Below are positions 1 to 64,000 of a stretch of DNA of 64,000 nucleotides, piece after piece. Origin of the DNA: Candidatus Anderseniibacteriota bacterium (GTDB taxonomy: Bacteria > Patescibacteriota > JAUYIX01); NCBI GenBank assembly GCA_046350905.1, contig JAXLZN010000001.1, positions 1,220-65,219 on the forward strand. Reading direction: 5' to 3'. The position numbers and the translations under genes are program-made. A model generated the notes under the pieces. It was not told the origin of the DNA, did no database searches, and worked only from the letters and a program-made list of their open reading frames with translations. The first letter of the stretch is position 1, and each line of letters begins with the position of its first letter.

Positions 1-85
1 GCTCCGCGCGGGCCGCGTAGAGGGCGGCGGTGAGGCCGGCGGGGCCTGACCCGACGATGACCACGTTGCGAACACCTGGCTTCAT
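1..85 (-). CDS. trxB: thioredoxin-disulfide reductase-like flavoprotein, first 28 codons only (runs off left edge)
   Basis: Minus-strand translation from ATG 85-83: MKPGVRNVVIVGSGPAGLTAALYAARAE. This is the FAD-binding GxGxxG start typical of TrxB. The fragment is too short to exclude a related disulfide oxidoreductase. Confidence 0.55.
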   Translation of the reverse strand, partial: MKPGVRNVVIVGSGPAGLTAALYAARAE

Positions 86-128
86 GCGAGGGCGAGCGTA
101 CCACACCGGACGTACGCAGCGAACGCGC

Positions 129-168
129 ACAAAAAGAAACGAGGCCACACGTGGTGGTCTCGTTTCTT
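129..168 (-). terminator. intrinsic terminator-like hairpin
   Basis: 15-bp stem (134-148 / 154-168, one G.U) with a 5-nt loop. On the minus strand it is followed by TTTGT. It lies 30 nt downstream of the stop of the 198..293 ORF. Confidence 0.45.
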
Positions 169-197
169 GAGAGGTCGGCGGTTAGCCGACGGACTCG

Positions 198-293
198 CTA
201 GCGCTTCTTACCGCGCTTGGCGCGCTTCTTGCCTTTGCGTGCCTTCTTCTTGCCACGCTTGGCAACCTTGCGTGCCTTCTTGCGCTTCGCCAT
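198..293 (-). CDS. 31-aa Lys/Arg-rich peptide (hypothetical)
   Basis: Below the ORF-track length cutoff. My translation: MAKRKKARKVAKRGKKKARKGKKRAKRGKKR*. It sits between a TGGTACACT -10-like motif and a hairpin terminator. No family recognised. Confidence 0.35.
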   Translation of the reverse strand: MAKRKKARKVAKRGKKKARKGKKRAKRGKKR

Positions 294-326
294 TCCTTTT
301 GGAAGTTATGCGAGTTAGACCTGCGT

Positions 327-335
327 AGTGTACCA
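327..335 (-). promoter_or_regulatory. extended -10 promoter motif TGGTACACT
   Basis: Minus strand reads TGGTACACT (TGnTAnnnT) about 33 nt upstream of ATG 293. The identical 9-mer recurs at 19630-19638 upstream of the giant surface gene. Confidence 0.35.
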
Positions 336-399
336 CGGATGCGCGCTCGTCAAGTTTCTGCGTAAAAGTTATTCACATGCGCTACAGGTGTTCGCGCAA

Positions 400-434
400 A
401 ACAAAAACCGCTCACGAGAACAGCGAGCGGCTTT
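400..434. terminator. short GC hairpin with flanking T/A runs
   Basis: CCGCTC (408-413) pairs with GAGCGG (425-430). On the minus strand it is followed by TTTTTGTT, and on the plus strand by CTTTT. It lies just downstream of the 447..626 gene. Confidence 0.4.
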
Positions 435-446
435 TGGTACACAGAT

Positions 447-626
447 CTACAGGTCGTTTGCCTTGACCGTCGTGCGACCGTTGCCCTTGCAACGCGCAAC
501 TGCTCGGTCGAGCAACATCGCGACGTTCTTGTTGAGCTCGTCGAGAAGCTCGCCGGAGGTCTTTGCGTCCTTGGACTTGATGTACGCTTTGACCTTGCTG
601 CCGACTACCATCATGTCGAGTGCCAT
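447..626 (-). CDS. DUF1931-type histone-fold-like small protein
   Basis: Sequence MALDMMVVGSKVKAYIKSKDAKTSGELLDELNKNVAMLLDRAVARCKGNGRTTVKANDL fits the DUF1931 pattern (SKVKxYxK...LLxxAxxRAKxNGRKTVxxxDL). The ORF track starts at GTG 635. ATG 626 is better placed behind the GGGGGTGAG SD-like run. Confidence 0.55.
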   Translation of the reverse strand: MALDMMVVGSKVKAYIKSKDAKTSGELLDELNKNVAMLLDRAVARCKGNGRTTVKANDL

Positions 627-672
627 ACTACTCACCCCCTTCCAATCCCTGGTTAAACGGATATCGCGGCGG

Positions 673-700
673 AGTATAGCACGGGCTCGCCAGGCGCCAA
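673..700 (-). promoter_or_regulatory. sigma70-type promoter candidate
   Basis: Minus strand: TTGGCG (700-695), 16-nt spacer, then TGcTATACT (681-673). It lies about 40 nt upstream of the DUF1931 gene start. Confidence 0.4.
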
Positions 701-709
701 CTCGAGGTT

Positions 710-1303
710 TTACGCAGGTTTCCCAGCGGGTTGCTCCGTCGACGTTTCACCAGATTTGCGGCCCCGTTGAGCGAACTGCTCAATCGCAGCACGCTGCTGC
801 GGGTTGAGTTTTGCCAACGCGTGCTGGTCGAGGTCGCTCAGGCGAACGTGCCCACCGGCCAGGGCGCGCCTGGTCACGTCGAGCAACGACGCACGCCCAA
901 CCGCAAAGCGGCCGTCGTAGTAGCCGAGTACGAGCACCGAGAGCTGCTCCTGCAACCCGTGGCGCTGCCGCGTGGACACGAGGTTGGCTGCGGCTTTCGG
1001 CGAGAGCTCGTGCACCACGCCGCTCCTGATCGTGGCATCAAAGTTTGGATCAGTGTCGTAGGTCGCCTCGAACAGCTCGCGGATGCTGCGCTTGTCGAAC
1101 TCGCGCGGCACGATGATCGGGGCGTGCTTGAGCAGCTCTTCGACGTAGCGGGTCTGCGCCTCGAGCGCGTCTTCGTTTTCTTCGCCGCCCTGGGCAGTTG
1201 CGTTACGCTCCGCCACCGCGCGCTGGAGCTCTGCGGCAAAATCGATTGCGGCGTTGAGCTGGTTCTTGAGCACCTCCCGTCGCTCGACCGCCAGCTCGCG
1301 CAC
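710..1303 (-). CDS. hypothetical protein (probable N-terminal extension to 1461 in another frame)
   Basis: 197-aa ORF with no recognised domain. The upstream ORF 874..1461 begins MATPPGETRSEQTGGHSGEHTGPPAREYWTQELSPDRYYRLPDAVA. It joins this frame near 1320 (..SVQDVAVRELAVERREV..) if one indel is allowed. Confidence 0.5.
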   Translation of the reverse strand: MRELAVERREVLKNQLNAAIDFAAELQRAVAERNATAQGGEENEDALEAQTRYVEELLKHAPIIVPREFDKRSIRELFEATYDTDPNFDATIRSGVVHELSPKAAANLVSTRQRHGLQEQLSVLVLGYYDGRFAVGRASLLDVTRRALAGGHVRLSDLDQHALAKLNPQQRAAIEQFAQRGRKSGETSTEQPAGKPA

Positions 1304-1491
1304 GGCGACGTCCTGGACTGATTCGCCACGGCGTCGGGCAACCTGTAGTATCGATCGGGCGAGAGCTCCTGCGTCCAGTACTCGCGGGCGGGCGGGCCAG
1401 TGTGCTCACCGCTGTGTCCGCCTGTTTGTTCGCTACGAGTCTCGCCGGGTGGGGTGGCCATAGTAGGTTGCTACGGGCTAGCGGGTTAGAG

Positions 1492-1520
1492 TTGACAGGA
1501 GGGCGTCGGGATTGCACAAT
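1492..1520 (+). promoter_or_regulatory. promoter candidate for typA (near-leaderless)
   Basis: TTGACA (1492-1497), 17-nt spacer, CACAAT (1515-1520). Only 8 nt separate the -10 from ATG 1529, and there is no SD. Confidence 0.35.
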
Positions 1521-1528
1521 CGCAATTC

Positions 1529-3364
1529 ATGTCGGACGACCAAAAAACGCAGCCGCAGCATAGCATCCGCAACGTCGCGATCATCGCGCACGTTGACCAC
1601 GGTAAAACGACCCTGGTCGACGCCATGCTGACGCAGACCAAGACGGTCGCCCGCGACGACGAGCAGGCCGGCTTGATCATGGACTCGATGGACCTCGAGC
1701 GCGAGCGCGGCATCACCATCCGCGCCAAGAACGCGAGCTTCCAGTACGGGGGCTGCAAGGTCAACATCGTCGACACGCCAGGCCACGCCGACTTTGGTGG
1801 CGAGGTGGAGCGCACCCTGCGCATGGTCGACGGGGTGCTCCTGCTGGTCGACGCCAAGGAAGGCCCCATGCCGCAGACCCGCTTTGTGCTCAAGAAGGCG
1901 CTCGCGCTCGGCCTGCGCGCGATCGTGGTGGTCAACAAGGTCGACCGCCCCGACGCCAACCCCGAGGACGCGGTCAACCGCACCTTCGATTTGTTCGGCG
2001 AGCTGGGCGCGACTGACCGGCAGCTCGACTTTCCCGTGATCTACGCCTCGGCCATCAAGGGTACGGCCACGACCGACCTGTCCACGCCAAACCCGGACCT
2101 CAAGCCGCTGCTCGACTTGATCATCAAGGAGATCCCCGCGCCAACGGTCGACCCACGCCCCGAGCCGGCCCTGCTCGTTCTGGCGCTCAAGGACGACGCC
2201 TACGTCGGGACGCTCGGCGTCGGCAAACTGCTGTCGGGTTCGCTCAGCAAGGGGCAGCCGGTGGTGGCCGTGGACGAACACGGCGCCGAAAAACCCGGTA
2301 AGGTCGTCGACATCAAGAGCTACCGCGGCCTCAACTTTGCCTCGGTCGAGTCAGCGCAGGCGGGTGACATCGTGGCGGTGGCTGGCATCAGCAACGTACG
2401 CATCGGCGACACGATCACGACACTCGGCAGCGGCATCAAGCTCGGCCCGGTCGACATCGATCCGCCCACGGTCCAGATGACCTTCGGGGTCAACACCAGC
2501 CCCTTTGCCGGCCGCGAGGGCAGCAAGGTTACCTCGCGCCAGATCAAGGAGCGGCTCGAACGCGAGCTAGTCACCAACGTCAGCCTGCGCGTCCAGCCGA
2601 CCGACTCCCCCGATCGCTTCTTGGTCTCGGGGCGTGGCGACCTGCACCTCGCAGTCCTGATCGAAACGATGCGCCGCGAAGGCTTTGAGCTGCAGGTGTC
2701 GTCGCCGCGCGTCATCACCAAGAAGGTCGATGGCGTGGAGCAGGAGCCCTACGAGTTTGTGACGGTGGATGTGCCGACCGACAAGCAGGGCGAGGTCATC
2801 TCCGAGCTCGGCGGTCGCGGGGGCGAACTCAGCAAGTCAGAACCGCAGCCCGACGGCACCGTGCACCTCGAGTACGCTGCCCCCACGCGCGGTTTGTTTG
2901 GCTTGAAGGCCGCGCTCGCGACCCGTACGCGCGGGACTGCGATCCTGGCGCACGTCTTTGACTCCTACCGCACCAAGACGTACGACGCGCCCGAGCGCTC
3001 GCGCGGTTCGCTCGTGGCGCACGAGACGGGTGCCTCCAACTCCTACGGCCTCGAGAACGCCGAGCAGCGCGGCACGCTCTACATCGGTCCGGTCGAGGAA
3101 GTCTACGCGGGCATGGTCGTGGGCCGGCACTCGCGCCCGGGCGACCTCGTCGTCAACGTCAACAAGACCAAGAAGCTCTCCAACATGCGCTCCAAGGGCG
3201 AAGGTGTCTCCAACGTGCTGACTCCGCCGACGCGCTTTTCACTCGAGGAGGCGATCGAAGAAATTGCGCCCGACGAGCTGGTCGAGGTCACGCCCAAGTC
3301 GATCCGGCTGCGCAAGGCTGAGCTCGATCCCAACAAGCGCAAGCGTACCGAACGCGCCGCGTAG
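1529..3364 (+). CDS. typA: translational GTPase TypA/BipA
   Basis: 611 aa. G1 motif AIIAHVDHGKTTLVD, G3 motif DTPGHADFGGEVER, NKVD, and the EF-G-like domain order typical of BipA. Confidence 0.95.
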   Translation: MSDDQKTQPQHSIRNVAIIAHVDHGKTTLVDAMLTQTKTVARDDEQAGLIMDSMDLERERGITIRAKNASFQYGGCKVNIVDTPGHADFGGEVERTLRMVDGVLLLVDAKEGPMPQTRFVLKKALALGLRAIVVVNKVDRPDANPEDAVNRTFDLFGELGATDRQLDFPVIYASAIKGTATTDLSTPNPDLKPLLDLIIKEIPAPTVDPRPEPALLVLALKDDAYVGTLGVGKLLSGSLSKGQPVVAVDEHGAEKPGKVVDIKSYRGLNFASVESAQAGDIVAVAGISNVRIGDTITTLGSGIKLGPVDIDPPTVQMTFGVNTSPFAGREGSKVTSRQIKERLERELVTNVSLRVQPTDSPDRFLVSGRGDLHLAVLIETMRREGFELQVSSPRVITKKVDGVEQEPYEFVTVDVPTDKQGEVISELGGRGGELSKSEPQPDGTVHLEYAAPTRGLFGLKAALATRTRGTAILAHVFDSYRTKTYDAPERSRGSLVAHETGASNSYGLENAEQRGTLYIGPVEEVYAGMVVGRHSRPGDLVVNVNKTKKLSNMRSKGEGVSNVLTPPTRFSLEEAIEEIAPDELVEVTPKSIRLRKAELDPNKRKRTERAA

Positions 3365-3365
3365 G

Positions 3366-4361
3366 CTACCGGATGAGCGGGGCGAGCGGCCGCAGCGCTC
3401 GAAACGCCTTAGAACGCTGAATACCGCGCAGCTGCTGCTCTAGCGCAGACAAGCGGCGCTGCTCAGCAGCGATGGCGGCCGCGTGCGGTACCTGCTGCGC
3501 ACGTCTGGACAAGATCGCCTGGGTGGTCGTCGCAATGTCCCGCCGCAGCGCCTCGACGCGCGCCGAGGCCTGAGCAACCTGCTTCATGATCTTGCCGTTG
3601 CTGGTCGTGTTCGCTACGTAGACCTCACCGAGGCGCGGTGCTGCGAGGTTGAGAAAAAACCAAAAGTGTCGCTGGAACATGCACCGCCGCAGCCAGGCCT
3701 CCATGCGGTTCATGCGGTCCAGCTCCGAACCAGCGTGCCGCCGGTACTCCACCCAGACGTGCGGATCTCGCACGCCACGTGCACCAACCTCGGCCGCGCA
3801 CACAACAAAGTCCCAATCTTCCATGCCACCCTTGCCCCGCAGGTACTCGCCCCACCCGGCCGTTTTCTTGAAGAGCGAACGTCGGTACACCGAGGCGCTC
3901 GGCTGGACGTAGTTGCCGATCAGCAGGTTCATGGGGTCCCAGGCCTCGTACTCGAGCACGCCCGACTGCGCTCCAAAGCGTTCGGCCCAGCCGTAGGCAA
4001 AGGCAGCGTCGGAGTGCTGCTCGAGGAGCTTGACCGCGCTCGCCACGGCCGTCGGCCGCAGCCGGTCGTCGGCGCCCAAGCAGAGCACGAGGTCGCTGGT
4101 GGTAGCCCGCACGCCGAGGTTGAGCGCACGTGCTTGCCCACCGTGGGCTGCCAAGATTGACCGGACGGTTGGAAAACGCTCCTTGATACGAGCGACGTAG
4201 CCGCGGGTCCAGTTGGTCGATCCGTCGTCGACGACCAGCACCTCGGCAGGTGGGTAGGTCTGCGCGAGAACGGACCGAACTGCCTCGTCCAGGTACTGAC
4301 CAAAGTTGTAGATGGCGATCACGACCGCGACGGTCGGGCGGCGCACGGTGGGTTCAGGCAT
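3366..4361 (-). CDS. family 2 glycosyltransferase with C-terminal coiled-coil tail
   Basis: VAVVIAIYNFGQYLDEAVRSVLAQTY, VVDDGSTN and GADD are GT2 motifs. The C-terminal ~80 aa are heptad-like and end in IQRSKAFRALRPLAPL. Start moved to MPEPTV (ATG 4361), which overlaps the upstream stop by 8 nt. Confidence 0.8.
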   Translation of the reverse strand: MPEPTVRRPTVAVVIAIYNFGQYLDEAVRSVLAQTYPPAEVLVVDDGSTNWTRGYVARIKERFPTVRSILAAHGGQARALNLGVRATTSDLVLCLGADDRLRPTAVASAVKLLEQHSDAAFAYGWAERFGAQSGVLEYEAWDPMNLLIGNYVQPSASVYRRSLFKKTAGWGEYLRGKGGMEDWDFVVCAAEVGARGVRDPHVWVEYRRHAGSELDRMNRMEAWLRRCMFQRHFWFFLNLAAPRLGEVYVANTTSNGKIMKQVAQASARVEALRRDIATTTQAILSRRAQQVPHAAAIAAEQRRLSALEQQLRGIQRSKAFRALRPLAPLIR

Positions 4362-5400
4362 GCTTGACGAGGCTAGAGAGCTTCCAGGCACGACGGGCGA
4401 TGCGGTACCGGCGCGAACGCTGCAGCGACGCAAGCTCCAGTGCTACGGCGTTCGTTTGCGCACGGAGCCGCGCTAGATCGTCGGTTGCGTCTAGCTCTCG
4501 GCGTAGACGATCACGTTCACGCTCGAGCTCTGGTACGTGGTTGAGCAAGGCCTGGAGCGCGAGCTGGCTGCTCGTCGCGTGCACCCGGTCGTAGTACAGC
4601 TTTTGCCAGGCTTCTCGGGTCGCCTCGAGCACCAGCGGCATGCCCGCCACGAGGCGGTCGGCAAAGTCAGCCGGGTGCGTAGTGCAGCCGTCGAGCACGC
4701 TGAGCGTCCCGCCCCGTCGAGCAACCCAGACCGCACGGTAGCTCGGCCCGTGCAGCTCAAACGGCAGAAAGCGCTCGAGGAAGTACCTGGTCGCGCGCTC
4801 CATCGCCGGTCCGGCCGTACCGGTCGCCGTTACCAAATCCAGGTACGCAATCAGGTCGAACAGCGCGATGGGCGACTGCTCGAGCAGGCGCGTTGCAGCG
4901 TACTGGTCCGGTGCGGTGAACTCGCGCGTGGACGGTAGGCCGAACCGTTCGTGCTCGTCCATCCAGTCTTCTTGCCGGCCGAGGAGCTGCAAAAAGAGCT
5001 GGCGGTAGCGTAGGTCGTACGCTTTTGAAAATCCCCCGTCACCCACCGGGCCGCTCACGATCACCAGGTCAGCTGCGACACGCGCGGCTTCGGCGAGTAC
5101 GCGCGGTCGATCTTGCCGGGGGACGTGCTCGAGCACGTCAGAAAAAATCACACAGTCGAACGACCGATCCGCAAACGGCAGGTTGCGCCCGTCGCCAACC
5201 ACGACACCTGTGCGACCTTCGGGGTTCGGGTTGAGCGAGGTGACCTGGGCAGCAGGCACCGCCCGCGCAAAGGCGCCCAAGCCGCCCACGTCGAGGACCC
5301 GGCCGGTCGTTGCGCCTCGCACGCGCCGCATGATCTCCAAAATGCCGCGGTAGCGGAGCGTGATGTCAATGTTTTCGATGAGCGGCGGCACGGCTGCCAT
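4354..5400 (-). CDS. class I SAM-dependent methyltransferase with C-terminal coiled-coil tail
   Basis: Motif I RVLDVGGLGAF and DCVIFSDVLEHV (Methyltransf_11-like). The tail ends in LQRSRRYRIARRAWKL. The Arg-rich 131 codons upstream in the ORF track look non-coding, so the start is set at MAAVPP (ATG 5400). Confidence 0.7.
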   Translation of the reverse strand: MAAVPPLIENIDITLRYRGILEIMRRVRGATTGRVLDVGGLGAFARAVPAAQVTSLNPNPEGRTGVVVGDGRNLPFADRSFDCVIFSDVLEHVPRQDRPRVLAEAARVAADLVIVSGPVGDGGFSKAYDLRYRQLFLQLLGRQEDWMDEHERFGLPSTREFTAPDQYAATRLLEQSPIALFDLIAYLDLVTATGTAGPAMERATRYFLERFLPFELHGPSYRAVWVARRGGTLSVLDGCTTHPADFADRLVAGMPLVLEATREAWQKLYYDRVHATSSQLALQALLNHVPELERERDRLRRELDATDDLARLRAQTNAVALELASLQRSRRYRIARRAWKLSSLVKHA

Positions 5401-5496
5401 GCTACGCCTCGGGTCGCCAGCACGTGAAGGTGCGGCGACGTTGACGTTCGCTCCGACGTGTGGCACTTTGCGTGTCACAACAATGCAGCAACCTTC

Positions 5497-6820
5497 ATGA
5501 GCGTTCGCCTGCAGGGGTTGACCCCGTACCCTCGCTCCCTCAAGTGGACGATCCAATCTAACTACTACCGCGCGCGCGGCACCGAGGCCTGGCGCTCTGG
5601 CGAAGTGCCGAGCGGCATCACGTCTAACTACCGCGCGGCGTACCAGCGCCGCGCGGCTCCTCCTCGCATCGCTCCAAGCACTACCCGCGCGGCGTACCGC
5701 GTCGCCGACCGATCTACGTGCTCGAGCTCGCGAGCGGCCAGGGCACGTACTGCTCAAACTTTTTCTAGCCTTTGAAGACCTCTGCCGCGGCACCCGGGTC
5801 TCCTACCACCGCCAGCTGCGCTACTACTTTACCGACGTGGTGCCCGTCGGCCTCAAGGCTGCCGCAGCCAACCCCCATCTCGCCGAGCTGCACCGTGAAG
5901 GTCGGCTCGAGTTCCGCTACCTCGATGCCCTCGAGCCGACCGGCTTTACGCGCGGCCAGCTCGACGCGATCGTCGCCAACTACGTCTTTACCGTGCTACC
6001 CGTCACCGTGCTCCACAAGCAGGATGACCAGTTCAGCGAAAAGTACATCGCCCTGACCTACGAGGGTTCGCGCCGGGTCACGCGCAAGCAGCTCGGCGAG
6101 CTCGTGCGCAACCCCGTCAAGACCGGGCTGATGTCGGCGCTGCGTGAGACGGTCAAGTACGTGCCGATCAAGCTCGAGCGGCGCTTCAAGAACGTCGACG
6201 CTCGAGCGGCGCTCCGCGAGACGACCAACCACCTCACGCGCGCCACCTTTACGTACCCCGAGGGTGGGCTGCAGTGCTTCGATGCGCTCCTGCCGCTCAT
6301 GGCCAAGGGCGGACTCTTTGTCGTATCCGACAAGGCCTACGCGCGCACGCTCGACTTTTTGCACCTGCACTTTGCGCTCGCCGCGACGCACGGCAACAGC
6401 CTGTCGCACGGCGTCAACACTCCCCTGCTGGAGGCCTACCTCCGCCGTCGCCACCACGGCGCGCTACGAACCGCCGACTACCACTACGGCACGCAGACCC
6501 TGGCCGTGCTGAACAAAGCTGCGGTGACGCCGAAGTTCGCGCAGGTGTTTGATCGGTACTACGTCACCACCAACTACAACGAGGAGGCCTCCTCAGCCAC
6601 GAGCGCCGCACGGGACTACATGCGCCTGCGCCGCTGGAGCGAGGCGGTCCCCTACCTGCGGCGTGCCCTACGCTGGCGTCCCGGCGACGCCAAGCTGCTC
6701 GGTCGCCTGGGGATCTGCGAGGTGCGCCTCGGCCACGAGCGGGCCGGCCGCACGCTCATCGCGCAAGCGCAGGCGCGCGACTACTTCGGCGGGTTTACCG
6801 ACGAGGTTCCGCGCCGCTAG
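5497..6820 (+). pseudogene. methyltransferase-like / TPR protein with frame breaks at 5640-5750
   Basis: Three frames must be spliced: MSVRLQGL..ITSNYRAAYQ, then ..PIYVLELASGQG (SAM motif I-like), then LLKLFLAFEDLCRG..YYFTDVVPVGLK running into ORF 5837..6820. The C-terminus is TPR-like (WSEAVPYLRRALRWRPGDAKLL). Confidence 0.5.
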
Positions 6821-7361
6821 GGCGCTTGCGGCGCTTGAGCTCGACCAAGCCGACGACGAGCACCACCAGCACGAGGCCACCCGCTACGAGCCAAACCATG
6901 GTGGATGAGATTGCGGCTGCCTGCGGCTGCACCGCGTTGATGTCGTAGTGGAGCAAAAACTCCTCAAAGGTGGCGTTGGGTTTGCGAGTGCCCGCAAGCT
7001 CGAGCACGTAGGCTCCTGCAGCCGGAAACACGTACGTGTAGCCGAGATTGAAGACCCCGTGCTCAACTTTTTCTGCGGTGGCCGGGCTCAGCTCGGCTAG
7101 CTGCAGGTCACCCTGCAGCACCCGGAGCGTGCAGGCGCAATCTTCCAAGGAAAAGTCATCGTCGTGGTTGGTGAGCACGAACGAGATCGTGCTCGTAGCT
7201 TCGGCGACAGGGCTGTCGTTCGGTTCGACGTGGAGTACCGCGCCGGCCGCACCAGACTCCTCTAGCTCGTGGGCGTGCGTTTGCTGTGGGAGGAAGCCGT
7301 AGAGGGCAGCGGCGGCGAGCAGCGCGACAAGTGCGCCGACACGTAAGCTCTTAGTGGCCAT
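6795..7361 (-). CDS. secreted protein with C-terminal membrane anchor (hypothetical)
   Basis: Start reset to MATKSLRVGALVALLAAAALYG (signal-like). It has a C-terminal TM segment VWLVAGGLVLVVLVVGLV followed by KRRKR. It overlaps the stop of the ferric-reductase-like gene. Confidence 0.55.
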   Translation of the reverse strand: MATKSLRVGALVALLAAAALYGFLPQQTHAHELEESGAAGAVLHVEPNDSPVAEATSTISFVLTNHDDDFSLEDCACTLRVLQGDLQLAELSPATAEKVEHGVFNLGYTYVFPAAGAYVLELAGTRKPNATFEEFLLHYDINAVQPQAAAISSTMVWLVAGGLVLVVLVVGLVELKRRKRPSGAEPRR

Positions 7362-8043
7362 GGACACGGAGAGAGTTAAGGATGAGCACGTAGACAAGGT
7401 AGACGTGGGCCCCGAGCAGCGCAATGCGGGTGGCGAGCAGCCAACCTGGTGCACGTACCCGTACCACAGCGTTGATACGCGCGGCCTGCAGCAGCGTGAG
7501 TGCAAAAACGGCGACAACAAACACCCAGCGCCACGCACCCGCGGCCACGGTGTCACCGAGCAGGAGCGTGTGGAACAACGTGGCGAGGCCGACCAGGTAC
7601 ACCAAGCGGTGGAGCTGCTTCCAGCGCGGCCCGAGCCGCCGGAGCGAACGATCGTTGGCGGTCAGCGCGAGGGGCAGCATGATCAGCACGCTCACCACTC
7701 CGAGCGCAACCGCAACGAGGTAACGCTGCGACAAGAATGCCAGGCCATCAAAGCCGCGGAGCTGCCCAAAGAACGTCAGCGCAGCGTGGGCGGCCCCAAA
7801 GCAGAAGGCCGCCACGCCGAGCGGACGGCGGGCAGCGTAGTACTGACCGCGCAGCGGTAGCTTTGGAAAGGCGCGGTAGAGCGGGGTGTGCAGCAGCGCC
7901 AGGTACAAGCACACCAGCGCGGTGAGCGCGTACCAGTGCGTCAGCTGCGCTATGGCCGGCTTGGTCGCGAGACCCGCACCGAGCGCAGCGGCCAGGCCGC
8001 CCCAGGCAGCGAGCGTTAGGGCGACGAGGCGGCGGGGTTGCAC
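7351..8043 (-). CDS. ferric reductase-like (MsrQ-like) heme-binding membrane protein
   Basis: Six predicted TM helices with spaced His residues (LLHTP, FGAAHAALTF, HRLVYLVGLATLFH), as in the ferric reductase transmembrane component family. Confidence 0.6.
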   Translation of the reverse strand: MQPRRLVALTLAAWGGLAAALGAGLATKPAIAQLTHWYALTALVCLYLALLHTPLYRAFPKLPLRGQYYAARRPLGVAAFCFGAAHAALTFFGQLRGFDGLAFLSQRYLVAVALGVVSVLIMLPLALTANDRSLRRLGPRWKQLHRLVYLVGLATLFHTLLLGDTVAAGAWRWVFVVAVFALTLLQAARINAVVRVRAPGWLLATRIALLGAHVYLVYVLILNSLRVHGH

Positions 8044-8067
8044 GCGGGTGGCGAGTGCGCCTGGGGG

Positions 8068-9276
8068 CTAGGCGATCTGCTTGTAGGCTTCGCGCTTGGC
8101 GAAGAACAGTGCGCCGTAGGTAGCCGGGATGAGCAGCAGGCTCGGGATCCAGCCGATGAACGGAATGAGGCCAACCAGCTGCAGCGCGGTCATGATGCCG
8201 ACGCTGACCCAGAAGAGCTTAGCCGTGCTCCAGTGCTGCTTGCTGCGGCGTTCGAGCCAGCGAGTCACCACGATGGCCGGGAGCGCCTTGGAGAGGAGCA
8301 GCGCCACCACGTACGCCACCATGAGCAGGCCGCCGAGCGGCAGGCCGACGACGGTCGCCATCAGCACGAGGGCGACGAGCGGCGTGCCGAAGAGGATCAG
8401 CAACCCGATGCCGAAGTCTTTCCAGAAGTTGGTCGCGAGGTGCTCAGCAGCACGCTGGAACGGACGGCGCAGCAGTAGTACCGCCGCCAAGATCACGAGC
8501 GCGTTCCAGATCAGGCTGAGCACAAAGGCACCGACGATGAACATGAGCAACCCGCGCGGGTTGGTTGCAGGACCGCTCGGCTGGAGTGATTGGTCAAAGG
8601 TGGCCTGGCCGGTGAGCCCGGGTCCAAAGTCGACGTGGCCACGCTGCGTAAAGTACCGGACCGCGCCCCCGAGCTTGAGGCCGGGGGTCACCCGCAGGTC
8701 GTCTGAGCCCAGCAAGGTAGCTGCGCCCTTGATGGTGCCGCCAACCACGAGCGTTCCAGCGTTGGCCAAGGCATCGCCGCTGATGGTCCCGGCGAACGTG
8801 ACGTCCCCGCTGTTGGCAAGCACCTTGCCGCGCACATCGCCGTCGAGCACGAGGACGCCGCTCGCAACCACGACGTCGCCGCTAATCGTAGTGCCCTCAG
8901 CAATGGTAATTGTTCCAGCAAGGGCCAGCACGTCGCCGTTGACGTTGCCGCTGATGGTAAGGTTGCCCGCCGTGGCACGAACATCGCCCGCCACCGCCGC
9001 GTTGATCGTGACGTTGCCGCCACCCACGAGCACATCGCCGCCCACGGGCGCATTGACGAGGATGGTACCGCCAGCAGCGACCAGGTCCTTATCGGTCGCA
9101 CCATCGACGATCACCTGGCCGCCGGCGACGTAGGCGTTGCCGGTCGTAGCCTGGACCGTGATGGTCTGGCCTGCCTGCAGGCGGGCGGCGTGGGCTGCTG
9201 GTGCCAGCAAGAGTGCTGGGAGCGCGAGGAGGCCGAGGAGGCCTGCACGCAGGTAGGGACGGGTGGTGTGTTGCAT
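8068..9276 (-). CDS. membrane protein with bactofilin-like beta-helical repeat ectodomain
   Basis: Signal peptide, then about 170 aa of GDV..G..V.I.G.V repeats (GGDVLVGGGNVTINAAVAGDVRATAGNLTISGNVNGDV..), then 4-5 TM helices. Confidence 0.6.
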   Translation of the reverse strand: MQHTTRPYLRAGLLGLLALPALLLAPAAHAARLQAGQTITVQATTGNAYVAGGQVIVDGATDKDLVAAGGTILVNAPVGGDVLVGGGNVTINAAVAGDVRATAGNLTISGNVNGDVLALAGTITIAEGTTISGDVVVASGVLVLDGDVRGKVLANSGDVTFAGTISGDALANAGTLVVGGTIKGAATLLGSDDLRVTPGLKLGGAVRYFTQRGHVDFGPGLTGQATFDQSLQPSGPATNPRGLLMFIVGAFVLSLIWNALVILAAVLLLRRPFQRAAEHLATNFWKDFGIGLLILFGTPLVALVLMATVVGLPLGGLLMVAYVVALLLSKALPAIVVTRWLERRSKQHWSTAKLFWVSVGIMTALQLVGLIPFIGWIPSLLLIPATYGALFFAKREAYKQIA

Positions 9277-9296
9277 GTCCCCAGCCTAGCCGAGCG

Positions 9297-10061
9297 CTAG
9301 CGGCCGAGCAACGTTCGTGCCTCGGGGCTGAGGAGGTCGTCGAGCGTGCCGTACGGGATGGTCACGCGCTGCGGCCCAGCCGCGTAGGGCCCAACCTGGT
9401 ACGGGTCAAAAAAGACCGTGAGGCCGTCGTTGTCGAGGAGCCATCGCTGAAAGATCTCGGCGGTGGGAGCAGCGCCCGTTGCAACATCAGGCAGGTCAGT
9501 GTTGCTCGAGAGCCGCGCGATCGCCTGCTCTGAGAGCCGCGCGAGGTAGGCGCTCCCCGGCTTGAACACGTCTGAGAGCGCGAGCAGTGAACCGTCCGCC
9601 ACCCGAAAGCTGTAGGCTAGCGTGGTGCTGTTGGGGTGCGCGGCACCCTGCTGGAATTCGTCGACGGTGAGCGCAATCGAGAGAACGCCGCCGACCGTGG
9701 TGGCGACGTACGTGGTGCTGAGGTCGCTGCCGAGGGTGGTCGACGGTTCGGCTTGCCGGGCATCCACGACAAAGTTGTCGACCAGTGCGTTGATGTCGAC
9801 CTGCAGCAGGGCGTTGATCTGGGTAGCTGCCGTCGCACTGCCGCCCGAGATCTTTGGGTAGCGAACATCAACGCTGAACATTGGAGCGTCGTTCGATCGT
9901 TGGATGCGCGCCTCTGCAACTGTGAACGCGGTAGGGTGCGTGCTCGGCTGACGGCTGATCGCCACAACGAGCGCTACCCCCGCGATGAGTACGCCGACCG
10001 AAGCGACGCTCAGCGCGAGCGGCAAGCAGAGCTTGGTGTGGCGGTTGCGGGTGGCTGGCAC
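9297..10061 (-). CDS. DUF3298/DUF4163 (RsiV/PdaC-like) membrane-anchored protein
   Basis: TM anchor LCLPLALSVASVGVLIAGVALVV. Also YPKISGG..AATQINALL, GAAHPNSTTLAYSF and VFFDPYQVGPYAAGPQRVTIPY. Start reset to GTG 10061, 10 nt after the upstream stop. Confidence 0.6.
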   Translation of the reverse strand: MPATRNRHTKLCLPLALSVASVGVLIAGVALVVAISRQPSTHPTAFTVAEARIQRSNDAPMFSVDVRYPKISGGSATAATQINALLQVDINALVDNFVVDARQAEPSTTLGSDLSTTYVATTVGGVLSIALTVDEFQQGAAHPNSTTLAYSFRVADGSLLALSDVFKPGSAYLARLSEQAIARLSSNTDLPDVATGAAPTAEIFQRWLLDNDGLTVFFDPYQVGPYAAGPQRVTIPYGTLDDLLSPEARTLLGR

Positions 10062-10071
10062 AGCCGACGCG

Positions 10072-12606
10072 CTAGATCGCGCCCAAGATTTGGTTAGCAA
10101 CCGCTGCGCTGATGGCGCTGCCGTCGCCGATGATCGTGGCGCTGCTGATGGTGGCAGCGTGCGCCTTGAGGTAGTTGAGGATCGGCGTGGGCAGCTTGTC
10201 GGGCATGGTGAGCAGGACCGGCACGCTCTGGTCAGCTGCAAGCGTGTTAGCGATCAGGGCGGAGTAGAGCTGGCCGACGGCGAGTGAGGCCGTGCTGTAG
10301 GAGGTGGCGCCGATAACGACCGAACCGGGGAGCCCCTGGTCGGTCCCGAGCGCCACGATTACCCCGGTTGGGTTGGGGAAAAAGGCTTGCGCCAGCAGCG
10401 CGTTGGTGCTGTAGCGGTCGGTACCGGCGTACCGTGTGGTGATGCGACCCGCGCTCGATCCAGCGATCTCTACTTCGATACCCAGCGGCAGCGCATCGAG
10501 TCCGCCAACGATTACAATGTGCGTAATAGCGGGGTTTCTGTTCAAGAAGTCGCGCACGTAGGGATCGAGCGCAGAGGAGGAGCGGTGGTTGAGCAGGATC
10601 GGCTCAACCTTGCCGTCGGCGTGCTGGCCAGCTACGGCACCGACGGCGAGGTCGTCTGCAAAGCGTAGATCTTCGGTCATGTAGACCGTGTCGGTGGGCG
10701 AACCGTTCTTCTTAATGATCTCGTCTCCGATCAACGACGCAGTCTGCCGGCGGTTAACACCAGCAAAGCGCGCTAGGTTGGTGAATCCGTGCTTCTTGAG
10801 CGTTTGTTCGACCGTGGAGCTGACCGCGCGGGTGCCGCCAATGATGTAGACCTGGGCGGTCGGGCTGGCGATGACGCGCTGCAGCTCCGTGAGCGTCGCT
10901 GCATCGAGCGTCGCGGTGTCAGTCAAGAGCAGCGAGGCGCTGGTGAGGTTGACGAGCGGACCGCTGGCGAGCGAGTCGACGAGGTTGTTCTTGCGGGCGA
11001 TCGCCACAGCCTGAGCAGTGCCGGGCGTCGGGAAGCGCTGCTTGCTGATCTCAATGGCTTGGCGCTCTGGCGTGATGCCGGGGATGCGCGTAACCGTCGG
11101 TGTCGCTCCGTCATCGTTGATGATGGTGTAGGTAAAGTCTGACTGCGTCACGCTGTCGCTGTTAGCGTCCCCGAGACCGAGCAGGCTCGAGGGGTTCTGC
11201 AGGGCGAGGTGGATCGTCTCATCAGGCTCGCTGGTGGCATCGTCGAGGATCGTGACGCCGCTGAAGGAGATGGCCGTACCCGCGGCACCGTTGTACGAAC
11301 CGGCTGGTACGGTTACCGCGATGGGCGAGCTCATGGTGTAGTCCTGGTTGGCGCCTGGCGTGGCGGTAGCTGCGTCGACATCAACCACGTTGATGGTCTG
11401 CGCGCTCGGCAGGTTGCCCTTGATCAGCAGCGTCGGGAGGGTGATCGGGCTGCTCTCGGGACCAGCAGCGGTGCCTGTAGAAAACTCAACCAGGGCATTG
11501 AACCAGCCGGTGGTGTTGCCGCTGTTGATCGAGTTTGCGGGGTTGATCGGCAGGGTGATACCGGACGAGCTGTCGGTCACGGCACCGTCGCGAATATCGA
11601 GGAAGTCACCGGTAAAAGTCGAGGCGCCCTGGAACGCAACCGTTGCGGCCGTGCCGGGCGTGCTCGAGACAATGTTGAGGCGGTCGTCGTCGTCGAGACC
11701 GTCGAGCGTCAGCGCGGTCGTGATCGTACTGGTCGTGCCAGCACCAAAGGTCAGCGTGCAGTCCGTACTGTTGTCGCTCGACTCAATTTTGGTGAGCGTG
11801 GCAAACGTGGCCGAACCCAGGATGCTCTGGTTGCAGCCGTCGAGCGTGACCGTGGAGGTTCCCGCCGTAAACGTACCGTCTACTGCATCGAAGTCGCCCG
11901 CCACCGAGATCGCGTTGGCTGCAGCGGTCAAGGTGCCGTTGATGTCGAGCGTGCCGTTCGCGTCGATGGGGTTGCCGGGAGCGTAGGTGCTGCTGGTGTT
12001 GACGAGCAGCTCGATGCCCGAGGCGGTGGTGAGGGTGCCGCCCGGCACGGTGTAGATGCTGGTGATGTCGTCGGCCGAGCCGCCTGGGTCGACGCCATTG
12101 GCGGTCGCCAGGTTGGCGTTGGTGGTTGGACCAGCATCCTCGTGGCGCACGATGAGGTGGTTCTGGTAGAGGTCGATGCCGGCCAACCCGCTGGCCGCGT
12201 TGTGGCGGGTTACCGTCACGCCGTTCTCCGTCTCGTCGTCGAGGTAGAGCGTGAGTACGGCACCCGAGGCCGGGGGCGCGGTGTTGGCGTAGATTGAGTA
12301 CGCGCCGCTCCCGTTGGTGTCGTTGGTGGCGCCTGAGTCAGCTCCGTTGATCAAGAGACGAACCGTCTTGCCCGACCCGATGTTAGTGGTGCCCTCGTCG
12401 GTGTAGACCGTCCCGTCGACCCGGATACCAAACCAGTTGAACGTATTGGTGCCCTGGATTGAGTTTCCCGGGTTGATTGGTACGGTCAGCGCGCTCGAGT
12501 TGTCGGTGACGTGGCTGTCGGTGATGTCGAGGAAGTCGCCGGTAAAGGTCGAGGCACCCGTAAAGTTGAAGGTCGATTCGGTGCCCGGTGTGCTCGCCAC
12601 GAGCAC
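10072..12606 (-). CDS. C-terminal part of giant surface protein: repeat module, Calx-beta-like domain, 3x CWB2
   Basis: 844-aa ORF. Calx-beta-like stretch: QTINVVDVDAATATPGANQDY..ISFSGVTILDDATSEPDETIHLAL..FTYTIINDDG. Three CWB2 repeats follow (AVAIARKNNLVDSLASGPLV.., FAGVNRRQTASLI.., YAGTDRYSTNALLA..). Confidence 0.8.
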   Translation of the reverse strand: MLVASTPGTESTFNFTGASTFTGDFLDITDSHVTDNSSALTVPINPGNSIQGTNTFNWFGIRVDGTVYTDEGTTNIGSGKTVRLLINGADSGATNDTNGSGAYSIYANTAPPASGAVLTLYLDDETENGVTVTRHNAASGLAGIDLYQNHLIVRHEDAGPTTNANLATANGVDPGGSADDITSIYTVPGGTLTTASGIELLVNTSSTYAPGNPIDANGTLDINGTLTAAANAISVAGDFDAVDGTFTAGTSTVTLDGCNQSILGSATFATLTKIESSDNSTDCTLTFGAGTTSTITTALTLDGLDDDDRLNIVSSTPGTAATVAFQGASTFTGDFLDIRDGAVTDSSSGITLPINPANSINSGNTTGWFNALVEFSTGTAAGPESSPITLPTLLIKGNLPSAQTINVVDVDAATATPGANQDYTMSSPIAVTVPAGSYNGAAGTAISFSGVTILDDATSEPDETIHLALQNPSSLLGLGDANSDSVTQSDFTYTIINDDGATPTVTRIPGITPERQAIEISKQRFPTPGTAQAVAIARKNNLVDSLASGPLVNLTSASLLLTDTATLDAATLTELQRVIASPTAQVYIIGGTRAVSSTVEQTLKKHGFTNLARFAGVNRRQTASLIGDEIIKKNGSPTDTVYMTEDLRFADDLAVGAVAGQHADGKVEPILLNHRSSSALDPYVRDFLNRNPAITHIVIVGGLDALPLGIEVEIAGSSAGRITTRYAGTDRYSTNALLAQAFFPNPTGVIVALGTDQGLPGSVVIGATSYSTASLAVGQLYSALIANTLAADQSVPVLLTMPDKLPTPILNYLKAHAATISSATIIGDGSAISAAVANQILGAI

Positions 12607-15600
12607 GGCGGTCGTTGGCGTCGAGGCCGTCGAGGTTCAGCGAGTTGCCAATCGTGATGGTGGTGCTCGACGGAAAAGGCGTGCGGCTAGTCGCGTTGTT
12701 GGTAGTGTCTTGCTTGACCAGGTTGTAGAACGTTTGCACGCCGGCGGTCGTGAGAGCCTGGTTCGTCCCGTCCAGCGTTACCGTTGATGTTCCGGCGTTG
12801 AACGAGCCGTTGATGGTAAGGTTACCGCCCACAAAGACGTTCAAGGCTCCTGCATCGAGCGAATCGACCACGTCGAGGTTCTGATCAACGTCTAACACAT
12901 TGGAGTTGGTGCTGAGCAGTCCGTTGGTGATCATGAGGTTTGCGACGTGGAGCCCGCTACCAAGGTTGTAGGTGTCTTGCGTGGGGGCCGTATCGTCAAT
13001 CGTCAACGTGACGTAGTCGGTTCCGCCAAAGTCCTGGATGGTGATCAGGTCGGACGAACCATCGTTGTTACCGACGTATTGCCAGACCCCGCTGCTGGTG
13101 TCTTGGGTCAGTGCGACGGTTTCGAGGCCGGTGCGGCGCAGGGTGCCGTTGTTAGTGAAGGTGCCGTTGGCGGTGAGGTTTTGACCGTCGAGCGAGAGCA
13201 CTGCATTGGCAGCGAGGGTTAGGTCGTTGGCGCCGATGTTGAGGTTGGTGTTGGTGAGCGTGACCGGGTTGGTGGTGTTGGTAATAGAGACGTCCGAGCC
13301 AATCGCCGCGTTGCCGGCGTCGCAGCTCTGCGCAACCGTGCCATCAAAGGTGAGCGTGCCGGTGTGCGTCAGGGTGCCGTCGTTGTCGAGGTTGCCGGCA
13401 ACGTTGATGGCGTTGGCGCCGGCCGAAAGTGTGCCGCTGCTTGCAATGTGTAGGCTGCCGTTGATGTCGACAGCGTTCGTGGAAGAGTTGAGCTACCGTT
13501 GACCCGCAAGGTTGCACTGCTCGTCGTGCTAAGTGTTCCCGCGGCTACGTCGTAGATGCTCGTAATATCGTTAGCGCTACCACCGGGTCAGCGTTGTTAG
13601 CGGTGTCGAGGTTGGCCGTTGTGATTGGTCCAGCAGCTCCTCGTTGCGTACGACTAAGAAGTTCTGGTAGATGTCGAGGCCGGCGAGGTTGATGCTGCCG
13701 TCGTGGCGTGTAACCACCACACCGTTCTGTCGTCGTCAAGGTAGAGGGTGCGATCGAACCGGGTACGGGCACGCCGTACGTCATCGAGTACGCGCCGCTC
13801 CCGTCTGTATGGTAACCCCGGTATCGGCTCCGTTGACCAGCAGCCGGACCGTCTTACCGGCGCCGATGTTCAGTTCCTCGACCGGTGTGAACCGTGCCGC
13901 TGAACATTGGCGTCACCCCAAACCAGCCAGTTGTGTTGCCGCCATCGGTCGAGTTGGCCGGGTTGATCGGCAGGGTGATGCCGGTTTCGTCGTCACCGTG
14001 CTGTCGGTGATATCGAGGTGGTCACCGGTAAAGGTGGACGAGCCCGTAAACGTGATGGTGTTAGCGCTGGTGGGCGTGCTCGAGACGATGTTGAGCCCGG
14101 TCGTTGGCGTCGAGTCCATCGAGCGTGAGCGCGGTGTTGATCGTGATCACCGTTGCGGCGGGCATGGTGAGCGTACGGTCAGTCGCGTCGTTGGTGGTGT
14201 CTTGCTTGATGAGCGTGTGGAACGTCTGCGGCCCGCTCACGATCGCCTGATCGAGGCCGTCGAGCGTGACCGACGAGGTGCCTGCCGTAAACGTGCCAGC
14301 AAGCTGAGGTCGCCACCGACGGCCACCGTCGAGGCGCCCAGGTTGAGCGAACCAGCCGCCGCTACCAGAGCCTTGGTCAACGTCGAGGCCCTGGCTGGTG
14401 GTAGCGAAGTCCGCTCGTAACCGTGAGCGTGGTGGCGTGCAGCGGGTTGCCCAAGCTGTAGGTGTCCTGGGTGCCGGCCGTGTCGTTGATGACGAGCGTG
14501 GCGTAGTCTGGGTCACCAGGCTCGCAGATGGTCGGGTCAGAGGAGCCGTCGTTGTTACCGATGTACTCCCCGGAGTCCCGCTGCTCGTGTCTTGGGTTAG
14601 GCTGATCGTCTCGAGACCAGTGCGGCGCAGGGTGCCGTTGTTGGCAAAGGTGCCGTTGGCAGTTACGTTGCGGCCGCCGGTGGCGAGGATCCAGCGCTGG
14701 CATTGATGGTCAGGTCGTTGGCGCCGATGTCGAGTGCGTTGTCGACGAGCGTCACCGGGTTGATGGTGTTGGCGATGACAGGTCTGAGCCGATCGCGCTA
14801 CCTCCCGCGTTGCAGGTTTGGGCAATCGTGCCATCGAGGGTCAGCGTGCCGGTGTGCGTCAGGGTGCCGTCGTTGTCGAGGTTACCGGCAACGTTGATGG
14901 CGTTGGCGCCGCTGCTGAGGATACCCAGAATGTGGAGGCTGCCGTTGACATCGACGGCACCGGTTGAGAGGGTCTTACCTGAGTTGACGCGCAGGGTCGA
15001 GGTCGCGGTGGAGGTGAGTGTGCCAGCCGCCACATCGTAGATGCTCGTGATGTCGTTGCCCGAACCACCTGGGTCAGCGTTGTTGGCGGTGTCGAGGTTG
15101 GCGGTGGTGAGCGGCCCGGCATCTTCGTGCTGTGCGACCAAGAAGTCTTGGTAGATGTCGAGGCTCGGCACCGCTACGCTGCCGTCGAAGCGCGTAACCG
15201 TTACGCCGTTCTCTGCTTCATCGTCGAGGTAGAGGGTCAGCACGGCACCGCTCGCAACGATGTCGTTGTAGGTGATGCTGTACTGGCCGCTGCCGTTGGT
15301 GTCGTTGGTGGAGCCTGAGTTCGCGCCGTTGATAAGCAAACGAACGGTTTTGCCCACGCCGATGTTGGTCACACCCTCGTCGGTGTAGACCGTACCGCTG
15401 ATAGTAAAGCCAAACCAGTTGCTCGTGTTGCCGCCGTTGATGGAGTTGGCGGGGTTGAGCGGAACGGTTACCCCCGATGAGTTGTCTGTCACAGCGCTGT
15501 CGGTGACGTCGAGGAACCCGGCAGTCGTAAACGTCGAGCTCCCGGTAAAGTTGAGCGTGCTCTGCGTGGTGGGCGTACTCGAGACGATGTTGACCCGGTC

Positions 15601-17250
15601 GTTGGCGTCGAGTCCGTCGAGCGTGAGCGAGTTGCCGATGTCGATCGTGACGCTGGCCGGCATCGTGAGTGTGCGGTCGGTGCTGTCGTTACTGGCGTCC
15701 GACTTGGCCAGGTCGTAGAAGGTGATCGGTCCGCTCGCCGCAATGGTTTGGTTGACCCCGTCGAGCGTCACCGACGACGTGTTGGCTGCGAACGTGCCGT
15801 TGAGCGTGAGGCCTCCGCCGACCGTCACCGTCGAGGCTCCCAGGGTGAGCGAACCTGCCGCCGCATCACTCAACGCGCCATCCACGTCGAGGGTCTGGCC
15901 GGTGGTATCGAGCGGCCCGCTCGTGATAGTCAAGGTCGTGACGTGGAGCGGGCTACCCAGGCTGTAAGCGTCTTGCGTGCCCGCGGTATCGTTGATGGCG
16001 AGCGTAAAGTAGTCGGTCCCGCCAAAGTCCTGAATCGTGATCGGGTCAGACGAGCCATCGTTGTTGCCGACGTACTGCCAGACACCACTGTTGGTATCCT
16101 GGCTGATGCTGATCGTCTCGAGACCAGTGCGGCGCAGGGTGCCGTCGTTGCTAAAAGTACCGTTAGCGGTAACGTTTTTGCCGCTCGTGACCAACGTGGC
16201 ATTGGTGCCGATGGTCAAGTCGTTGGCGCCGATGTTGAGGTCGTTGTCGATCAAGCTAACCGTGCTGGCGCTGTTGGTGACGGACACGTCAGAACCGATC
16301 GCGACCGTACCTTGGTTGACCGTTTGAGCACCGCTGCCGTCAAAGGTCAGGGTGCCGGTGTGCGTGAGCGTGCCGTCGTTGTCGAGGTTGCCCGCTACGC
16401 TGATCGCGTTGGCAGCGGCGTTGAGCGTACCGAGGATGTGGAGGCTGCCGTTGTCGTCGATGGCGTTGGTCGAGAGGGTCTTGCCAGCATTGATACGCAG
16501 TGTGCTGCCGCCCACAACGCTCAACGTACCGCCCGACACATCGTAGATGCTCGTGATGTCGTTGCCCGAACCACCTGGGTCAGCGTTGTTGGCGGTGTCG
16601 AGGTTGGCGGTGGTGAGCGGCCCGGCATCTTCGTGCTGTGCGACCAAGAAGTCTTGGTAGATGTCGGCAGCTACGGTCCCGACTCCGTTGTAGCGCGTGA
16701 CCGTTACGCCGTTTTCGGTCTGGTCGTCCAGGTAGACTGTTAGAACCGCGCCGTTGGCGATTGCCGTGCCGTAGTCGATGCTGAAAGCCCCACCACCGCT
16801 CGTACTACCAGTTGCTCCCGTATCCACCCCATCGACAAGCAAACGTACCGTGCGACCAGCCCCCATGGTCGTAACACCCTCGTCGGTGTAGGCAGTTCCG
16901 CTAACGGCTGCACCAAACCAACCGACGTTGTTGCCACTGTCGATAGAGTTAGCTGGGACGAGCGGGAGCGCAACCCCGGAGGAATTGTCCGTTACGGTAC
17001 TATCCGAGACATCGAGGTAGTCACCCGTAAAGGTCGAGGAGCCCTTAAAATCGATCGAACTCGTGGCACCGGGAGTGCCCGAGACGATGTTGATGCGATC
17101 ATCGTTGTCTAAGCCATCCAGGGTCAGGGAGCTTGCGATCGTAACGGTCGCACTTGCCGTCATGCTTATTGTGGTATCCGTCGCGTCGTTGGTTGTTTCG
17201 GTCTTACTAAGGTTGTAGAACGTAACATCGCTCAAAATAATTTGAGTCAC
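11500..17250 (-). repeat. tandem coding repeat, period ~1.5 kb, about 4 copies
   Basis: The YTDEG-encoding landmark recurs near 16880, 15376, 13876 and 12394. Positions 15031-15160 are identical to 16537-16666 (130 nt, offset 1506). Confidence 0.7.
12383..14834 (-). pseudogene. central repeat copies of the giant gene, multiply frameshifted
   Basis: ORF fragments 12383..13201, 13545..13784, 13913..14119, 14061..14834 and 14377..14703 each encode pieces of the same module (NVTANGTF.NNGTLRRTGLET.., TLDGLDANDR.., DIYQ..) in different frames. Confidence 0.5.
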
Positions 17251-19119
17251 TCCGGATCCATCCAGAACAACCGTTCCATTGTTGTGGGTAAAGGTTGTGC
17301 CGCTGTTGTTGTTAAAGTTGAGGGCAACCGTCATGGTGCCGCTGGGGGCAGTAAAAGAGGCGGCTGTGTTGAGGCCAAACGAGTTGTTGACGTCAAAGGT
17401 GCTGTAGGCGCCAAAATTTTGCGTACCGCCGCTCTGGGTGTAGTTACCGTTGGTAATCAAGCCGCCAAACCCAGAAAGCACGCCAGTGCTGTCAAGCGCA
17501 AAGTGGGCAACGTTTCCTGAAGCGCCCACGGTGAGCGTGCCTGTACCGGACAAGGTGCCGTCCAGCGTGATTTGACCGCCCGTACCAGAGCCGATAGTCG
17601 GGTTGTTGCCGAGTGGGAAGGTGCAGGCGCTGCCGATAGTCTTGTTGCCGCTGGTGTGAGTGAACGTAACCAGGTTAAAGGTCGCGCTGTTGCAGCTGAG
17701 GCTGGCACCGCTCGCACCGTTAAAATTCAGCGTGCCCCCGTTGTGTACAAAGGTGCCACTAAAATTGATGGTGAAGGCACCTGCCACAGACATAGTCCCC
17801 GAAGGTGCGGTGAAGGTCCCTGCGGAGAGGGTAAAGAGGCTCGCTACCGTCATGGGGCTGTAGGCACCGAAGTTAGCAGTCGCCCCTGCCACAATTAACG
17901 AGTTCGCCGCCAGACCACCAAAACCTGAGAGGCTCGAGCCTGTGTTCATGGTAAACGTGCCGCCCGAGAAGGTCAGCGTGCCCGTACCAGAGAGCGTACC
18001 GTTAAGCGTTAAGCTGCCGCCACCACTGGAGCCAACAGTTGGGTTACTGCCCAACGGTAGGCTGCAGTCGCTGTTGACGGTCGCAGTGTTGGCAGTATGC
18101 GTAAACGTAACGAGGTTGAAGGTCGCACTGTTACACGCCAGTGCTGACGAAGTCGTCATCGTGAAGGTAAGCGTGCCCCCGTTGGCCGTAAAAGTGCCGC
18201 CGCTGATCGTCATAGCCTTGGCGATCGTCATAGTCCCCGAGGGAGCGGTAAAGGTTCCCGAGGAGAGTGTAAAGTTGTTGTTAATCGTCACCGGGCTGTA
18301 GGTGCCAAAGTTTGCGGTAGCCCCCGCAACAGTTAGTGTGCCGAAGTCCGTAAAACCACTAAAACCAGACAGGCTTGAGCCGGCGTTGAGCGTGAGGGTG
18401 TTGGCGGTACCGGACGAACCGAGCGAGAGGGTCCCGCTGCCAGAGAGCGTCCCGTTGAGGGTGATCAATCCACCGGTGGCTGTGGTCGGATTGCTACCTA
18501 AAGGAAAGCTACAGTCGCTGTTGATCGTCCGTGTACCACTCGAATGGTTAATCGTCACGGCATTAAAGCTCACGTTGTTGCAAGCGAGAGTTGCGCTACC
18601 TGTGCTTGCAATGTTGACCGTGCCGCTGTTGTGCGTAAACGTCCCACCGGTGATGGTGATGGTGCTGTTGAGGCTCATGGTGCCGGAGGGCGCCGTGAAA
18701 GTCCCCGAGGCCAAGGTGAAGGTGCCACTCACCGTCATGGGGCTGTAGCTGCCAAAGTTTGCGGTAGCACCTTGAATGTTGAGACCACTTCCACTAAACC
18801 CGCTGAACCCGGACAAGCTGGAGCCGGCGTTGAGACGCAACGTGCCGCCAGATGCAGTGAGCGTCCCACTACCTGAGAGCGTGCCGTTGAGGGTGATGCT
18901 TCCGCCGCCGCCAGACCCGATCGTGGGGGTGCTGCCAAGTGGGAAGCTACAGTCGCTCGAGACTGTTTTGGTACCACCCGTGTGGGTAAAAGTTACCAAG
19001 TTGAACGTCTTGCTATTGCAGGTTAAGGTTGGGCTAGCAAGACCGTTAAAGGTGACCGTTCCGCTGTTATGTGTAAACGTGACACCTGCGCCGAGCGTAA
19101 AGGTGCTCGAGACGGTCAA
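14752..19119 (-). CDS. N-terminal/central part of giant surface protein (1455-aa intact ORF)
   Basis: The first ~640 aa are ~146-aa Gly/Thr/Ser-rich repeats (LNAGSSLSGF..ATANFG.YSP..GTFTAPSGTM..GGTFTHNSGT..CN..FN.VTF.HT). Two full ~500-aa modules follow (..LTLDGLD.NDR.NIVS.TPG..STFTGD.LD..DS.VTDNSSG.., SGT.YTDEGVT..G.G.TVRLL..). Confidence 0.8.
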   Translation of the reverse strand: MTVSSTFTLGAGVTFTHNSGTVTFNGLASPTLTCNSKTFNLVTFTHTGGTKTVSSDCSFPLGSTPTIGSGGGGSITLNGTLSGSGTLTASGGTLRLNAGSSLSGFSGFSGSGLNIQGATANFGSYSPMTVSGTFTLASGTFTAPSGTMSLNSTITITGGTFTHNSGTVNIASTGSATLACNNVSFNAVTINHSSGTRTINSDCSFPLGSNPTTATGGLITLNGTLSGSGTLSLGSSGTANTLTLNAGSSLSGFSGFTDFGTLTVAGATANFGTYSPVTINNNFTLSSGTFTAPSGTMTIAKAMTISGGTFTANGGTLTFTMTTSSALACNSATFNLVTFTHTANTATVNSDCSLPLGSNPTVGSSGGGSLTLNGTLSGTGTLTFSGGTFTMNTGSSLSGFGGLAANSLIVAGATANFGAYSPMTVASLFTLSAGTFTAPSGTMSVAGAFTINFSGTFVHNGGTLNFNGASGASLSCNSATFNLVTFTHTSGNKTIGSACTFPLGNNPTIGSGTGGQITLDGTLSGTGTLTVGASGNVAHFALDSTGVLSGFGGLITNGNYTQSGGTQNFGAYSTFDVNNSFGLNTAASFTAPSGTMTVALNFNNNSGTTFTHNNGTVVLDGSGVTQIILSDVTFYNLSKTETTNDATDTTISMTASATVTIASSLTLDGLDNDDRINIVSGTPGATSSIDFKGSSTFTGDYLDVSDSTVTDNSSGVALPLVPANSIDSGNNVGWFGAAVSGTAYTDEGVTTMGAGRTVRLLVDGVDTGATGSTSGGGAFSIDYGTAIANGAVLTVYLDDQTENGVTVTRYNGVGTVAADIYQDFLVAQHEDAGPLTTANLDTANNADPGGSGNDITSIYDVSGGTLSVVGGSTLRINAGKTLSTNAIDDNGSLHILGTLNAAANAISVAGNLDNDGTLTHTGTLTFDGSGAQTVNQGTVAIGSDVSVTNSASTVSLIDNDLNIGANDLTIGTNATLVTSGKNVTANGTFSNDGTLRRTGLETISISQDTNSGVWQYVGNNDGSSDPITIQDFGGTDYFTLAINDTAGTQDAYSLGSPLHVTTLTITSGPLDTTGQTLDVDGALSDAAAGSLTLGASTVTVGGGLTLNGTFAANTSSVTLDGVNQTIAASGPITFYDLAKSDASNDSTDRTLTMPASVTIDIGNSLTLDGLDANDRVNIVSSTPTTQSTLNFTGSSTFTTAGFLDVTDSAVTDNSSGVTVPLNPANSINGGNTSNWFGFTISGTVYTDEGVTNIGVGKTVRLLINGANSGSTNDTNGSGQYSITYNDIVASGAVLTLYLDDEAENGVTVTRFDGSVAVPSLDIYQDFLVAQHEDAGPLTTANLDTANNADPGGSGNDITSIYDVAAGTLTSTATSTLRVNSGKTLSTGAVDVNGSLHILGILSSGANAINVAGNLDNDGTLTHTGTLTLDGTIAQTCNAGGSAIGSDLSSPTPSTR

Positions 19120-19120
19120 G
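17250..19120 (-). repeat. tandem coding repeat, period ~0.44 kb, 4-5 copies
   Basis: The landmark gccaaagtttgcggtagc and its variants recur near 18743, 18304, 17866 and 17410. The protein shows the matching ~146-aa repeat. Confidence 0.6.
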
Positions 19121-19629
19121 GTTGCAGGGGCCTTAAACGTGCCGCCTGTGTCAGCAGGAGAAGGTCCCCACTGTCGTTGAAGGTTTGGGCGTTGCCGTCA
19201 AACGTACCACCTGCTTGGCTGAAAGATGTCGTCGTCCCTACAGTTGCTTGCTGTGTGATCGTGCCGGTATAGCCGCTGCCGCCAGTGATGGAAAGAGTTG
19301 CTAAGCTGACAGCCACGTCGATGTTAGCGTTAGCAGTCGAGGTAGAATCGAAGGTGGCGGTATCTCCCACACCAGCGCCTCCTGGAATGTGGCCGGAGCA
19401 GCCCGACCGGTTACCGGCGGTGTTCCGGCTTGTTGTTGGCGCTACCGTTGGTCCAGGTGCAGCTCGCAGCAGGCAACCTGCAGCAGAGTTACGACTACGC
19501 CGACGATTACGAAGGCGGCAGCAAAGCCAGCGACAACCGGCACCAGCCGGCAGCAAGGCAGTCCTGTAGGCCTGCTACCTTTGTGGGAAGTCTCTCCGGA
19601 CATGCAATAAAAAGTGGGAGGTGCGCGCT

Positions 19630-19638
19630 AGTGTACCA
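19630..19638 (-). promoter_or_regulatory. extended -10 motif TGGTACACT upstream of giant gene
   Basis: Minus strand reads TGGTACACT about 27 nt upstream of ATG 19603. The inverted repeat TTGAC-N8-GTCAA lies just upstream at about 19646-19663. Confidence 0.3.
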
Positions 19639-19832
19639 CGTCAAATTGACGAGGACTTGTCAACACGCTACCAGTTACACGTAGGCTACAGCCAGTGCGT
19701 AAAGAAGAGGTCAAAGCGAACGCCCGGTGCGTAGCGCCGGATCCAGGTCAGCATCGGTAGGCCTTTGGCATCGAGGGCGAGCGTCGGCCAGCCGTCGTCG
19801 GTCGTTGGGAATTTTTGGCATATGGGTAGTAC

Positions 19833-20099
19833 CTACGGTATGCCCGACCGCATCAAGGTAAGCTTTTCTTGGCGAGAGAGCGCTTTTATTTGGCGTTCAC
19901 GATGCAGCGCAGCTTTTTTTGACGGACACGGCTGGACGTACACCAACGTAACCGGCAAACGCGAGCGCGTGTACTTGGCACCCGTACCAGCATTGTGCTG
20001 CGCGACGCGCTTGGGCACATCAACCGTCCAGCCGGTGTAGAGCGAACCATCGCTGCAGCGGACTACGTAGACAAAGTGTACGGGCATTAGGTCGATCAA
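19833..20099 (-). CDS. GIY-YIG nuclease superfamily protein (small YhbQ/UPF0213-like)
   Basis: 88 aa. HFVYVVRCSDGSLYTGWTVDVPKRVAQHN..R.LP..LVY........A...E.QIK is the GIY-YIG core. The ORF starts 4 nt after the tRNA-Asn 3' end. Confidence 0.8.
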   Translation of the reverse strand: MIDLMPVHFVYVVRCSDGSLYTGWTVDVPKRVAQHNAGTGAKYTRSRLPVTLVYVQPCPSKKAALHRERQIKALSRQEKLTLMRSGIP

Positions 20100-20102
20100 T
20101 TC

Positions 20103-20384
20103 CTGGCTCCGGGGGTGGGGGTCGAACCCACGACCTTCTCCTTACACGTATCCCAGGGTTTCCCGTGGGCGTGGACTATATCTTTGCCGTAACCCGTTGA
20201 GGTTGTAGGCACCTTGGTATCTAGTCTCTACGGAGCTCCCTCGCGAGAGGGTTCCCACGGTGTCGCCATTGCTGCCGTTGCCGGCTGCGGAAGGGTTCAC
20301 CGTTATCCCAAGATTGTTCATCGCACGGTTTCCCGCACGAGCTGCCAAGTGACAGGGAGCTGCTCTACCGCTGAGCTACCCCGG
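20103..20384 (-). tRNA. tRNA-Asn(GUU), interrupted by a group I intron; CCA encoded
   Basis: 5' exon 20384->20351: TCCGGGGTAGCTCAGCGGTAGAGCAGCTCCCTGT. 3' exon 20143->20103: TAAGGAGAAGGTCGTGGGTTCGACCCCCACCCCCGGAGCCA. Joined they give a 75-nt cloverleaf with anticodon loop CUGUUAA and G73. Confidence 0.8.
20144..20350 (-). ncRNA. group I intron (207 nt, ORF-less) in tRNA anticodon loop
   Basis: Core elements on the minus strand: GTGCGGGAAACC (P-like, 20337-20326), TCCGCAGCC (Q-like, 20290-20282), GTAGAGACTAGA (R-like, 20230-20219), AAGATATAGTCC (S, exact consensus, within 20184-20171). P1 pairs CUGU|C with GGCAG and has a U.G at the splice site. The terminal nucleotide is G. Confidence 0.85.
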
Positions 20385-20395
20385 AACGCCACGGC

Positions 20396-20423
20396 GATCC
20401 TACACGGATTAACGCGATTTTCA
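20396..20423 (-). promoter_or_regulatory. promoter candidate for the tRNA-Asn gene
   Basis: Minus strand: TTGAAA (20423-20418), 16-nt spacer, TAGGAT (20401-20396). It lies 11 nt upstream of the mature tRNA 5' end. Confidence 0.45.
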
Positions 20424-20430
20424 ATAGCGC

Positions 20431-21478
20431 CTAGCGCTGCGCAGCCATGCGGGCAAGGGCGCGAACCACATCGTAGGCGACCTGCCGTGGCTGACCCGAG
20501 ACCGGGTAGTGGTGCGGGAGGATTGTGGGCGGGCTGTTGACCTCGACCACGACCGGTCGCGCGGCACGCTGCGTGCGGCCGGCGATGTTTTCGGTGAGGA
20601 TGTCGACGCCCGCGATGGCCAAGCCGGCCGCACGCGCCGTTCGCTCCACCAGCTTTTTGATGTAGGGCGAGGTCTGGTCGGTCACGTCCTCACTCCAGGC
20701 GCCCATCGAGCCGTTGGCGTTGGACCGGACCTGCACGGCACGCCCGGCGGCGGGCACCGAGTCGAGCGTCAGCTTGGCCCGGTTGAGCATGCGCTGGAAC
20801 TCGCGGTCGACCTCGAACGGACCGAGCAGCCTGGTCTGGCGCCGCGCCCGGCGGTTGTGGTCCTCGATCAGGTCGCCGACGGTGGAGTGGCCGTCACCGA
20901 CGATGCGCGGGTGGTAGCGGCGTGCCACGGCCAGACATTTGCCGTTGAGCACAAAGCAGCGGTGGTCCAGCCCGGGGTGGTGCCGCTGCACGACAAAGCG
21001 CTTGTTGCGCGCCTTGCGACGGATGAACTCAAAGGCGTGCTCGTAGGCAGCGCGCAGCTCTTCGTCGGTCTGGATGTCAGCCGCTACGCCGCTCCCTGCG
21101 AACCCCGGTCGGGCTTGACGACCACCGCGCGCTTTGGAAAGCCGAGCTTGCGCGCCGCCACCCGAATCTCCTCCCAGCTGCGCGCCAGGTCTCCGGCACC
21201 GGGGCGCCCAAGTCCGAGAGCAGGATGTGCGCCAGCCACTTGTGCTCAAAGATCCAGTCGGTGGCGCGGTCGTTGAGCGGCAGGATCTCCTTGTGCACGT
21301 AGACCCGGTGCTGTCCCCGCCCAAAGGCCATCAGGCTCTCGTTGTAGTCGAGCACCTCGACCGGTACCCCCAGTCGCTTAGCCGCGAACAGCAGCACCTG
21401 GTTGGCGATGTAGAGCCGGGCGTTGGGACCCGTACGGTAGGGCGGCATCGGGATGGGGACCATGCTGCGGCGAGCCAT
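20431..21478 (-). pseudogene. ATP-grasp ligase (cyanophycin-synthetase N-domain / RimK-like), two frame breaks at 21085-21190
   Basis: ORFs 21077..21478 and 20431..21324 plus a third-frame bridge SWEEIRVAARKLGFPKRAVVVKPDRGSQGA. ATP-grasp motifs: VVKPDRGSQGAGV and SNANGSMGAWSEDVTDQTSP (CphA-like NxSxGG..DVTD..HP). Confidence 0.7.
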
Positions 21479-21479
21479 G

Positions 21480-23236
21480 CTAGGTCGCGCTACGTTCGCT
21501 ACGGAGCGCCAACAGAAAGGGCGGCGGCTCGCGGTGGCCGTGGCGGCGGAGGGTTGCAGCGAACGCCGGCGTGACCTTGCCGACCATCAGCTCGTTGAGG
21601 ACATCCAGAATCGTCTGGGCCACGGTGAGTTGCGGGATCGTAGCACGGCGCCGGGAGCGCACAAGCTGCCGGACGAGACGGCGGGCCACCTCGCGCGCTA
21701 GCCAGGCTTCGAGCCGCTTGATGCCGCGGTAGTAGGCAGCGTCCCGCAGGTTGACGTTGCGCGGCCGGCGGCGGCCGTCGGTCATGCGCACCAGCCGGCG
21801 GATCGTTTCGTAGAGTTCGTCGGCGGGCGGGCCGAACTGCGCGCACAGGTCGTAGATCTCCTGCCAGGAGTAGCGCGGCACGCGGCGCGCCCCGCCGCGT
21901 GCCGCGCGAGTCTGCATCGCCAGGTTGGCGGCGTAGTAGCCGAGGGCGTGGCTCTCGCGCCGGTGGTGCGACGCTCGGTCACGGCGAGGCGTTCGAGCAG
22001 CGAGGCGAGCCCCTCCTCGTAGTCGAGGCTGCCGCGCACACCCGTCGCCAGGATGGCAAAGGGTCCCCGCCGGCCGGCCTCGGCACGCAGGATGTGCGAG
22101 AGCTCGTGGAGGCCGAGGTCGAGGTAGCGGTCCTGCATCGAGAGCAGGGGCGGGTCGCCGGGGAGCTCGAGCAGGAGGACGCGGCGCTGCTCAGGCTGCA
22201 CGACGATCGAGGCGCTGGCGTAGGGCGACACGTCGACGCTCCACCCCACGCTGGCAGGCTGGTCGGGACGACGGAGGGGCAACCCCAGACGCTTGAGGTT
22301 GGCGCGAACGACGCGCGCGGCTTGGCTGGCGCGCAGGGTTTTGTGGAGCGGCCGCTGGGCGAGGTAGGGCACGTGCGCACCATCTGCAGCCCGAAAGACC
22401 GCCGCCAGCAGCCGCGCGCGGAGCCGCTCGGCCGCACCAGCAGGTGCTCGTGCGCTGAGTTCGTCGACGAGGTGGAGCGCGGCCGTCCCGTGCGTCGTGT
22501 GCGGCAGCCTGCGGAGGCGTTGCGCCGCTACGGCGTATACGCGCGCCGGCAGCAGCCGGCGCCAGCGGGCGAGGAGCTGGCGGCGCACCGCTGGTGTCAG
22601 TGGGAGGCTCGCCAGGACGCGACGCTGAAACGCCACGAGTTCGTCTTGGGCAGCGGCGGCAAACTCGAGCTCACCCTCGCCGGGGCCGTGGTAGAGCGCC
22701 CAGAGCTCGCGTCCAGCCGCGGGCGTGCCGCGGGCGAGGGCGACCCGCAGCTCGTGAGCGCCGGTCAGGTACTCCGCGAGTACGTACGGCGGGATGGTGC
22801 GGAGCTGCCCGCGGTGCTGGTCGCGATGGAGCTCCCTCGTACGCCGCTCGAGCATGGCGAGGCTGGTCCGCAAGGCGCGTCGGTCCAGCTGCAGGAGGTA
22901 GCGCGGTCGGCTGCGCCGGAGCAGCGCATCCGCCGTACCAGCCTCGAGCGCACGGCGCAGCCGACGCCCGTAGGGCACAGTAAAGTTGCTCGCCGGGAGC
23001 CAGGAGCTCGGGGTGGGCTGGTGCAGGTAGCCGTTGAGCCAGCGGTCGGGTTGCTCGGTTCGCCGCAGCGTCGCACGCGGGCTGCGCACAAAGGTGATGC
23101 GGCCGTGCAGGTACGCAAGACCTGCGCTCAGTACGCCTGCCACGTCAGGTGCTGCCACTGTTGACAGTAGCGTAGCACCCCGCGCGGGTGGGTGTGGTAG
23201 GATTTGGGCACTTACCCGGTAACCAAAGGGAATCAC
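21480..23236 (-). pseudogene. DUF1704 / MATCAP-like zinc metallopeptidase (QEGLA-motif family), one frame break near 21950
   Basis: HExxH in DLGLHELSHILRAE and EGLA in SLDYEEGLASLLERL. The C-terminal part continues in ORF 21480..21917 (..RVPRYSWQEIYDLCAQFG..). Its stop is 1 nt from the ATP-grasp start. Confidence 0.65.
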
Positions 23237-23239
23237 TAT

Positions 23240-24865
23240 ATGAGGCGTCTACGCCCTCTTTCGTTCCTGCTCGCCCTAGCGACTACGCTGTGGACGGGAG
23301 GTTTTTCGTACCTACAGTTCGCGCCTGTCGCGAACGCTGCCGCACCGGCAGATAGCAGCCTGCAGGTCCTCGGCTCGCCCGAGTCGCTGCTGCAAGCTGG
23401 TCCAGCTTTGACTGGCTCAGACCTGAAGAGCAACGGCCAGGCCTTCAAGGACGCGGTTGCTGCAGACCGCGCCAAGCTGCAGACCAAGAGCGTGCAGGGC
23501 TCATCGGTCAACGGCAAGGACGTGACCATGGCCCCGAGCATCAGCGAGAACACCATCGCGGTGCTCCCCGCAACTATGTCGGCTCTCGACAGCTGGGACG
23601 GCGTCACGGTCGAACGTAACGACGCGAGCGGTCGACGCTACGTGGCCTGGATTGATGGTCGCGATGCGGCTTCGGCTGGTCTGTCATCGATCTACTTCAG
23701 CCGCTCGACCGATAACGGCGCGACCTGGAGCAGCCCGGTCCGCGCGGACAACCCCGCCGGTGGTCCGGCCTACGTCTGGCTCGGCCTCAACCTGGTAGCT
23801 GACCAGCAGGGCCACCTCGTGTTGGTGTGGGATGACTACCGCACCCTCGGTACAGGCGGTGGCGTCGCGCAAGTCTTCTACAGCCGTTCGAGTGACGCGG
23901 GGCAAACCTGGACGACACCGACGGCCCTGACGACGGATAGCCGCGTCTCGGTCTTCGCGCCGTACATCAACGGTACGATGGACAGCGACGGCAACACCAA
24001 CATTTTCTGGAGCGACGTGCGCACAGGCACTGCATTTGGTCCGGTCCGCGTCTACAGCATCCACTCGGGCAACCGTGGGACGAGCTGGGACCTCAACCAG
24101 ATCATCGACGATTCGGCTGGTACCGGGGCCGACTTTGCGCAGCGTGCAGCCCTCGGTAAAAACGGTGAGGTCATGGTGGGCTGGGACAGCAACCGTGCGG
24201 GCGGCTCGGGTGAGGACTTCATCCTGGCACGTTCGACCAACGGTGGTACCTCGTTTGCCGCAGACGTCATGATCAACCAGTACGCTGCCGGAACGATCAA
24301 CCTCGACCGGCTGCACCTCTGCTCAGACAGCCACGGCCAGGTGCTGGCAGCCTGGATGGGCGACGACCCGTCAACCTCTGACCCCGGCACGATCTACACA
24401 CGCACCTCGGCAGATTTTGGTGCCACCTGGTCAGCAACCAGCCCTGTGCTTACGACGAACGCTGACTTGGTCGACCCGACGCCGGCCGCCTGTGCGTTTG
24501 GCAGCACCCACATGGCAGTGGGCTGGCAGGACAAGACCAACAACGCCCTCAACGTAGCCTCGAGCAACGACGGTGGCGCCAACTGGTCTATCCAGGGTGT
24601 CGAACGCGACGTTCCTCTTGGATGCTGCGACGCTGACGAATTCTTGCTCGGCGTCGACAACGCCGGTCGCGTGCTTGCTGTCTGGACCGACAGCCGCAAC
24701 GGCACCAACGACGTGTTCGTCAACTACTCACTGGATGGCGGTACGACCTGGCAGACGGCCGACTTTAAGGCCACCAACCAAGTTCCGTCTGGCTCGAGCA
24801 CGGTCGTCCTCGGCAACGCCAGTTTCTCTCTGGCCCAGGGCAACCCCGACGCTACCGGCGCCTGA
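23240..24865 (+). CDS. secreted BNR/Asp-box repeat beta-propeller protein
   Basis: Signal peptide MRRLRPLSFLLALATTLWTGG. Six or more Asp-boxes: SRSTDNGATWS, SRSSDAGQTWT, RSTNGGTSF, TSADFGATWS, SSNDGGANWS, YSLDGGTTWQ. An SD-like AAAGGGA precedes ATG 23240. Confidence 0.8.
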   Translation: MRRLRPLSFLLALATTLWTGGFSYLQFAPVANAAAPADSSLQVLGSPESLLQAGPALTGSDLKSNGQAFKDAVAADRAKLQTKSVQGSSVNGKDVTMAPSISENTIAVLPATMSALDSWDGVTVERNDASGRRYVAWIDGRDAASAGLSSIYFSRSTDNGATWSSPVRADNPAGGPAYVWLGLNLVADQQGHLVLVWDDYRTLGTGGGVAQVFYSRSSDAGQTWTTPTALTTDSRVSVFAPYINGTMDSDGNTNIFWSDVRTGTAFGPVRVYSIHSGNRGTSWDLNQIIDDSAGTGADFAQRAALGKNGEVMVGWDSNRAGGSGEDFILARSTNGGTSFAADVMINQYAAGTINLDRLHLCSDSHGQVLAAWMGDDPSTSDPGTIYTRTSADFGATWSATSPVLTTNADLVDPTPAACAFGSTHMAVGWQDKTNNALNVASSNDGGANWSIQGVERDVPLGCCDADEFLLGVDNAGRVLAVWTDSRNGTNDVFVNYSLDGGTTWQTADFKATNQVPSGSSTVVLGNASFSLAQGNPDATGA

Positions 24866-24986
24866 CGTTCAACATGAACTACTACGACCTGCGCGCAGGC
24901 GCGTGGCCTGTACTCCGGCCGCGTGACCTTCACCGGCAGCAAGAGCAACCTGCAGCGCCTCCTCGAGCGATCGCTACAAGACCGGC

Positions 24987-25916
24987 GTGGCAGTCGCGCA
25001 GAACCAGTTCCCGACCGCAGGAACGGTCTCGGGGGCGGTCTTTGCCACCGGTGAGAACTTCCCAGACGGCCTCTCCTCGACCTCGCTCGCCGCGATGGTC
25101 AACGGACCGGTCTTCTTGGTTAAGCACAACTCGCTGCCCTCAGAGGTTGCAGCGGAGTTCCTGCGTGAGTACGACAAGAAGACGGACGCCGGCACCGACG
25201 CCTACGTGGTCGGTGGTACCTCCGCGGTCAGTACGAGCGTCGAGAACGCCATTAAGGCGCTCGACCCCTCGATCAACCTCAAGCGTCTCTCTGGCAGCAA
25301 CCGCAAGAAGACCGCAGTGGCGGTTGCCAAGGAAGAGGACGTGCTGCGCGGCTCGACCCCCAAGCAGGCCATCATGGCCAACGCGGGTGGCTTTGCGGAC
25401 GCCCTGACCGGTGGTGCCATTGCCGGCAACACCGGCATCCAGAACGACCTGATGCCGGTCCTCTTGACCGACACGGGCTCGCTCGACCCTGACACCAAGG
25501 CCTACCTGTCCTCGATCGCCAGTACGCTGACCCAGCTCCACATCATCGGTGGTACCTCAGCAGTCTCGTCTGCGACGGCGACTGCCGCTGACGCAGTGGT
25601 TGCAACGGTGGTCCGCCACGCTGGTGGCAACCGCTACAGCACGGCGACGCAGGCAGCTTCGGACTTCTTCAAGGGCAGCTTGGCGCCGCAGAAGTTCGGC
25701 CTAGCGAGCGGGACCAACTTCCCCGACTCGCTGACCGGTGGCCTGTGGGCAGCCCTGCACCTCTCGCCGCTGCTCCTCAGCGACCCGAGCACCTTGAGCA
25801 GCGAGACCTCGACGTACCTCACCGCTAACGCCGGCACGATTGATAGCGGCGCAGCCTTCGGTGGGACGTCAGCGCTCAAGCAAGCAGTCCTCGACGCAGC
25901 CTCTGCGCTCTACTAG
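24987..25916 (+). CDS. triple CWB2 (cell wall binding repeat 2) domain protein; probably the C-terminus of the BNR protein
   Basis: Three repeats with GENFPDGLSSTSLAAMVNGPVFLV, GGFADALTGGAIAG..MPVLLT and GTNFPDSLTGGLWAALHLSPLLLS. There is no signal peptide of its own. See the finding on the 24860-24975 frame breaks. Confidence 0.75.
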   Translation: MAVAQNQFPTAGTVSGAVFATGENFPDGLSSTSLAAMVNGPVFLVKHNSLPSEVAAEFLREYDKKTDAGTDAYVVGGTSAVSTSVENAIKALDPSINLKRLSGSNRKKTAVAVAKEEDVLRGSTPKQAIMANAGGFADALTGGAIAGNTGIQNDLMPVLLTDTGSLDPDTKAYLSSIASTLTQLHIIGGTSAVSSATATAADAVVATVVRHAGGNRYSTATQAASDFFKGSLAPQKFGLASGTNFPDSLTGGLWAALHLSPLLLSDPSTLSSETSTYLTANAGTIDSGAAFGGTSALKQAVLDAASALY

Positions 25917-25951
25917 CGCGGCGTCGAGCTCCGGCTCCAACCGGAACGAAC

Positions 25952-25982
25952 AGAGGGCTCCCATCCGGGAGCCCTCTTTGTT
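25952..25982. terminator. bidirectional intrinsic terminator
   Basis: Perfect 11-bp stem AGAGGGCTCCC / GGGAGCCCTCT with a 4-nt loop, followed by TTGTT. It lies between the convergent CWB2 gene and rpoD. Confidence 0.65.
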
Positions 25983-26001
25983 CGCGGAAGCAAAGCCGAA
26001 G

Positions 26002-27222
<1,221 letters not shown>

Positions 27223-27237
27223 GACCCGCGAATGCTA

Positions 27238-29049
27238 CTACGAAGCGGCTTGCGCTTCCACTGTGGCTTCGAGCGCGGTCAGCGCGGCCGTCTTGGCGAC
27301 GAACTGCTGCTGCAGCACGTGAGCCGCGTCACCGGTCGCGTAGGCAGCCTTGCGGTGCAGGTCGGTGAGTTCGCGCCGGAGGACCTCGCGGGCCACGAGC
27401 GTCACGAGCGAACGCAGCTCCGTCGCACCCACGAGCTCGTCGCCCACCTCGCGCTCACGGTCGAGGGTAAAGAGCTCGCGGTCAACCAGCGCACGCATGT
27501 CGTCGTCGAGCCCGCTGAGCACCGTCGCGGCTTCGGTGGCGGGGCCGGCTGCGCACCGCTCGAGCACCGCCCGGACTGAGGCCACGCTCGGCGACTCGAT
27601 TGCGCGCAGCGGTGCAACGTCCTCCTCCGTGACCGTGGAGCGAACCCCCACCGCCACCAGCCGCGCCAGCCGCTTCTTGAACGGGTCGACCGGTGCGGTT
27701 GCCGACGCGGGCGTTTCAGCCGGTGCGGCTGGCGCGCCCGTCGAGGCTGCGCGTGGCCGGGCGCGGTCGAGCGCGCGGCGCAGCACCACCTCGTCGACGC
27801 CGAGCAGGTGGCCGAGCTTCTGTAGGTAGTGCGCCTGCTCGACGGGGTCCTGCAGCCGCGCTACCTCGGGCAAGACCGCGCGCGCCACGGCTTTCTTGTG
27901 CTCCACCTGGGTCAGGTCGCGGTTCGCGGAAGATTGCCGTAGGTAGTAGGCCACGATGGCCTCGCTCTCGTTGATGGCACGGCCCCACTCCTTGGGACGC
28001 TCGCGGCAGAGGTCGTCTGGGTCGACGCCCGGCGGCAGCTTGGCGACCTTGACGTTGAAGCCGCTCGCGATGGCGAGGTCGATGCCGCGCTTGGTGGCGT
28101 TGGCGCCAGCCATGTCGACGTCAAAGGCCAGGACGAGGTTGCTCGTGTAGCGGTGCAGCAAGCTGAGGTGCTCAGGCGTGAGGGCCGTTCCACTCGTCGC
28201 GACCACGTTGGTCACGCCCACGCGGTGCGAACTGACCGCGTCCATCTGCCCCTCGACCAAGATCGCAAACCCGCGCTTGCGGATTTCACCCTTGGCGTGG
28301 TTGAGGGCAAAGAGGAACCGTCCTTTGCGGTACACCTCGGTCTCGGGCGAGTTGATGTACTTGCCCATGGTTTCGTTGGGGTCGAGCGCGCGAGCGGAAA
28401 AGCCCACCACGCGGCCGACCACGTCGACGAGCGGAAAGGTGAGCCGGTTGCGGAAGCGGTCGTAGACCCCGTGCTTGGGCGGCGGCCGGCGTACGGCCAG
28501 GCCGGCCGCCGCCAGTTCGTTCTCGGTAAAGCCCTGCTTGGTCAGCGCCACGGTCAGCGCGTCCCAGGCTGCGGGCGCAAACCCGACGTGGAACAAGTCG
28601 CGCGTCAGGTCGTCCAGCTTGCGACGGGCAAGCTCCGCGCGAGCGTGGGCCGCCTCCGGCGTCGCCGCCCGCAGCTGCTCCTCAAAAAACTTCACCGCAG
28701 CTTCGTTGGCAGCAAACAGCCGTGCGCTCCGGCTGGCACGCTCCTTGTCGCGCGGCTCAAACTTGGGCAGCTCGACCCCCGCTTTCTTGGCGAGCAGCTC
28801 GAGGGCCTCCCGAAAGTCGAGCCCCTCCATCTCCATCACAAAGCTAAAGATGTCGCCGCCCTTGGCGCAGCCAAAGCAGTGCCAGGTTCGCCGCTCGGGG
28901 CTGACCATGAAGGAGGGCGTTTTTTCGTTGTGGAAGGGGCAGAGCGCCTTAAAGTTGACACCTGCTCGCCGCAGGGTCAGGTAGTTGCCGAGGAGCTGCT
29001 CGACCGGCAGGCGATCTTTAATGTCCGCAACGGGATCGAGGCTCGGCAT
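27238..29049 (-). CDS. dnaG: DNA primase
   Basis: CHC2 zinc finger CPFHNEKTPSFMVSPERRTWHCFGCAKGGD. TOPRIM region AILVEGQMDAVS and LAFDVDMAG. Confidence 0.9.
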   Translation of the reverse strand: MPSLDPVADIKDRLPVEQLLGNYLTLRRAGVNFKALCPFHNEKTPSFMVSPERRTWHCFGCAKGGDIFSFVMEMEGLDFREALELLAKKAGVELPKFEPRDKERASRSARLFAANEAAVKFFEEQLRAATPEAAHARAELARRKLDDLTRDLFHVGFAPAAWDALTVALTKQGFTENELAAAGLAVRRPPPKHGVYDRFRNRLTFPLVDVVGRVVGFSARALDPNETMGKYINSPETEVYRKGRFLFALNHAKGEIRKRGFAILVEGQMDAVSSHRVGVTNVVATSGTALTPEHLSLLHRYTSNLVLAFDVDMAGANATKRGIDLAIASGFNVKVAKLPPGVDPDDLCRERPKEWGRAINESEAIVAYYLRQSSANRDLTQVEHKKAVARAVLPEVARLQDPVEQAHYLQKLGHLLGVDEVVLRRALDRARPRAASTGAPAAPAETPASATAPVDPFKKRLARLVAVGVRSTVTEEDVAPLRAIESPSVASVRAVLERCAAGPATEAATVLSGLDDDMRALVDRELFTLDREREVGDELVGATELRSLVTLVAREVLRRELTDLHRKAAYATGDAAHVLQQQFVAKTAALTALEATVEAQAAS

Positions 29050-29139
29050 GGCCAGCCACCATACTACGCGCTCGGCAGTGTGGAAAATTTCACTAGATCT
29101 TCTCGGGCGGTGTGCTAGGCTGGTTCGTACCGTTAGTTT

Positions 29140-29541
29140 TTGAACCCCGTGGCAGCAGTACGAGGTGCGCTATTTATTGTGATCTTTGCCCTGCTGGTGG
29201 TCCTGCTCTGGACCAAGCTCCCGCAGGTGCTGGGGACCGTCAACAGAGACGGTGTACTCCCGGCGTCGATCGTGACCGGCTACACTTCCACCAACCAGGG
29301 GCGAACCATCACCTACCGCGGCAAGGACGGTGCCACGGCCCTGAACCTGCTGGCCATGTCTGCCAAGGTGCAGACCGTGCACCACTCGCCCACGCAGGTC
29401 GTCAGCATCGACGGCCACGCCGCCGGCAACGGGCAGCACTGGATCTACACCGTGGACGGCTTTGCCCAGGCTGCCGCGCCCGATACGTTTGTCACGCACG
29501 ACGGCCAGACCATCGTCTGGCAGCTCCAGCCCGAGCGCTAG
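29140..29541 (+). CDS. membrane-anchored DUF4430-like protein
   Basis: N-terminal TM segment, then GATALNLLA..VVSIDG..G.HWIYTVDG......THDGQTIVWQL, which fits the DUF4430 pattern. Alternative start codon; the exact start is uncertain. Confidence 0.5.
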   Translation: MNPVAAVRGALFIVIFALLVVLLWTKLPQVLGTVNRDGVLPASIVTGYTSTNQGRTITYRGKDGATALNLLAMSAKVQTVHHSPTQVVSIDGHAAGNGQHWIYTVDGFAQAAAPDTFVTHDGQTIVWQLQPER

Positions 29542-29547
29542 CGGGCG

Positions 29548-30063
29548 CTAGGCCGACTGCAGCAGCAACCCGATCGCCACACCGAGGCCGGTCGCGATCC
29601 CGCCCACCAGCACCATCTTGAGGACGTGCCGCAGCGGCTTGGTGTGCGAGAACCGGGCCCCAAGCAGGCCGAGGCCGGCTAGGGCGACGAGCGAGACGAC
29701 GATCGAGACGTAGAGGGCGGTCTGCGCCGGGAGGAGCAGGTAGGGCACCACGGGGATCAGGCCAGTTCCGAGGTACGAGACAAACATGATCAGCCCGTCG
29801 AGCAGCGGCCGGCGGGTGGGGCTGACTGCACCGCGTTCGTAGGCCTCCGCCTCGGACTCCGACAGAAAGCTGCCGGCGGCCATGGAGAAGGCCTCGACGA
29901 CCGTGTAGATCAGTCCGGTCACGAGGATTTGGTTGCGGTCGGGTGCTGCAGCAGCGACCCCGGCGAGCAGCCCGACGGTCGAGACCAGGCTGTCTTCGAC
30001 GCCAAAGATAAAGCTGCGGAGGTACGAGGCGCGGGCGTGGCGTTGGTCGGATGGTGCGGGCAT
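29548..30063 (-). CDS. VIT1/CCC1-family iron/manganese transporter (short form)
   Basis: FGVEDSLVSTVGLLAGVAAA and EAFSMAAGSFLSE, with five TM segments. Confidence 0.7.
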   Translation of the reverse strand: MPAPSDQRHARASYLRSFIFGVEDSLVSTVGLLAGVAAAAPDRNQILVTGLIYTVVEAFSMAAGSFLSESEAEAYERGAVSPTRRPLLDGLIMFVSYLGTGLIPVVPYLLLPAQTALYVSIVVSLVALAGLGLLGARFSHTKPLRHVLKMVLVGGIATGLGVAIGLLLQSA

Positions 30064-30818
30064 CAGGGTTGCTCGTGCTTGCTGACGGCGGCGTGGTAGC
30101 GGCAGTAGTCGCAGCTGGCGCCCGCCTCGGGGAGGCTGTCGGCGGCGAGCGTGTCGCGCAGCGCGGTGAGGGTTCGCTCGATCCAGTCGTCCGTGCCGGT
30201 GTAGGGAATCACGTGCACCTCAAACTCGAGCCGGGCGTCAAAGGCCTCGCGGTCGGTCTTGCCGTTGCAGTAGACAAAGTAGCCGGTCGGCGACACGGCG
30301 AACTTATTGCGGCGCAGCAGCCACTGGTAGACCTCCATCTGCCGCTTGTAGCCATCCTGCCAGGGCGCGTCGAGGCTGATGGGCGAAGTCTTGCTGGTGG
30401 CCTTGTAGTCGACCACGATCAGCTCGCCAGCGGGGTTCTTCCAGACGTCGTCGATCGCACCCGTCACGAGCAGGTTGGTGGGCGCGTGGAGGTACTGCAC
30501 GCCGACAAAGTTCTCGCGCCAGTCGTTGAGCTTTTCGTGGTAGTAGGGCACCGCGTCGATGCCGTAGCGCTCCATGAGCGGGTGCTTGGTCTGGGCAGTG
30601 CGGTGGATGTCGAACTCCTTCTTGAGCAGCTTGTCGACTGCGCTGTTGAGGTTGAACGGAAAACCCGGCGGCCGCGAGGTACCGAGCCGCATGTCGAGGT
30701 AGGCGCAGCGCGGGCACTCCACAAAGAGGTCGATCTTGCTGCGGCTGACCTTGAAGGGCTCGCGGCTCTGCGGGTCAAAGCGCCGGACAGCGCGGTTGGG
30801 CTTGTAGTAATCAGACAT
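30063..30818 (-). CDS. PD-(D/E)XK nuclease-fold protein with CxxC...CxxC cysteines (Cas4/AddB-like)
   Basis: ECPRCAYL, GAIDDVW, LIVVDYKAT, QMEVYQWL and a C-terminal CDYCRY. Start reset to MSDYYK (ATG 30818). Confidence 0.65.
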   Translation of the reverse strand: MSDYYKPNRAVRRFDPQSREPFKVSRSKIDLFVECPRCAYLDMRLGTSRPPGFPFNLNSAVDKLLKKEFDIHRTAQTKHPLMERYGIDAVPYYHEKLNDWRENFVGVQYLHAPTNLLVTGAIDDVWKNPAGELIVVDYKATSKTSPISLDAPWQDGYKRQMEVYQWLLRRNKFAVSPTGYFVYCNGKTDREAFDARLEFEVHVIPYTGTDDWIERTLTALRDTLAADSLPEAGASCDYCRYHAAVSKHEQP

Positions 30819-30829
30819 GCTCGCGCATC

Positions 30830-31483
30830 CTAGCCCGCGCGGCGAACCTCCGCCACGATCGAACGCGACGTGCCGAGGCGGCTGAGGGTGGGGACCGGTA
30901 GGTGTGCTGCGGCAAGGCCTGGCGCACCTGCTCGGACGTAAAGCAGCCGGGCGTGCCACCACCGGCCGACGAGCCAGGCCGTCAACGGGGTCTGCTGCGT
31001 CACAGAAACGACCAGCCGGCCATGGGGGGCGAGCCGGGCGTAGAGGTTAGCCAGGGCGGTCGGGACCTGCTCAGGAGCAACGTGCTCGAGCGCGTAGCCA
31101 CACACGATCAGGTCAAAGTTGCGCCAGTCGGCCGGGAGCGCGGTGGCCACAGGTGCACTGGCGGCAACCAGGTCGCCCCGCCGGACCTGCACTGTGGTGA
31201 GGTGCTGCGTGTCAACCCAGGTCTGCAGCTTGTCGACCTGCCGCTGCGAGATGTCAAAAGCGTGCAGGGTGATCTCAACGTTTTGCTCACGAGCGAGTTC
31301 AACGAGCGCCTTGGTAAACGTACCGGGGCCGCAGGCCGCGTCCAGCACCCGCAGGCCAGCTCGGAGCTGGACGTGCTGCGCGCACCAGCGGCGAACCCGC
31401 GCACCAAACCCGAGCAGCCGAACAAAAAAACCTTCGTAGAGGTTGGCGCGCCTGTCGTAGAGCTCGGCGGCAGCCTGGCTCAC
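30830..31483 (-). CDS. class I SAM-dependent methyltransferase
   Basis: Motif I RVLDAACGPGTF and FDLIVCGYALEHV. It overlaps the msrB stop by 4 nt. Confidence 0.7.
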   Translation of the reverse strand: MSQAAAELYDRRANLYEGFFVRLLGFGARVRRWCAQHVQLRAGLRVLDAACGPGTFTKALVELAREQNVEITLHAFDISQRQVDKLQTWVDTQHLTTVQVRRGDLVAASAPVATALPADWRNFDLIVCGYALEHVAPEQVPTALANLYARLAPHGRLVVSVTQQTPLTAWLVGRWWHARLLYVRAGAPGLAAAHLPVPTLSRLGTSRSIVAEVRRAG

Positions 31484-31851
31484 TTTTTCTTGAGCAGGAG
31501 GCAGACTGAGTTGATGCAGTAGCGCTGGCCGCCCTTGTCGCTCGGCCCGTCGTCAAAGACGTGGCCGAGGTGCGCGCCGCAGTTCTTGCAGATCACCTCG
31601 GTGCGGCGCACACCGCCGCTCGTGTCCTCCTTGAGGAGGATGTTCTTGCGGTTGGCGGGTTCGGTAAAGCTCGGCCAGCCGGTGCCTGAGTCAAACTTAG
31701 TGTCGGAAGAGAACAGCTCGTTGCCGCAGACCGCGCAGACGTACATGCCCTTTTCTGTGGTGTGCACGTACTTGCCCGAAAATGGCGCTTCGGTCCCCTT
31801 TTGGCGGGCGACCTGGTACAGCTCAGGTGAGAGTTCTCGATCTTTTTTCAT
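31480..31851 (-). CDS. msrB: peptide-methionine (R)-S-oxide reductase
   Basis: CAVCGNELFSSDTKFDSGTGWPSF and RTEVICKNCGAHLGHVFDDGP. Confidence 0.9.
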   Translation of the reverse strand: MKKDRELSPELYQVARQKGTEAPFSGKYVHTTEKGMYVCAVCGNELFSSDTKFDSGTGWPSFTEPANRKNILLKEDTSGGVRRTEVICKNCGAHLGHVFDDGPSDKGGQRYCINSVCLLLKKK

Positions 31852-32357
31852 GGGCGTTTGTGAGGGTGGACTGCCGCCTCGAGCTGACGAACACGCTCTT
31901 TGAGCTCAACCATCTTGAGCTCGCGGCCGACGGTCAGCCGGTTAAACTTTTCGAGCTCCTGCGTGCGCTCGCGGGCCGCCTGCTCAGCATTCTTTCGTGT
32001 GGTGATGTTATCAAAGACAGCCACAAAGTAGCCACGCTGCGGACTGTAGACCGAGAGGTCGAACCACATCGCGAACGGCTTAAAGAAGAGCTCCGTTCGC
32101 TCAGGTCTACCGGTGCTGGCCACGCGTCCGTAGAGCGTAAAGAGGTCGGGCTGCTCGGCGCGAATGCTGGGGATCACCGTCGTGACAGCTTTACCCACAA
32201 CGTCGTGCAGACCCGTCAGCCTCCCAAAGGCTGGGTTAACCGCGAGGTACGTAAAGTCAACCGGGGCCCCGTCCGGCCCGTACTCCATCTTGCAGTACGC
32301 AAAGCCGTTGAGCATGTGCTCAAAGAGTAGCTTGTAATCGAGCGTGAGCGACGCCAT
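31848..32357 (-). CDS. PAS domain protein with C-terminal coiled coil
   Basis: LFEHMLNGFAYCKMEYGPDGAPVDFTYLAVNPAFGRLTGL is PAS-fold. The tail is heptad-like. It overlaps the msrB start by 4 nt. Confidence 0.65.
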   Translation of the reverse strand: MASLTLDYKLLFEHMLNGFAYCKMEYGPDGAPVDFTYLAVNPAFGRLTGLHDVVGKAVTTVIPSIRAEQPDLFTLYGRVASTGRPERTELFFKPFAMWFDLSVYSPQRGYFVAVFDNITTRKNAEQAARERTQELEKFNRLTVGRELKMVELKERVRQLEAAVHPHKRP

Positions 32358-32390
32358 CGGGGCGACCTAAGCGTACCACGGGGCGTGCCG

Positions 32391-32480
32391 TGGCGGAGGG
32401 AGTGGGATTCGAACCCACGGTACTATTTCTAGTACACGGTCTTTCCAGGACCGCCGTTTCAACCACTCACGCATCCCTCC
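32391..32480 (-). tRNA. tRNA-Ser(GGA), CCA encoded
   Basis: Minus strand: GGAGGGA TG ... CGGTC CTGGAAA GACCG, a long variable arm TGTACTAGAAATAGTACC, T arm GTGGG TTCGAAT CCCAC, then TCCCTCC G CCA. Confidence 0.9.
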
Positions 32481-32562
32481 ACAGCTAACGACTGGCGCGG
32501 CGAATCTAGCACGGCTACATTCGCCCCTGCCACTACAGAGTCGATGCCCTCCGCAGCTGGGG

Positions 32563-32571
32563 TGCTAGACT
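32563..32571 (+). promoter_or_regulatory. extended -10 TGCTAGACT; predicts a leaderless mRNA
   Basis: TGCTAGACT ends 7 nt before ATG 32579, and there is no SD. Confidence 0.35.
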
Positions 32572-32578
32572 GGGCGGC

Positions 32579-33505
32579 ATGCCAGCTTCCCCGCACAAGA
32601 CCCTCTGGGTCATCCTCGTCGCCAGCTTTTTGCTCTTCTTGGCCGTAGCTGCGTTCGTGTTCCGAGCGGACATCGCCTCGTTCATCTTTGGGCGCCAACC
32701 GGTGCAGCGGTCCTCCACTGCGGCCGACACGGCGCAAACCACGCTGATTGCTGCCGGCGACCCCGCGGCACGCTGCACCTACGTGGTCGATGCGCGGGGG
32801 TTCAACGTCACGCGCGTCTCAAACGGACAAACGCAGACCCAGCGCTACACGTACCTCAAAACCTACGGCAGCGTTCCGCTGCGCGACGTGCCGCTGCCGC
32901 AGCAGGATCGGATGTTCGTCAACGGGGACCACATCGACGTGTACGATTGCCAGGTGGGCGAGTACAACCCGCGCCGCACATCGGTCGGGTTTACCGTCAA
33001 CGGCACGTCCGGCGATTCGGTCAAGGACCTGGTGGTCAGCAACGACGGCACCAACAGCTACGTGACCGTGCTCAACAAAACCACCGCCGGCGGCACCGAC
33101 CGCCTGTGCTGGTACGACGCGGCGCGGTTCTTGTGGAACCCTGGCCTGTCCGCCTGCGACTTTGTGACCGGCAAGATCGGGGATGCAACCACGCTCGTCA
33201 CCGGTCAGGGTCAGTCGCACTTCTTCTTGACCAAAGACGTGCAAGGTCGTGCCGCAGCGCTCGGCACGTTCAACTTTCGCCCCGGGCACACCTCGCTCAA
33301 CGAATTCAACACGCAGCGACAGCTGCATACCCCCAACGGGAACTTTAGCCAGCAGCCCGCGTTTGTGAGCGCATCAAAAATCCAGTGGCGTGAGAGCAAC
33401 GAACGTGGGTACGTCTTTTCCTTTGACTTTGCTTGCAACCCCAGGTCGACCAAGCCAGGGGGCGCTGACACCTGCGACATCAAGCGAACCCGGCAGCCTA
33501 GCTGA
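32579..33505 (+). CDS. membrane-anchored secreted hypothetical protein
   Basis: 308 aa with N-terminal TM LWVILVASFLLFLAVAAFVF and six Cys in the ectodomain. No family recognised. Confidence 0.55.
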   Translation: MPASPHKTLWVILVASFLLFLAVAAFVFRADIASFIFGRQPVQRSSTAADTAQTTLIAAGDPAARCTYVVDARGFNVTRVSNGQTQTQRYTYLKTYGSVPLRDVPLPQQDRMFVNGDHIDVYDCQVGEYNPRRTSVGFTVNGTSGDSVKDLVVSNDGTNSYVTVLNKTTAGGTDRLCWYDAARFLWNPGLSACDFVTGKIGDATTLVTGQGQSHFFLTKDVQGRAAALGTFNFRPGHTSLNEFNTQRQLHTPNGNFSQQPAFVSASKIQWRESNERGYVFSFDFACNPRSTKPGGADTCDIKRTRQPS

Positions 33506-33514
33506 GCGAAGCAT

Positions 33515-33545
33515 GAACAGGGCGCTCCCCGTGAGCGCCCTGTTC
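33515..33545. terminator. bidirectional intrinsic terminator
   Basis: Perfect 13-bp stem GAACAGGGCGCTC / GAGCGCCCTGTTC with a 5-nt loop. It lies between convergent 32579..33505 and groEL. Confidence 0.7.
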
Positions 33546-33577
33546 CCGTCTGCCGGTTCTGTCGAAGTGGCGACGGG

Positions 33578-35538
<1,961 letters not shown>

Positions 35539-35756
35539 GTGGTTTGTAGTTACTGCTAAATCGAGGCGAACCTCAACGGTTTTCCTCCCTCTCGAGAAGA
35601 GCAGCAGCGAGCGGGTTGCGAGTCGCAGGCGGGCACCCCTGGTGCTGCCTGCTCAGAGCCATGTTCGCGCCTGGTGTAGCTCGGTTGGTCCCCGAACCCC
35701 GCCAGGCGGGCGCAACGCACGTCCAGCTACAGCCGAAAGAACGCCTCGCGCGGAGG

Positions 35757-35783
35757 CTAGCACTCCCCCGGTGAGAGTGACAA
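35757..35783. promoter_or_regulatory. CIRCE (HrcA operator) element
   Basis: cTAGCACTC-ccccggtga-GAGTGacAA against the consensus TTAGCACTC-N9-GAGTGCTAA. It lies about 220 nt upstream of the groES start. Confidence 0.6.
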
Positions 35784-35802
35784 GTCCGGGGCAAACGGCG
35801 GC

Positions 35803-36555
35803 CTAGCTCGTGGGCAGGTCGTAGCGGTGCGTCCAACGGACGCTACCGTCCTCGCCGTAGACCGTCAGGTCCGCGTAGCGTGTGTAGAGTTCGAGCTTAC
35901 CAAAGTGGTAGTCCGAGAACGCGTGCAAGGACTGCGCGCTAGCAGCGATGGGTCGCAGCTGCGAGGCCCCTCCGCTGATGATGTAGTTGATCCCGCTGGC
36001 TTGCGGCACGATGGCCTCAAAGTCGTGGTCGTGCCCCGAGAGGTAGAAGTTGACACCGAGCTGCTCGAGCGCAGGTCGCACCTGAGCATCCATCCAGGGT
36101 TCGTCGTTGTTGAGCCCGTGCGTGCCTGACGAGTAGACCGGGTGGTGGCCAAAGGCGACGCGGTGCAGCAGGGTGACGTCGTTAGCGCAGCCAGAGCTGA
36201 CGGCGGCGAGCTGCGTCGCATCCACGTCAGCTTGGTTGGTGTCGAGGCCGAGGAGGCAGGTTCGCTCCAGGTGACGTTCGTAGTAACGCGCGGGCTGGAC
36301 CCAGTACGGGTGGGTCGTCGCGTAGTCGAGCTCGGGCTGGCCGTTGCTGGTCAGGACGTCGTGGTTGCCCAGCACCACGTAGAAGCTGTGGGTTGCGGTG
36401 AGAGCGGCAAAGGGCTGCTCGTAGAGCGTGGCAAAGGCCGGGTCGTTGGCCGAGGCGGCGCCCGTGGGGTAGACGTTGTCACCGAGCACGAGCAGGCCGT
36501 CGACGTCCTCAGCCTGCGCGCGGGCCACGATCTGCGCAGCGGCGTCGTGGTGCAC
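35803..36555 (-). CDS. calcineurin-like metallophosphoesterase domain (probably the C-terminal half of a CWB2 fusion)
   Basis: GDNVYP, VLGNHD, GHHPVYSSG and LSGHDHDFE. Motif 1 (FGDAGESN) lies just upstream in the same frame, immediately after an in-frame stop. Confidence 0.75.
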   Translation of the reverse strand: MHHDAAAQIVARAQAEDVDGLLVLGDNVYPTGAASANDPAFATLYEQPFAALTATHSFYVVLGNHDVLTSNGQPELDYATTHPYWVQPARYYERHLERTCLLGLDTNQADVDATQLAAVSSGCANDVTLLHRVAFGHHPVYSSGTHGLNNDEPWMDAQVRPALEQLGVNFYLSGHDHDFEAIVPQASGINYIISGGASQLRPIAASAQSLHAFSDYHFGKLELYTRYADLTVYGEDGSVRWTHRYDLPTS

Positions 36556-36571
36556 GTTAGATTCGCCTGCA

Positions 36572-37642
36572 TCACCAAAAAGACCAGCGTGTCGGGCTCA
36601 AAGGATCCGTTGACCTCGGCCGCGCTGCGGCACTGACCGCAGCCGTGCCGCCGTACAAAAACCCGTCGTTGATCGGGCCCGGATTGGCTTCTAGGTAGGC
36701 ACGAACGCTGTCCGGCACGCGCGCGTCGAGCAGGAGCAGCGGAGCGTCGTGGGCAGCCGCGTGCGCGCTCCCGGCCAGGGCGTCGGCAAAGGTGCGCCCA
36801 CTCGCAAACGTTACGGTGCAGGGCGTCGCTCCGACCAGTCCGTTGGCGATGGCTACGCTGGTTGCGTAGCGGTCAGCACCCGCCCAGCGTTTGAGGTTGC
36901 CGGTGGGTACAAATCCCGCCAGCTGGCTCGCCACGCGGCTGCTCACCGCTGCGGTACCACCCGCCAGGTTGATGCGCTGCACCGATCGGTGCTGCTCGAG
37001 GTAGGTCTGGGGTGGCGTGGTGAGGGCGGCGTGCTGCACGAGCAGCAGCGGGTAGCGGTCGTGGGCAGCCGGGGCCGAGAGCGCCAGTGCATCAGCAAAC
37101 ACCTCGCCGCTCGCAATGCCGACGGTGGTGGGCTGCCCAAAGCGTGCTGCCACGGCTGCAGCCGTCATGTAGCGATCGTCGCCGCTGAGCCGCACCACGC
37201 TGTACCCATCGCTGCCGACGGTAGCTGCCACCGCCGCGGAGAGCGCCTGCTCACCGCCGAGCAGGTACACCTTTTTGCCGCTCGGCAGCACCCGCTGCAC
37301 CTCGCTGCGCGTCACCGAATTGAGCGAACCCGTCTCGGTCAGCAGCAGCGGTCCCGCGACCAAGCGGCTGAGCGGCCCGCCGACCAGCCCGTCGGCAAAG
37401 CCGTTGCGGCGCGCGATGACCACAGCGCCGGCGCTGCCATCAGCAAACGCAGCCGCACTGATGGCCACCGCGGTAGCCACACGGTCATTGCCGGCGAGCC
37501 GCACGAGCTGCCCCGGGTTGGTCGAGGTACCGGTGCACGCAGCGGATGCGGCCGAGGTTGGCAGTACTGCTGCGCAGACACCGCCGAGCACCGCAACGGC
37601 GAGGGCGCCGTGCAGTACCGAGCTACGTGCTACGCGGACCAC
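36572..37642 (-). CDS. secreted triple CWB2 domain protein (probable N-terminal half of the phosphoesterase)
   Basis: Signal peptide, then AGNDRVATAVAIS..NGFADGLVGGPLSRLVAGPLLLT, SGDDRYMTAAAVA..VFADALALSAPAA..PLLLV and AGADRYATSVAIA..TFADALAGSAHAAAHDAPLLLL. Confidence 0.75.
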   Translation of the reverse strand: MVRVARSSVLHGALAVAVLGGVCAAVLPTSAASAACTGTSTNPGQLVRLAGNDRVATAVAISAAAFADGSAGAVVIARRNGFADGLVGGPLSRLVAGPLLLTETGSLNSVTRSEVQRVLPSGKKVYLLGGEQALSAAVAATVGSDGYSVVRLSGDDRYMTAAAVAARFGQPTTVGIASGEVFADALALSAPAAHDRYPLLLVQHAALTTPPQTYLEQHRSVQRINLAGGTAAVSSRVASQLAGFVPTGNLKRWAGADRYATSVAIANGLVGATPCTVTFASGRTFADALAGSAHAAAHDAPLLLLDARVPDSVRAYLEANPGPINDGFLYGGTAAVSAAARPRSTDPLSPTRWSFW

Positions 37643-39120
37643 TACTCTGTCCAGCCCAGGACGCTCTGCCCGAGCAAGTCCTTGCTCGAGAGCTCTGTCG
37701 TGTCGTTGGCGTTCGCTTCGGTCGAGTCGAACGGCAACGAGAACACCTTGCTGGCCGTGTCGCTCACCAAGCTAAAAACTACGTTGCTGAGGTCGGGTTG
37801 CACCAGCAGCGGGGTAAGGTCAGCTGACGGCACGAGGCTGTCGAGCTGGTCCACGTCGATGAGCTGGTTGCGATCGCCAGAGTCCTTGATCGTGATCGAC
37901 CAGAGGCCTGACGCCGCAGCGTAGAGTACGTTCTTACCGTTGGGCGTAAAGGTGGGAGACGTGTAGCGCTCGGTCGGGCTGCTGCGCAGCTGCGTGGTGT
38001 CGTTGGTCTCACGGTCAAACAGCTCGAGCATAAAGGGCCCGGTTGCCGCGGAGTCGATGCGGCTGCCGGTGCCACGAGCCAGCACCACCATCGTGCCGTC
38101 GGGGGCAACGTCCATGCCGCGCAACCCAGGCGGCAGGTCCAGCAGCTTTTCAAAGTCACCGTCGAGAGCACCGCTCTTGCCGAGCTTGAGCACGCCGAGC
38201 GTACCTACGTCATCCGTACCAACTTTTTGACGAACCACGAACAGCTCACCATCGCGAACCGCCACCACCAGCAACCCGTTGCGGTCGACCGACTCGCCAG
38301 GTCGATCAAAACGCTGGCTCTCACCGGTTGGTACGTCGTACGCCACGAGCGTCGTGGCTACGTCAGCCTTTTTGGAGGTAGTGTCACCGTTAGTCTCAAA
38401 CTCGCCCCAGATTAACGTCTTGGAGTCCGGAGACCAGACGAGCTGTCCGACCAGCTGCGGGTTGTCGGCAATCTGTTCGAGCGTGCCCCCGTCGGTCAGG
38501 TCCACCAGCCAGACGTGCGCCTTGCCCTCGTCGCCTTTCTTGGGGCTCGATCCCGGCTGCTCAACCACCGCAGCGAACTGCCCGTTGGGCGAGACTACGC
38601 CGGTGATCGCAGTGCTCGGCTCTCTACGGTCGAGCGTGGCGAGCGTCTGCTCACGCGGGTTGGCACTCGCGAGGTCGGAGGTCACGAGCGTGAGCGGGCC
38701 GGTAAAGCGTAGATCGCCCGAGTCACCGAGCGGGTCATCGTAGCGTGCAAAGACGAGCTTGGTCAGGTTCTCAGTCGTCGGCGTGGGATTGACGGTGTGG
38801 CCCTTGGAGGACGGCGAGGTTTGGTTGGTAGCGTTGTTGGCACCCGCGTTGCTCGCTTGCGGCGCGGTCGGCTGCATGCGCTGGCTGAACATGACGTACG
38901 CCACCACGCCGACGCCGAGCAGGACGACCGCACCAAGGCTTATCCCCACCACCCACGGCCACCGTGGGGCTTTTTTAGCCACCTCGACCGGACGGACCAC
39001 GTCGGGCGAACGCTTGATTTCCATGCCGGCATGGTACCACGCAGCTCGATGCAGGACCGCCTGGAGACGTGAAAGAAGGGTGGCCGGATGGCTACCCCTC
39101 TTTCTGATAGTGACGCGCAC
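37642..39120 (-). CDS. membrane-anchored TolB/PD40-like beta-propeller protein
   Basis: TM anchor WVVGISLGAVVLLGVGVVAYVMF. Repeated SP(D/N)G-type blades (VSPNGQFAAVV, WSPDSKTLIW, VAPDGTMVV, FTPNGKNVLY). Confidence 0.6.
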   Translation of the reverse strand: MRVTIRKRGSHPATLLSRLQAVLHRAAWYHAGMEIKRSPDVVRPVEVAKKAPRWPWVVGISLGAVVLLGVGVVAYVMFSQRMQPTAPQASNAGANNATNQTSPSSKGHTVNPTPTTENLTKLVFARYDDPLGDSGDLRFTGPLTLVTSDLASANPREQTLATLDRREPSTAITGVVSPNGQFAAVVEQPGSSPKKGDEGKAHVWLVDLTDGGTLEQIADNPQLVGQLVWSPDSKTLIWGEFETNGDTTSKKADVATTLVAYDVPTGESQRFDRPGESVDRNGLLVVAVRDGELFVVRQKVGTDDVGTLGVLKLGKSGALDGDFEKLLDLPPGLRGMDVAPDGTMVVLARGTGSRIDSAATGPFMLELFDRETNDTTQLRSSPTERYTSPTFTPNGKNVLYAAASGLWSITIKDSGDRNQLIDVDQLDSLVPSADLTPLLVQPDLSNVVFSLVSDTASKVFSLPFDSTEANANDTTELSSKDLLGQSVLGWTE

Positions 39121-39143
39121 GGGCGTCGGTTGCTGTCAGTTGC

Positions 39144-39344
39144 TTACGTTTCGTAGTCGAGCTCGTCGCTCGCCGGGTGTGACCGGTTGATGCGGTTGAG
39201 CTGCGCCTGCGAAAACTGTAGGTCCTCAAGCCGTGGCCCCCTCCAGAGCAGCCGGTAGCCGAGGTAGAGAATCGACACCCCCGCCAGGCTGACCAAGATC
39301 AGCGACAGGGCGCCGGTAAAGCTCAGTAGTTCGAGGAGCCTCAT
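39144..39344 (-). CDS. small membrane protein (66 aa)
   Basis: MRLLELLSFTGALSLILVSLAGVSILYLGY.. The start is reset to ATG 39344, which overlaps the upstream stop (ATGA). Confidence 0.4.
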   Translation of the reverse strand: MRLLELLSFTGALSLILVSLAGVSILYLGYRLLWRGPRLEDLQFSQAQLNRINRSHPASDELDYET

Positions 39345-39505
39345 GGGCTCTCCTTTCTCTGGCGTTCGTCCTCGCACTGCACGCAGCGCGGGTCAAAGAC
39401 GACGTTCTCAGTGTGGCGCTGGTGCCGGGTTGCGTAGAAGCACAGCACGGCTATGCCGAGCGTGACCCCACTAAGGATGACGGCGGCAAGCGTCAGGGCC
39501 GTCAC
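39341..39505 (-). CDS. small membrane protein (54 aa, below ORF-track cutoff)
   Basis: My translation: (GTG)TALTLAAVILSGVTLGIAVLCFYATRHQRHTENVVFDPRCVQCEDERQRKESP*. AAAGGAG lies 7 nt upstream. GTGA overlaps the upstream gene and ATGA overlaps the downstream gene. Confidence 0.35.
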   Translation of the reverse strand: MTALTLAAVILSGVTLGIAVLCFYATRHQRHTENVVFDPRCVQCEDERQRKESP

Positions 39506-39726
39506 GGCGTAGTCTCCTTTTGTCCGCTACGGGTGGCGTACCAAACCACGGGCACGCCGGCGGAGCAGACCAGCCCCAGCAAGAGCCACTCTCCAAACCT
39601 GGCTCGAACGTCGTCTGGGCTCCAGACGAAGAAGACGTTGCGGAACAAGGCGGCAATGGTGCCGAGTACCAGCACACCCAGGAAAACCGCTGCGGCACGT
39701 GTGAAGTATCTCTTGAGCACTTTCAC
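39502..39726 (-). CDS. small two-TM membrane protein (74 aa)
   Basis: AAVFLGVLVLGTIAALF and WLLLGLVCSAGVPVVWY are hydrophobic helices. It is first in a coupled trio. Confidence 0.45.
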   Translation of the reverse strand: MKVLKRYFTRAAAVFLGVLVLGTIAALFRNVFFVWSPDDVRARFGEWLLLGLVCSAGVPVVWYATRSGQKETTP

Positions 39727-39796
39727 CTCTCAGTTAACAAGGAATCACGAACGCGGCGCGATCGTTTGCGGCCGCTGGTTCTATAGCATACGGGGG

Positions 39797-41106
39797 TCAG
39801 TTTTTCAAGCCCAGGGCGTTGAGCACCTGCAGCAGGCGCACTGGTTCGCTGCGGGGAGTACGGCCGAGGCGGTAGAGCTGCATGAGCCCCAGGTTGGCGA
39901 GCACGAGGAGCGCGCAGAGCACGACGAGCACCCAGCGCTGCCAGCGGCGGCGGGCTGCCACGAGCAGCAGCGCTAGCCCGAGAGCGAGCACGCTGGCCAC
40001 GTCGGTGAACCGCCGCGCTCCAAAGGCGTCGCCGCCCCACCACTCGAGCGCGGCCCCGTTGATGTAGGTCTGGGTGAGGAGGATGGCCAGGGCGTAGAGC
40101 GCGGCGGTCCAGCGCGACTTGGTTGCGCGCGCGGCGGCGACGAGCAACCCGACCAGCGCGATGAGCGCGAGGGGCGTCCAGGTCAGGAGGCCGTGGCGGT
40201 TGGACCCGAGCACCTCAAAAAAGTGCGGGCTGCGCCAGTCCAAAAACCCCGTCCCCTGCGGCACGATCAGCCAGCTGCCGTAGAGCAGCTTCCAGCCGAT
40301 CAGCTGCGGGGCCACCCCGACGAGGGTGCCGAGCGCGACCAGCCCCACGTTGCGCCAGGCCAGGAGCGAACGTTGCTGTACCAGCGCCGCGAGCACGTCG
40401 ATGCCCGGCACGATCAGTCCGACGGCGAGCAGCTGCCAGCGCACGCAGGCGGCGAGGCCCACGATCAGGCCGAGGACGAGCCAGTGCCACCAGTGCTCGC
40501 GGGCAGCTGCGAGCAGCGGGGTTCGCCAGCGCCACCAGAGGTAGAGCAGCAGCGCGACCGCAAAAAAACCCAGGCCGTGCGCCAGGCTCGACTCGATCGC
40601 GAGGTAGTAGACCAGGTTGGTGCCGAGCAGCGTGAGGACACCAGCTCCGGCAGCAACCCAGTCGGCATGAGCTGTGTTGGCGTCGCCACCCTGCTGGACC
40701 GCGGCGGGCGAACCCACGCCGTCGGCCAGCAGCCCGCGGGGACGCGCAGTCGGTCGCGAGGCTAGGAGCAGAAGCAGTTCGGCGTACGAAAAACCGGCGC
40801 CGACGCCGGGCCAGCCCGCGACCCAGTGCACCCAGGCAGCCAGACCGGCGCCCAGAGCAAGGCCGGGCCGACAGAAAATAGGTTCGGCGTCAGACCAGCC
40901 GGCGTCGTGACACCTGAGTCGAGCTGCTGGGCGACGTAGGGGTTGCGCGCGGAAGTGTTCGAGAGCTGGTAGCGAGCCAGGACCTCGGGTTCGCCACTGT
41001 AGCCGAGCTGCTCGTTGAGCCGGGCGACCAGCTCGGTGTGCTCGTGCGAACCCTCGAGCGCGGGGTCGGGTTTGTAAACGACGGGGACACGTTCCAGCAG
41101 CCTCAT
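39797..41106 (-). pseudogene. polytopic membrane protein, GT-C/PMT_2 (ArnT-like) glycosyltransferase candidate, frame break near 40840
   Basis: ORF 40762..41106 (MRLLERVPVVYKPD..NLFSVGPALLWAPVWL) joins ORF 39797..41161 at ..AAWVHWVAGWPG.. Ten or more TM helices follow. The assignment rests on architecture only. Confidence 0.4.
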
Positions 41107-41161
41107 GGCAACCTCCTTGGACGGTCGCCGAGATGCTAGCCGTGGTGCGCCCCGAGGGCAA

Positions 41162-42250
41162 CTAGCTGACCGTCGCGCCGACGGGCTGGATCACGAGGCC
41201 GGCGGTGGAGAGCTCGGGCTGCTCGTTGGAGAGCTGCGGGAGTTCGCCGGCGAGGAGGCGCCGGTACGTGGCGATGGTGCGCTCGCGGAACCAGGTGCGG
41301 CGGTCCTGCTCGTGGAACTTGAGCACGCTGTCGCTGATCACGATGTGCTGGGTCGGGGTGCGCAGCTCGGTCGGAGCAGTTTTTTGCATGCGGTGGAGCT
41401 GGCGGGTGCGGAGGCGAACCTCGAGTCGGTCGCCACGCGGGCCGCCGAGGATTTTTTCTGCGAGCAGGCGGAGCGGCTGGGTCGTGCTGTCGACTGCGGC
41501 GGGAACACGTCGACGGTCAGATGGACGCTGCGGCGCTAGGTTGGGCATGAGCGCCTGGGTCCAGGGGTTGGCGAGCGCCAGCGCGTGGCCGAGCGACCAG
41601 CCGCGCCGCTCCCAGACCGGGCCGAGGCTGGCAATCCAGTGGGCCAGGTACGGATCGTCGCCTGCGAGTGCCAGCGGCTGCAGGTTGAGTGCGTCGTCAG
41701 CCAGGTAGAAGGAGAGGCACATGCGGTTGGCGACGTGGCTCTTGCGCCGAAACCGCCCGAACCCAAACACCACGCCGGTCACGAGCATTCGCGCGGTCCA
41801 CATGCGGCCGGGCTGCACGGTGATGAGTAGGTCGACGTCGGAGGTCGGCTTGGCTACGCCCATCGAGACCGTATTGGCGACCGAGATCGAGGTGACAAAG
41901 GGCACCAGCGAGAGCAGCGCCGCGGTGCTACGCGCGCGACGCCACTTGAACTCGCTCACCTTGCCGCGCTGGATGCGCTGCTCGATGTGCTCGAGGTTGC
42001 GCAGCGAGAGGTGACCGCGGTCGCGGTGCGTGACGGTCTTGAGCAGCGGATCGGTTTGCAGCAGCCGGTAGACCTCGCCGTAGCTGGCCTGCCACTTGGG
42101 GAGGCAGCGCCAGACTTCGTAGGCGGTCGGGGCGATGCCCAGCGCGTCGAGGTACGAGAGCGACAGGAGGATGGCCTGCTGCAGGCAGACAGGGCGCGGG
42201 AGCAGGCTGAGCTCAGCCTCGGAGGGGAAGTTCTGGACGTCCTGGTTCAC
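41162..42250 (-). CDS. nucleotidyltransferase-fold (Pol-beta-like) protein
   Basis: GVAKPTSDVDLLITV matches the G[SG]..SD[IV]DL NTase motif. GTG start at 42250. Confidence 0.5.
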   Translation of the reverse strand: MNQDVQNFPSEAELSLLPRPVCLQQAILLSLSYLDALGIAPTAYEVWRCLPKWQASYGEVYRLLQTDPLLKTVTHRDRGHLSLRNLEHIEQRIQRGKVSEFKWRRARSTAALLSLVPFVTSISVANTVSMGVAKPTSDVDLLITVQPGRMWTARMLVTGVVFGFGRFRRKSHVANRMCLSFYLADDALNLQPLALAGDDPYLAHWIASLGPVWERRGWSLGHALALANPWTQALMPNLAPQRPSDRRRVPAAVDSTTQPLRLLAEKILGGPRGDRLEVRLRTRQLHRMQKTAPTELRTPTQHIVISDSVLKFHEQDRRTWFRERTIATYRRLLAGELPQLSNEQPELSTAGLVIQPVGATVS

Positions 42251-42259
42251 CCAGACAGT

Positions 42260-42790
42260 CTAGCGCAGAAGCTCGGCCACGAGCCGCCGATCAACGGCTG
42301 TCCCCGGCAAGAGCCGCTGAATCCCCCGCGCGAGGTCCGGAAAGCTACCGGCGCCAATAAAGCGCCCAGCGATGTTGCCAGCCGCATCGATCAAGATGGT
42401 CGTGGGCCAAAAGCGAACCTCAAAGCGGTGGTAGTTCTCGTAGTCGTTGTCGACCGCGACCGGCGGTGATGCGAGTCCGTACCGCTCGAGCTACGTTGGC
42501 AACGTCTGACAAACAGAACTCGGGCGTGTGCACCCCAATGAGCTGAAAGGCTGCGCTTTTGTAGGCGCGCTGGAGCACGGAGGTGCGCTCAGGAGGGACT
42601 GGCTGTGGTGGTCGGCAAAGGACCAGGTTGATGACGCGACCTTGCCCGAGGAGGTCGCCGTCCGATCGTGCGCGTTCGATCCACTCGGAGGCTTCGAGGT
42701 TGGGCGCCCTGACGATGGGATCGTCCTGGCTCGCAGCTCCGGTCGGAGCAGGCTCAGTTGGCTGCGCAAACGTGCTCAAACAGGAAATTA
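42260..42790 (-). pseudogene. thioredoxin-fold redoxin (TlpA/DipZ C-terminal-like) remnant
   Basis: FQLIGVHTPEF..DVANVARAVR, then (shifted near 42470) PVAVDNDYENYHRFEVRFWPTTILIDAAGNIAGRFIGA. The CxxC region is degenerate (LVLCRPPQP). The lipobox-like LISC has no hydrophobic signal upstream. Confidence 0.5.
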
Positions 42791-42942
42791 GGCGACTGCC
42801 ATCCTTTGTATTCCGCGCCTTTGTTTCCTTTTTGACGGACGTTATTCGAACCTTTGCCCCTAGTCTAGCGGATTCGGCGCGCTGGCGCTCATCTAACATC
42901 AGCAGATGATTTGCAGGAGAACAGCCACATAAGTCTGACCAA

Positions 42943-43276
42943 ATGATGGTTTTAGCGGTAATTGGTGTTAGTCTGCTCAGCTTACTGGGCGACTTTGCCT
43001 AATAAGGCCGGGGAAAGTCAGAAATTTATGGATGCCCGCTGGTTCGCAGGTGGAGTTACTTTCTACCTTCTCACTGCAGTGGCGTGGTTTGTGGTCATGA
43101 AGTTCGTAAAGCTGAGCACTATCGGATTAGTGTATTCGACCTCAACTATTCTCTTTCTGACCCTCATCGGCTTCGTTTTCTTCAAAGAACGTCTCAACAC
43201 AGTTGAGGTCATGGGGTTCATTCTCGGCGTAATCGCGATATTTCTCCTAGGCCGTTTTGCGCACGCCTGGCAGTAG
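42943..43276 (+). CDS. SMR/ArnE-like 4-TM small membrane protein (1-nt frame break near 43000)
   Basis: MMVLAVIGVSLLSLLGDFA stops at TAATAA. The next frame continues NKAGESQKF..VKLSTIGLVYSTSTILFLTLIGFVFFKERL..GFILGVIAIFLLG (ORF 42962..43276). Confidence 0.5.
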
Positions 43277-43321
43277 TTACTGATCGCACCCACGTTTGGT
43301 CGACCAATCAGTCTGCCTTTG

Positions 43322-43699
43322 TTAGCTTATTAACTCTATACATTTCGAGACCAATTCTTTCGGCATGTTCTTTGTCTTCTCGAAAAAAGCAATGGCGCCG
43401 AGCTTCCTGGACTCTTCTAACTTGGCCGCTGAAGAAATGTTTGTGAGCATGACTACGGGAATGTCCTTTGTAGATTCATTTTGCTTAAGTTTTTTTAGAA
43501 CTTGTAAGCCGTCCATACCTTCCATCAGAACATCAAGTAAAATCAGGTCGGGATGCCACCTCACCGCACTTGACAGTCCATCCAAGCCGTTAGTTTCAGT
43601 CATTACCTCAAAGCCCTCAAGCTCAAATGGCAGTTTGTACAACAAGGCTTGGTCGTCATCATCTTCAACTAGTAAGATCTTTTTTTCAGTGTTGTTCAT
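43322..43699 (-). CDS. receiver-only response regulator (CheY-like)
   Basis: ILLVEDDDD, phospho-acceptor LILLDVLM, VVMLTN, and a conserved Lys. There is no output domain. Confidence 0.85.
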   Translation of the reverse strand: MNNTEKKILLVEDDDDQALLYKLPFELEGFEVMTETNGLDGLSSAVRWHPDLILLDVLMEGMDGLQVLKKLKQNESTKDIPVVMLTNISSAAKLEESRKLGAIAFFEKTKNMPKELVSKCIELIS

Positions 43700-45249
43700 T
43701 TTCTTTCTGCCTTTGAAAATTCCAACGTAAATGTTGTCCCTTTGTTCTCACCTTCTGATACAAAGCGAATAGAGCCCCCCGGATGCGATTCAATAATTTT
43801 CTTCACTATAAACAGGCCAAGTCCGGAGCCATCTGCGTAAGCCTTAATTGCATTTGATGCGCGTTTGAACTTCTCAAATATTCTTGGCTGTTCAGCAATT
43901 GGAATTCCAATGCCGGTGTCTGAAACTGTCAGTACTGCTTTATCGTTCGTCTCGCGCAGACCTATTCGTACAAACCCCTCATTGGTGTATTTTATTGCGT
44001 TGTCGATGACGTTAGAAATCGCGTGCTCCAGATAATGCGACGAAGCAAGGATGGTAATGGGGGCACCAATATCGATGCCCTGGTATTCCAGTTTTATTTT
44101 CTTTGCTGCAGCCTTCTCTTGTAGATCGTCGCAGATACTTTTTGTTATGGCCCTCAAGTTAATTGGCAGAAGGTCACCTTGAGCCAGTTTGAATGCCACA
44201 ATATCCATTTCTGAAGCTGTAAGGATGTCGTTAACTATGTTGGTCAGTTTTTTCGATTTGTGGAAAAGTCCAGACATCATCATTTTCTTCTTCTCTGCCG
44301 GGATTTTGTCTAAGTCCCCTTCCTCAAGCATTGAGAGCGTACCCGTAATCAACGAAACAGGTGTGCGAAGTTGGTGCGACGCCACGTACAAAAACTCAGA
44401 GCGAGCTTTGATGAGCTCTTCAATTTCTTGACTCTGCGCAATCTCCTTTCTCAGAGCACGAACTATGAAAACAATTAGGAGTGTTATTAGGGCTAAAATA
44501 ACTAGGACCAAAAATCCGATAAACGCGAGAAACGGGTATAGAGTTTGACGCGTAATACTAAAAAAATCGTTTGCTTTTACATCTGTGCCTAGAATTGCAA
44601 CGGTGTTCCCGTTCTCATCTATTATTGGAGCGTATCCAGTCAGAACCGTTCCGTAGTCATCGGTATACAGGTCCTTATTTGTTAGCGGACCGCTGTAAGC
44701 ACTAAACGCCTCTGGAATGTCAGAGGCTTCTGGATAGCCCTGCCCTGGCCACTGAAGTTTATCAGGGCCATCTGGTTCCACCTTGCCGTCGCGATTCACA
44801 TCAACGTATCTGGATGGGTCGTCGCTGGTATTGGCAAACGGGTCAATGGAATCGGCATCCGCCACAAACTCCATTTGAGTTGGGTCGATGCTCGTCTTCC
44901 TAAAGATATACATAAAGACAACGTCTTGGTTGGAATACTTGGCGCGATGCAAGCTATTGACTACCCGTGCCCATTCCGGCTTTTGCCAGTCCTCTTGTAC
45001 GTTAAGCGCGCTCAGGTCTTTCGGATCAATATTTGCTGCTTCGGTAATTGAGATACTGAGCAAGCGCTCTCGAAGGTTATCCTGCAGCAGGACAACGGTT
45101 CGTTGATAAAGGATCCCCGAAGCAAGAATGGCGACAGCAATACTAGTCAGTGCGATAGAGGCACCAATAAATACCAGCTGCCTAGTTTTCCTAGTTTTTA
45201 TTTTTTTGTCCATGTTGCGAGACATCAAGTAAACGATAGACTCTTTCAC
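43696..45249 (-). CDS. sensor histidine kinase with extracytoplasmic Cache-like domain
   Basis: Two TM helices flank a PDC/Cache-like domain (DDYGTVLTGYAPIIDENGNTVAILGTDV). H-box ASHQLRTPV, N-box IDNAIKYT, G1 SDTGIGI, G2 GSGLGL. Confidence 0.85.
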   Translation of the reverse strand: MKESIVYLMSRNMDKKIKTRKTRQLVFIGASIALTSIAVAILASGILYQRTVVLLQDNLRERLLSISITEAANIDPKDLSALNVQEDWQKPEWARVVNSLHRAKYSNQDVVFMYIFRKTSIDPTQMEFVADADSIDPFANTSDDPSRYVDVNRDGKVEPDGPDKLQWPGQGYPEASDIPEAFSAYSGPLTNKDLYTDDYGTVLTGYAPIIDENGNTVAILGTDVKANDFFSITRQTLYPFLAFIGFLVLVILALITLLIVFIVRALRKEIAQSQEIEELIKARSEFLYVASHQLRTPVSLITGTLSMLEEGDLDKIPAEKKKMMMSGLFHKSKKLTNIVNDILTASEMDIVAFKLAQGDLLPINLRAITKSICDDLQEKAAAKKIKLEYQGIDIGAPITILASSHYLEHAISNVIDNAIKYTNEGFVRIGLRETNDKAVLTVSDTGIGIPIAEQPRIFEKFKRASNAIKAYADGSGLGLFIVKKIIESHPGGSIRFVSEGENKGTTFTLEFSKAERK

Positions 45250-47047
45250 CTTCTATATCCATCAGAAATGGTGCGAGTGGAGGTCCTGACTCTCTACCCA
45301 ACAACAACTGATACACATTCTTAAAAAAGCGAGCCTGGCGCGCGCTATTTTGCGTTTTTGTCGCATTTGGCAACTTAGGAATTTGATAAAGCAATGAACG
45401 GAACCGGTCGGCAGATAACGAAGACCTGCGGTGAATCATGTTTCTTAGCAATCTAAGATGCTGAATATCATCAGGCTGCAGTAAGGGAAACAATTCCACA
45501 TTAGGACGATCAAGAACGAAGTAAAGCTTGTTTTTTCTTACCTCGAGATACCTAGCGTTGTCTGTGTTACTAATAGAATGAAGATCGAGATATGCGACGT
45601 CATCAGGGCGTGCAACTTGTGTTCCTATAGATTTCTGTGATCTTATCTTAAGCAATCTTGACACGTCTTTAACTCTGATTTTTCCCGATACCCTCGGCGG
45701 TACCGATCCCTGATGTCTTTTGCGGTGAGCAAGAAATGGTTTCACAATCCATTCGAAGATATCGCGCTGTGGCAATGTGGGCTCCGCTTTTGTTTTCCCG
45801 TTGATGCTGATACTAGAAGCTCCGTAGCCACTACCTCCATAGGGCTTTGTGCCTCGCTCCACACCAGGCGCATGTAAATGCGTATTGTGAAGTAGGGATG
45901 ATCTTGGGTGAAGCACCCGCCCCTTTATTTTTTTTCCAATCATTTTTTGAACGTAGATACTTGTTCCATAGAGTGTTACGTACATGGCATGCTGGGCGTA
46001 TCGGCTATCTTCAAAATAATGATCGAGATCACTATCTCTTCCATACTCTTGAACAAAAACAATCGGTGCAAAAATTTCATTGTAATTGCCCCCCTTGAGT
46101 AGGGGTTTGCAGACAATCGTCGGTTCGACAACGGCATCACTTGCCCTGATTATTCCTGGCGTAGACAGGTCAAGCCATTTTCGATTCTCTACCAGAAAAT
46201 TCTGAATCCTAACGAGATCTTTTGGATCGCCAATGGGGCCGACTCTGCTTTGCTTAGAGGAGTAACTGCCGACATCGAGGCTTGCAACATGGCTCCGAAG
46301 GATGGACAAGAATTTTCTCATGACGCTTTTGTGAACGAGGATTGCATTTGGCGCGGCACAATCTTGCCCTTGATTGTAGAACTGCAATGTGACGACCGCC
46401 TCAACAGCCTTGAGAAGGTCAGCATCTCGCGCTACAACCAGGGGATTATGACCAGCTCCGTTTGCGATGAAAAGTGTATGCTTATCAAATACTGCTCTTA
46501 GCTGGTCAGCATGAGTGGGTGTGCCTGTGAAAATCACTACGTCCGTTACGGGGCTTTTTTCGTCTGTTTGGGAGTTGATCAGAAGCGCTGATCTTTCCTC
46601 GAGAAACTCAACTCTGGAGGACTTAGAGACGATTACGTTTGGAAAAAATTTAGGTACGTCAAGGAGAGCAAGCATGTCATCAAAGAAATGTCTCATGGTA
46701 TGAGGTATACGAAAATACACCTTACTCGCCATCAGAGAAGGCACGAGCACAAAACAAGTTAGTGCATACAAGGGTTGGTTTCTGGGAAGGAACGAGGCGA
46801 TAGTTCCAACCCTTAACTGAAAGAAGTTTCCGTTCTCCTTTAGGTTTCTCAACAGATCGAGAGTCCGAGCCGTTTCATCCTTGATCACCTCGTAACTTTC
46901 GTAACTAGACAGAATTGGAGCTAATTTGCCAAAACGAGACTCGATGATGTCGGCAAAGGATCGTGCAAGTCGTTCAATCGCTGCGAAGTCAAGCGGGGTA
47001 TATGGAACAGGGTTCTTTTTCACAATTATCTTTTTTGTCTTCTTCAT
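45191..47047 (-). CDS. atypical aldehyde-dehydrogenase-superfamily protein fused to a ~170-aa C-terminal extension
   Basis: The ALDH Cys motif FYNQGQDCAAPNAILV and NEIFAPIVFV are present. The ELGG general-base motif is replaced by IANGAGHNP. The C-terminal tail contains FFKNVYQLLLGRESGPPLAPFL. Confidence 0.7.
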   Translation of the reverse strand: MKKTKKIIVKKNPVPYTPLDFAAIERLARSFADIIESRFGKLAPILSSYESYEVIKDETARTLDLLRNLKENGNFFQLRVGTIASFLPRNQPLYALTCFVLVPSLMASKVYFRIPHTMRHFFDDMLALLDVPKFFPNVIVSKSSRVEFLEERSALLINSQTDEKSPVTDVVIFTGTPTHADQLRAVFDKHTLFIANGAGHNPLVVARDADLLKAVEAVVTLQFYNQGQDCAAPNAILVHKSVMRKFLSILRSHVASLDVGSYSSKQSRVGPIGDPKDLVRIQNFLVENRKWLDLSTPGIIRASDAVVEPTIVCKPLLKGGNYNEIFAPIVFVQEYGRDSDLDHYFEDSRYAQHAMYVTLYGTSIYVQKMIGKKIKGRVLHPRSSLLHNTHLHAPGVERGTKPYGGSGYGASSISINGKTKAEPTLPQRDIFEWIVKPFLAHRKRHQGSVPPRVSGKIRVKDVSRLLKIRSQKSIGTQVARPDDVAYLDLHSISNTDNARYLEVRKNKLYFVLDRPNVELFPLLQPDDIQHLRLLRNMIHRRSSLSADRFRSLLYQIPKLPNATKTQNSARQARFFKNVYQLLLGRESGPPLAPFLMDIEGERVYRLLDVSQHGQKNKN

Positions 47048-47385
47048 TTACGTATTTGCATGAAAACAATACCTGCAAGAGCCAAACCCATGCCAAAAAG
47101 TTGGTACATGGAAAAGTTGCCCCATTCATGAAAGAAAAAAAGGCCAACCAGGATAGTGGTTGATGTTAGTAGAACGTCGACGGTAGCTGAGGCTGCGGAC
47201 AACCCCAATTTCTCAGCAACTAAGCCGAAAGAAATAAACACCAGGGGGGAAACGACTACGATGACAAGAAGCCAAGGGGAAACAAACTTGTTTACTTTGC
47301 TGGCCCAAACGGCACTTACTGAATTCGCGATCAGCGCCGTAAGAACGGCTACCGCAATGTAGAACAAGGTAGGTAAGCGGGGCAC
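47044..47385 (-). CDS. SMR/DMT-like 4-TM small membrane protein
   Basis: 113 aa with four hydrophobic helices. ATGA overlaps the ALDH-like gene start. No EmrE-type TM1 Glu. Confidence 0.5.
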   Translation of the reverse strand: MPRLPTLFYIAVAVLTALIANSVSAVWASKVNKFVSPWLLVIVVVSPLVFISFGLVAEKLGLSAASATVDVLLTSTTILVGLFFFHEWGNFSMYQLFGMGLALAGIVFMQIRK

Positions 47386-47391
47386 GAAGCT

Positions 47392-47400
47392 ACTGTATCA
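47392..47400 (-). promoter_or_regulatory. extended -10 TGATACAGT; predicts a leaderless operon transcript
   Basis: The minus strand TGATACAGT ends 6 nt before GTG 47385. Confidence 0.3.
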
Positions 47401-47552
47401 CGACGTTTGATCGCTTTAGTTGCCCTTGGGAAAGTTACTTCCTTGCTCTTTCGCTTTGGACTGCTGTAATAAGTGTTGCTCGAATAGGACCTCGATGGCG
47501 AGGTACTTGCGCCACATTTTCTTAAGGTTTAGGGTTGTAGACTTTAAGCGAT

Positions 47553-48365
47553 GTGAATACCTTGATCCCAGTTGGCGTAGAAACCCCAGGGCAGGCTGCT
47601 GCTGGGGTCGTCCTTTGCTTTGCCTTTCTTCTTGTCGGGGCCTGGCTCTTGGTGCGAAACAGGAAGGCTCCTCGCTATCCCCTAGTAGCTGCAGCCCTAC
47701 TTTGTCTTTCGGTTTCCTTCTGGGTGGCCTCTTCGGTTGCAGCGGGCAGACTCGAGGCACCATTTCAACTCTACGTATCCCTCCTCTTGTCGTACATTTT
47801 GGTCTATCCCGCCCTAATGTCTTTTTTGTGGTTTTGCGAACGTTTTCCGTCATCGCCCTCTGGTAGGGACAGTATTTCTAGTACATTGGCCACTACGGCG
47901 ACTGTCGTTGCGGTAGTGGGCTCCGCCCTCGTCTTGCTACCAGCTACGTCTCCAGACAGGTTTGACGTGACAAGACAGATGGTCTTTACAGTCGGAGCTG
48001 GATACACGTACTGGTTACAGATCATTCTGACGAGCATTGTTTTTGTGAGCGGGGTGCTTATTTGCATACGCAAAATGCAAGCCGTGCGTCCGCACGATAG
48101 AGCTGCTTTACGCACTATACTGATCGGAATCAGTTCAAGTTTTTTCCTTGGAGCTATTTTTTCAATCCTCGCGAACCTCAACCCGCAAGTTTCTGCATTC
48201 AGCAGCGTAGAAACTCCCTCAATTCTTTTCTTGTCAGCGCTGGTGTACGCGCTCGTGCACCACGGGATTGCGGGACAGTCGCGTTCTATTTCAACCCGAG
48301 TCGTTGTTGTTTCTGTAGTGGTGTTAGTCGCAACATCGATCATTTTGCTGACGGTACAGGTATGA
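47553..48365 (+). CDS. stand-alone multi-TM sensor-like membrane protein
   Basis: About 8 TM helices. IRKMQAVRPHDRAALRTILIGISSSF parallels LGKMRHGNPNDRRAVVLIVTSFAAV in the N-terminal domain of the next kinase. Confidence 0.5.
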   Translation: MNTLIPVGVETPGQAAAGVVLCFAFLLVGAWLLVRNRKAPRYPLVAAALLCLSVSFWVASSVAAGRLEAPFQLYVSLLLSYILVYPALMSFLWFCERFPSSPSGRDSISSTLATTATVVAVVGSALVLLPATSPDRFDVTRQMVFTVGAGYTYWLQIILTSIVFVSGVLICIRKMQAVRPHDRAALRTILIGISSSFFLGAIFSILANLNPQVSAFSSVETPSILFLSALVYALVHHGIAGQSRSISTRVVVVSVVVLVATSIILLTVQV

Positions 48366-48378
48366 ACTCGAGCGCCCA

Positions 48379-50409
48379 ATGGTAGCGGTTTTATCAACCA
48401 TTACGCCGCTGCAGGCATTGCTTTCCACGCTGGTGGCAGTTGGTTGCGCAGTAATCGGTTTTTCACTGCTACGTACCAAGCGCGCAACCCTGTACCCGGT
48501 TCGGGCTGCAGCATCGGTGAGCTTTGGTCTCGCCGTCTGGATATTACTCAACGTGTTAGATGACACCTCAACGTCTGTACCCGTTTACTACCACCTTTCA
48601 CAGACAATTTACGCCTACTCCGGGTTTATCCTGCTCAACTTTCTGTACCTTGCACTCCGATTTCCGCCGCTGACACGTCGACCTGCACGGCTCGCAATAC
48701 TTACAGGTGGATTCTTACTGACGTGTGCGGTAGCCGTACTGGTTTTTCACCCCGCTGGTCTGGTTGTCCGCTTCAGCGACGCAATCGGCGACATTGTAAT
48801 CCAGGACCGACTACCCTATTTCTGGATCGTGCTCGGCATTTTCTGCTCGCTGCTGGCGACCTCATGTGCGGTGCTGTTGGGGAAAATGCGACACGGCAAC
48901 CCTAACGATCGACGTGCCGTAGTGCTGATTGTGACAAGTTTTGCAGCTGTTGCACTCACAACGATGGCGATGGTTACGGTCGATGCACTCAACAACGGAC
49001 AGCCCTACCTGCTGCCGTACGCCTACTACGGAATGGGTTTGTTTGTTGCCGCAATGGGGTACGCAATCACAAAGTACGGAGCTCTAGCATCATCCCTGAA
49101 TATTCAGCGGCGTGTGGTTAGCGCCATGGTTTTGGCTTTTTTTGTCGCCCTGATCGGTGTGTTAGCGCCCAGCCTCAGACGAATTGACATTTCCGTGCTC
49201 GTGCTAGCCTGGGTAAGTGTCACACTCGCCGTTGTCGCCTTCTTTATCATTGAGCAGACGCGCTCGTACCCGGACTTACACGCGGCAACAGATGGTCCAC
49301 TCCGGCCAAGCGCGGAGTTTTCCGCGTGGATCGCTAAGCGCCTGGGCTTGACTCGGGCGCACTGGAAACCCGGTACCGACATACGGGGTACGGCAGCACC
49401 AGCCGGCAGCTGGAACAACGCGGACGTATCCAGCACCCTCCGCAAACGAGTCGGCGGCACCCGTTTTGACGAGGCTGGGCCGGAGCGAACCGCCGGGCGG
49501 ATCGCCACATCACGAGGCACGCTCGTGGTCGGACGCAAGCGCTACAACATTGCCCTATCGGAAGAGGAAGTTCGCTCATTGCTCAACTGGGCGAGCCTGC
49601 ACGCAGCAGCACTTGAGTTGCGGGCCCTGCGCGATAAACGGAGCAACCACCTATCCGAAATAACTGCGCTAGCAGATGCGCGCTCAAGAGAGCTTGAACG
49701 AGCAAATCGCAAGCTCTACGAAAAACTGCGCAAGCGCTCAAAGTTTTTTAAGTCCGTTGCTGCTGAGCTTCGTACCCCGCTCACTGTGGTTGTCACGAGC
49801 ATCGATAGCGGCGCGGTCAATGTACCGCAAGAGCAGGCTTCCGCTATCCTTGACGCAGCGCGCAAGCTCAAGACCTTAACCCAAGAGTTCACCCAGGGAA
49901 CTGGCGCTGCTGCTGAGCAGGTTGCTGCAGGCGTGACCTCTCTTGCGGATGTGTGCGAAAACATGGAACGGCAGTACCTAGCCTGGGCCTCCTCAAAACA
50001 GATCGAGCTGCATACCTCGGTCACTCCGCTCGGCGCAAAAACGTCTATTTCACGCATACATATTGAACGTGCGCTCGATAACCTGGTCAGCAACGCACTC
50101 AAGTACAGTCCTGCGGGTACACATGTCTGGATCAATGCAGGTGCGTTGGATGGCAGCGTTCAGCTCGCAGTCGAAGATGAAGGTCCGGGTATCAAGCAAG
50201 AGGATCGTGAGCTGATCTTTGAACCGTTCTTCCGTACGCGTGAGGCTGGAGCAGTGGCCGGCACGGGACTCGGTCTTGCCGCCGTTAAGCACGTTGCGGA
50301 AGCTCACGGAGGTGACGTACGGGTCGAACCGCGAGTGCCGCGAGGTTCGCGATTTGTAGTCACGCTACGAGAGCCTGCACTGGTAGTTAGCAACCACTAT
50401 GCAGCGTGA
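48379..50409 (+). CDS. membrane histidine-kinase-like protein lacking the H-box histidine
   Basis: About 8 TM helices. The DHp H-box reads FFKSVAAELRTPLT (Ala codon 49762-49764 where His is expected). N (DNLVSNALKYS), G1 (EDEGPGI), F (FEPFF) and G2 (GTGLGL) boxes are intact. Confidence 0.8.
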   Translation: MVAVLSTITPLQALLSTLVAVGCAVIGFSLLRTKRATLYPVRAAASVSFGLAVWILLNVLDDTSTSVPVYYHLSQTIYAYSGFILLNFLYLALRFPPLTRRPARLAILTGGFLLTCAVAVLVFHPAGLVVRFSDAIGDIVIQDRLPYFWIVLGIFCSLLATSCAVLLGKMRHGNPNDRRAVVLIVTSFAAVALTTMAMVTVDALNNGQPYLLPYAYYGMGLFVAAMGYAITKYGALASSLNIQRRVVSAMVLAFFVALIGVLAPSLRRIDISVLVLAWVSVTLAVVAFFIIEQTRSYPDLHAATDGPLRPSAEFSAWIAKRLGLTRAHWKPGTDIRGTAAPAGSWNNADVSSTLRKRVGGTRFDEAGPERTAGRIATSRGTLVVGRKRYNIALSEEEVRSLLNWASLHAAALELRALRDKRSNHLSEITALADARSRELERANRKLYEKLRKRSKFFKSVAAELRTPLTVVVTSIDSGAVNVPQEQASAILDAARKLKTLTQEFTQGTGAAAEQVAAGVTSLADVCENMERQYLAWASSKQIELHTSVTPLGAKTSISRIHIERALDNLVSNALKYSPAGTHVWINAGALDGSVQLAVEDEGPGIKQEDRELIFEPFFRTREAGAVAGTGLGLAAVKHVAEAHGGDVRVEPRVPRGSRFVVTLREPALVVSNHYAA

Positions 50410-51772
50410 TGCCTTTGTCGGGTCTACCAGGAACGTAGCAGCTGGTGTGGCCGCTGCTCTGCTGCTCTTTGCCATCGGCATTGGGGCTTTTCAGCTGGCG
50501 GCGGTATTGCGACCGGTACCTACCGTGCTGCTCCTGACGCAAGCCGGGATTGTCGGACTGCTAGCATGGGGTGCTTCATTGGTTGTGCCGCGGGCACGAC
50601 AGATCGCCACGCGGTACCTCTTTCCCGGTTCGTACAATTACGAAGAGCGCGTGCGTCAGTTGGCATTGCGCGCCTCGTACGACGTTTCGCTGTGGGACGC
50701 GAACGTACTACTTAAACAGCTCGGCAACTTGGTTGGAGCACACGTTGCCCTCGTGGATCGAGAGGGTGACGCTGCTCTGATCGTCGAGCTGCCGGCGCGT
50801 ACCATGCATCAGTTTCTGCTCTTTGGGGAAAAAGAAAATGGCGACCCCTGGACCTCACACGATCGACAGCTACTCGAGTGGTTTGCACGTTGCGTTGCCG
50901 TCTCGCTCAGCCTGGCTCGTGAACGCCAGCTCGAGGTGCGACGACTACGTCAGACCGAGGAGCAGCTCACGCGCATGACCAAAGAGGCAACAGAGCTGCG
51001 ATCACAACTCGAGACCCGTGACCATGAACACACAGCTCGCCTCGATGAGCTTGCCCACGACCTAAAGAACCCGATCGTGCATATCGCCAACGCGCTGGAG
51101 CTATCTGGCCTAGAGGACCCAAGTGTGAGCGCAGAATCCTCGTTTCGTAAGGTTCGAGCAGAGGTTGATTGGATGATCAAGTTTGTCGACCACATGCTCG
51201 AACTTGCTCGGGCCGAAGCCGGACGAACCACGCTGCAAAAACAACTGGTATACCTAGACGAGGTGGTCGATGACGCGATCGAGGCCCTTGCGGAGTTTGC
51301 GTCTCGACAGGACCGGCGTGTGGAGCGCCAGTCCAGCGGTCAACTAGTGGATGTTGCGACCATGGCAGACGACGGACTAGTTTACAAGCTGTTTGAACTC
51401 CTTATCAGCCGCGCAATTCGCCTCTCGCCCACAACGGTGCAGTGCCGTATTTCTACCTCACTAGATGGAAAACTGGCCTACGTGGACATTCTTGTTGATC
51501 GCGTACCCGAGCTGGCCGGGATTGAGCCACACGAGCTACTCGGTCGCCTGAGCCGACAATGGATGCACCGCGATGATCGTCAGTTTGGGATTACTGGCCT
51601 AGAACTGTCGATTGCACAGTGGATCATGCAGGCACACAACGGATCACTCACGGTGGCAGAGTCAGATGAGCAGAGAACTGTTATCCGAACAGCATTCCCA
51701 CTCTCGGCAAGTTTTCAACAGGATGATGCTAAGAAAATTTCCGGACAGTCTGTTGCACCTGTCCTCAACTAA
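50399..51772 (+). CDS. histidine kinase with intact H-box but degenerate ATP-binding domain
   Basis: H-box LDELAHDLKNPI is present. The N-box reads ELLISRAIRLS (Asn replaced by Arg). G1 reads VDRVPELAG (no DxGxG). G2-like GITGLEL. It overlaps the upstream gene by 11 nt. Confidence 0.75.
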   Translation: MQRDAFVGSTRNVAAGVAAALLLFAIGIGAFQLAAVLRPVPTVLLLTQAGIVGLLAWGASLVVPRARQIATRYLFPGSYNYEERVRQLALRASYDVSLWDANVLLKQLGNLVGAHVALVDREGDAALIVELPARTMHQFLLFGEKENGDPWTSHDRQLLEWFARCVAVSLSLARERQLEVRRLRQTEEQLTRMTKEATELRSQLETRDHEHTARLDELAHDLKNPIVHIANALELSGLEDPSVSAESSFRKVRAEVDWMIKFVDHMLELARAEAGRTTLQKQLVYLDEVVDDAIEALAEFASRQDRRVERQSSGQLVDVATMADDGLVYKLFELLISRAIRLSPTTVQCRISTSLDGKLAYVDILVDRVPELAGIEPHELLGRLSRQWMHRDDRQFGITGLELSIAQWIMQAHNGSLTVAESDEQRTVIRTAFPLSASFQQDDAKKISGQSVAPVLN

Positions 51773-51783
51773 CACCCGCTGAC

Positions 51784-52611
51784 ATGTGGCGCACTATCCA
51801 AGGAACCTTCAAAAAAAGCCGCGTTGCGCAATTGACGCTCATACTGTTTGTGGCATTGACGCTGTGGTGGATCACGATTTTTATGCGTGGTGTCCGAGAC
51901 GTATTTGAGAGTAACTTATTTTCAGCCATCTACTTTGTCATTGCTCTCATCGGAGGGCTTGCCGGAATTGGCGCAGCGAGACGTTGGGATGGCCGTTCAA
52001 GTGTGCTCGGGCGTGCTGTCTTTGCGCTAGCTGCTGGCATGCTAGCGCAAGTATTTGGCCAGCTTTCGTACGCCGTGGGCATCAACGTCTACCACTTTAC
52101 AATCCCGTACCCCTCCGTCGGGGATATTGGCTACTTCGGCAGCGTTTTCTTCTACATCTACGGTGTTGTCTTACTTGCACGAGCAACTGGAATTCGATTT
52201 TCGCTCAAAAAATACAGAGGGCAGCTGCAGGTAATACTGATTCCAGCTCTACTGTTGACCCTCTCGTATATAGTCTTCTTGAGAGGCTACGTGTTCGATT
52301 GGTCGCATCCACTGCGTATTTTGCTCGACTTTGGATATCCCCTTGGCGAAGCCACGTACGTCTCCATTGCACTACTTGCACTCCTGCTTTCAAGAAACAT
52401 TTTGGGGGGAACGCTGCGGTCACCGCTCGTACTGCTACTGGTGGCACTCATTGCGCAGTACCTCTCTGATTACGTGTTTCTCTACCAGGCCTACCACGGG
52501 ACGTGGCTCAGTGGGGGCATTAACGACTACATGTACCTCATCTCGTACTTTCTGATGACAATCGGGTTAATTCAGATTGGGGTCACCGCTCGTCGTCTTA
52601 CCCAAAACTAG
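51784..52611 (+). CDS. stand-alone 7-8 TM membrane protein
   Basis: 275 aa and hydrophobic throughout. It starts 12 nt after the kinase stop. No soluble domain. Confidence 0.55.
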   Translation: MWRTIQGTFKKSRVAQLTLILFVALTLWWITIFMRGVRDVFESNLFSAIYFVIALIGGLAGIGAARRWDGRSSVLGRAVFALAAGMLAQVFGQLSYAVGINVYHFTIPYPSVGDIGYFGSVFFYIYGVVLLARATGIRFSLKKYRGQLQVILIPALLLTLSYIVFLRGYVFDWSHPLRILLDFGYPLGEATYVSIALLALLLSRNILGGTLRSPLVLLLVALIAQYLSDYVFLYQAYHGTWLSGGINDYMYLISYFLMTIGLIQIGVTARRLTQN

Positions 52612-52619
52612 CAGCGGCC

Positions 52620-52898
52620 ATGACTCCCGCCGATACCGTTGCCACCGCAATCATCCGAGCTCAGGCAGCGATCATCGGCTCAATCGCGTGGAGACAAGCC
52701 GCCAAAGTTGCGGGCGTCTCGATCAACCAGGAGTTTCAAATTGCTCATGTTAGCAGTGATACAAAAACCGTCCTAACAAACTTGATCAATAGGTACGAAC
52801 ATTTGTTTGGTCACGCCGCAACGAGTGTAAGCCGCGAGGGCGCCGGGCCTCACGTAGCCAGTCTCTTGGAGGAAGAGATCCCTAGCGGACTAAAATGA
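52620..52898 (+). CDS. hypothetical protein (92 aa)
   Basis: The ORF starts 9 nt after the previous stop. No motif recognised. Confidence 0.4.
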   Translation: MTPADTVATAIIRAQAAIIGSIAWRQAAKVAGVSINQEFQIAHVSSDTKTVLTNLINRYEHLFGHAATSVSREGAGPHVASLLEEEIPSGLK

Positions 52899-52911
52899 AT
52901 AACACAGCAAC

Positions 52912-53940
52912 TTACTTTGGGTACTTGGTGTACCCAGTACTGACAACAAGGATTTTAGCGTCTTCGGTAACTTTTTTCTTACCGAGCTGCAACAATAGTG
53001 CCAAACCAGCCAGGCCAGAAGGCTCGGCCCGTACATTGTTCCGCTCTGCGACCTGCATAGCCTGCTCAAGGTAGCGTTCCTGAATTGCATGCACGCCAGA
53101 CTGTGCGCCACAGAAACCAGAGTACTGATAGAGCTTGATCGACTGTTCGTTAAAGTGCACAAAGGGAAGGTGCGGCGAGTAGAGTTTGGTCGCGGACGAA
53201 CTCGGATCATTGGTTGTTGCCCCGAGAAAATGACAGCGACGGAGGATGGCATTGCGACCCTTGTACCGTGGGTCGTGGAGAGACGTGCTTACTTCACGTT
53301 TATTGATCCCAAGAATATTTTCGTAGAGAGTGCCTGTGCCAAAAGGAATAAAGCAGTACTCGGGCGACTGGTTGATCACCTCGTAGCTCAACCAATCATA
53401 AAAGCGAGTCGCGGGGTCGAGTGCTTCAGATGACGTGATGTCGAACCCGTCTGGGTTGTGGGTCAGTGCGAGGATATCGCTCCAGGAAAGCGGGGCGCGC
53501 GACAGATCAGTTTGAAAAATCTCGCAACCGAGTTTTTCTAATACGTTTACAATATTGGCGTCCAATTCTGTGTCGACAAGCACTTTGAGATTCGGCAGAC
53601 CGTATTTGTTGAGCTGCGTTTGGATGGCAACTGCTGCCGAACCAGACGAAATGATAGACATCTGTGGAAGCGTCGCCGAAGAAAGATTGTTTTTCTTTGC
53701 GAGCAGAAAGTGACGGTACGTGACCACAATCTCCCAGGCCATTCTGTCCTTATGCGTGCCTGTAGGGTTGTAGCTTTCATCTTTCAACCACACGTTGGTA
53801 AAGCCATGCACCTTGATCTTGTACGTAGGTGTCGCAGGAAACTTAGGATCGTCAGCGGGGAACTCCGGCCGCCGTGGATCATTTTCTGATCGCACGTGAA
53901 TTCGGCTCAGAATCTTTTTCTCAGCCGAGGAAAGAGACAT
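52912..53940 (-). CDS. PLP-dependent enzyme, tryptophan-synthase-beta fold (PALP family)
   Basis: WLKDESYNPTGTHKDRMAWE contains the PLP-lysine motif (NPTG[ST]xKDR). Start reset to MSLSSAEKK (ATG 53940). The upstream 130 codons of the ORF track overlap the M20 gene. Confidence 0.75.
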   Translation of the reverse strand: MSLSSAEKKILSRIHVRSENDPRRPEFPADDPKFPATPTYKIKVHGFTNVWLKDESYNPTGTHKDRMAWEIVVTYRHFLLAKKNNLSSATLPQMSIISSGSAAVAIQTQLNKYGLPNLKVLVDTELDANIVNVLEKLGCEIFQTDLSRAPLSWSDILALTHNPDGFDITSSEALDPATRFYDWLSYEVINQSPEYCFIPFGTGTLYENILGINKREVSTSLHDPRYKGRNAILRRCHFLGATTNDPSSSATKLYSPHLPFVHFNEQSIKLYQYSGFCGAQSGVHAIQERYLEQAMQVAERNNVRAEPSGLAGLALLLQLGKKKVTEDAKILVVSTGYTKYPK

Positions 53941-53953
53941 GCTACGCCGGAGG

Positions 53954-55096
53954 CTAGAGGCGGGCGGTGGCGTTGTCAACAACCTCACACAGAATCGCAG
54001 AGAGATCCGCAATGCTTTGCAGGGTGACGAACTCGTCGAGCCCGTGCATCCCTGCTCCGGTGGGTCCAAGCAAGACCGCTGGCACACGCCAACGCTCGGC
54101 CAGCAGCTGGATGTCGGAGTAACCACCCTTGCCTGCAGGCGCGTATGAAACGCGGCCGAGGACGCTGCGCTGCGCCTGCTCGACCAAGCGCAGCTTGCTG
54201 CGAGGCGTTGTGAACGACCCGAGGCTATTCTTAGTCGTTGTAGCGGGGTTCGCGCCGTACGCACGTACCGCGCGCTCAAACGTGCGAATGATCCGCTGAG
54301 GTGTAAGCCCCGTGACCGTCCTGACTTCAATGGTCGCGCTACAAGTATCGGGAATCACGTTGGCCGGCGCGGTACTTCCATCGCCGATCCCGCAGCGAAC
54401 ACCAGTCACGTTGAGGGTTGGTTTACCAAGCACGCGATCGTTTGTCATCCGAACAAGTCGCTTGAGCGCATCAACGCCCGCGAGCAGGCCCTCAAATGCA
54501 CTGACGCCAGACCATGGACGCGCAGCGTGACCAGACTTGCCACGCACTGCTACGTCGAGCTCAAGTACACCCCGACAGCCTGCCCGCAGCGCTAGGTTAG
54601 TCGGTTCAGGGCAGATGACGAGCCGTGGTCGTGGAAGCCCTGCTGTCCTTACAAACTGCTTCATGCCGACAAAGTCGTACTCTTCGTCGGCGTAGAAGAG
54701 CGCCGCAACGTTACTGCAACCGTGGACCGCGGCATGTTCGAGCACTACGAGGATGGCCACGAGACCGGCTTTCATGTCGGCTGATCCACGCCCGTACAGA
54801 CGACTACCTACGCGCTGACCAAGCGAACGGTAACGCCAACCAGTGCCGAGCGGCACGGTATCCATGTGGCCGATCAACAGCACGCCAGCTTGTACTCGTT
54901 TCCGTGGAGTAACCACAAGGTTAACGCGACCCGGCGTGACGACTTGCCGCCGCACGCGGTAGGTCGGTAGATGGCGCTCAATGTACGTCTCGAGGTAGTC
55001 AGCAACACCTCGCTCGACAGAGCCGCGACGTGGCTGTGCCTCGCGGTCGCTCCTGATTGCGATGAGCCGCTTGAGCAACTCCAGGTCAACGTTCAT
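53954..55096 (-). CDS. M20 family metallopeptidase (ArgE/DapE-like deacylase)
   Basis: LLIGHMDTVP, GRGSADMKAG, ADEEYDF and the dimerisation-domain layout. It lies 13 nt upstream of the PLP enzyme gene. Confidence 0.8.
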   Translation of the reverse strand: MNVDLELLKRLIAIRSDREAQPRRGSVERGVADYLETYIERHLPTYRVRRQVVTPGRVNLVVTPRKRVQAGVLLIGHMDTVPLGTGWRYRSLGQRVGSRLYGRGSADMKAGLVAILVVLEHAAVHGCSNVAALFYADEEYDFVGMKQFVRTAGLPRPRLVICPEPTNLALRAGCRGVLELDVAVRGKSGHAARPWSGVSAFEGLLAGVDALKRLVRMTNDRVLGKPTLNVTGVRCGIGDGSTAPANVIPDTCSATIEVRTVTGLTPQRIIRTFERAVRAYGANPATTTKNSLGSFTTPRSKLRLVEQAQRSVLGRVSYAPAGKGGYSDIQLLAERWRVPAVLLGPTGAGMHGLDEFVTLQSIADLSAILCEVVDNATARL

Positions 55097-55154
55097 GGTA
55101 GTCGCCAGCCTACCACCATAAAGCCAGAGGTGGCGCGTTTAGGCAGCAACTTTC

Positions 55155-58128
<2,974 letters not shown>

Positions 58129-58255
58129 GAGTACTCGGGTTTGGTGGCTAGATCAAGGGTAGGTCGGCACAGAAAATGCCCGGCTGTGCGGGCAAACGGA
58201 GCAGCGTACACGGGATCGGCGGCCGTGGCAAGGGGGTCGCGTGGAAAAGGTAGAA

Positions 58256-58288
58256 GCCCCGCCCAAACCAACGTGGCTAGGACGGGGC
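58256..58288 (-). terminator. GC-rich hairpin downstream of the 83-aa ORF
   Basis: GCCCCGCCC (58256-58264) pairs with GGACGGGGC (58280-58288) with one mismatch. The minus-strand trailing sequence is TTCTACCTTTTCC. Confidence 0.3.
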
Positions 58289-58317
58289 GAGGACGACGAG
58301 GTGAGGGCTGAAGATCC

Positions 58318-58569
58318 CTACGAGGCGTGCACGAGGCGGAGGGTGGTGCGCTGCACCTGCTGCGCCTTGCTCTGCGCCTTGCTCGCCCGTTGCTCGAAGT
58401 GCGCGTAGATCACGCCCAGGTCGAGCAGGTACTGCTCCGTCTTCTTGCCGCAGCCCTTGGGGCGGCGGCACACGAACTGGGCGTAGTAGCGTCCGCCCTT
58501 GGTCCTGAATCTCACACGCATCTTACGTCCGCACCTGCATCGACGGTTGACCGGCTGTGAGTTCGGCAT
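58318..58569 (-). CDS. small basic protein with four Cys (zinc-ribbon-like), hypothetical
   Basis: RRCRCGRKMRVRFRTKGGRYYAQFVCRRPKGCGKK. No family recognised. Confidence 0.45.
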   Translation of the reverse strand: MPNSQPVNRRCRCGRKMRVRFRTKGGRYYAQFVCRRPKGCGKKTEQYLLDLGVIYAHFEQRASKAQSKAQQVQRTTLRLVHAS

Positions 58570-58709
58570 TTCGCTCCCCCTTGTATTCTAGTATCCGAAG
58601 AAACGACCGGCGCAGCCTACGCCACCACGTGCGGCACGTAAAGCAAAACCCCGAGGTGAACGTACCCCGGGGTCGAACGAGCGTCGAACGAGAACGACGG
58701 TACTACGTG

Positions 58710-59954
58710 CTAGCCGGCCACCTCACCAAACATGAGCGAGCTGCAGGCAGCCTCGAGCGCGCCCTTGAGCTCCCTGAGGGCCGCGCCGTGATCGCTCACG
58801 CCACGGGCCAGCTCGTCGCAGGCGTTGCGGGCTGCCCGCACGCGTCCGGCGGTGAGCTCCTGGAACGGGTGGTCCAGCTTGAGCTGCTCGTTGCTCGGCA
58901 CGAGCTGGACCCAGGAGTGCACCACGTCGCAGGCCGCCTGGACGCTGTGCACCGCTGAGGGCGGCAGACGACCCAGCGCGAGTCCGACGGCGACGAGCTT
59001 GCGTTCGCGGCAGAGCTCATCGTGAACCGTGACTGCCCGGGCCGCGGCGTACAGGGCCAGCCCCAGACGTCGCGCGGCCACGTGCACCGCGTCGGTGAGG
59101 AGCCAGCTGCGCATGCTACGGATCAGCGTGCAGAGCTCTGCGATGTCGCGTGCGCAGAGACGTGCAACTTCCGCAAACGGCTGCGCGACCACGTTGCCTA
59201 GCTTGACCGCGATCGGGGCCAGCGCGGCGACGAGCTCGTGCAACCTAACCTCGTCTGGCTGGAGCGGGGCTCCGACCGGCGGCCGCTGGTGAAGAGCGCC
59301 TGACCGAGCAGCGTACGAAGCGTGTCAAAGAGCTCGGTGTGACGCGCGATCTCGCCCCAGACATCCTGCGAGCGCGTCAGCGTCACGTAGCGGATGCGCT
59401 CGAGCTCGACCATGCGAGCCCGTGCGTCACCGGCGGCGGCCTGCAGCCGGGCCGCAGCCGCCCCCAGGTTCCGTCGACCGCGTCGATCCACGCCTGAGGC
59501 AGCCATGCTGAGCTGCAGCGATAGCTCCCGCATAAAGTGGTTGCGGAAGGTGCCGCGTTCGCTCTTGAGGTGCTTGAGCTTGTTGAGCAGGGGCGCCGTC
59601 AAAAACCGCCACTCGTCCGTTGTGAGCCGCGAGTTCTGGTACAGCTTGAGCTGCTGGTCAAACACCAGCTTAGGGATGTAGCCGAGCTGCCCACGCTGCG
59701 TCAGCATCTTGACCGCCGCGCAGGTAGACCCCTCATCGGCCGAGTAGAGTCCCCGGTTGAAGATGTCGTAGCCCTCCACGTGGAGGGTCCCCGGAAAAGC
59801 GCGCCCGGATCAGGACCGCGCCGCGCTTGAAGCGCGCGCCGCTCTGCCGATGATCCTGACGTGCCACGTAGACCTTGCCGTGCTTGATGGTGTCCGCGTC
59901 GCAGAGGAACGGCCAGTCCTCCTGCTTGGTGCGGACCGGGATTGTTTCTCGCAT
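58710..59954 (-). pseudogene. hypothetical ~410-aa protein split over three ORFs (breaks near 59790 and 59260)
   Basis: ORFs 59733..59954, 59198..59779 and 58710..59243 read on from one another (..AVLIRARF / PGTLHVEGYDIF.. and ..LFTSGRR / PVGAPLQPDEVRLHELVAALAP..). No domain recognised. Confidence 0.4.
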
Positions 59955-60128
59955 GCTGGTGCTCCTTGTCGAAGAACGTTGCGTCGAGTTTTTCGACGCA
60001 AACCAGAGAACTACCAGGTCAGCGCAACCGTGGCAAGGCTCAAATAGACGGGGCGAGGGCGCGTCTCGGAGAGACGCGCCCAGGGAAGTGCCATACGGTG
60101 GATGGAGCGAGAGCCGTTGCGCGAGAGC

Positions 60129-60407
60129 CTAGCTGGCTGCGGCGAGGGTCAGGTGGTGGTCGTAGCTGGTGCTGCGAACAAACCACTGCGGATCGTACGC
60201 TGTCCCGGGGTGGCACTCTTGGCGGATGACAACGGTCAGCGGCAAGAGGGCGGTGGGCATCACGATCGTACGTTCGCACCCGTGCAGCCAGCAGACGTAC
60301 TCAACCTCGATCAGGTTGCGCATGGCATCGATGCGCGCATCGCCGGTGGGTTGCTCGGTGGCCGCGACTGCTCCATCCGTAGATGCCAGGTGGTCGAACC
60401 GAATCAT
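60129..60407 (-). CDS. hypothetical protein (92 aa)
   Basis: ORF with Cys/His pairs (CWLHGC, ECH). No family recognised. Confidence 0.4.
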   Translation of the reverse strand: MIRFDHLASTDGAVAATEQPTGDARIDAMRNLIEVEYVCWLHGCERTIVMPTALLPLTVVIRQECHPGTAYDPQWFVRSTSYDHHLTLAAAS

Positions 60408-60447
60408 GGAGCACCTCCGTTACGGTGTTGATGGTACACCCACAGCG

Positions 60448-60476
60448 TTGACCAGGCCACACTTTTTGGCTAGGCT
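60448..60476 (+). promoter_or_regulatory. sigma70-type promoter candidate for uvrC
   Basis: TTGACC (60448-60453), 17-nt spacer, TAGGCT (60471-60476). It lies 15 nt upstream of ATG 60492. Confidence 0.45.
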
Positions 60477-60491
60477 ACTCCAGTTTACCCT

Positions 60492-62370
60492 ATGGCGAAC
60501 ATGGCCAACCCACCGCGCCTGCGGCCAAGCTGGCGGCTGCCCTCGCCGCGCTCCCCAAGAAACCCGGCTGCTACCTCTTTAAGGACGAGGCCGGCGAAGT
60601 CTTGTACGTGGGCAAGGCCAAGCTGCTGCGCAGCCGCGTTCGCTCGTACTTTCAGGCGGGGCGCACGGCAGCAACCCGGCCAAGCTCTCCATGGTGCGCA
60701 AGATCGCCGACCTCGAGACCATCTTCGTCGGGAGCGAACTCGAGGCGCTGATCCTCGAGTCGACCCTGATCAAGAAGTACTCGCCGCGCTACAACGTCCT
60801 GCTCAAGGACGACAAGAACTACCTGTTTATTAAGGTGACGGTGCGCGAAGATTTTCCGCAGGTGCTGACGGTGCGGCGCGTGACCAAAGATGGCGCGCGC
60901 TACTTTGGGCCGTTCACGAGTGCCTTTGCGGTGCGGCAGACCCTCAAGCTGATGCAGCGCATCTTTCCGTACCGCACCTGCGACCTGCCGCTCGTCGAGG
61001 GGCAGATCCTCGGCCACGGCTTTAAGCCCTGCCTGCGCTACCACCTCGGGCGCTGCGACGCACCGTGCGTCGAGGGCATCGGCAAGGTCGGCTACCGCGC
61101 CGCGATCGATCGGGTCATTCTCTTTTTGGAAGGCAAGCTCGACGTGGTGCGCGCAGGGCTGGTGGCGGAGATGCAGGCCGCGGCTAACGCGCAGGACTAC
61201 GAGCGGGCCGCGCAGCTGCGTGACCAGGTGGCGCAGCTCAGGCGCGAAGCGTCGGGTGGTCTTGTCGCCGCGCTTTACCAACCAAGACGTGGTGGGCTTT
61301 GTGACCGATCGGCGGCGCACGCGGGCGTTTACCTCGCTGATCATGGTGCGCAACGGGCGCGTGCTCGGCGGAGCACTTTGTCTTGTCGATCGACCCGTGC
61401 AACGGATAGAGGAGGTCGTGCGGGCGCTCGTGCTGCAGCACTACGACGAGGCCACCTTTGTCCCGCACGAGCTGCTGCTGCCGACGCACCTGTCCGACGA
61501 CGCGGCAGTTGAGCAGCTGCTGGCGCAGCGGGCCGCCTCGCTCGGGCTGGAGCACGGGTTGCAGTGCGCGCTCCGCGCGCAGGGGCCGCGCGGCGGCTAG
61601 TAGCCATGGCCGAGGAGAACGCGCTGGAGTTCGGGCACGCAAGACCGTCGAGCAGCGGAGTGGATGAAGCCGGGACGCGGGTCGCCCTGAAACTATCGGC
61701 TCGGCAAGGCGCTCGACCTGCCGCGCGGCCCCGCGGCGCTCAGAGTCCCGAACGCGTCGAGATCTACGACATCTCCAGCATCAGGGGCGTCGGCCGTGGG
61801 TTCGATGAAGTGGTGTTGCAGGGCAAGCCGAGCAAGGCGGACTACCGGCGCTTTAAGATCGCGACGCGAAGAGCCAACGACGTTGGCATGATGAAGGAGG
61901 TCTTGCGCCGCCGCCTCGCGTCTGGTCGCGAACGATCCGCGCTGGCCGCGGCCAGACCTGATCATCGTGGACGGTGGCAAGCCGCAGCTCGGCGCGGCCC
62001 TCGCAATTCTCAAGGAGCTCGACCTCGACCTGCCGGTCGCAGGCCTGCAGCCAAACGTGAGGAAGAGCTCTTTGTGCCCGGCCGGAAGGCTGCGTCGATT
62101 CGCCTGCCCCGCGGGACGGCCGCCCTGCACCTGGTCCAGCGCATGCGCGACGAGGCCCACCGTTTTGCGATTACCTTCCACCGCCAGCTGCGCGGTGCGC
62201 GAACCCGCCGCTCCGTCCTCGACGAAGTCGTCGGCATCAGTCCCAAGCGCAAGAAGCTCCTGCTGGAGCGCTACGGTTCGATCGAGGCGCTGGCAGACGC
62301 AGGCGAAACCGAGCTCGGCAAGCTGATTGGTGCACGCACGGCGGCGGCGCTGCTCCAGCAGCTGCGGTAG
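60492..62370 (+). pseudogene. uvrC: excinuclease ABC subunit C, multiply frameshifted
   Basis: The GIY-YIG part ([56 protein letters not shown]), the UVR domain (YERAAQLRDQVAQLR), the endonuclease domain (IEIYDIS.., PDLIIVDGGKPQL, DEAHRFAI) and the C-terminal HhH are spread over at least 6 frame segments. Confidence 0.85.
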
Positions 62371-62403
62371 CTTCACTTGTACTCCACGCGCGGCCACCTA
62401 GGA

Positions 62404-64000
62404 TGGTGAACGTGCGACGAACCACGAGCCCAGCCTAACCGTACTTACGCTCGTGCTCGCAGCAGCGCTGCGCTGAGCGGCGGCCGCGCTGCTGGCGATC
62501 GAGCACCGAGCAACTTTGTCAGCCACCAGGCGCAGCAAGACGCGCTGCATCACCAGCAGGCCGGTCACGTTCGCGCCGGCAGCAAGCGTGGGGGCGGCGG
62601 CAACCTCGACGGCGAGCGGCGTCACCGCCAAGCTCACCGGGCCGATTTGTGATGGGCTGGGCGCCCTACTGGCTCGGGTCGTCTGGCGGAGCTACCGCTG
62701 GTCGACCCTCTCGCAGGTCGCGTACTTTAGGAGCGAGGTCAACTACGACGGCCACCTCGTGGGCGGCGGCGTTAACGAACCCCCCACCGACCTGCTCACC
62801 ACCGCGCACGCTAACGGCGTGACGGTCGCGCTCACGTTTATTCCGGTAGGAGTTCAGCAAGAACGCCCTCAACAAAGAGCTGCTCAACTCCCCTGCCGCC
62901 GCGCTGCGCAGGAGATGGTCGACAAGGTGGTCGCCGTGGGTGCGGACAGCATCAACATCGATTTTGAGGGTGTGACGCAGGGCGGTAGCTGCAGACCAAC
63001 CGCGATCGGTTTACGGATTTTGTTCGCGAGGTCAGCACGCGCATGCACGCGGCGCGACCGGGGTCGACGGTCACCGTCGACCTGCCGGCCGTGGACTGGG
63101 ACGGCGCCTACGACGATGCGGGCCTGGCCGCCGTCTCCGACTACCTCATCCTGATGGCGTACGACTACTGGTGGTCCGGCATGACGACGCCGGCAATCGC
63201 GCCGCTCTACACGACACGAGCTGGCGCGCACGGCTACTCTGTCAGCCGCTCCGTCGACGCTCCTCAGCCTGGTCGACCGTAGCAAGGTCATCCTCGGCGT
63301 GCCGTGGTACGGCATCAGTACAAGACGCAGTCGACCAGCGTGCCGTCAACGTGCAGTCGTTCGTGGCCCCAACCCCGACTACCCGGCTGCCGCCGACGAG
63401 GCCGCCCAGTACGGCCGAACCTGGTACCCGCCCTCGCTGGTTCCCTACACGACGGGGGTCAGCAACGGCGCGTTCCAAACCTGGTACGACGACTTTGATT
63501 CGCTAACCGCCAAGTACTCCTACGCAGCCAACAACGCGCTGCACGGCGTGGCCGTCTTTGCGCTGGGGTACGACGGTGGGCGGCCGGAGGAGCTGTGGGA
63601 TGCACTGCAGAACTACGGCATGCCCGTGCCGGACACCCTCGTGCGGCTCGCCGGCAACGACCGCTACGCGACCGCCGCCGTGATCAGCCGCGACAGCTTT
63701 CCGGTCGACGACGGGGCGCAGTGCGTCGTACTCGCCACGGGTACCAACTGGCCGGACGCGCTGGGCGGTGCGGTGCTGGCACGCGCCTGCAACGGGCCAC
63801 TGCTCTTAACCACGCCGAACGACCTGCTCGGTACCACCGCCGACGAGATTGCGCGGGTCTTGCCGCCAGGCGGGATGGTGCACCTGCTCGGTGGGACAGC
63901 GGCGCTCTCGACCGAGGTAGAGAACGACCTGCACGGCCTCGGCTTTGCGACCAACCGGCTGGCCGGCAGCGACCGGGTCACGACCGCCTCGGTCGTGGCT
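62404..64000 (+). pseudogene. GH18 glycoside hydrolase fused to CWB2 repeats, frameshifted; 3' end beyond window
   Basis: VMGWAPYW, LSQVAYF.SEVNYDGHL, catalytic GADSINIDFEG, LILMAYDYWW and VILGVPWYG lie in shifting frames. From about 63640 come the CWB2 repeats LAGNDRYATAAVIS..GTNWPDALGGAVLARACNGPLLLT and LAGSDRVTTASVVA. Confidence 0.7.

Follow-up and report, generated by a model that had tools for sequence, protein, structure and literature searches.

A conserved pair of overlapping, reciprocally defective histidine kinase genes in Candidatus Anderseniibacteriota and its probable reading as one split kinase

In classical experiments on EnvZ and NtrB, mutants without the phospho-accepting His and mutants without the CA domain complement each other in mixed dimers, and the chemistry of a split kinase is therefore feasible. 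In Spo0B and ChpT, a His-bearing helical bundle is followed by a CA-like domain that is incapable of binding ATP. For HK1 and HK2 of Mycobacterium tuberculosis, the biochemistry of Shrivastava et al. in 2007 reportedly assigned ATP binding to one gene product and the phosphorylatable His to the other. HK1/HK2-TcrA (genes Rv0600c/Rv0601c/Rv0602c) are listed as a single unit, with TcrA as the cognate regulator (PMC9321153). The concept of the "split kinase" was set out by Amin, Porter and Soyer in 2013, who used the phosphatase motif HE/DxxN/T, as defined there, to predict bifunctional split HisKA kinases (PMC3591291). CheA4 of Rhodobacter sphaeroides phosphorylates CheA3; neither protein autophosphorylates alone, and a mixture of the two labels the His-bearing partner, which is also the phosphatase (PMC3591291). 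Within the three-component FasBCA system of group A Streptococcus, the kinase domain of FasB was proposed to phosphorylate His246 of FasC, a proposed pseudokinase whose own CA/kinase domain is dispensable, and in two-hybrid assays FasB and FasC interact with each other and not with themselves (PMC12675982). DivL of Caulobacter, which is without a phospho-His and is catalytically inactive according to a review, acts by complexing with CckA, and RetS of Pseudomonas forms DHp heterodimers with GacS (PMC12189002).

Two kinases with reciprocal defects

The window, i.e., the whole stretch of DNA that was analysed, comprised 64 kb from a Candidatus Anderseniibacteriota bacterium (GCA_046350905.1, contig JAXLZN010000001.1). 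Kinase A (48379..50409, + strand; 676 aa; MFO0702305.1, named "ATP-binding protein" by NCBI) consists of a 7TM sensor, a cytoplasmic linker, a DHp domain without His, and an intact CA domain (Pfam). Its hydrophobic segments, about 7-8 in number, ended by residue 291, and it matched HisKA_7TM with 33.3 bits and HATPase_c with 94.8 bits (cut-off 26.4), and HisKA with 19 bits, which is under the cut-off of 26.9. The CA domain (50056..50373; Pfam and alignments) carried intact N (NLVSNALKYS, 50080-50109), G1 (DEGPGI, 50176-50193), F (FEPFF, 50218-50232), and G2 (GTGLGL, 50260-50277) boxes. The best sequence match in the PDB was 6rh7, an engineered H260A mutant of HK853, and alignment to it placed His260 of HK853 on Ala462 of kinase A (codon GCT, 49762..49764, + strand, codon checked; FKSVA-A-ELRTPLTV). 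An earlier note on this DNA had reported the limits of this gene, its four intact boxes, and the Ala at the phospho-acceptor position, all of which were found to be exact. The note had also named a different His in the DHp helix as contrary evidence; this was sought, and the DHp domain contained no His at all. The nearest His residues lay 38 and 54 residues upstream, and the upstream His residues of A-type homologs occurred at offsets that differed from homolog to homolog.

Kinase B (50399..51772, + strand; 457 aa; MFO0702306.1, "hypothetical protein") consists of two TM segments, a cytoplasmic linker domain, a His-bearing DHp domain, and a pseudo-CA domain. Its gene overlaps that of kinase A by 11 nt, from the ATG of B to the TGA of A (50399..50409, + strand, ATGCAGCGTGA), exactly as the earlier note had described, and its start was supported by conserved N-termini among long-form homologs. 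The protein matched HisKA above the cut-off (28.3 bits) and HATPase_c below it (25.5 bits). His220 (codon CAC, 51056..51058, + strand; H box ELA-H-DLKNP) aligned with the phospho-His of solved kinases, in agreement with the LAHDLKNPI motif recognized before, and the sequence H-D-x-x-N also matched the HisKA phosphatase motif HE/DxxN/T. The ATP site was degenerate (51407..51607, + strand): within the N box, SRAIRLS, the Mg/ATP-binding Asn was replaced by Arg338 (codon CGC, 51410-51412) and the other conserved Asn by Leu; VDRVPELAG (51494-51520) stood in place of the G1 motif DxGxG, and ITGLEL (51590-51607) in place of the G2 motif GxGLGL. Alignment thus upheld the Arg in place of Asn and the lack of the motif glycines in the G1 box noted earlier, and added the loss of the G2 glycines; retention of all ATP-contact residues, which had been named as evidence to the contrary, was not observed. 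In the AF2 model of kinase B, the DHp hairpin was predicted with confidence, its helices spanning residues 153-235 and 246-273, and residues 282-435 formed a CA-like alpha/beta domain. A Foldseek search with this model returned canonical HisKA kinases as the top matches, and the structures of RetS and GacS were among the matches, whereas ChpT and Spo0B were absent from the top 50.

Conservation and surroundings of the pair

When 1.84 billion cluster representatives were searched exhaustively with an HMMER profile, only 11 B-type clusters were retrieved, all from tiny-genome (CPR/Parcubacteria) bacteria. An A-type gene was located directly upstream of the B-type gene in every lineage for which upstream DNA was available (11/11), and thus no contig in this search showed a B-type gene without its A partner. 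The earlier note had proposed checking whether the pair is conserved in other genomes; it is, as an adjacent unit. The residue at the phospho-His position of the A-type proteins was A, N, A, A, A, T, Q, E, S, A, and A (His in 0/11), it was followed by E(L/I)R(T/V)P in all 11, and the N, G1, F, and G2 boxes were all intact throughout (11/11). The B-type proteins all kept the phospho-His, their N-box Asn position was occupied by R, R, R, R, Y, S, R, R, R, W, and R (Asn in 0/11), and DxGxG was found in none of the 11. Among the 150 best profile matches, exactly 11 carried the family signature of the B-type, G(I/M)TG(L/M)E(L/F). In the relatives, the two genes overlapped by 4, 4, 4, 17, 17, 4, 0, 4, 4, and 1 nt, i.e., 0-17 nt over the family, with at least 4 nt in 9 of the 11 pairs. 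Five lineages carried short soluble versions (A'/B') without membrane domains.

Both genes are under purifying selection: the two comparisons that were not saturated gave dN/dS values of 0.08-0.10 in A and of 0.13-0.31 in B. A and B also co-diverge, and their distance matrices were correlated with r = 0.80 (Mantel p <= 0.0002), a correlation that was partly driven by two close lineage pairs. Pairwise identities of 35-90% among the 11 loci excluded one contaminating sequence as their common source. A profile alignment of kinases A and B gave an identity of only about 13%. They are not recent duplicates that would heterodimerize by default, which counts against a joint kinase. Over the 28 residues ahead of the phospho-His position, the net charge lay between +1 and +9 in A, with a mean of +4.6, and between -4 and +1 in B, with a mean of -1.2, and A was the more positive partner in 11/11 pairs (p = 0.001). 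The same 28 residues of ordinary kinases averaged +0.17 +/- 1.5 (n = 143), with +4 or more in 0.7%. This charge pattern would fit electrostatic steering toward A:B and away from A:A, although it is suggestive only.

A stand-alone 7TM membrane protein (47553..48365, + strand; 270 aa; HisKA_7TM 27.8 bits) ends 13 nt ahead of kinase A and is the probable first gene of the kinase operon. It shared 24% identity with residues 9-247 of kinase A over 246 aa (E = 2e-6); both proteins match HisKA_7TM, and the paralogy to the membrane domain of A that had been suspected is therefore real. A polytopic membrane protein of 275 aa (51784..52611, + strand) follows the kinase B gene after 11 nt and possibly belongs to the same operon; it matched no Pfam or NCBIfam family. 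Both multi-TM proteins that were said to bracket the pair are thus present, but as a conserved flank only the upstream one stood: stand-alone 7TM paralogs lay beside 5 of the 6 long-form pairs (the window and the related loci L002, L118, L119, with two copies, and L120), whereas the 275-aa protein had a homolog at L115 only among the related loci, 49% identical and about 1 kb upstream of an A'/B' pair. A 92-aa ORF begins 8 nt farther on (52620..52898, + strand) and had no Pfam or NCBIfam match and no homolog in the related loci.

The earlier statement that a DNA-binding response regulator is not nearby is literally true, but it overlooked a single-domain receiver and a third kinase. The receiver (43322..43699, - strand; 125 aa; MFO0702300.1, "response regulator"; Response_reg 69.8 bits) lies 4.7 kb upstream of the pair and was the sole match to the receiver HMM in the 64-kb window and all related loci; with this HMM, receiver genes within 6-10 kb of the pair were absent from the other 10 lineages. 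The third kinase (HK3; 43696..45249, - strand; 517 aa) is canonical (HisKA 40.1 bits, HATPase_c 90.1 bits), with an SHQLRTP H box and an intact CA domain, and its gene is co-operonic with the receiver gene, which it overlaps by 4 nt. Both are located 3-5 kb upstream of the A/B pair in the same low-GC island (51-57% GC, flanks 66-69%). The genes at the island borders were frame-disrupted, with 1-nt deletions in uvrA relative to L003 and an AhpC-like gene split over three frames, which indicates that the assembly quality is imperfect. Besides the canonical kinase of the window, L002, L116, and L119 each have canonical HisKA_7TM kinases encoded a few kb or less from the pair, and the available sequence around L003, L004, L113, L115, L118, L120, and L121 contained no canonical kinase.

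Probable subunits of one kinase, and competing readings

Since 11 lineages retain the pair, and the defects are reciprocal in the same way in each of them, A and B are most likely functional only as a two-protein kinase. The reading that we favor, with a probability of roughly 0.6, is that both are subunits of a single hard-wired split (heteromeric) histidine kinase of the HisKA type. The division of labor proposed earlier, in which neither protein suffices alone, catalysis comes from A, and the phospho-acceptor comes from B, is supported by the reciprocal fixation of the defects, adjacency, selection, co-divergence, and helix charge. In this kinase, a signal would be perceived by A through its 7TM and linker domains, possibly with a contribution from the stand-alone 7TM paralog, and ATP would be bound in the intact CA domain of A. 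Because A has no His of its own to phosphorylate, its CA domain would phosphorylate His220 of B in trans, most likely within an A:B heterodimer of the DHp four-helix bundle. B, which would not bind ATP, would carry the phosphoryl group to a receiver domain and would probably also act as a phosphatase through H-D-x-x-N. The only candidate receiver in view here is the single-domain regulator at 43322-43699. We infer that A and B form a complex, that its stoichiometry is 1:1, that phosphorylation occurs in trans, and that this regulator is the receiver; the assembly may be either a 1:1 DHp heterodimer or A2+B2. If the handedness of the DHp loop restricts autophosphorylation to cis, as it does in HK853, the CA domain of A in a simple 1:1 heterodimer would lie beside its own Ala, which would count against the model. 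The simple model leaves the invariant E-L-R-T-P of A unexplained; the DHp domain of A may dock a response regulator or act as a phosphatase.

The pair could also belong to a phosphorelay, in which B would be a Spo0B/ChpT-like phosphotransferase (with the route from HK3 through the 125-aa receiver to B) and A a DivL-like, purely regulatory pseudokinase. The combination of a DHp domain and a dead CA domain in B matches the domain logic of Spo0B/ChpT, and a canonical kinase with a Spo0F-like single-domain receiver is found only 3-5 kb away in the same island. A pseudo-histidine kinase without the His is, moreover, already established in DivL, by which CckA is regulated (PMC12189002). We nevertheless consider a phosphorelay unlikely: what is conserved next to B is A and not a receiver, of which 0/10 other loci had one within 6-10 kb of the pair; ATP motifs intact in 11/11 A-type proteins and the low dN/dS of A would be needless in a purely regulatory pseudokinase; and B exceeds the HisKA threshold of Pfam and was grouped by Foldseek with true HisKA kinases. 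Heterodimers such as RetS-GacS and RetS-PA1611 are established (PMC12189002), and A and/or B might in the same way modulate a canonical, often 7TM, kinase nearby or elsewhere instead of each other, for which the canonical kinases in the window and beside three other pairs could be candidates. Such kinases were, however, not consistently near, and modulation of this kind would leave the exactly reciprocal defects, the constant co-inheritance, and the translational coupling unexplained, which makes it distinctly improbable.

Histidine kinase-like proteins directed at Ser, Thr, or Tyr are exemplified by SpoIIAB/RsbW and by the Tyr-bearing DivL. The Thr (L115) and Ser (L119) at the His position, together with E-L-R-T-P and its phosphatase-motif Thr, invariant in A despite the missing His, could accordingly be taken to mean that A is an ATP-dependent enzyme acting on a non-His substrate, or a dedicated phosphatase, and B an unrelated pseudokinase scaffold. 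This is a shade less probable still: the other nine lineages have A, N, Q, or E at this position, so that a hydroxyl group is not conserved, and a mere scaffold would not need the invariant, selected His of B in its HDxxN context. The low-GC island and its two disrupted border genes would be compatible with degenerating paralogs in horizontally acquired DNA or with assembly errors. The same substitutions, however, recurred in 11 assemblies that are independent of one another and derive from different samples, both ORFs are full-length with dN/dS well under 1, and kinase A was reproduced exactly by an independent Logan assembly of SRR26348421. The chance of an artefact is close to negligible, and decay of A and B is effectively refuted by the conservation of the pair.

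The pair among known systems

DivL and RetS regulate a kinase that is otherwise self-sufficient, whereas neither A nor B looks self-sufficient, and A, unlike DivL, has a catalytic domain that is fully intact and strongly constrained. B resembles Spo0B/ChpT in the layout of a His-bearing bundle and a CA-like domain that does not bind ATP, but it differs from them in scoring above the HisKA threshold, in its kinase-like matches in the fold search, in the membrane anchor of its long form, and in that the gene linked to it encodes an ATP-competent partner and not a receiver.

CheA3/CheA4 resemble the proposed A/B kinase in that catalysis and the phospho-accepting His reside on separate polypeptides, and B likewise carries HE/DxxN/T. 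On the other hand, CheA is a class II kinase with its His on a separate P1/HPt domain outside the dimerization helix, and its split arose by whole domains being cleanly lost, whereas A and B are both complete DHp+CA folds with point-degenerate "pseudo" halves, and the His of B lies in a dimerization domain that both partners possess. HK1/HK2 share with A/B the division of a HisKA-class kinase function over two adjacent genes; each of them is a fragment of essentially one domain with an OmpR-type regulator adjacent, whereas A and B are each a full-length kinase that includes a sensor domain, and their regulator is not linked.

FasB/FasC are, like A/B, adjacent HisKA-type sensor-kinase-like genes in one operon. 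Their division of labor was found by mutagenesis, and FasB retains candidate His residues (H284), so that phosphorylation in cis may also occur; in the A/B family, by contrast, every A is physically devoid of the His and every B of the ATP-site residues. The Fas operon includes the DNA-binding regulator FasA, whereas the A/B pair is without a linked regulator. Fas occurs in Firmicutes and A/B in CPR bacteria, the sensor domains differ, and the likeness considered here is one of organization. Split kinases are thus already known from CheA3/CheA4, HK1/HK2 of M. tuberculosis, and FasB/FasC, and the A/B pair would represent a variant of them rather than a new kind.

Active sites of kinases A and B

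The limits of the overlapping kinase-like genes A (48379..50409, plus strand, 676 aa) and B (50399..51772, plus strand, 457 aa) were as described in the earlier note, and their 11-nt overlap (ATGCAGCGTGA) was exact. A canonical HisKA kinase carries an H-box His, an ATP site formed by the N, G1, F, and G2 boxes, and a hairpin dimerisation/phospho-His domain (DHp) that is followed by an alpha/beta catalytic ATP-binding domain (CA). A retained the ATP site and lacked the His, whereas B retained the His and lacked the ATP site. The fold was recognized in both proteins, by alignment with HK853 for A and by an AF2 model and Foldseek for B. The reported loss of the phospho-His in A was borne out, as Ala462 (GCT, 49762-49764) aligned to His260 of HK853; no alternative His was found in the DHp of A, and none was conserved among its homologs. 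The N (NLVSNALKYS), G1 (DEGPGI), F (FEPFF), and G2 (GTGLGL) boxes of A were all intact. By sequence, A aligned end to end with the cytoplasmic domain of HK853 (E = 1e-23), and its top match among solved structures was the engineered HK853 H260A mutant (6rh7), in which the ELRTPLT motif was identical.

The defects that had been described for B were likewise present. His220 (CAC, 51056-51058) was kept and aligned with the phospho-His of several solved kinases, the N-box Asn was replaced by Arg338 (51410-51412), and the G1 box read VDRVPELAG; the ATP-contact residues were not retained. Neither of the two alignment outcomes that the earlier note had named as refuting its reading was obtained. Furthermore, the G2 box of B read ITGLEL and its glycine motif was gone. 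An apparent 14-residue deletion of the ATP lid in B in initial MAFFT alignments did not recur with local-pair alignment and was rejected. Against Pfam (cut-offs of 26.4 bits for HATPase_c and 26.9 bits for HisKA), A scored 94.8 bits with HATPase_c, 19 bits with HisKA, which is below the cut-off, and 33.3 bits with HisKA_7TM. B scored 25.5 bits with HATPase_c, just below the cut-off, and 28.3 bits with HisKA, above it, and matched nothing else. The AlphaFold model of B had a mean pLDDT of 70.7; its long DHp hairpin and its CA-like alpha/beta domain were modelled with confidence, at 84-96. When this model was compared with the PDB by Foldseek, it matched GacS, YycG, HprS, CpxA, and HK853 at E of about 1e-12 to 1e-13, and RetS was also among the matches; Spo0B and ChpT were absent from the best 50. 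NCBI labels A as "ATP-binding protein" and B as "hypothetical protein".

Conservation and co-divergence of the pair

A word-index search identified four relatives of B, and the same search with full-length A returned only A itself. An exhaustive HMMER profile search with B against 1.84 billion representatives of 50%-identity clusters (E <= 1e-30) yielded 13 hits, which included 11 B-type proteins (homologs of B) and two ordinary hybrid kinases; a motif screen of the best 150 B-profile hits also gave exactly 11 B-type representatives. Two multi-module hits (P0172 and P0174) were considered as natural A-B fusions and rejected, being ordinary hybrid kinases with intact motifs. Pattern scans with the B profile of GTDB species genomes and JGI metagenome contigs returned ordinary kinases only (23-30% identity over most of the query), and these scans say little about the true distribution because back-translated patterns miss more divergent members. 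The family appears to be confined to CPR/Parcubacteria, and one further member bears the label "Parcubacteria group bacterium".

The pair was conserved as a unit, a point that the earlier note had proposed to check. An A-type gene (homolog of A) was located directly upstream of the B-type gene in all 11 lineages with upstream DNA, and this upstream gene matched HATPase_c only (11/11). Two B-type sequences (P0003 and L122), whose short contigs do not reach the upstream gene, stand outside this count. The A/B overlaps in the 11 lineages were 11, 4, 4, 4, 17, 17, 4, 0, 4, 4, and 1 nt. A programmed frameshift that fuses A and B was rejected because the frame relation varies by lineage (overlaps of 0, 1, 4, 11, and 17 nt).

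The reciprocal defects extended to the whole family. In the 11 A-type proteins the His position was occupied by A, N, A, A, A, T, Q, E, S, A, and A, followed by E(L/I)R(T/V)P in every case, and the N, G1, F, and G2 boxes were each intact (11/11). All 11 B-type proteins kept the His. At their N-box Asn position they had R, R, R, R, Y, S, R, R, R, W, and R, none had DxGxG at G1, and G2 took the form (I/M)TG(L/M)E(L/F). The B-type H boxes had the form H-D/E-L/F-K-N/D-P and contained the phosphatase motif HE/DxxN/T, with Asn at H+4 in nine of 11; L113 and L115 had Asp at this position and departed from the motif.

Two forms of the pair were distinguished. In the long forms (the window, L002, L116, L118, L119, and L120) both A and B were membrane-anchored, and stand-alone 7TM paralogs were present at five of these six loci. 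In L119 (a 1.05-Mb contig; L119:3040-4617 and L119:4655-6004) the A-type protein of 449 aa no longer had a 7TM domain, and its gene was preceded by two separate genes for 7TM paralogs, an arrangement indicating that the sensor module can be split off as stand-alone proteins. The short forms (L003, L004, L113, L115, and L121) were soluble and contained little beyond DHp and CA, with A' of about 240-290 aa and B' of 234-276 aa; the minimal form of the same core is thus a pair of about 240 + 250 aa that lacks any sensor domain.

Both genes were compared for selection in two comparisons with unsaturated dS, in which dN/dS was 0.08 and 0.10 for A and 0.31 and 0.13 for B. The pairwise distance matrices of A and B were correlated (r = 0.80, Mantel p <= 0.0002), with much of the signal coming from two close lineage pairs. 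In a profile-profile alignment A and B were only about 13% identical; their split is therefore ancient, and an origin of the pair by recent tandem duplication was rejected. Net charge was calculated over the 28 residues that precede the His position on its N-terminal side, a stretch comprising a coiled coil and, after it, the first DHp helix. It ranged from +1 to +9 in A-type proteins (mean +4.6) and from -4 to +1 in B-type proteins (mean -1.2), and was higher in A than in B in all 11 pairs (Wilcoxon p = 0.001). Ordinary kinases (n = 143) had a mean of +0.17 +/- 1.5, and only 0.7% of them reached +4. An unusually basic helix in A would be expected to work against A:A pairs and to promote contact with the more acidic helix of B, so the charge pattern supports a heterodimer without being proof of one. 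Strict adjacency with overlap, co-divergence, and complementary helix charge lend indirect support to a possible A:B complex.

Neighbouring genes and the low-GC island

A and B belonged to a run of five plus-strand genes that were separated by 8-13 nt or overlapped, namely a 7TM protein, A, B, a 275-aa membrane protein, and a 92-aa ORF. The stand-alone 7TM protein (47553-48365) proved to be a true paralog of the membrane domain of A, as had been proposed. Two signalling genes nearby were absent from the earlier note. HK3 (43696-45249, minus strand) encodes a canonical histidine kinase of 517 aa with two TM segments and an extracytoplasmic domain of about 190 aa, and its stop is overlapped by 4 nt by the gene for a 125-aa stand-alone receiver (43322-43699, minus strand), which was the only receiver domain in the 64-kb window. 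No linked receiver was found within 6-10 kb of the pair at the other 10 loci, and a comparison by eye of the DHp specificity residues of A, B, and HK3 gave no pointer to a shared regulator.

A divergently transcribed gene for a TrmB-family transcription regulator was located directly upstream of three short-form pairs (L113:2022-2792, L115:2089-2889, and L121:4174-4932). No receiver domain was detectable in these regulators, and no TrmB homolog was found in the window. For the soluble pairs, TrmB may be an alternative output or a regulator. A PLP-dependent enzyme of the PALP family also recurred beside A/B pairs (window 52912-53973, minus strand; L121:3107-4171; L113:1198-2022); it could be a target of regulation, or no more than cargo that the loci share. 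The window copy, whose real length is about 353 aa because the maximal ORF of 472 aa over-extends into an M20 peptidase gene, was 71% identical to the copy beside the TrmB-A'-B' cluster of L121.

In the window, the pair and its neighbours were situated in a low-GC island of about 42.6 to 53.9 kb (42600-53950) with flanks of 66-69% GC. The island contained two strata, one of 42-47% GC with the receiver, HK3, an ALDH-like gene, and an SMR-like gene, and another of 51-57% GC with the 7TM protein, A, B, the membrane protein, the 92-aa ORF, and the PLP enzyme. When the island was scanned for promoters and terminators, the results did not rise above chance. The window and L003 were collinear on both sides of the pair, which in both sits between an AhpC-like gene and uvrA, and their flanking proteins were 75-94% identical; uvrA was also beside the pair in L119 and L120, and an AhpC-like neighbour was also found in L002. 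The L003 slot held only a short soluble A'/B' pair, to which A and B of the window were only about 45-53% identical. These results suggest a conserved slot in which the cassette has been exchanged or enlarged. Lateral transfer from a relative of lower GC is the probable route, and is also indicated by the PLP enzyme (71%, L121) and by the 275-aa membrane protein, which was 49% identical to a gene near the L115 pair.

Both genes that border the island had disrupted frames. uvrA (55155-58128, minus strand) was split into overlapping ORFs of 342 and 689 aa, with breaks near 56194 and 56237 that correspond to two 1-nt deletions relative to the intact 982-aa uvrA of L003, and represents either an assembly indel or a real frameshift. 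L003 and L002 carry intact homologs of the AhpC/thioredoxin-like gene (42263-42998, minus strand) at the left edge; compared with these, the window copy is scattered over three frames, which reflects either a pseudogene or faulty assembly. A 618-aa protein (45191-47047, minus strand) was encoded where the island has its lowest GC; it had only a partial aldehyde-dehydrogenase match (residues 165-358) and a long unmatched C-terminal extension, and none of the related loci contained a homolog. Two small SMR/EbrB-like membrane ORFs (43028-43276, plus strand, 82 aa; 47044-47385, minus strand, 113 aa) may be halves of a paired small multidrug-resistance transporter, yet they are 4 kb apart and on opposite strands. 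In addition, a single run (SRR26348421; L115 and L001) contained both the window's A gene and, on a contig of 46% GC, a TrmB-linked A'/B' pair of the short form; carriers of the long and short forms therefore co-occur in one community, and their presence in the same genome is less likely because of the GC difference.

Split-kinase reading, alternatives, and known systems

A and B are best read as a hard-wired split histidine kinase, for which we estimate a probability of about 0.6. A would sense the signal and carry out ATP-dependent catalysis, and B would supply the acceptor His and hand the phosphate on to a receiver. B probably also acts as a phosphatase, as its H-D-x-x-N motif suggests. 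The residue pattern, the gene linkage, the selection, and the charge complementarity were observed; complex formation and trans-phosphorylation are what we infer here, together with stoichiometry and the identity of the receiver. The invariant ELRTP of A without its His suggests that the DHp face of A keeps a function, such as regulator docking or phosphatase activity. A more specific version of the split kinase is tentative and considerably less probable. It holds that A and B are obligate partners in a 1:1 DHp heterodimer whose asymmetry is intrinsic, a natural, hard-wired "half-of-sites" kinase in which each bundle has a single catalytic domain and a single phospho-His. On the side of the bundle without a His, the invariant ELRTP of A would be a dedicated site for response-regulator docking or phosphatase activity, so that kinase and phosphatase would occupy opposite faces of the four-helix bundle and could be controlled by two sensor inputs (the 7TM domain of A; 2TM and a linker domain in B). 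If DHp handedness favours phosphorylation in cis, such a simple 1:1 heterodimer would not work.

Several other explanations were weighed against the split kinase. The defects of B could suit a Spo0B/ChpT-like relay in which A is a DivL-like regulator, but this is unlikely given the conserved catalytic site of A, the absence of linked receivers, and the outcome of the fold search. RetS-like modulation of a canonical kinase is another option, which is rather improbable and leaves the reciprocal defects unexplained. About as improbable, or slightly more so, is a non-His substrate for A, as no hydroxyl was conserved at the His position. Decay of the genes or an artefact is excluded for practical purposes by the conservation in 11 assemblies.

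Histidine kinases are normally homodimers, and cis versus trans active sites and asymmetry have mostly been studied with engineered mixed dimers of His-minus and CA-minus subunits. The A/B family looks like a natural, fixed version of this experiment, with one catalytic domain and one acceptor His distributed over two coupled genes and preserved across divergent CPR/Parcubacteria lineages. If the split kinase is true, the pair is a clean system, asymmetric by nature, in which to dissect which way phosphotransfer runs and how kinase and phosphatase activities are kept apart, and the very small soluble pairs would suit structural work. It would also mean that annotation pipelines miss functional two-gene kinases (under labels such as "ATP-binding protein", "hypothetical protein", and "KdpD"), and that very small genomes with few two-component genes have an extra signalling module. 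The ultrasensitive or bistable responses that split-kinase theory predicts (PMC3591291) would be testable with the A/B system.

Pseudo-kinases such as DivL and RetS form kinase-kinase complexes (PMC12189002). In the DivL type the His is replaced and kinase catalysis can be dispensed with. A resembles DivL in lacking the His, but would differ from this type in its fully conserved CA motifs, whose conservation at dN/dS of about 0.08-0.10 argues that catalysis is needed; furthermore, the DivL type acts on a self-sufficient kinase, whereas B is not self-sufficient. The Spo0B/ChpT type, defined by structural likeness and by phosphate received from a receiver domain of an upstream kinase or relay, was not recognized, as neither protein was among the best 50 Foldseek matches and a receiver within 6-10 kb was lacking at 10 of the 11 loci. 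Established split or heteromeric kinases include CheA3/CheA4 of R. sphaeroides, a type in which the two proteins form a complex, neither autophosphorylates by itself, and on mixing the partner with the His becomes phosphorylated; by the estimate of Amin et al., about 1.7% of HisKA proteins keep the phosphatase motif but have no CA domain (PMC3591291); HK1/HK2-TcrA of M. tuberculosis is another split kinase (PMC9321153). As in the CheA3/CheA4 type, CA function and acceptor His lie on separate polypeptides at the sequence level in all 11 lineages, and the His-bearing partner carries HE/DxxN/T (Asn at H+4 in 9/11). The closest case is FasB/FasC of group A Streptococcus, in which FasC can dispense with its kinase domain, H246 of FasC is required, and FasB and FasC interact with each other only (PMC12675982). 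By the functional definition from that study, this type has two adjacent kinase-like genes, a dispensable or non-functional CA in the partner with the His, and a required CA in the other; B with its His and dead CA and A with its intact CA are the equivalent in sequence. Compared with known split kinases, both partners here keep complete DHp and CA folds, reciprocal point-degenerate sites are fixed family-wide, the genes are translationally coupled, and each partner can carry its own sensor domain.
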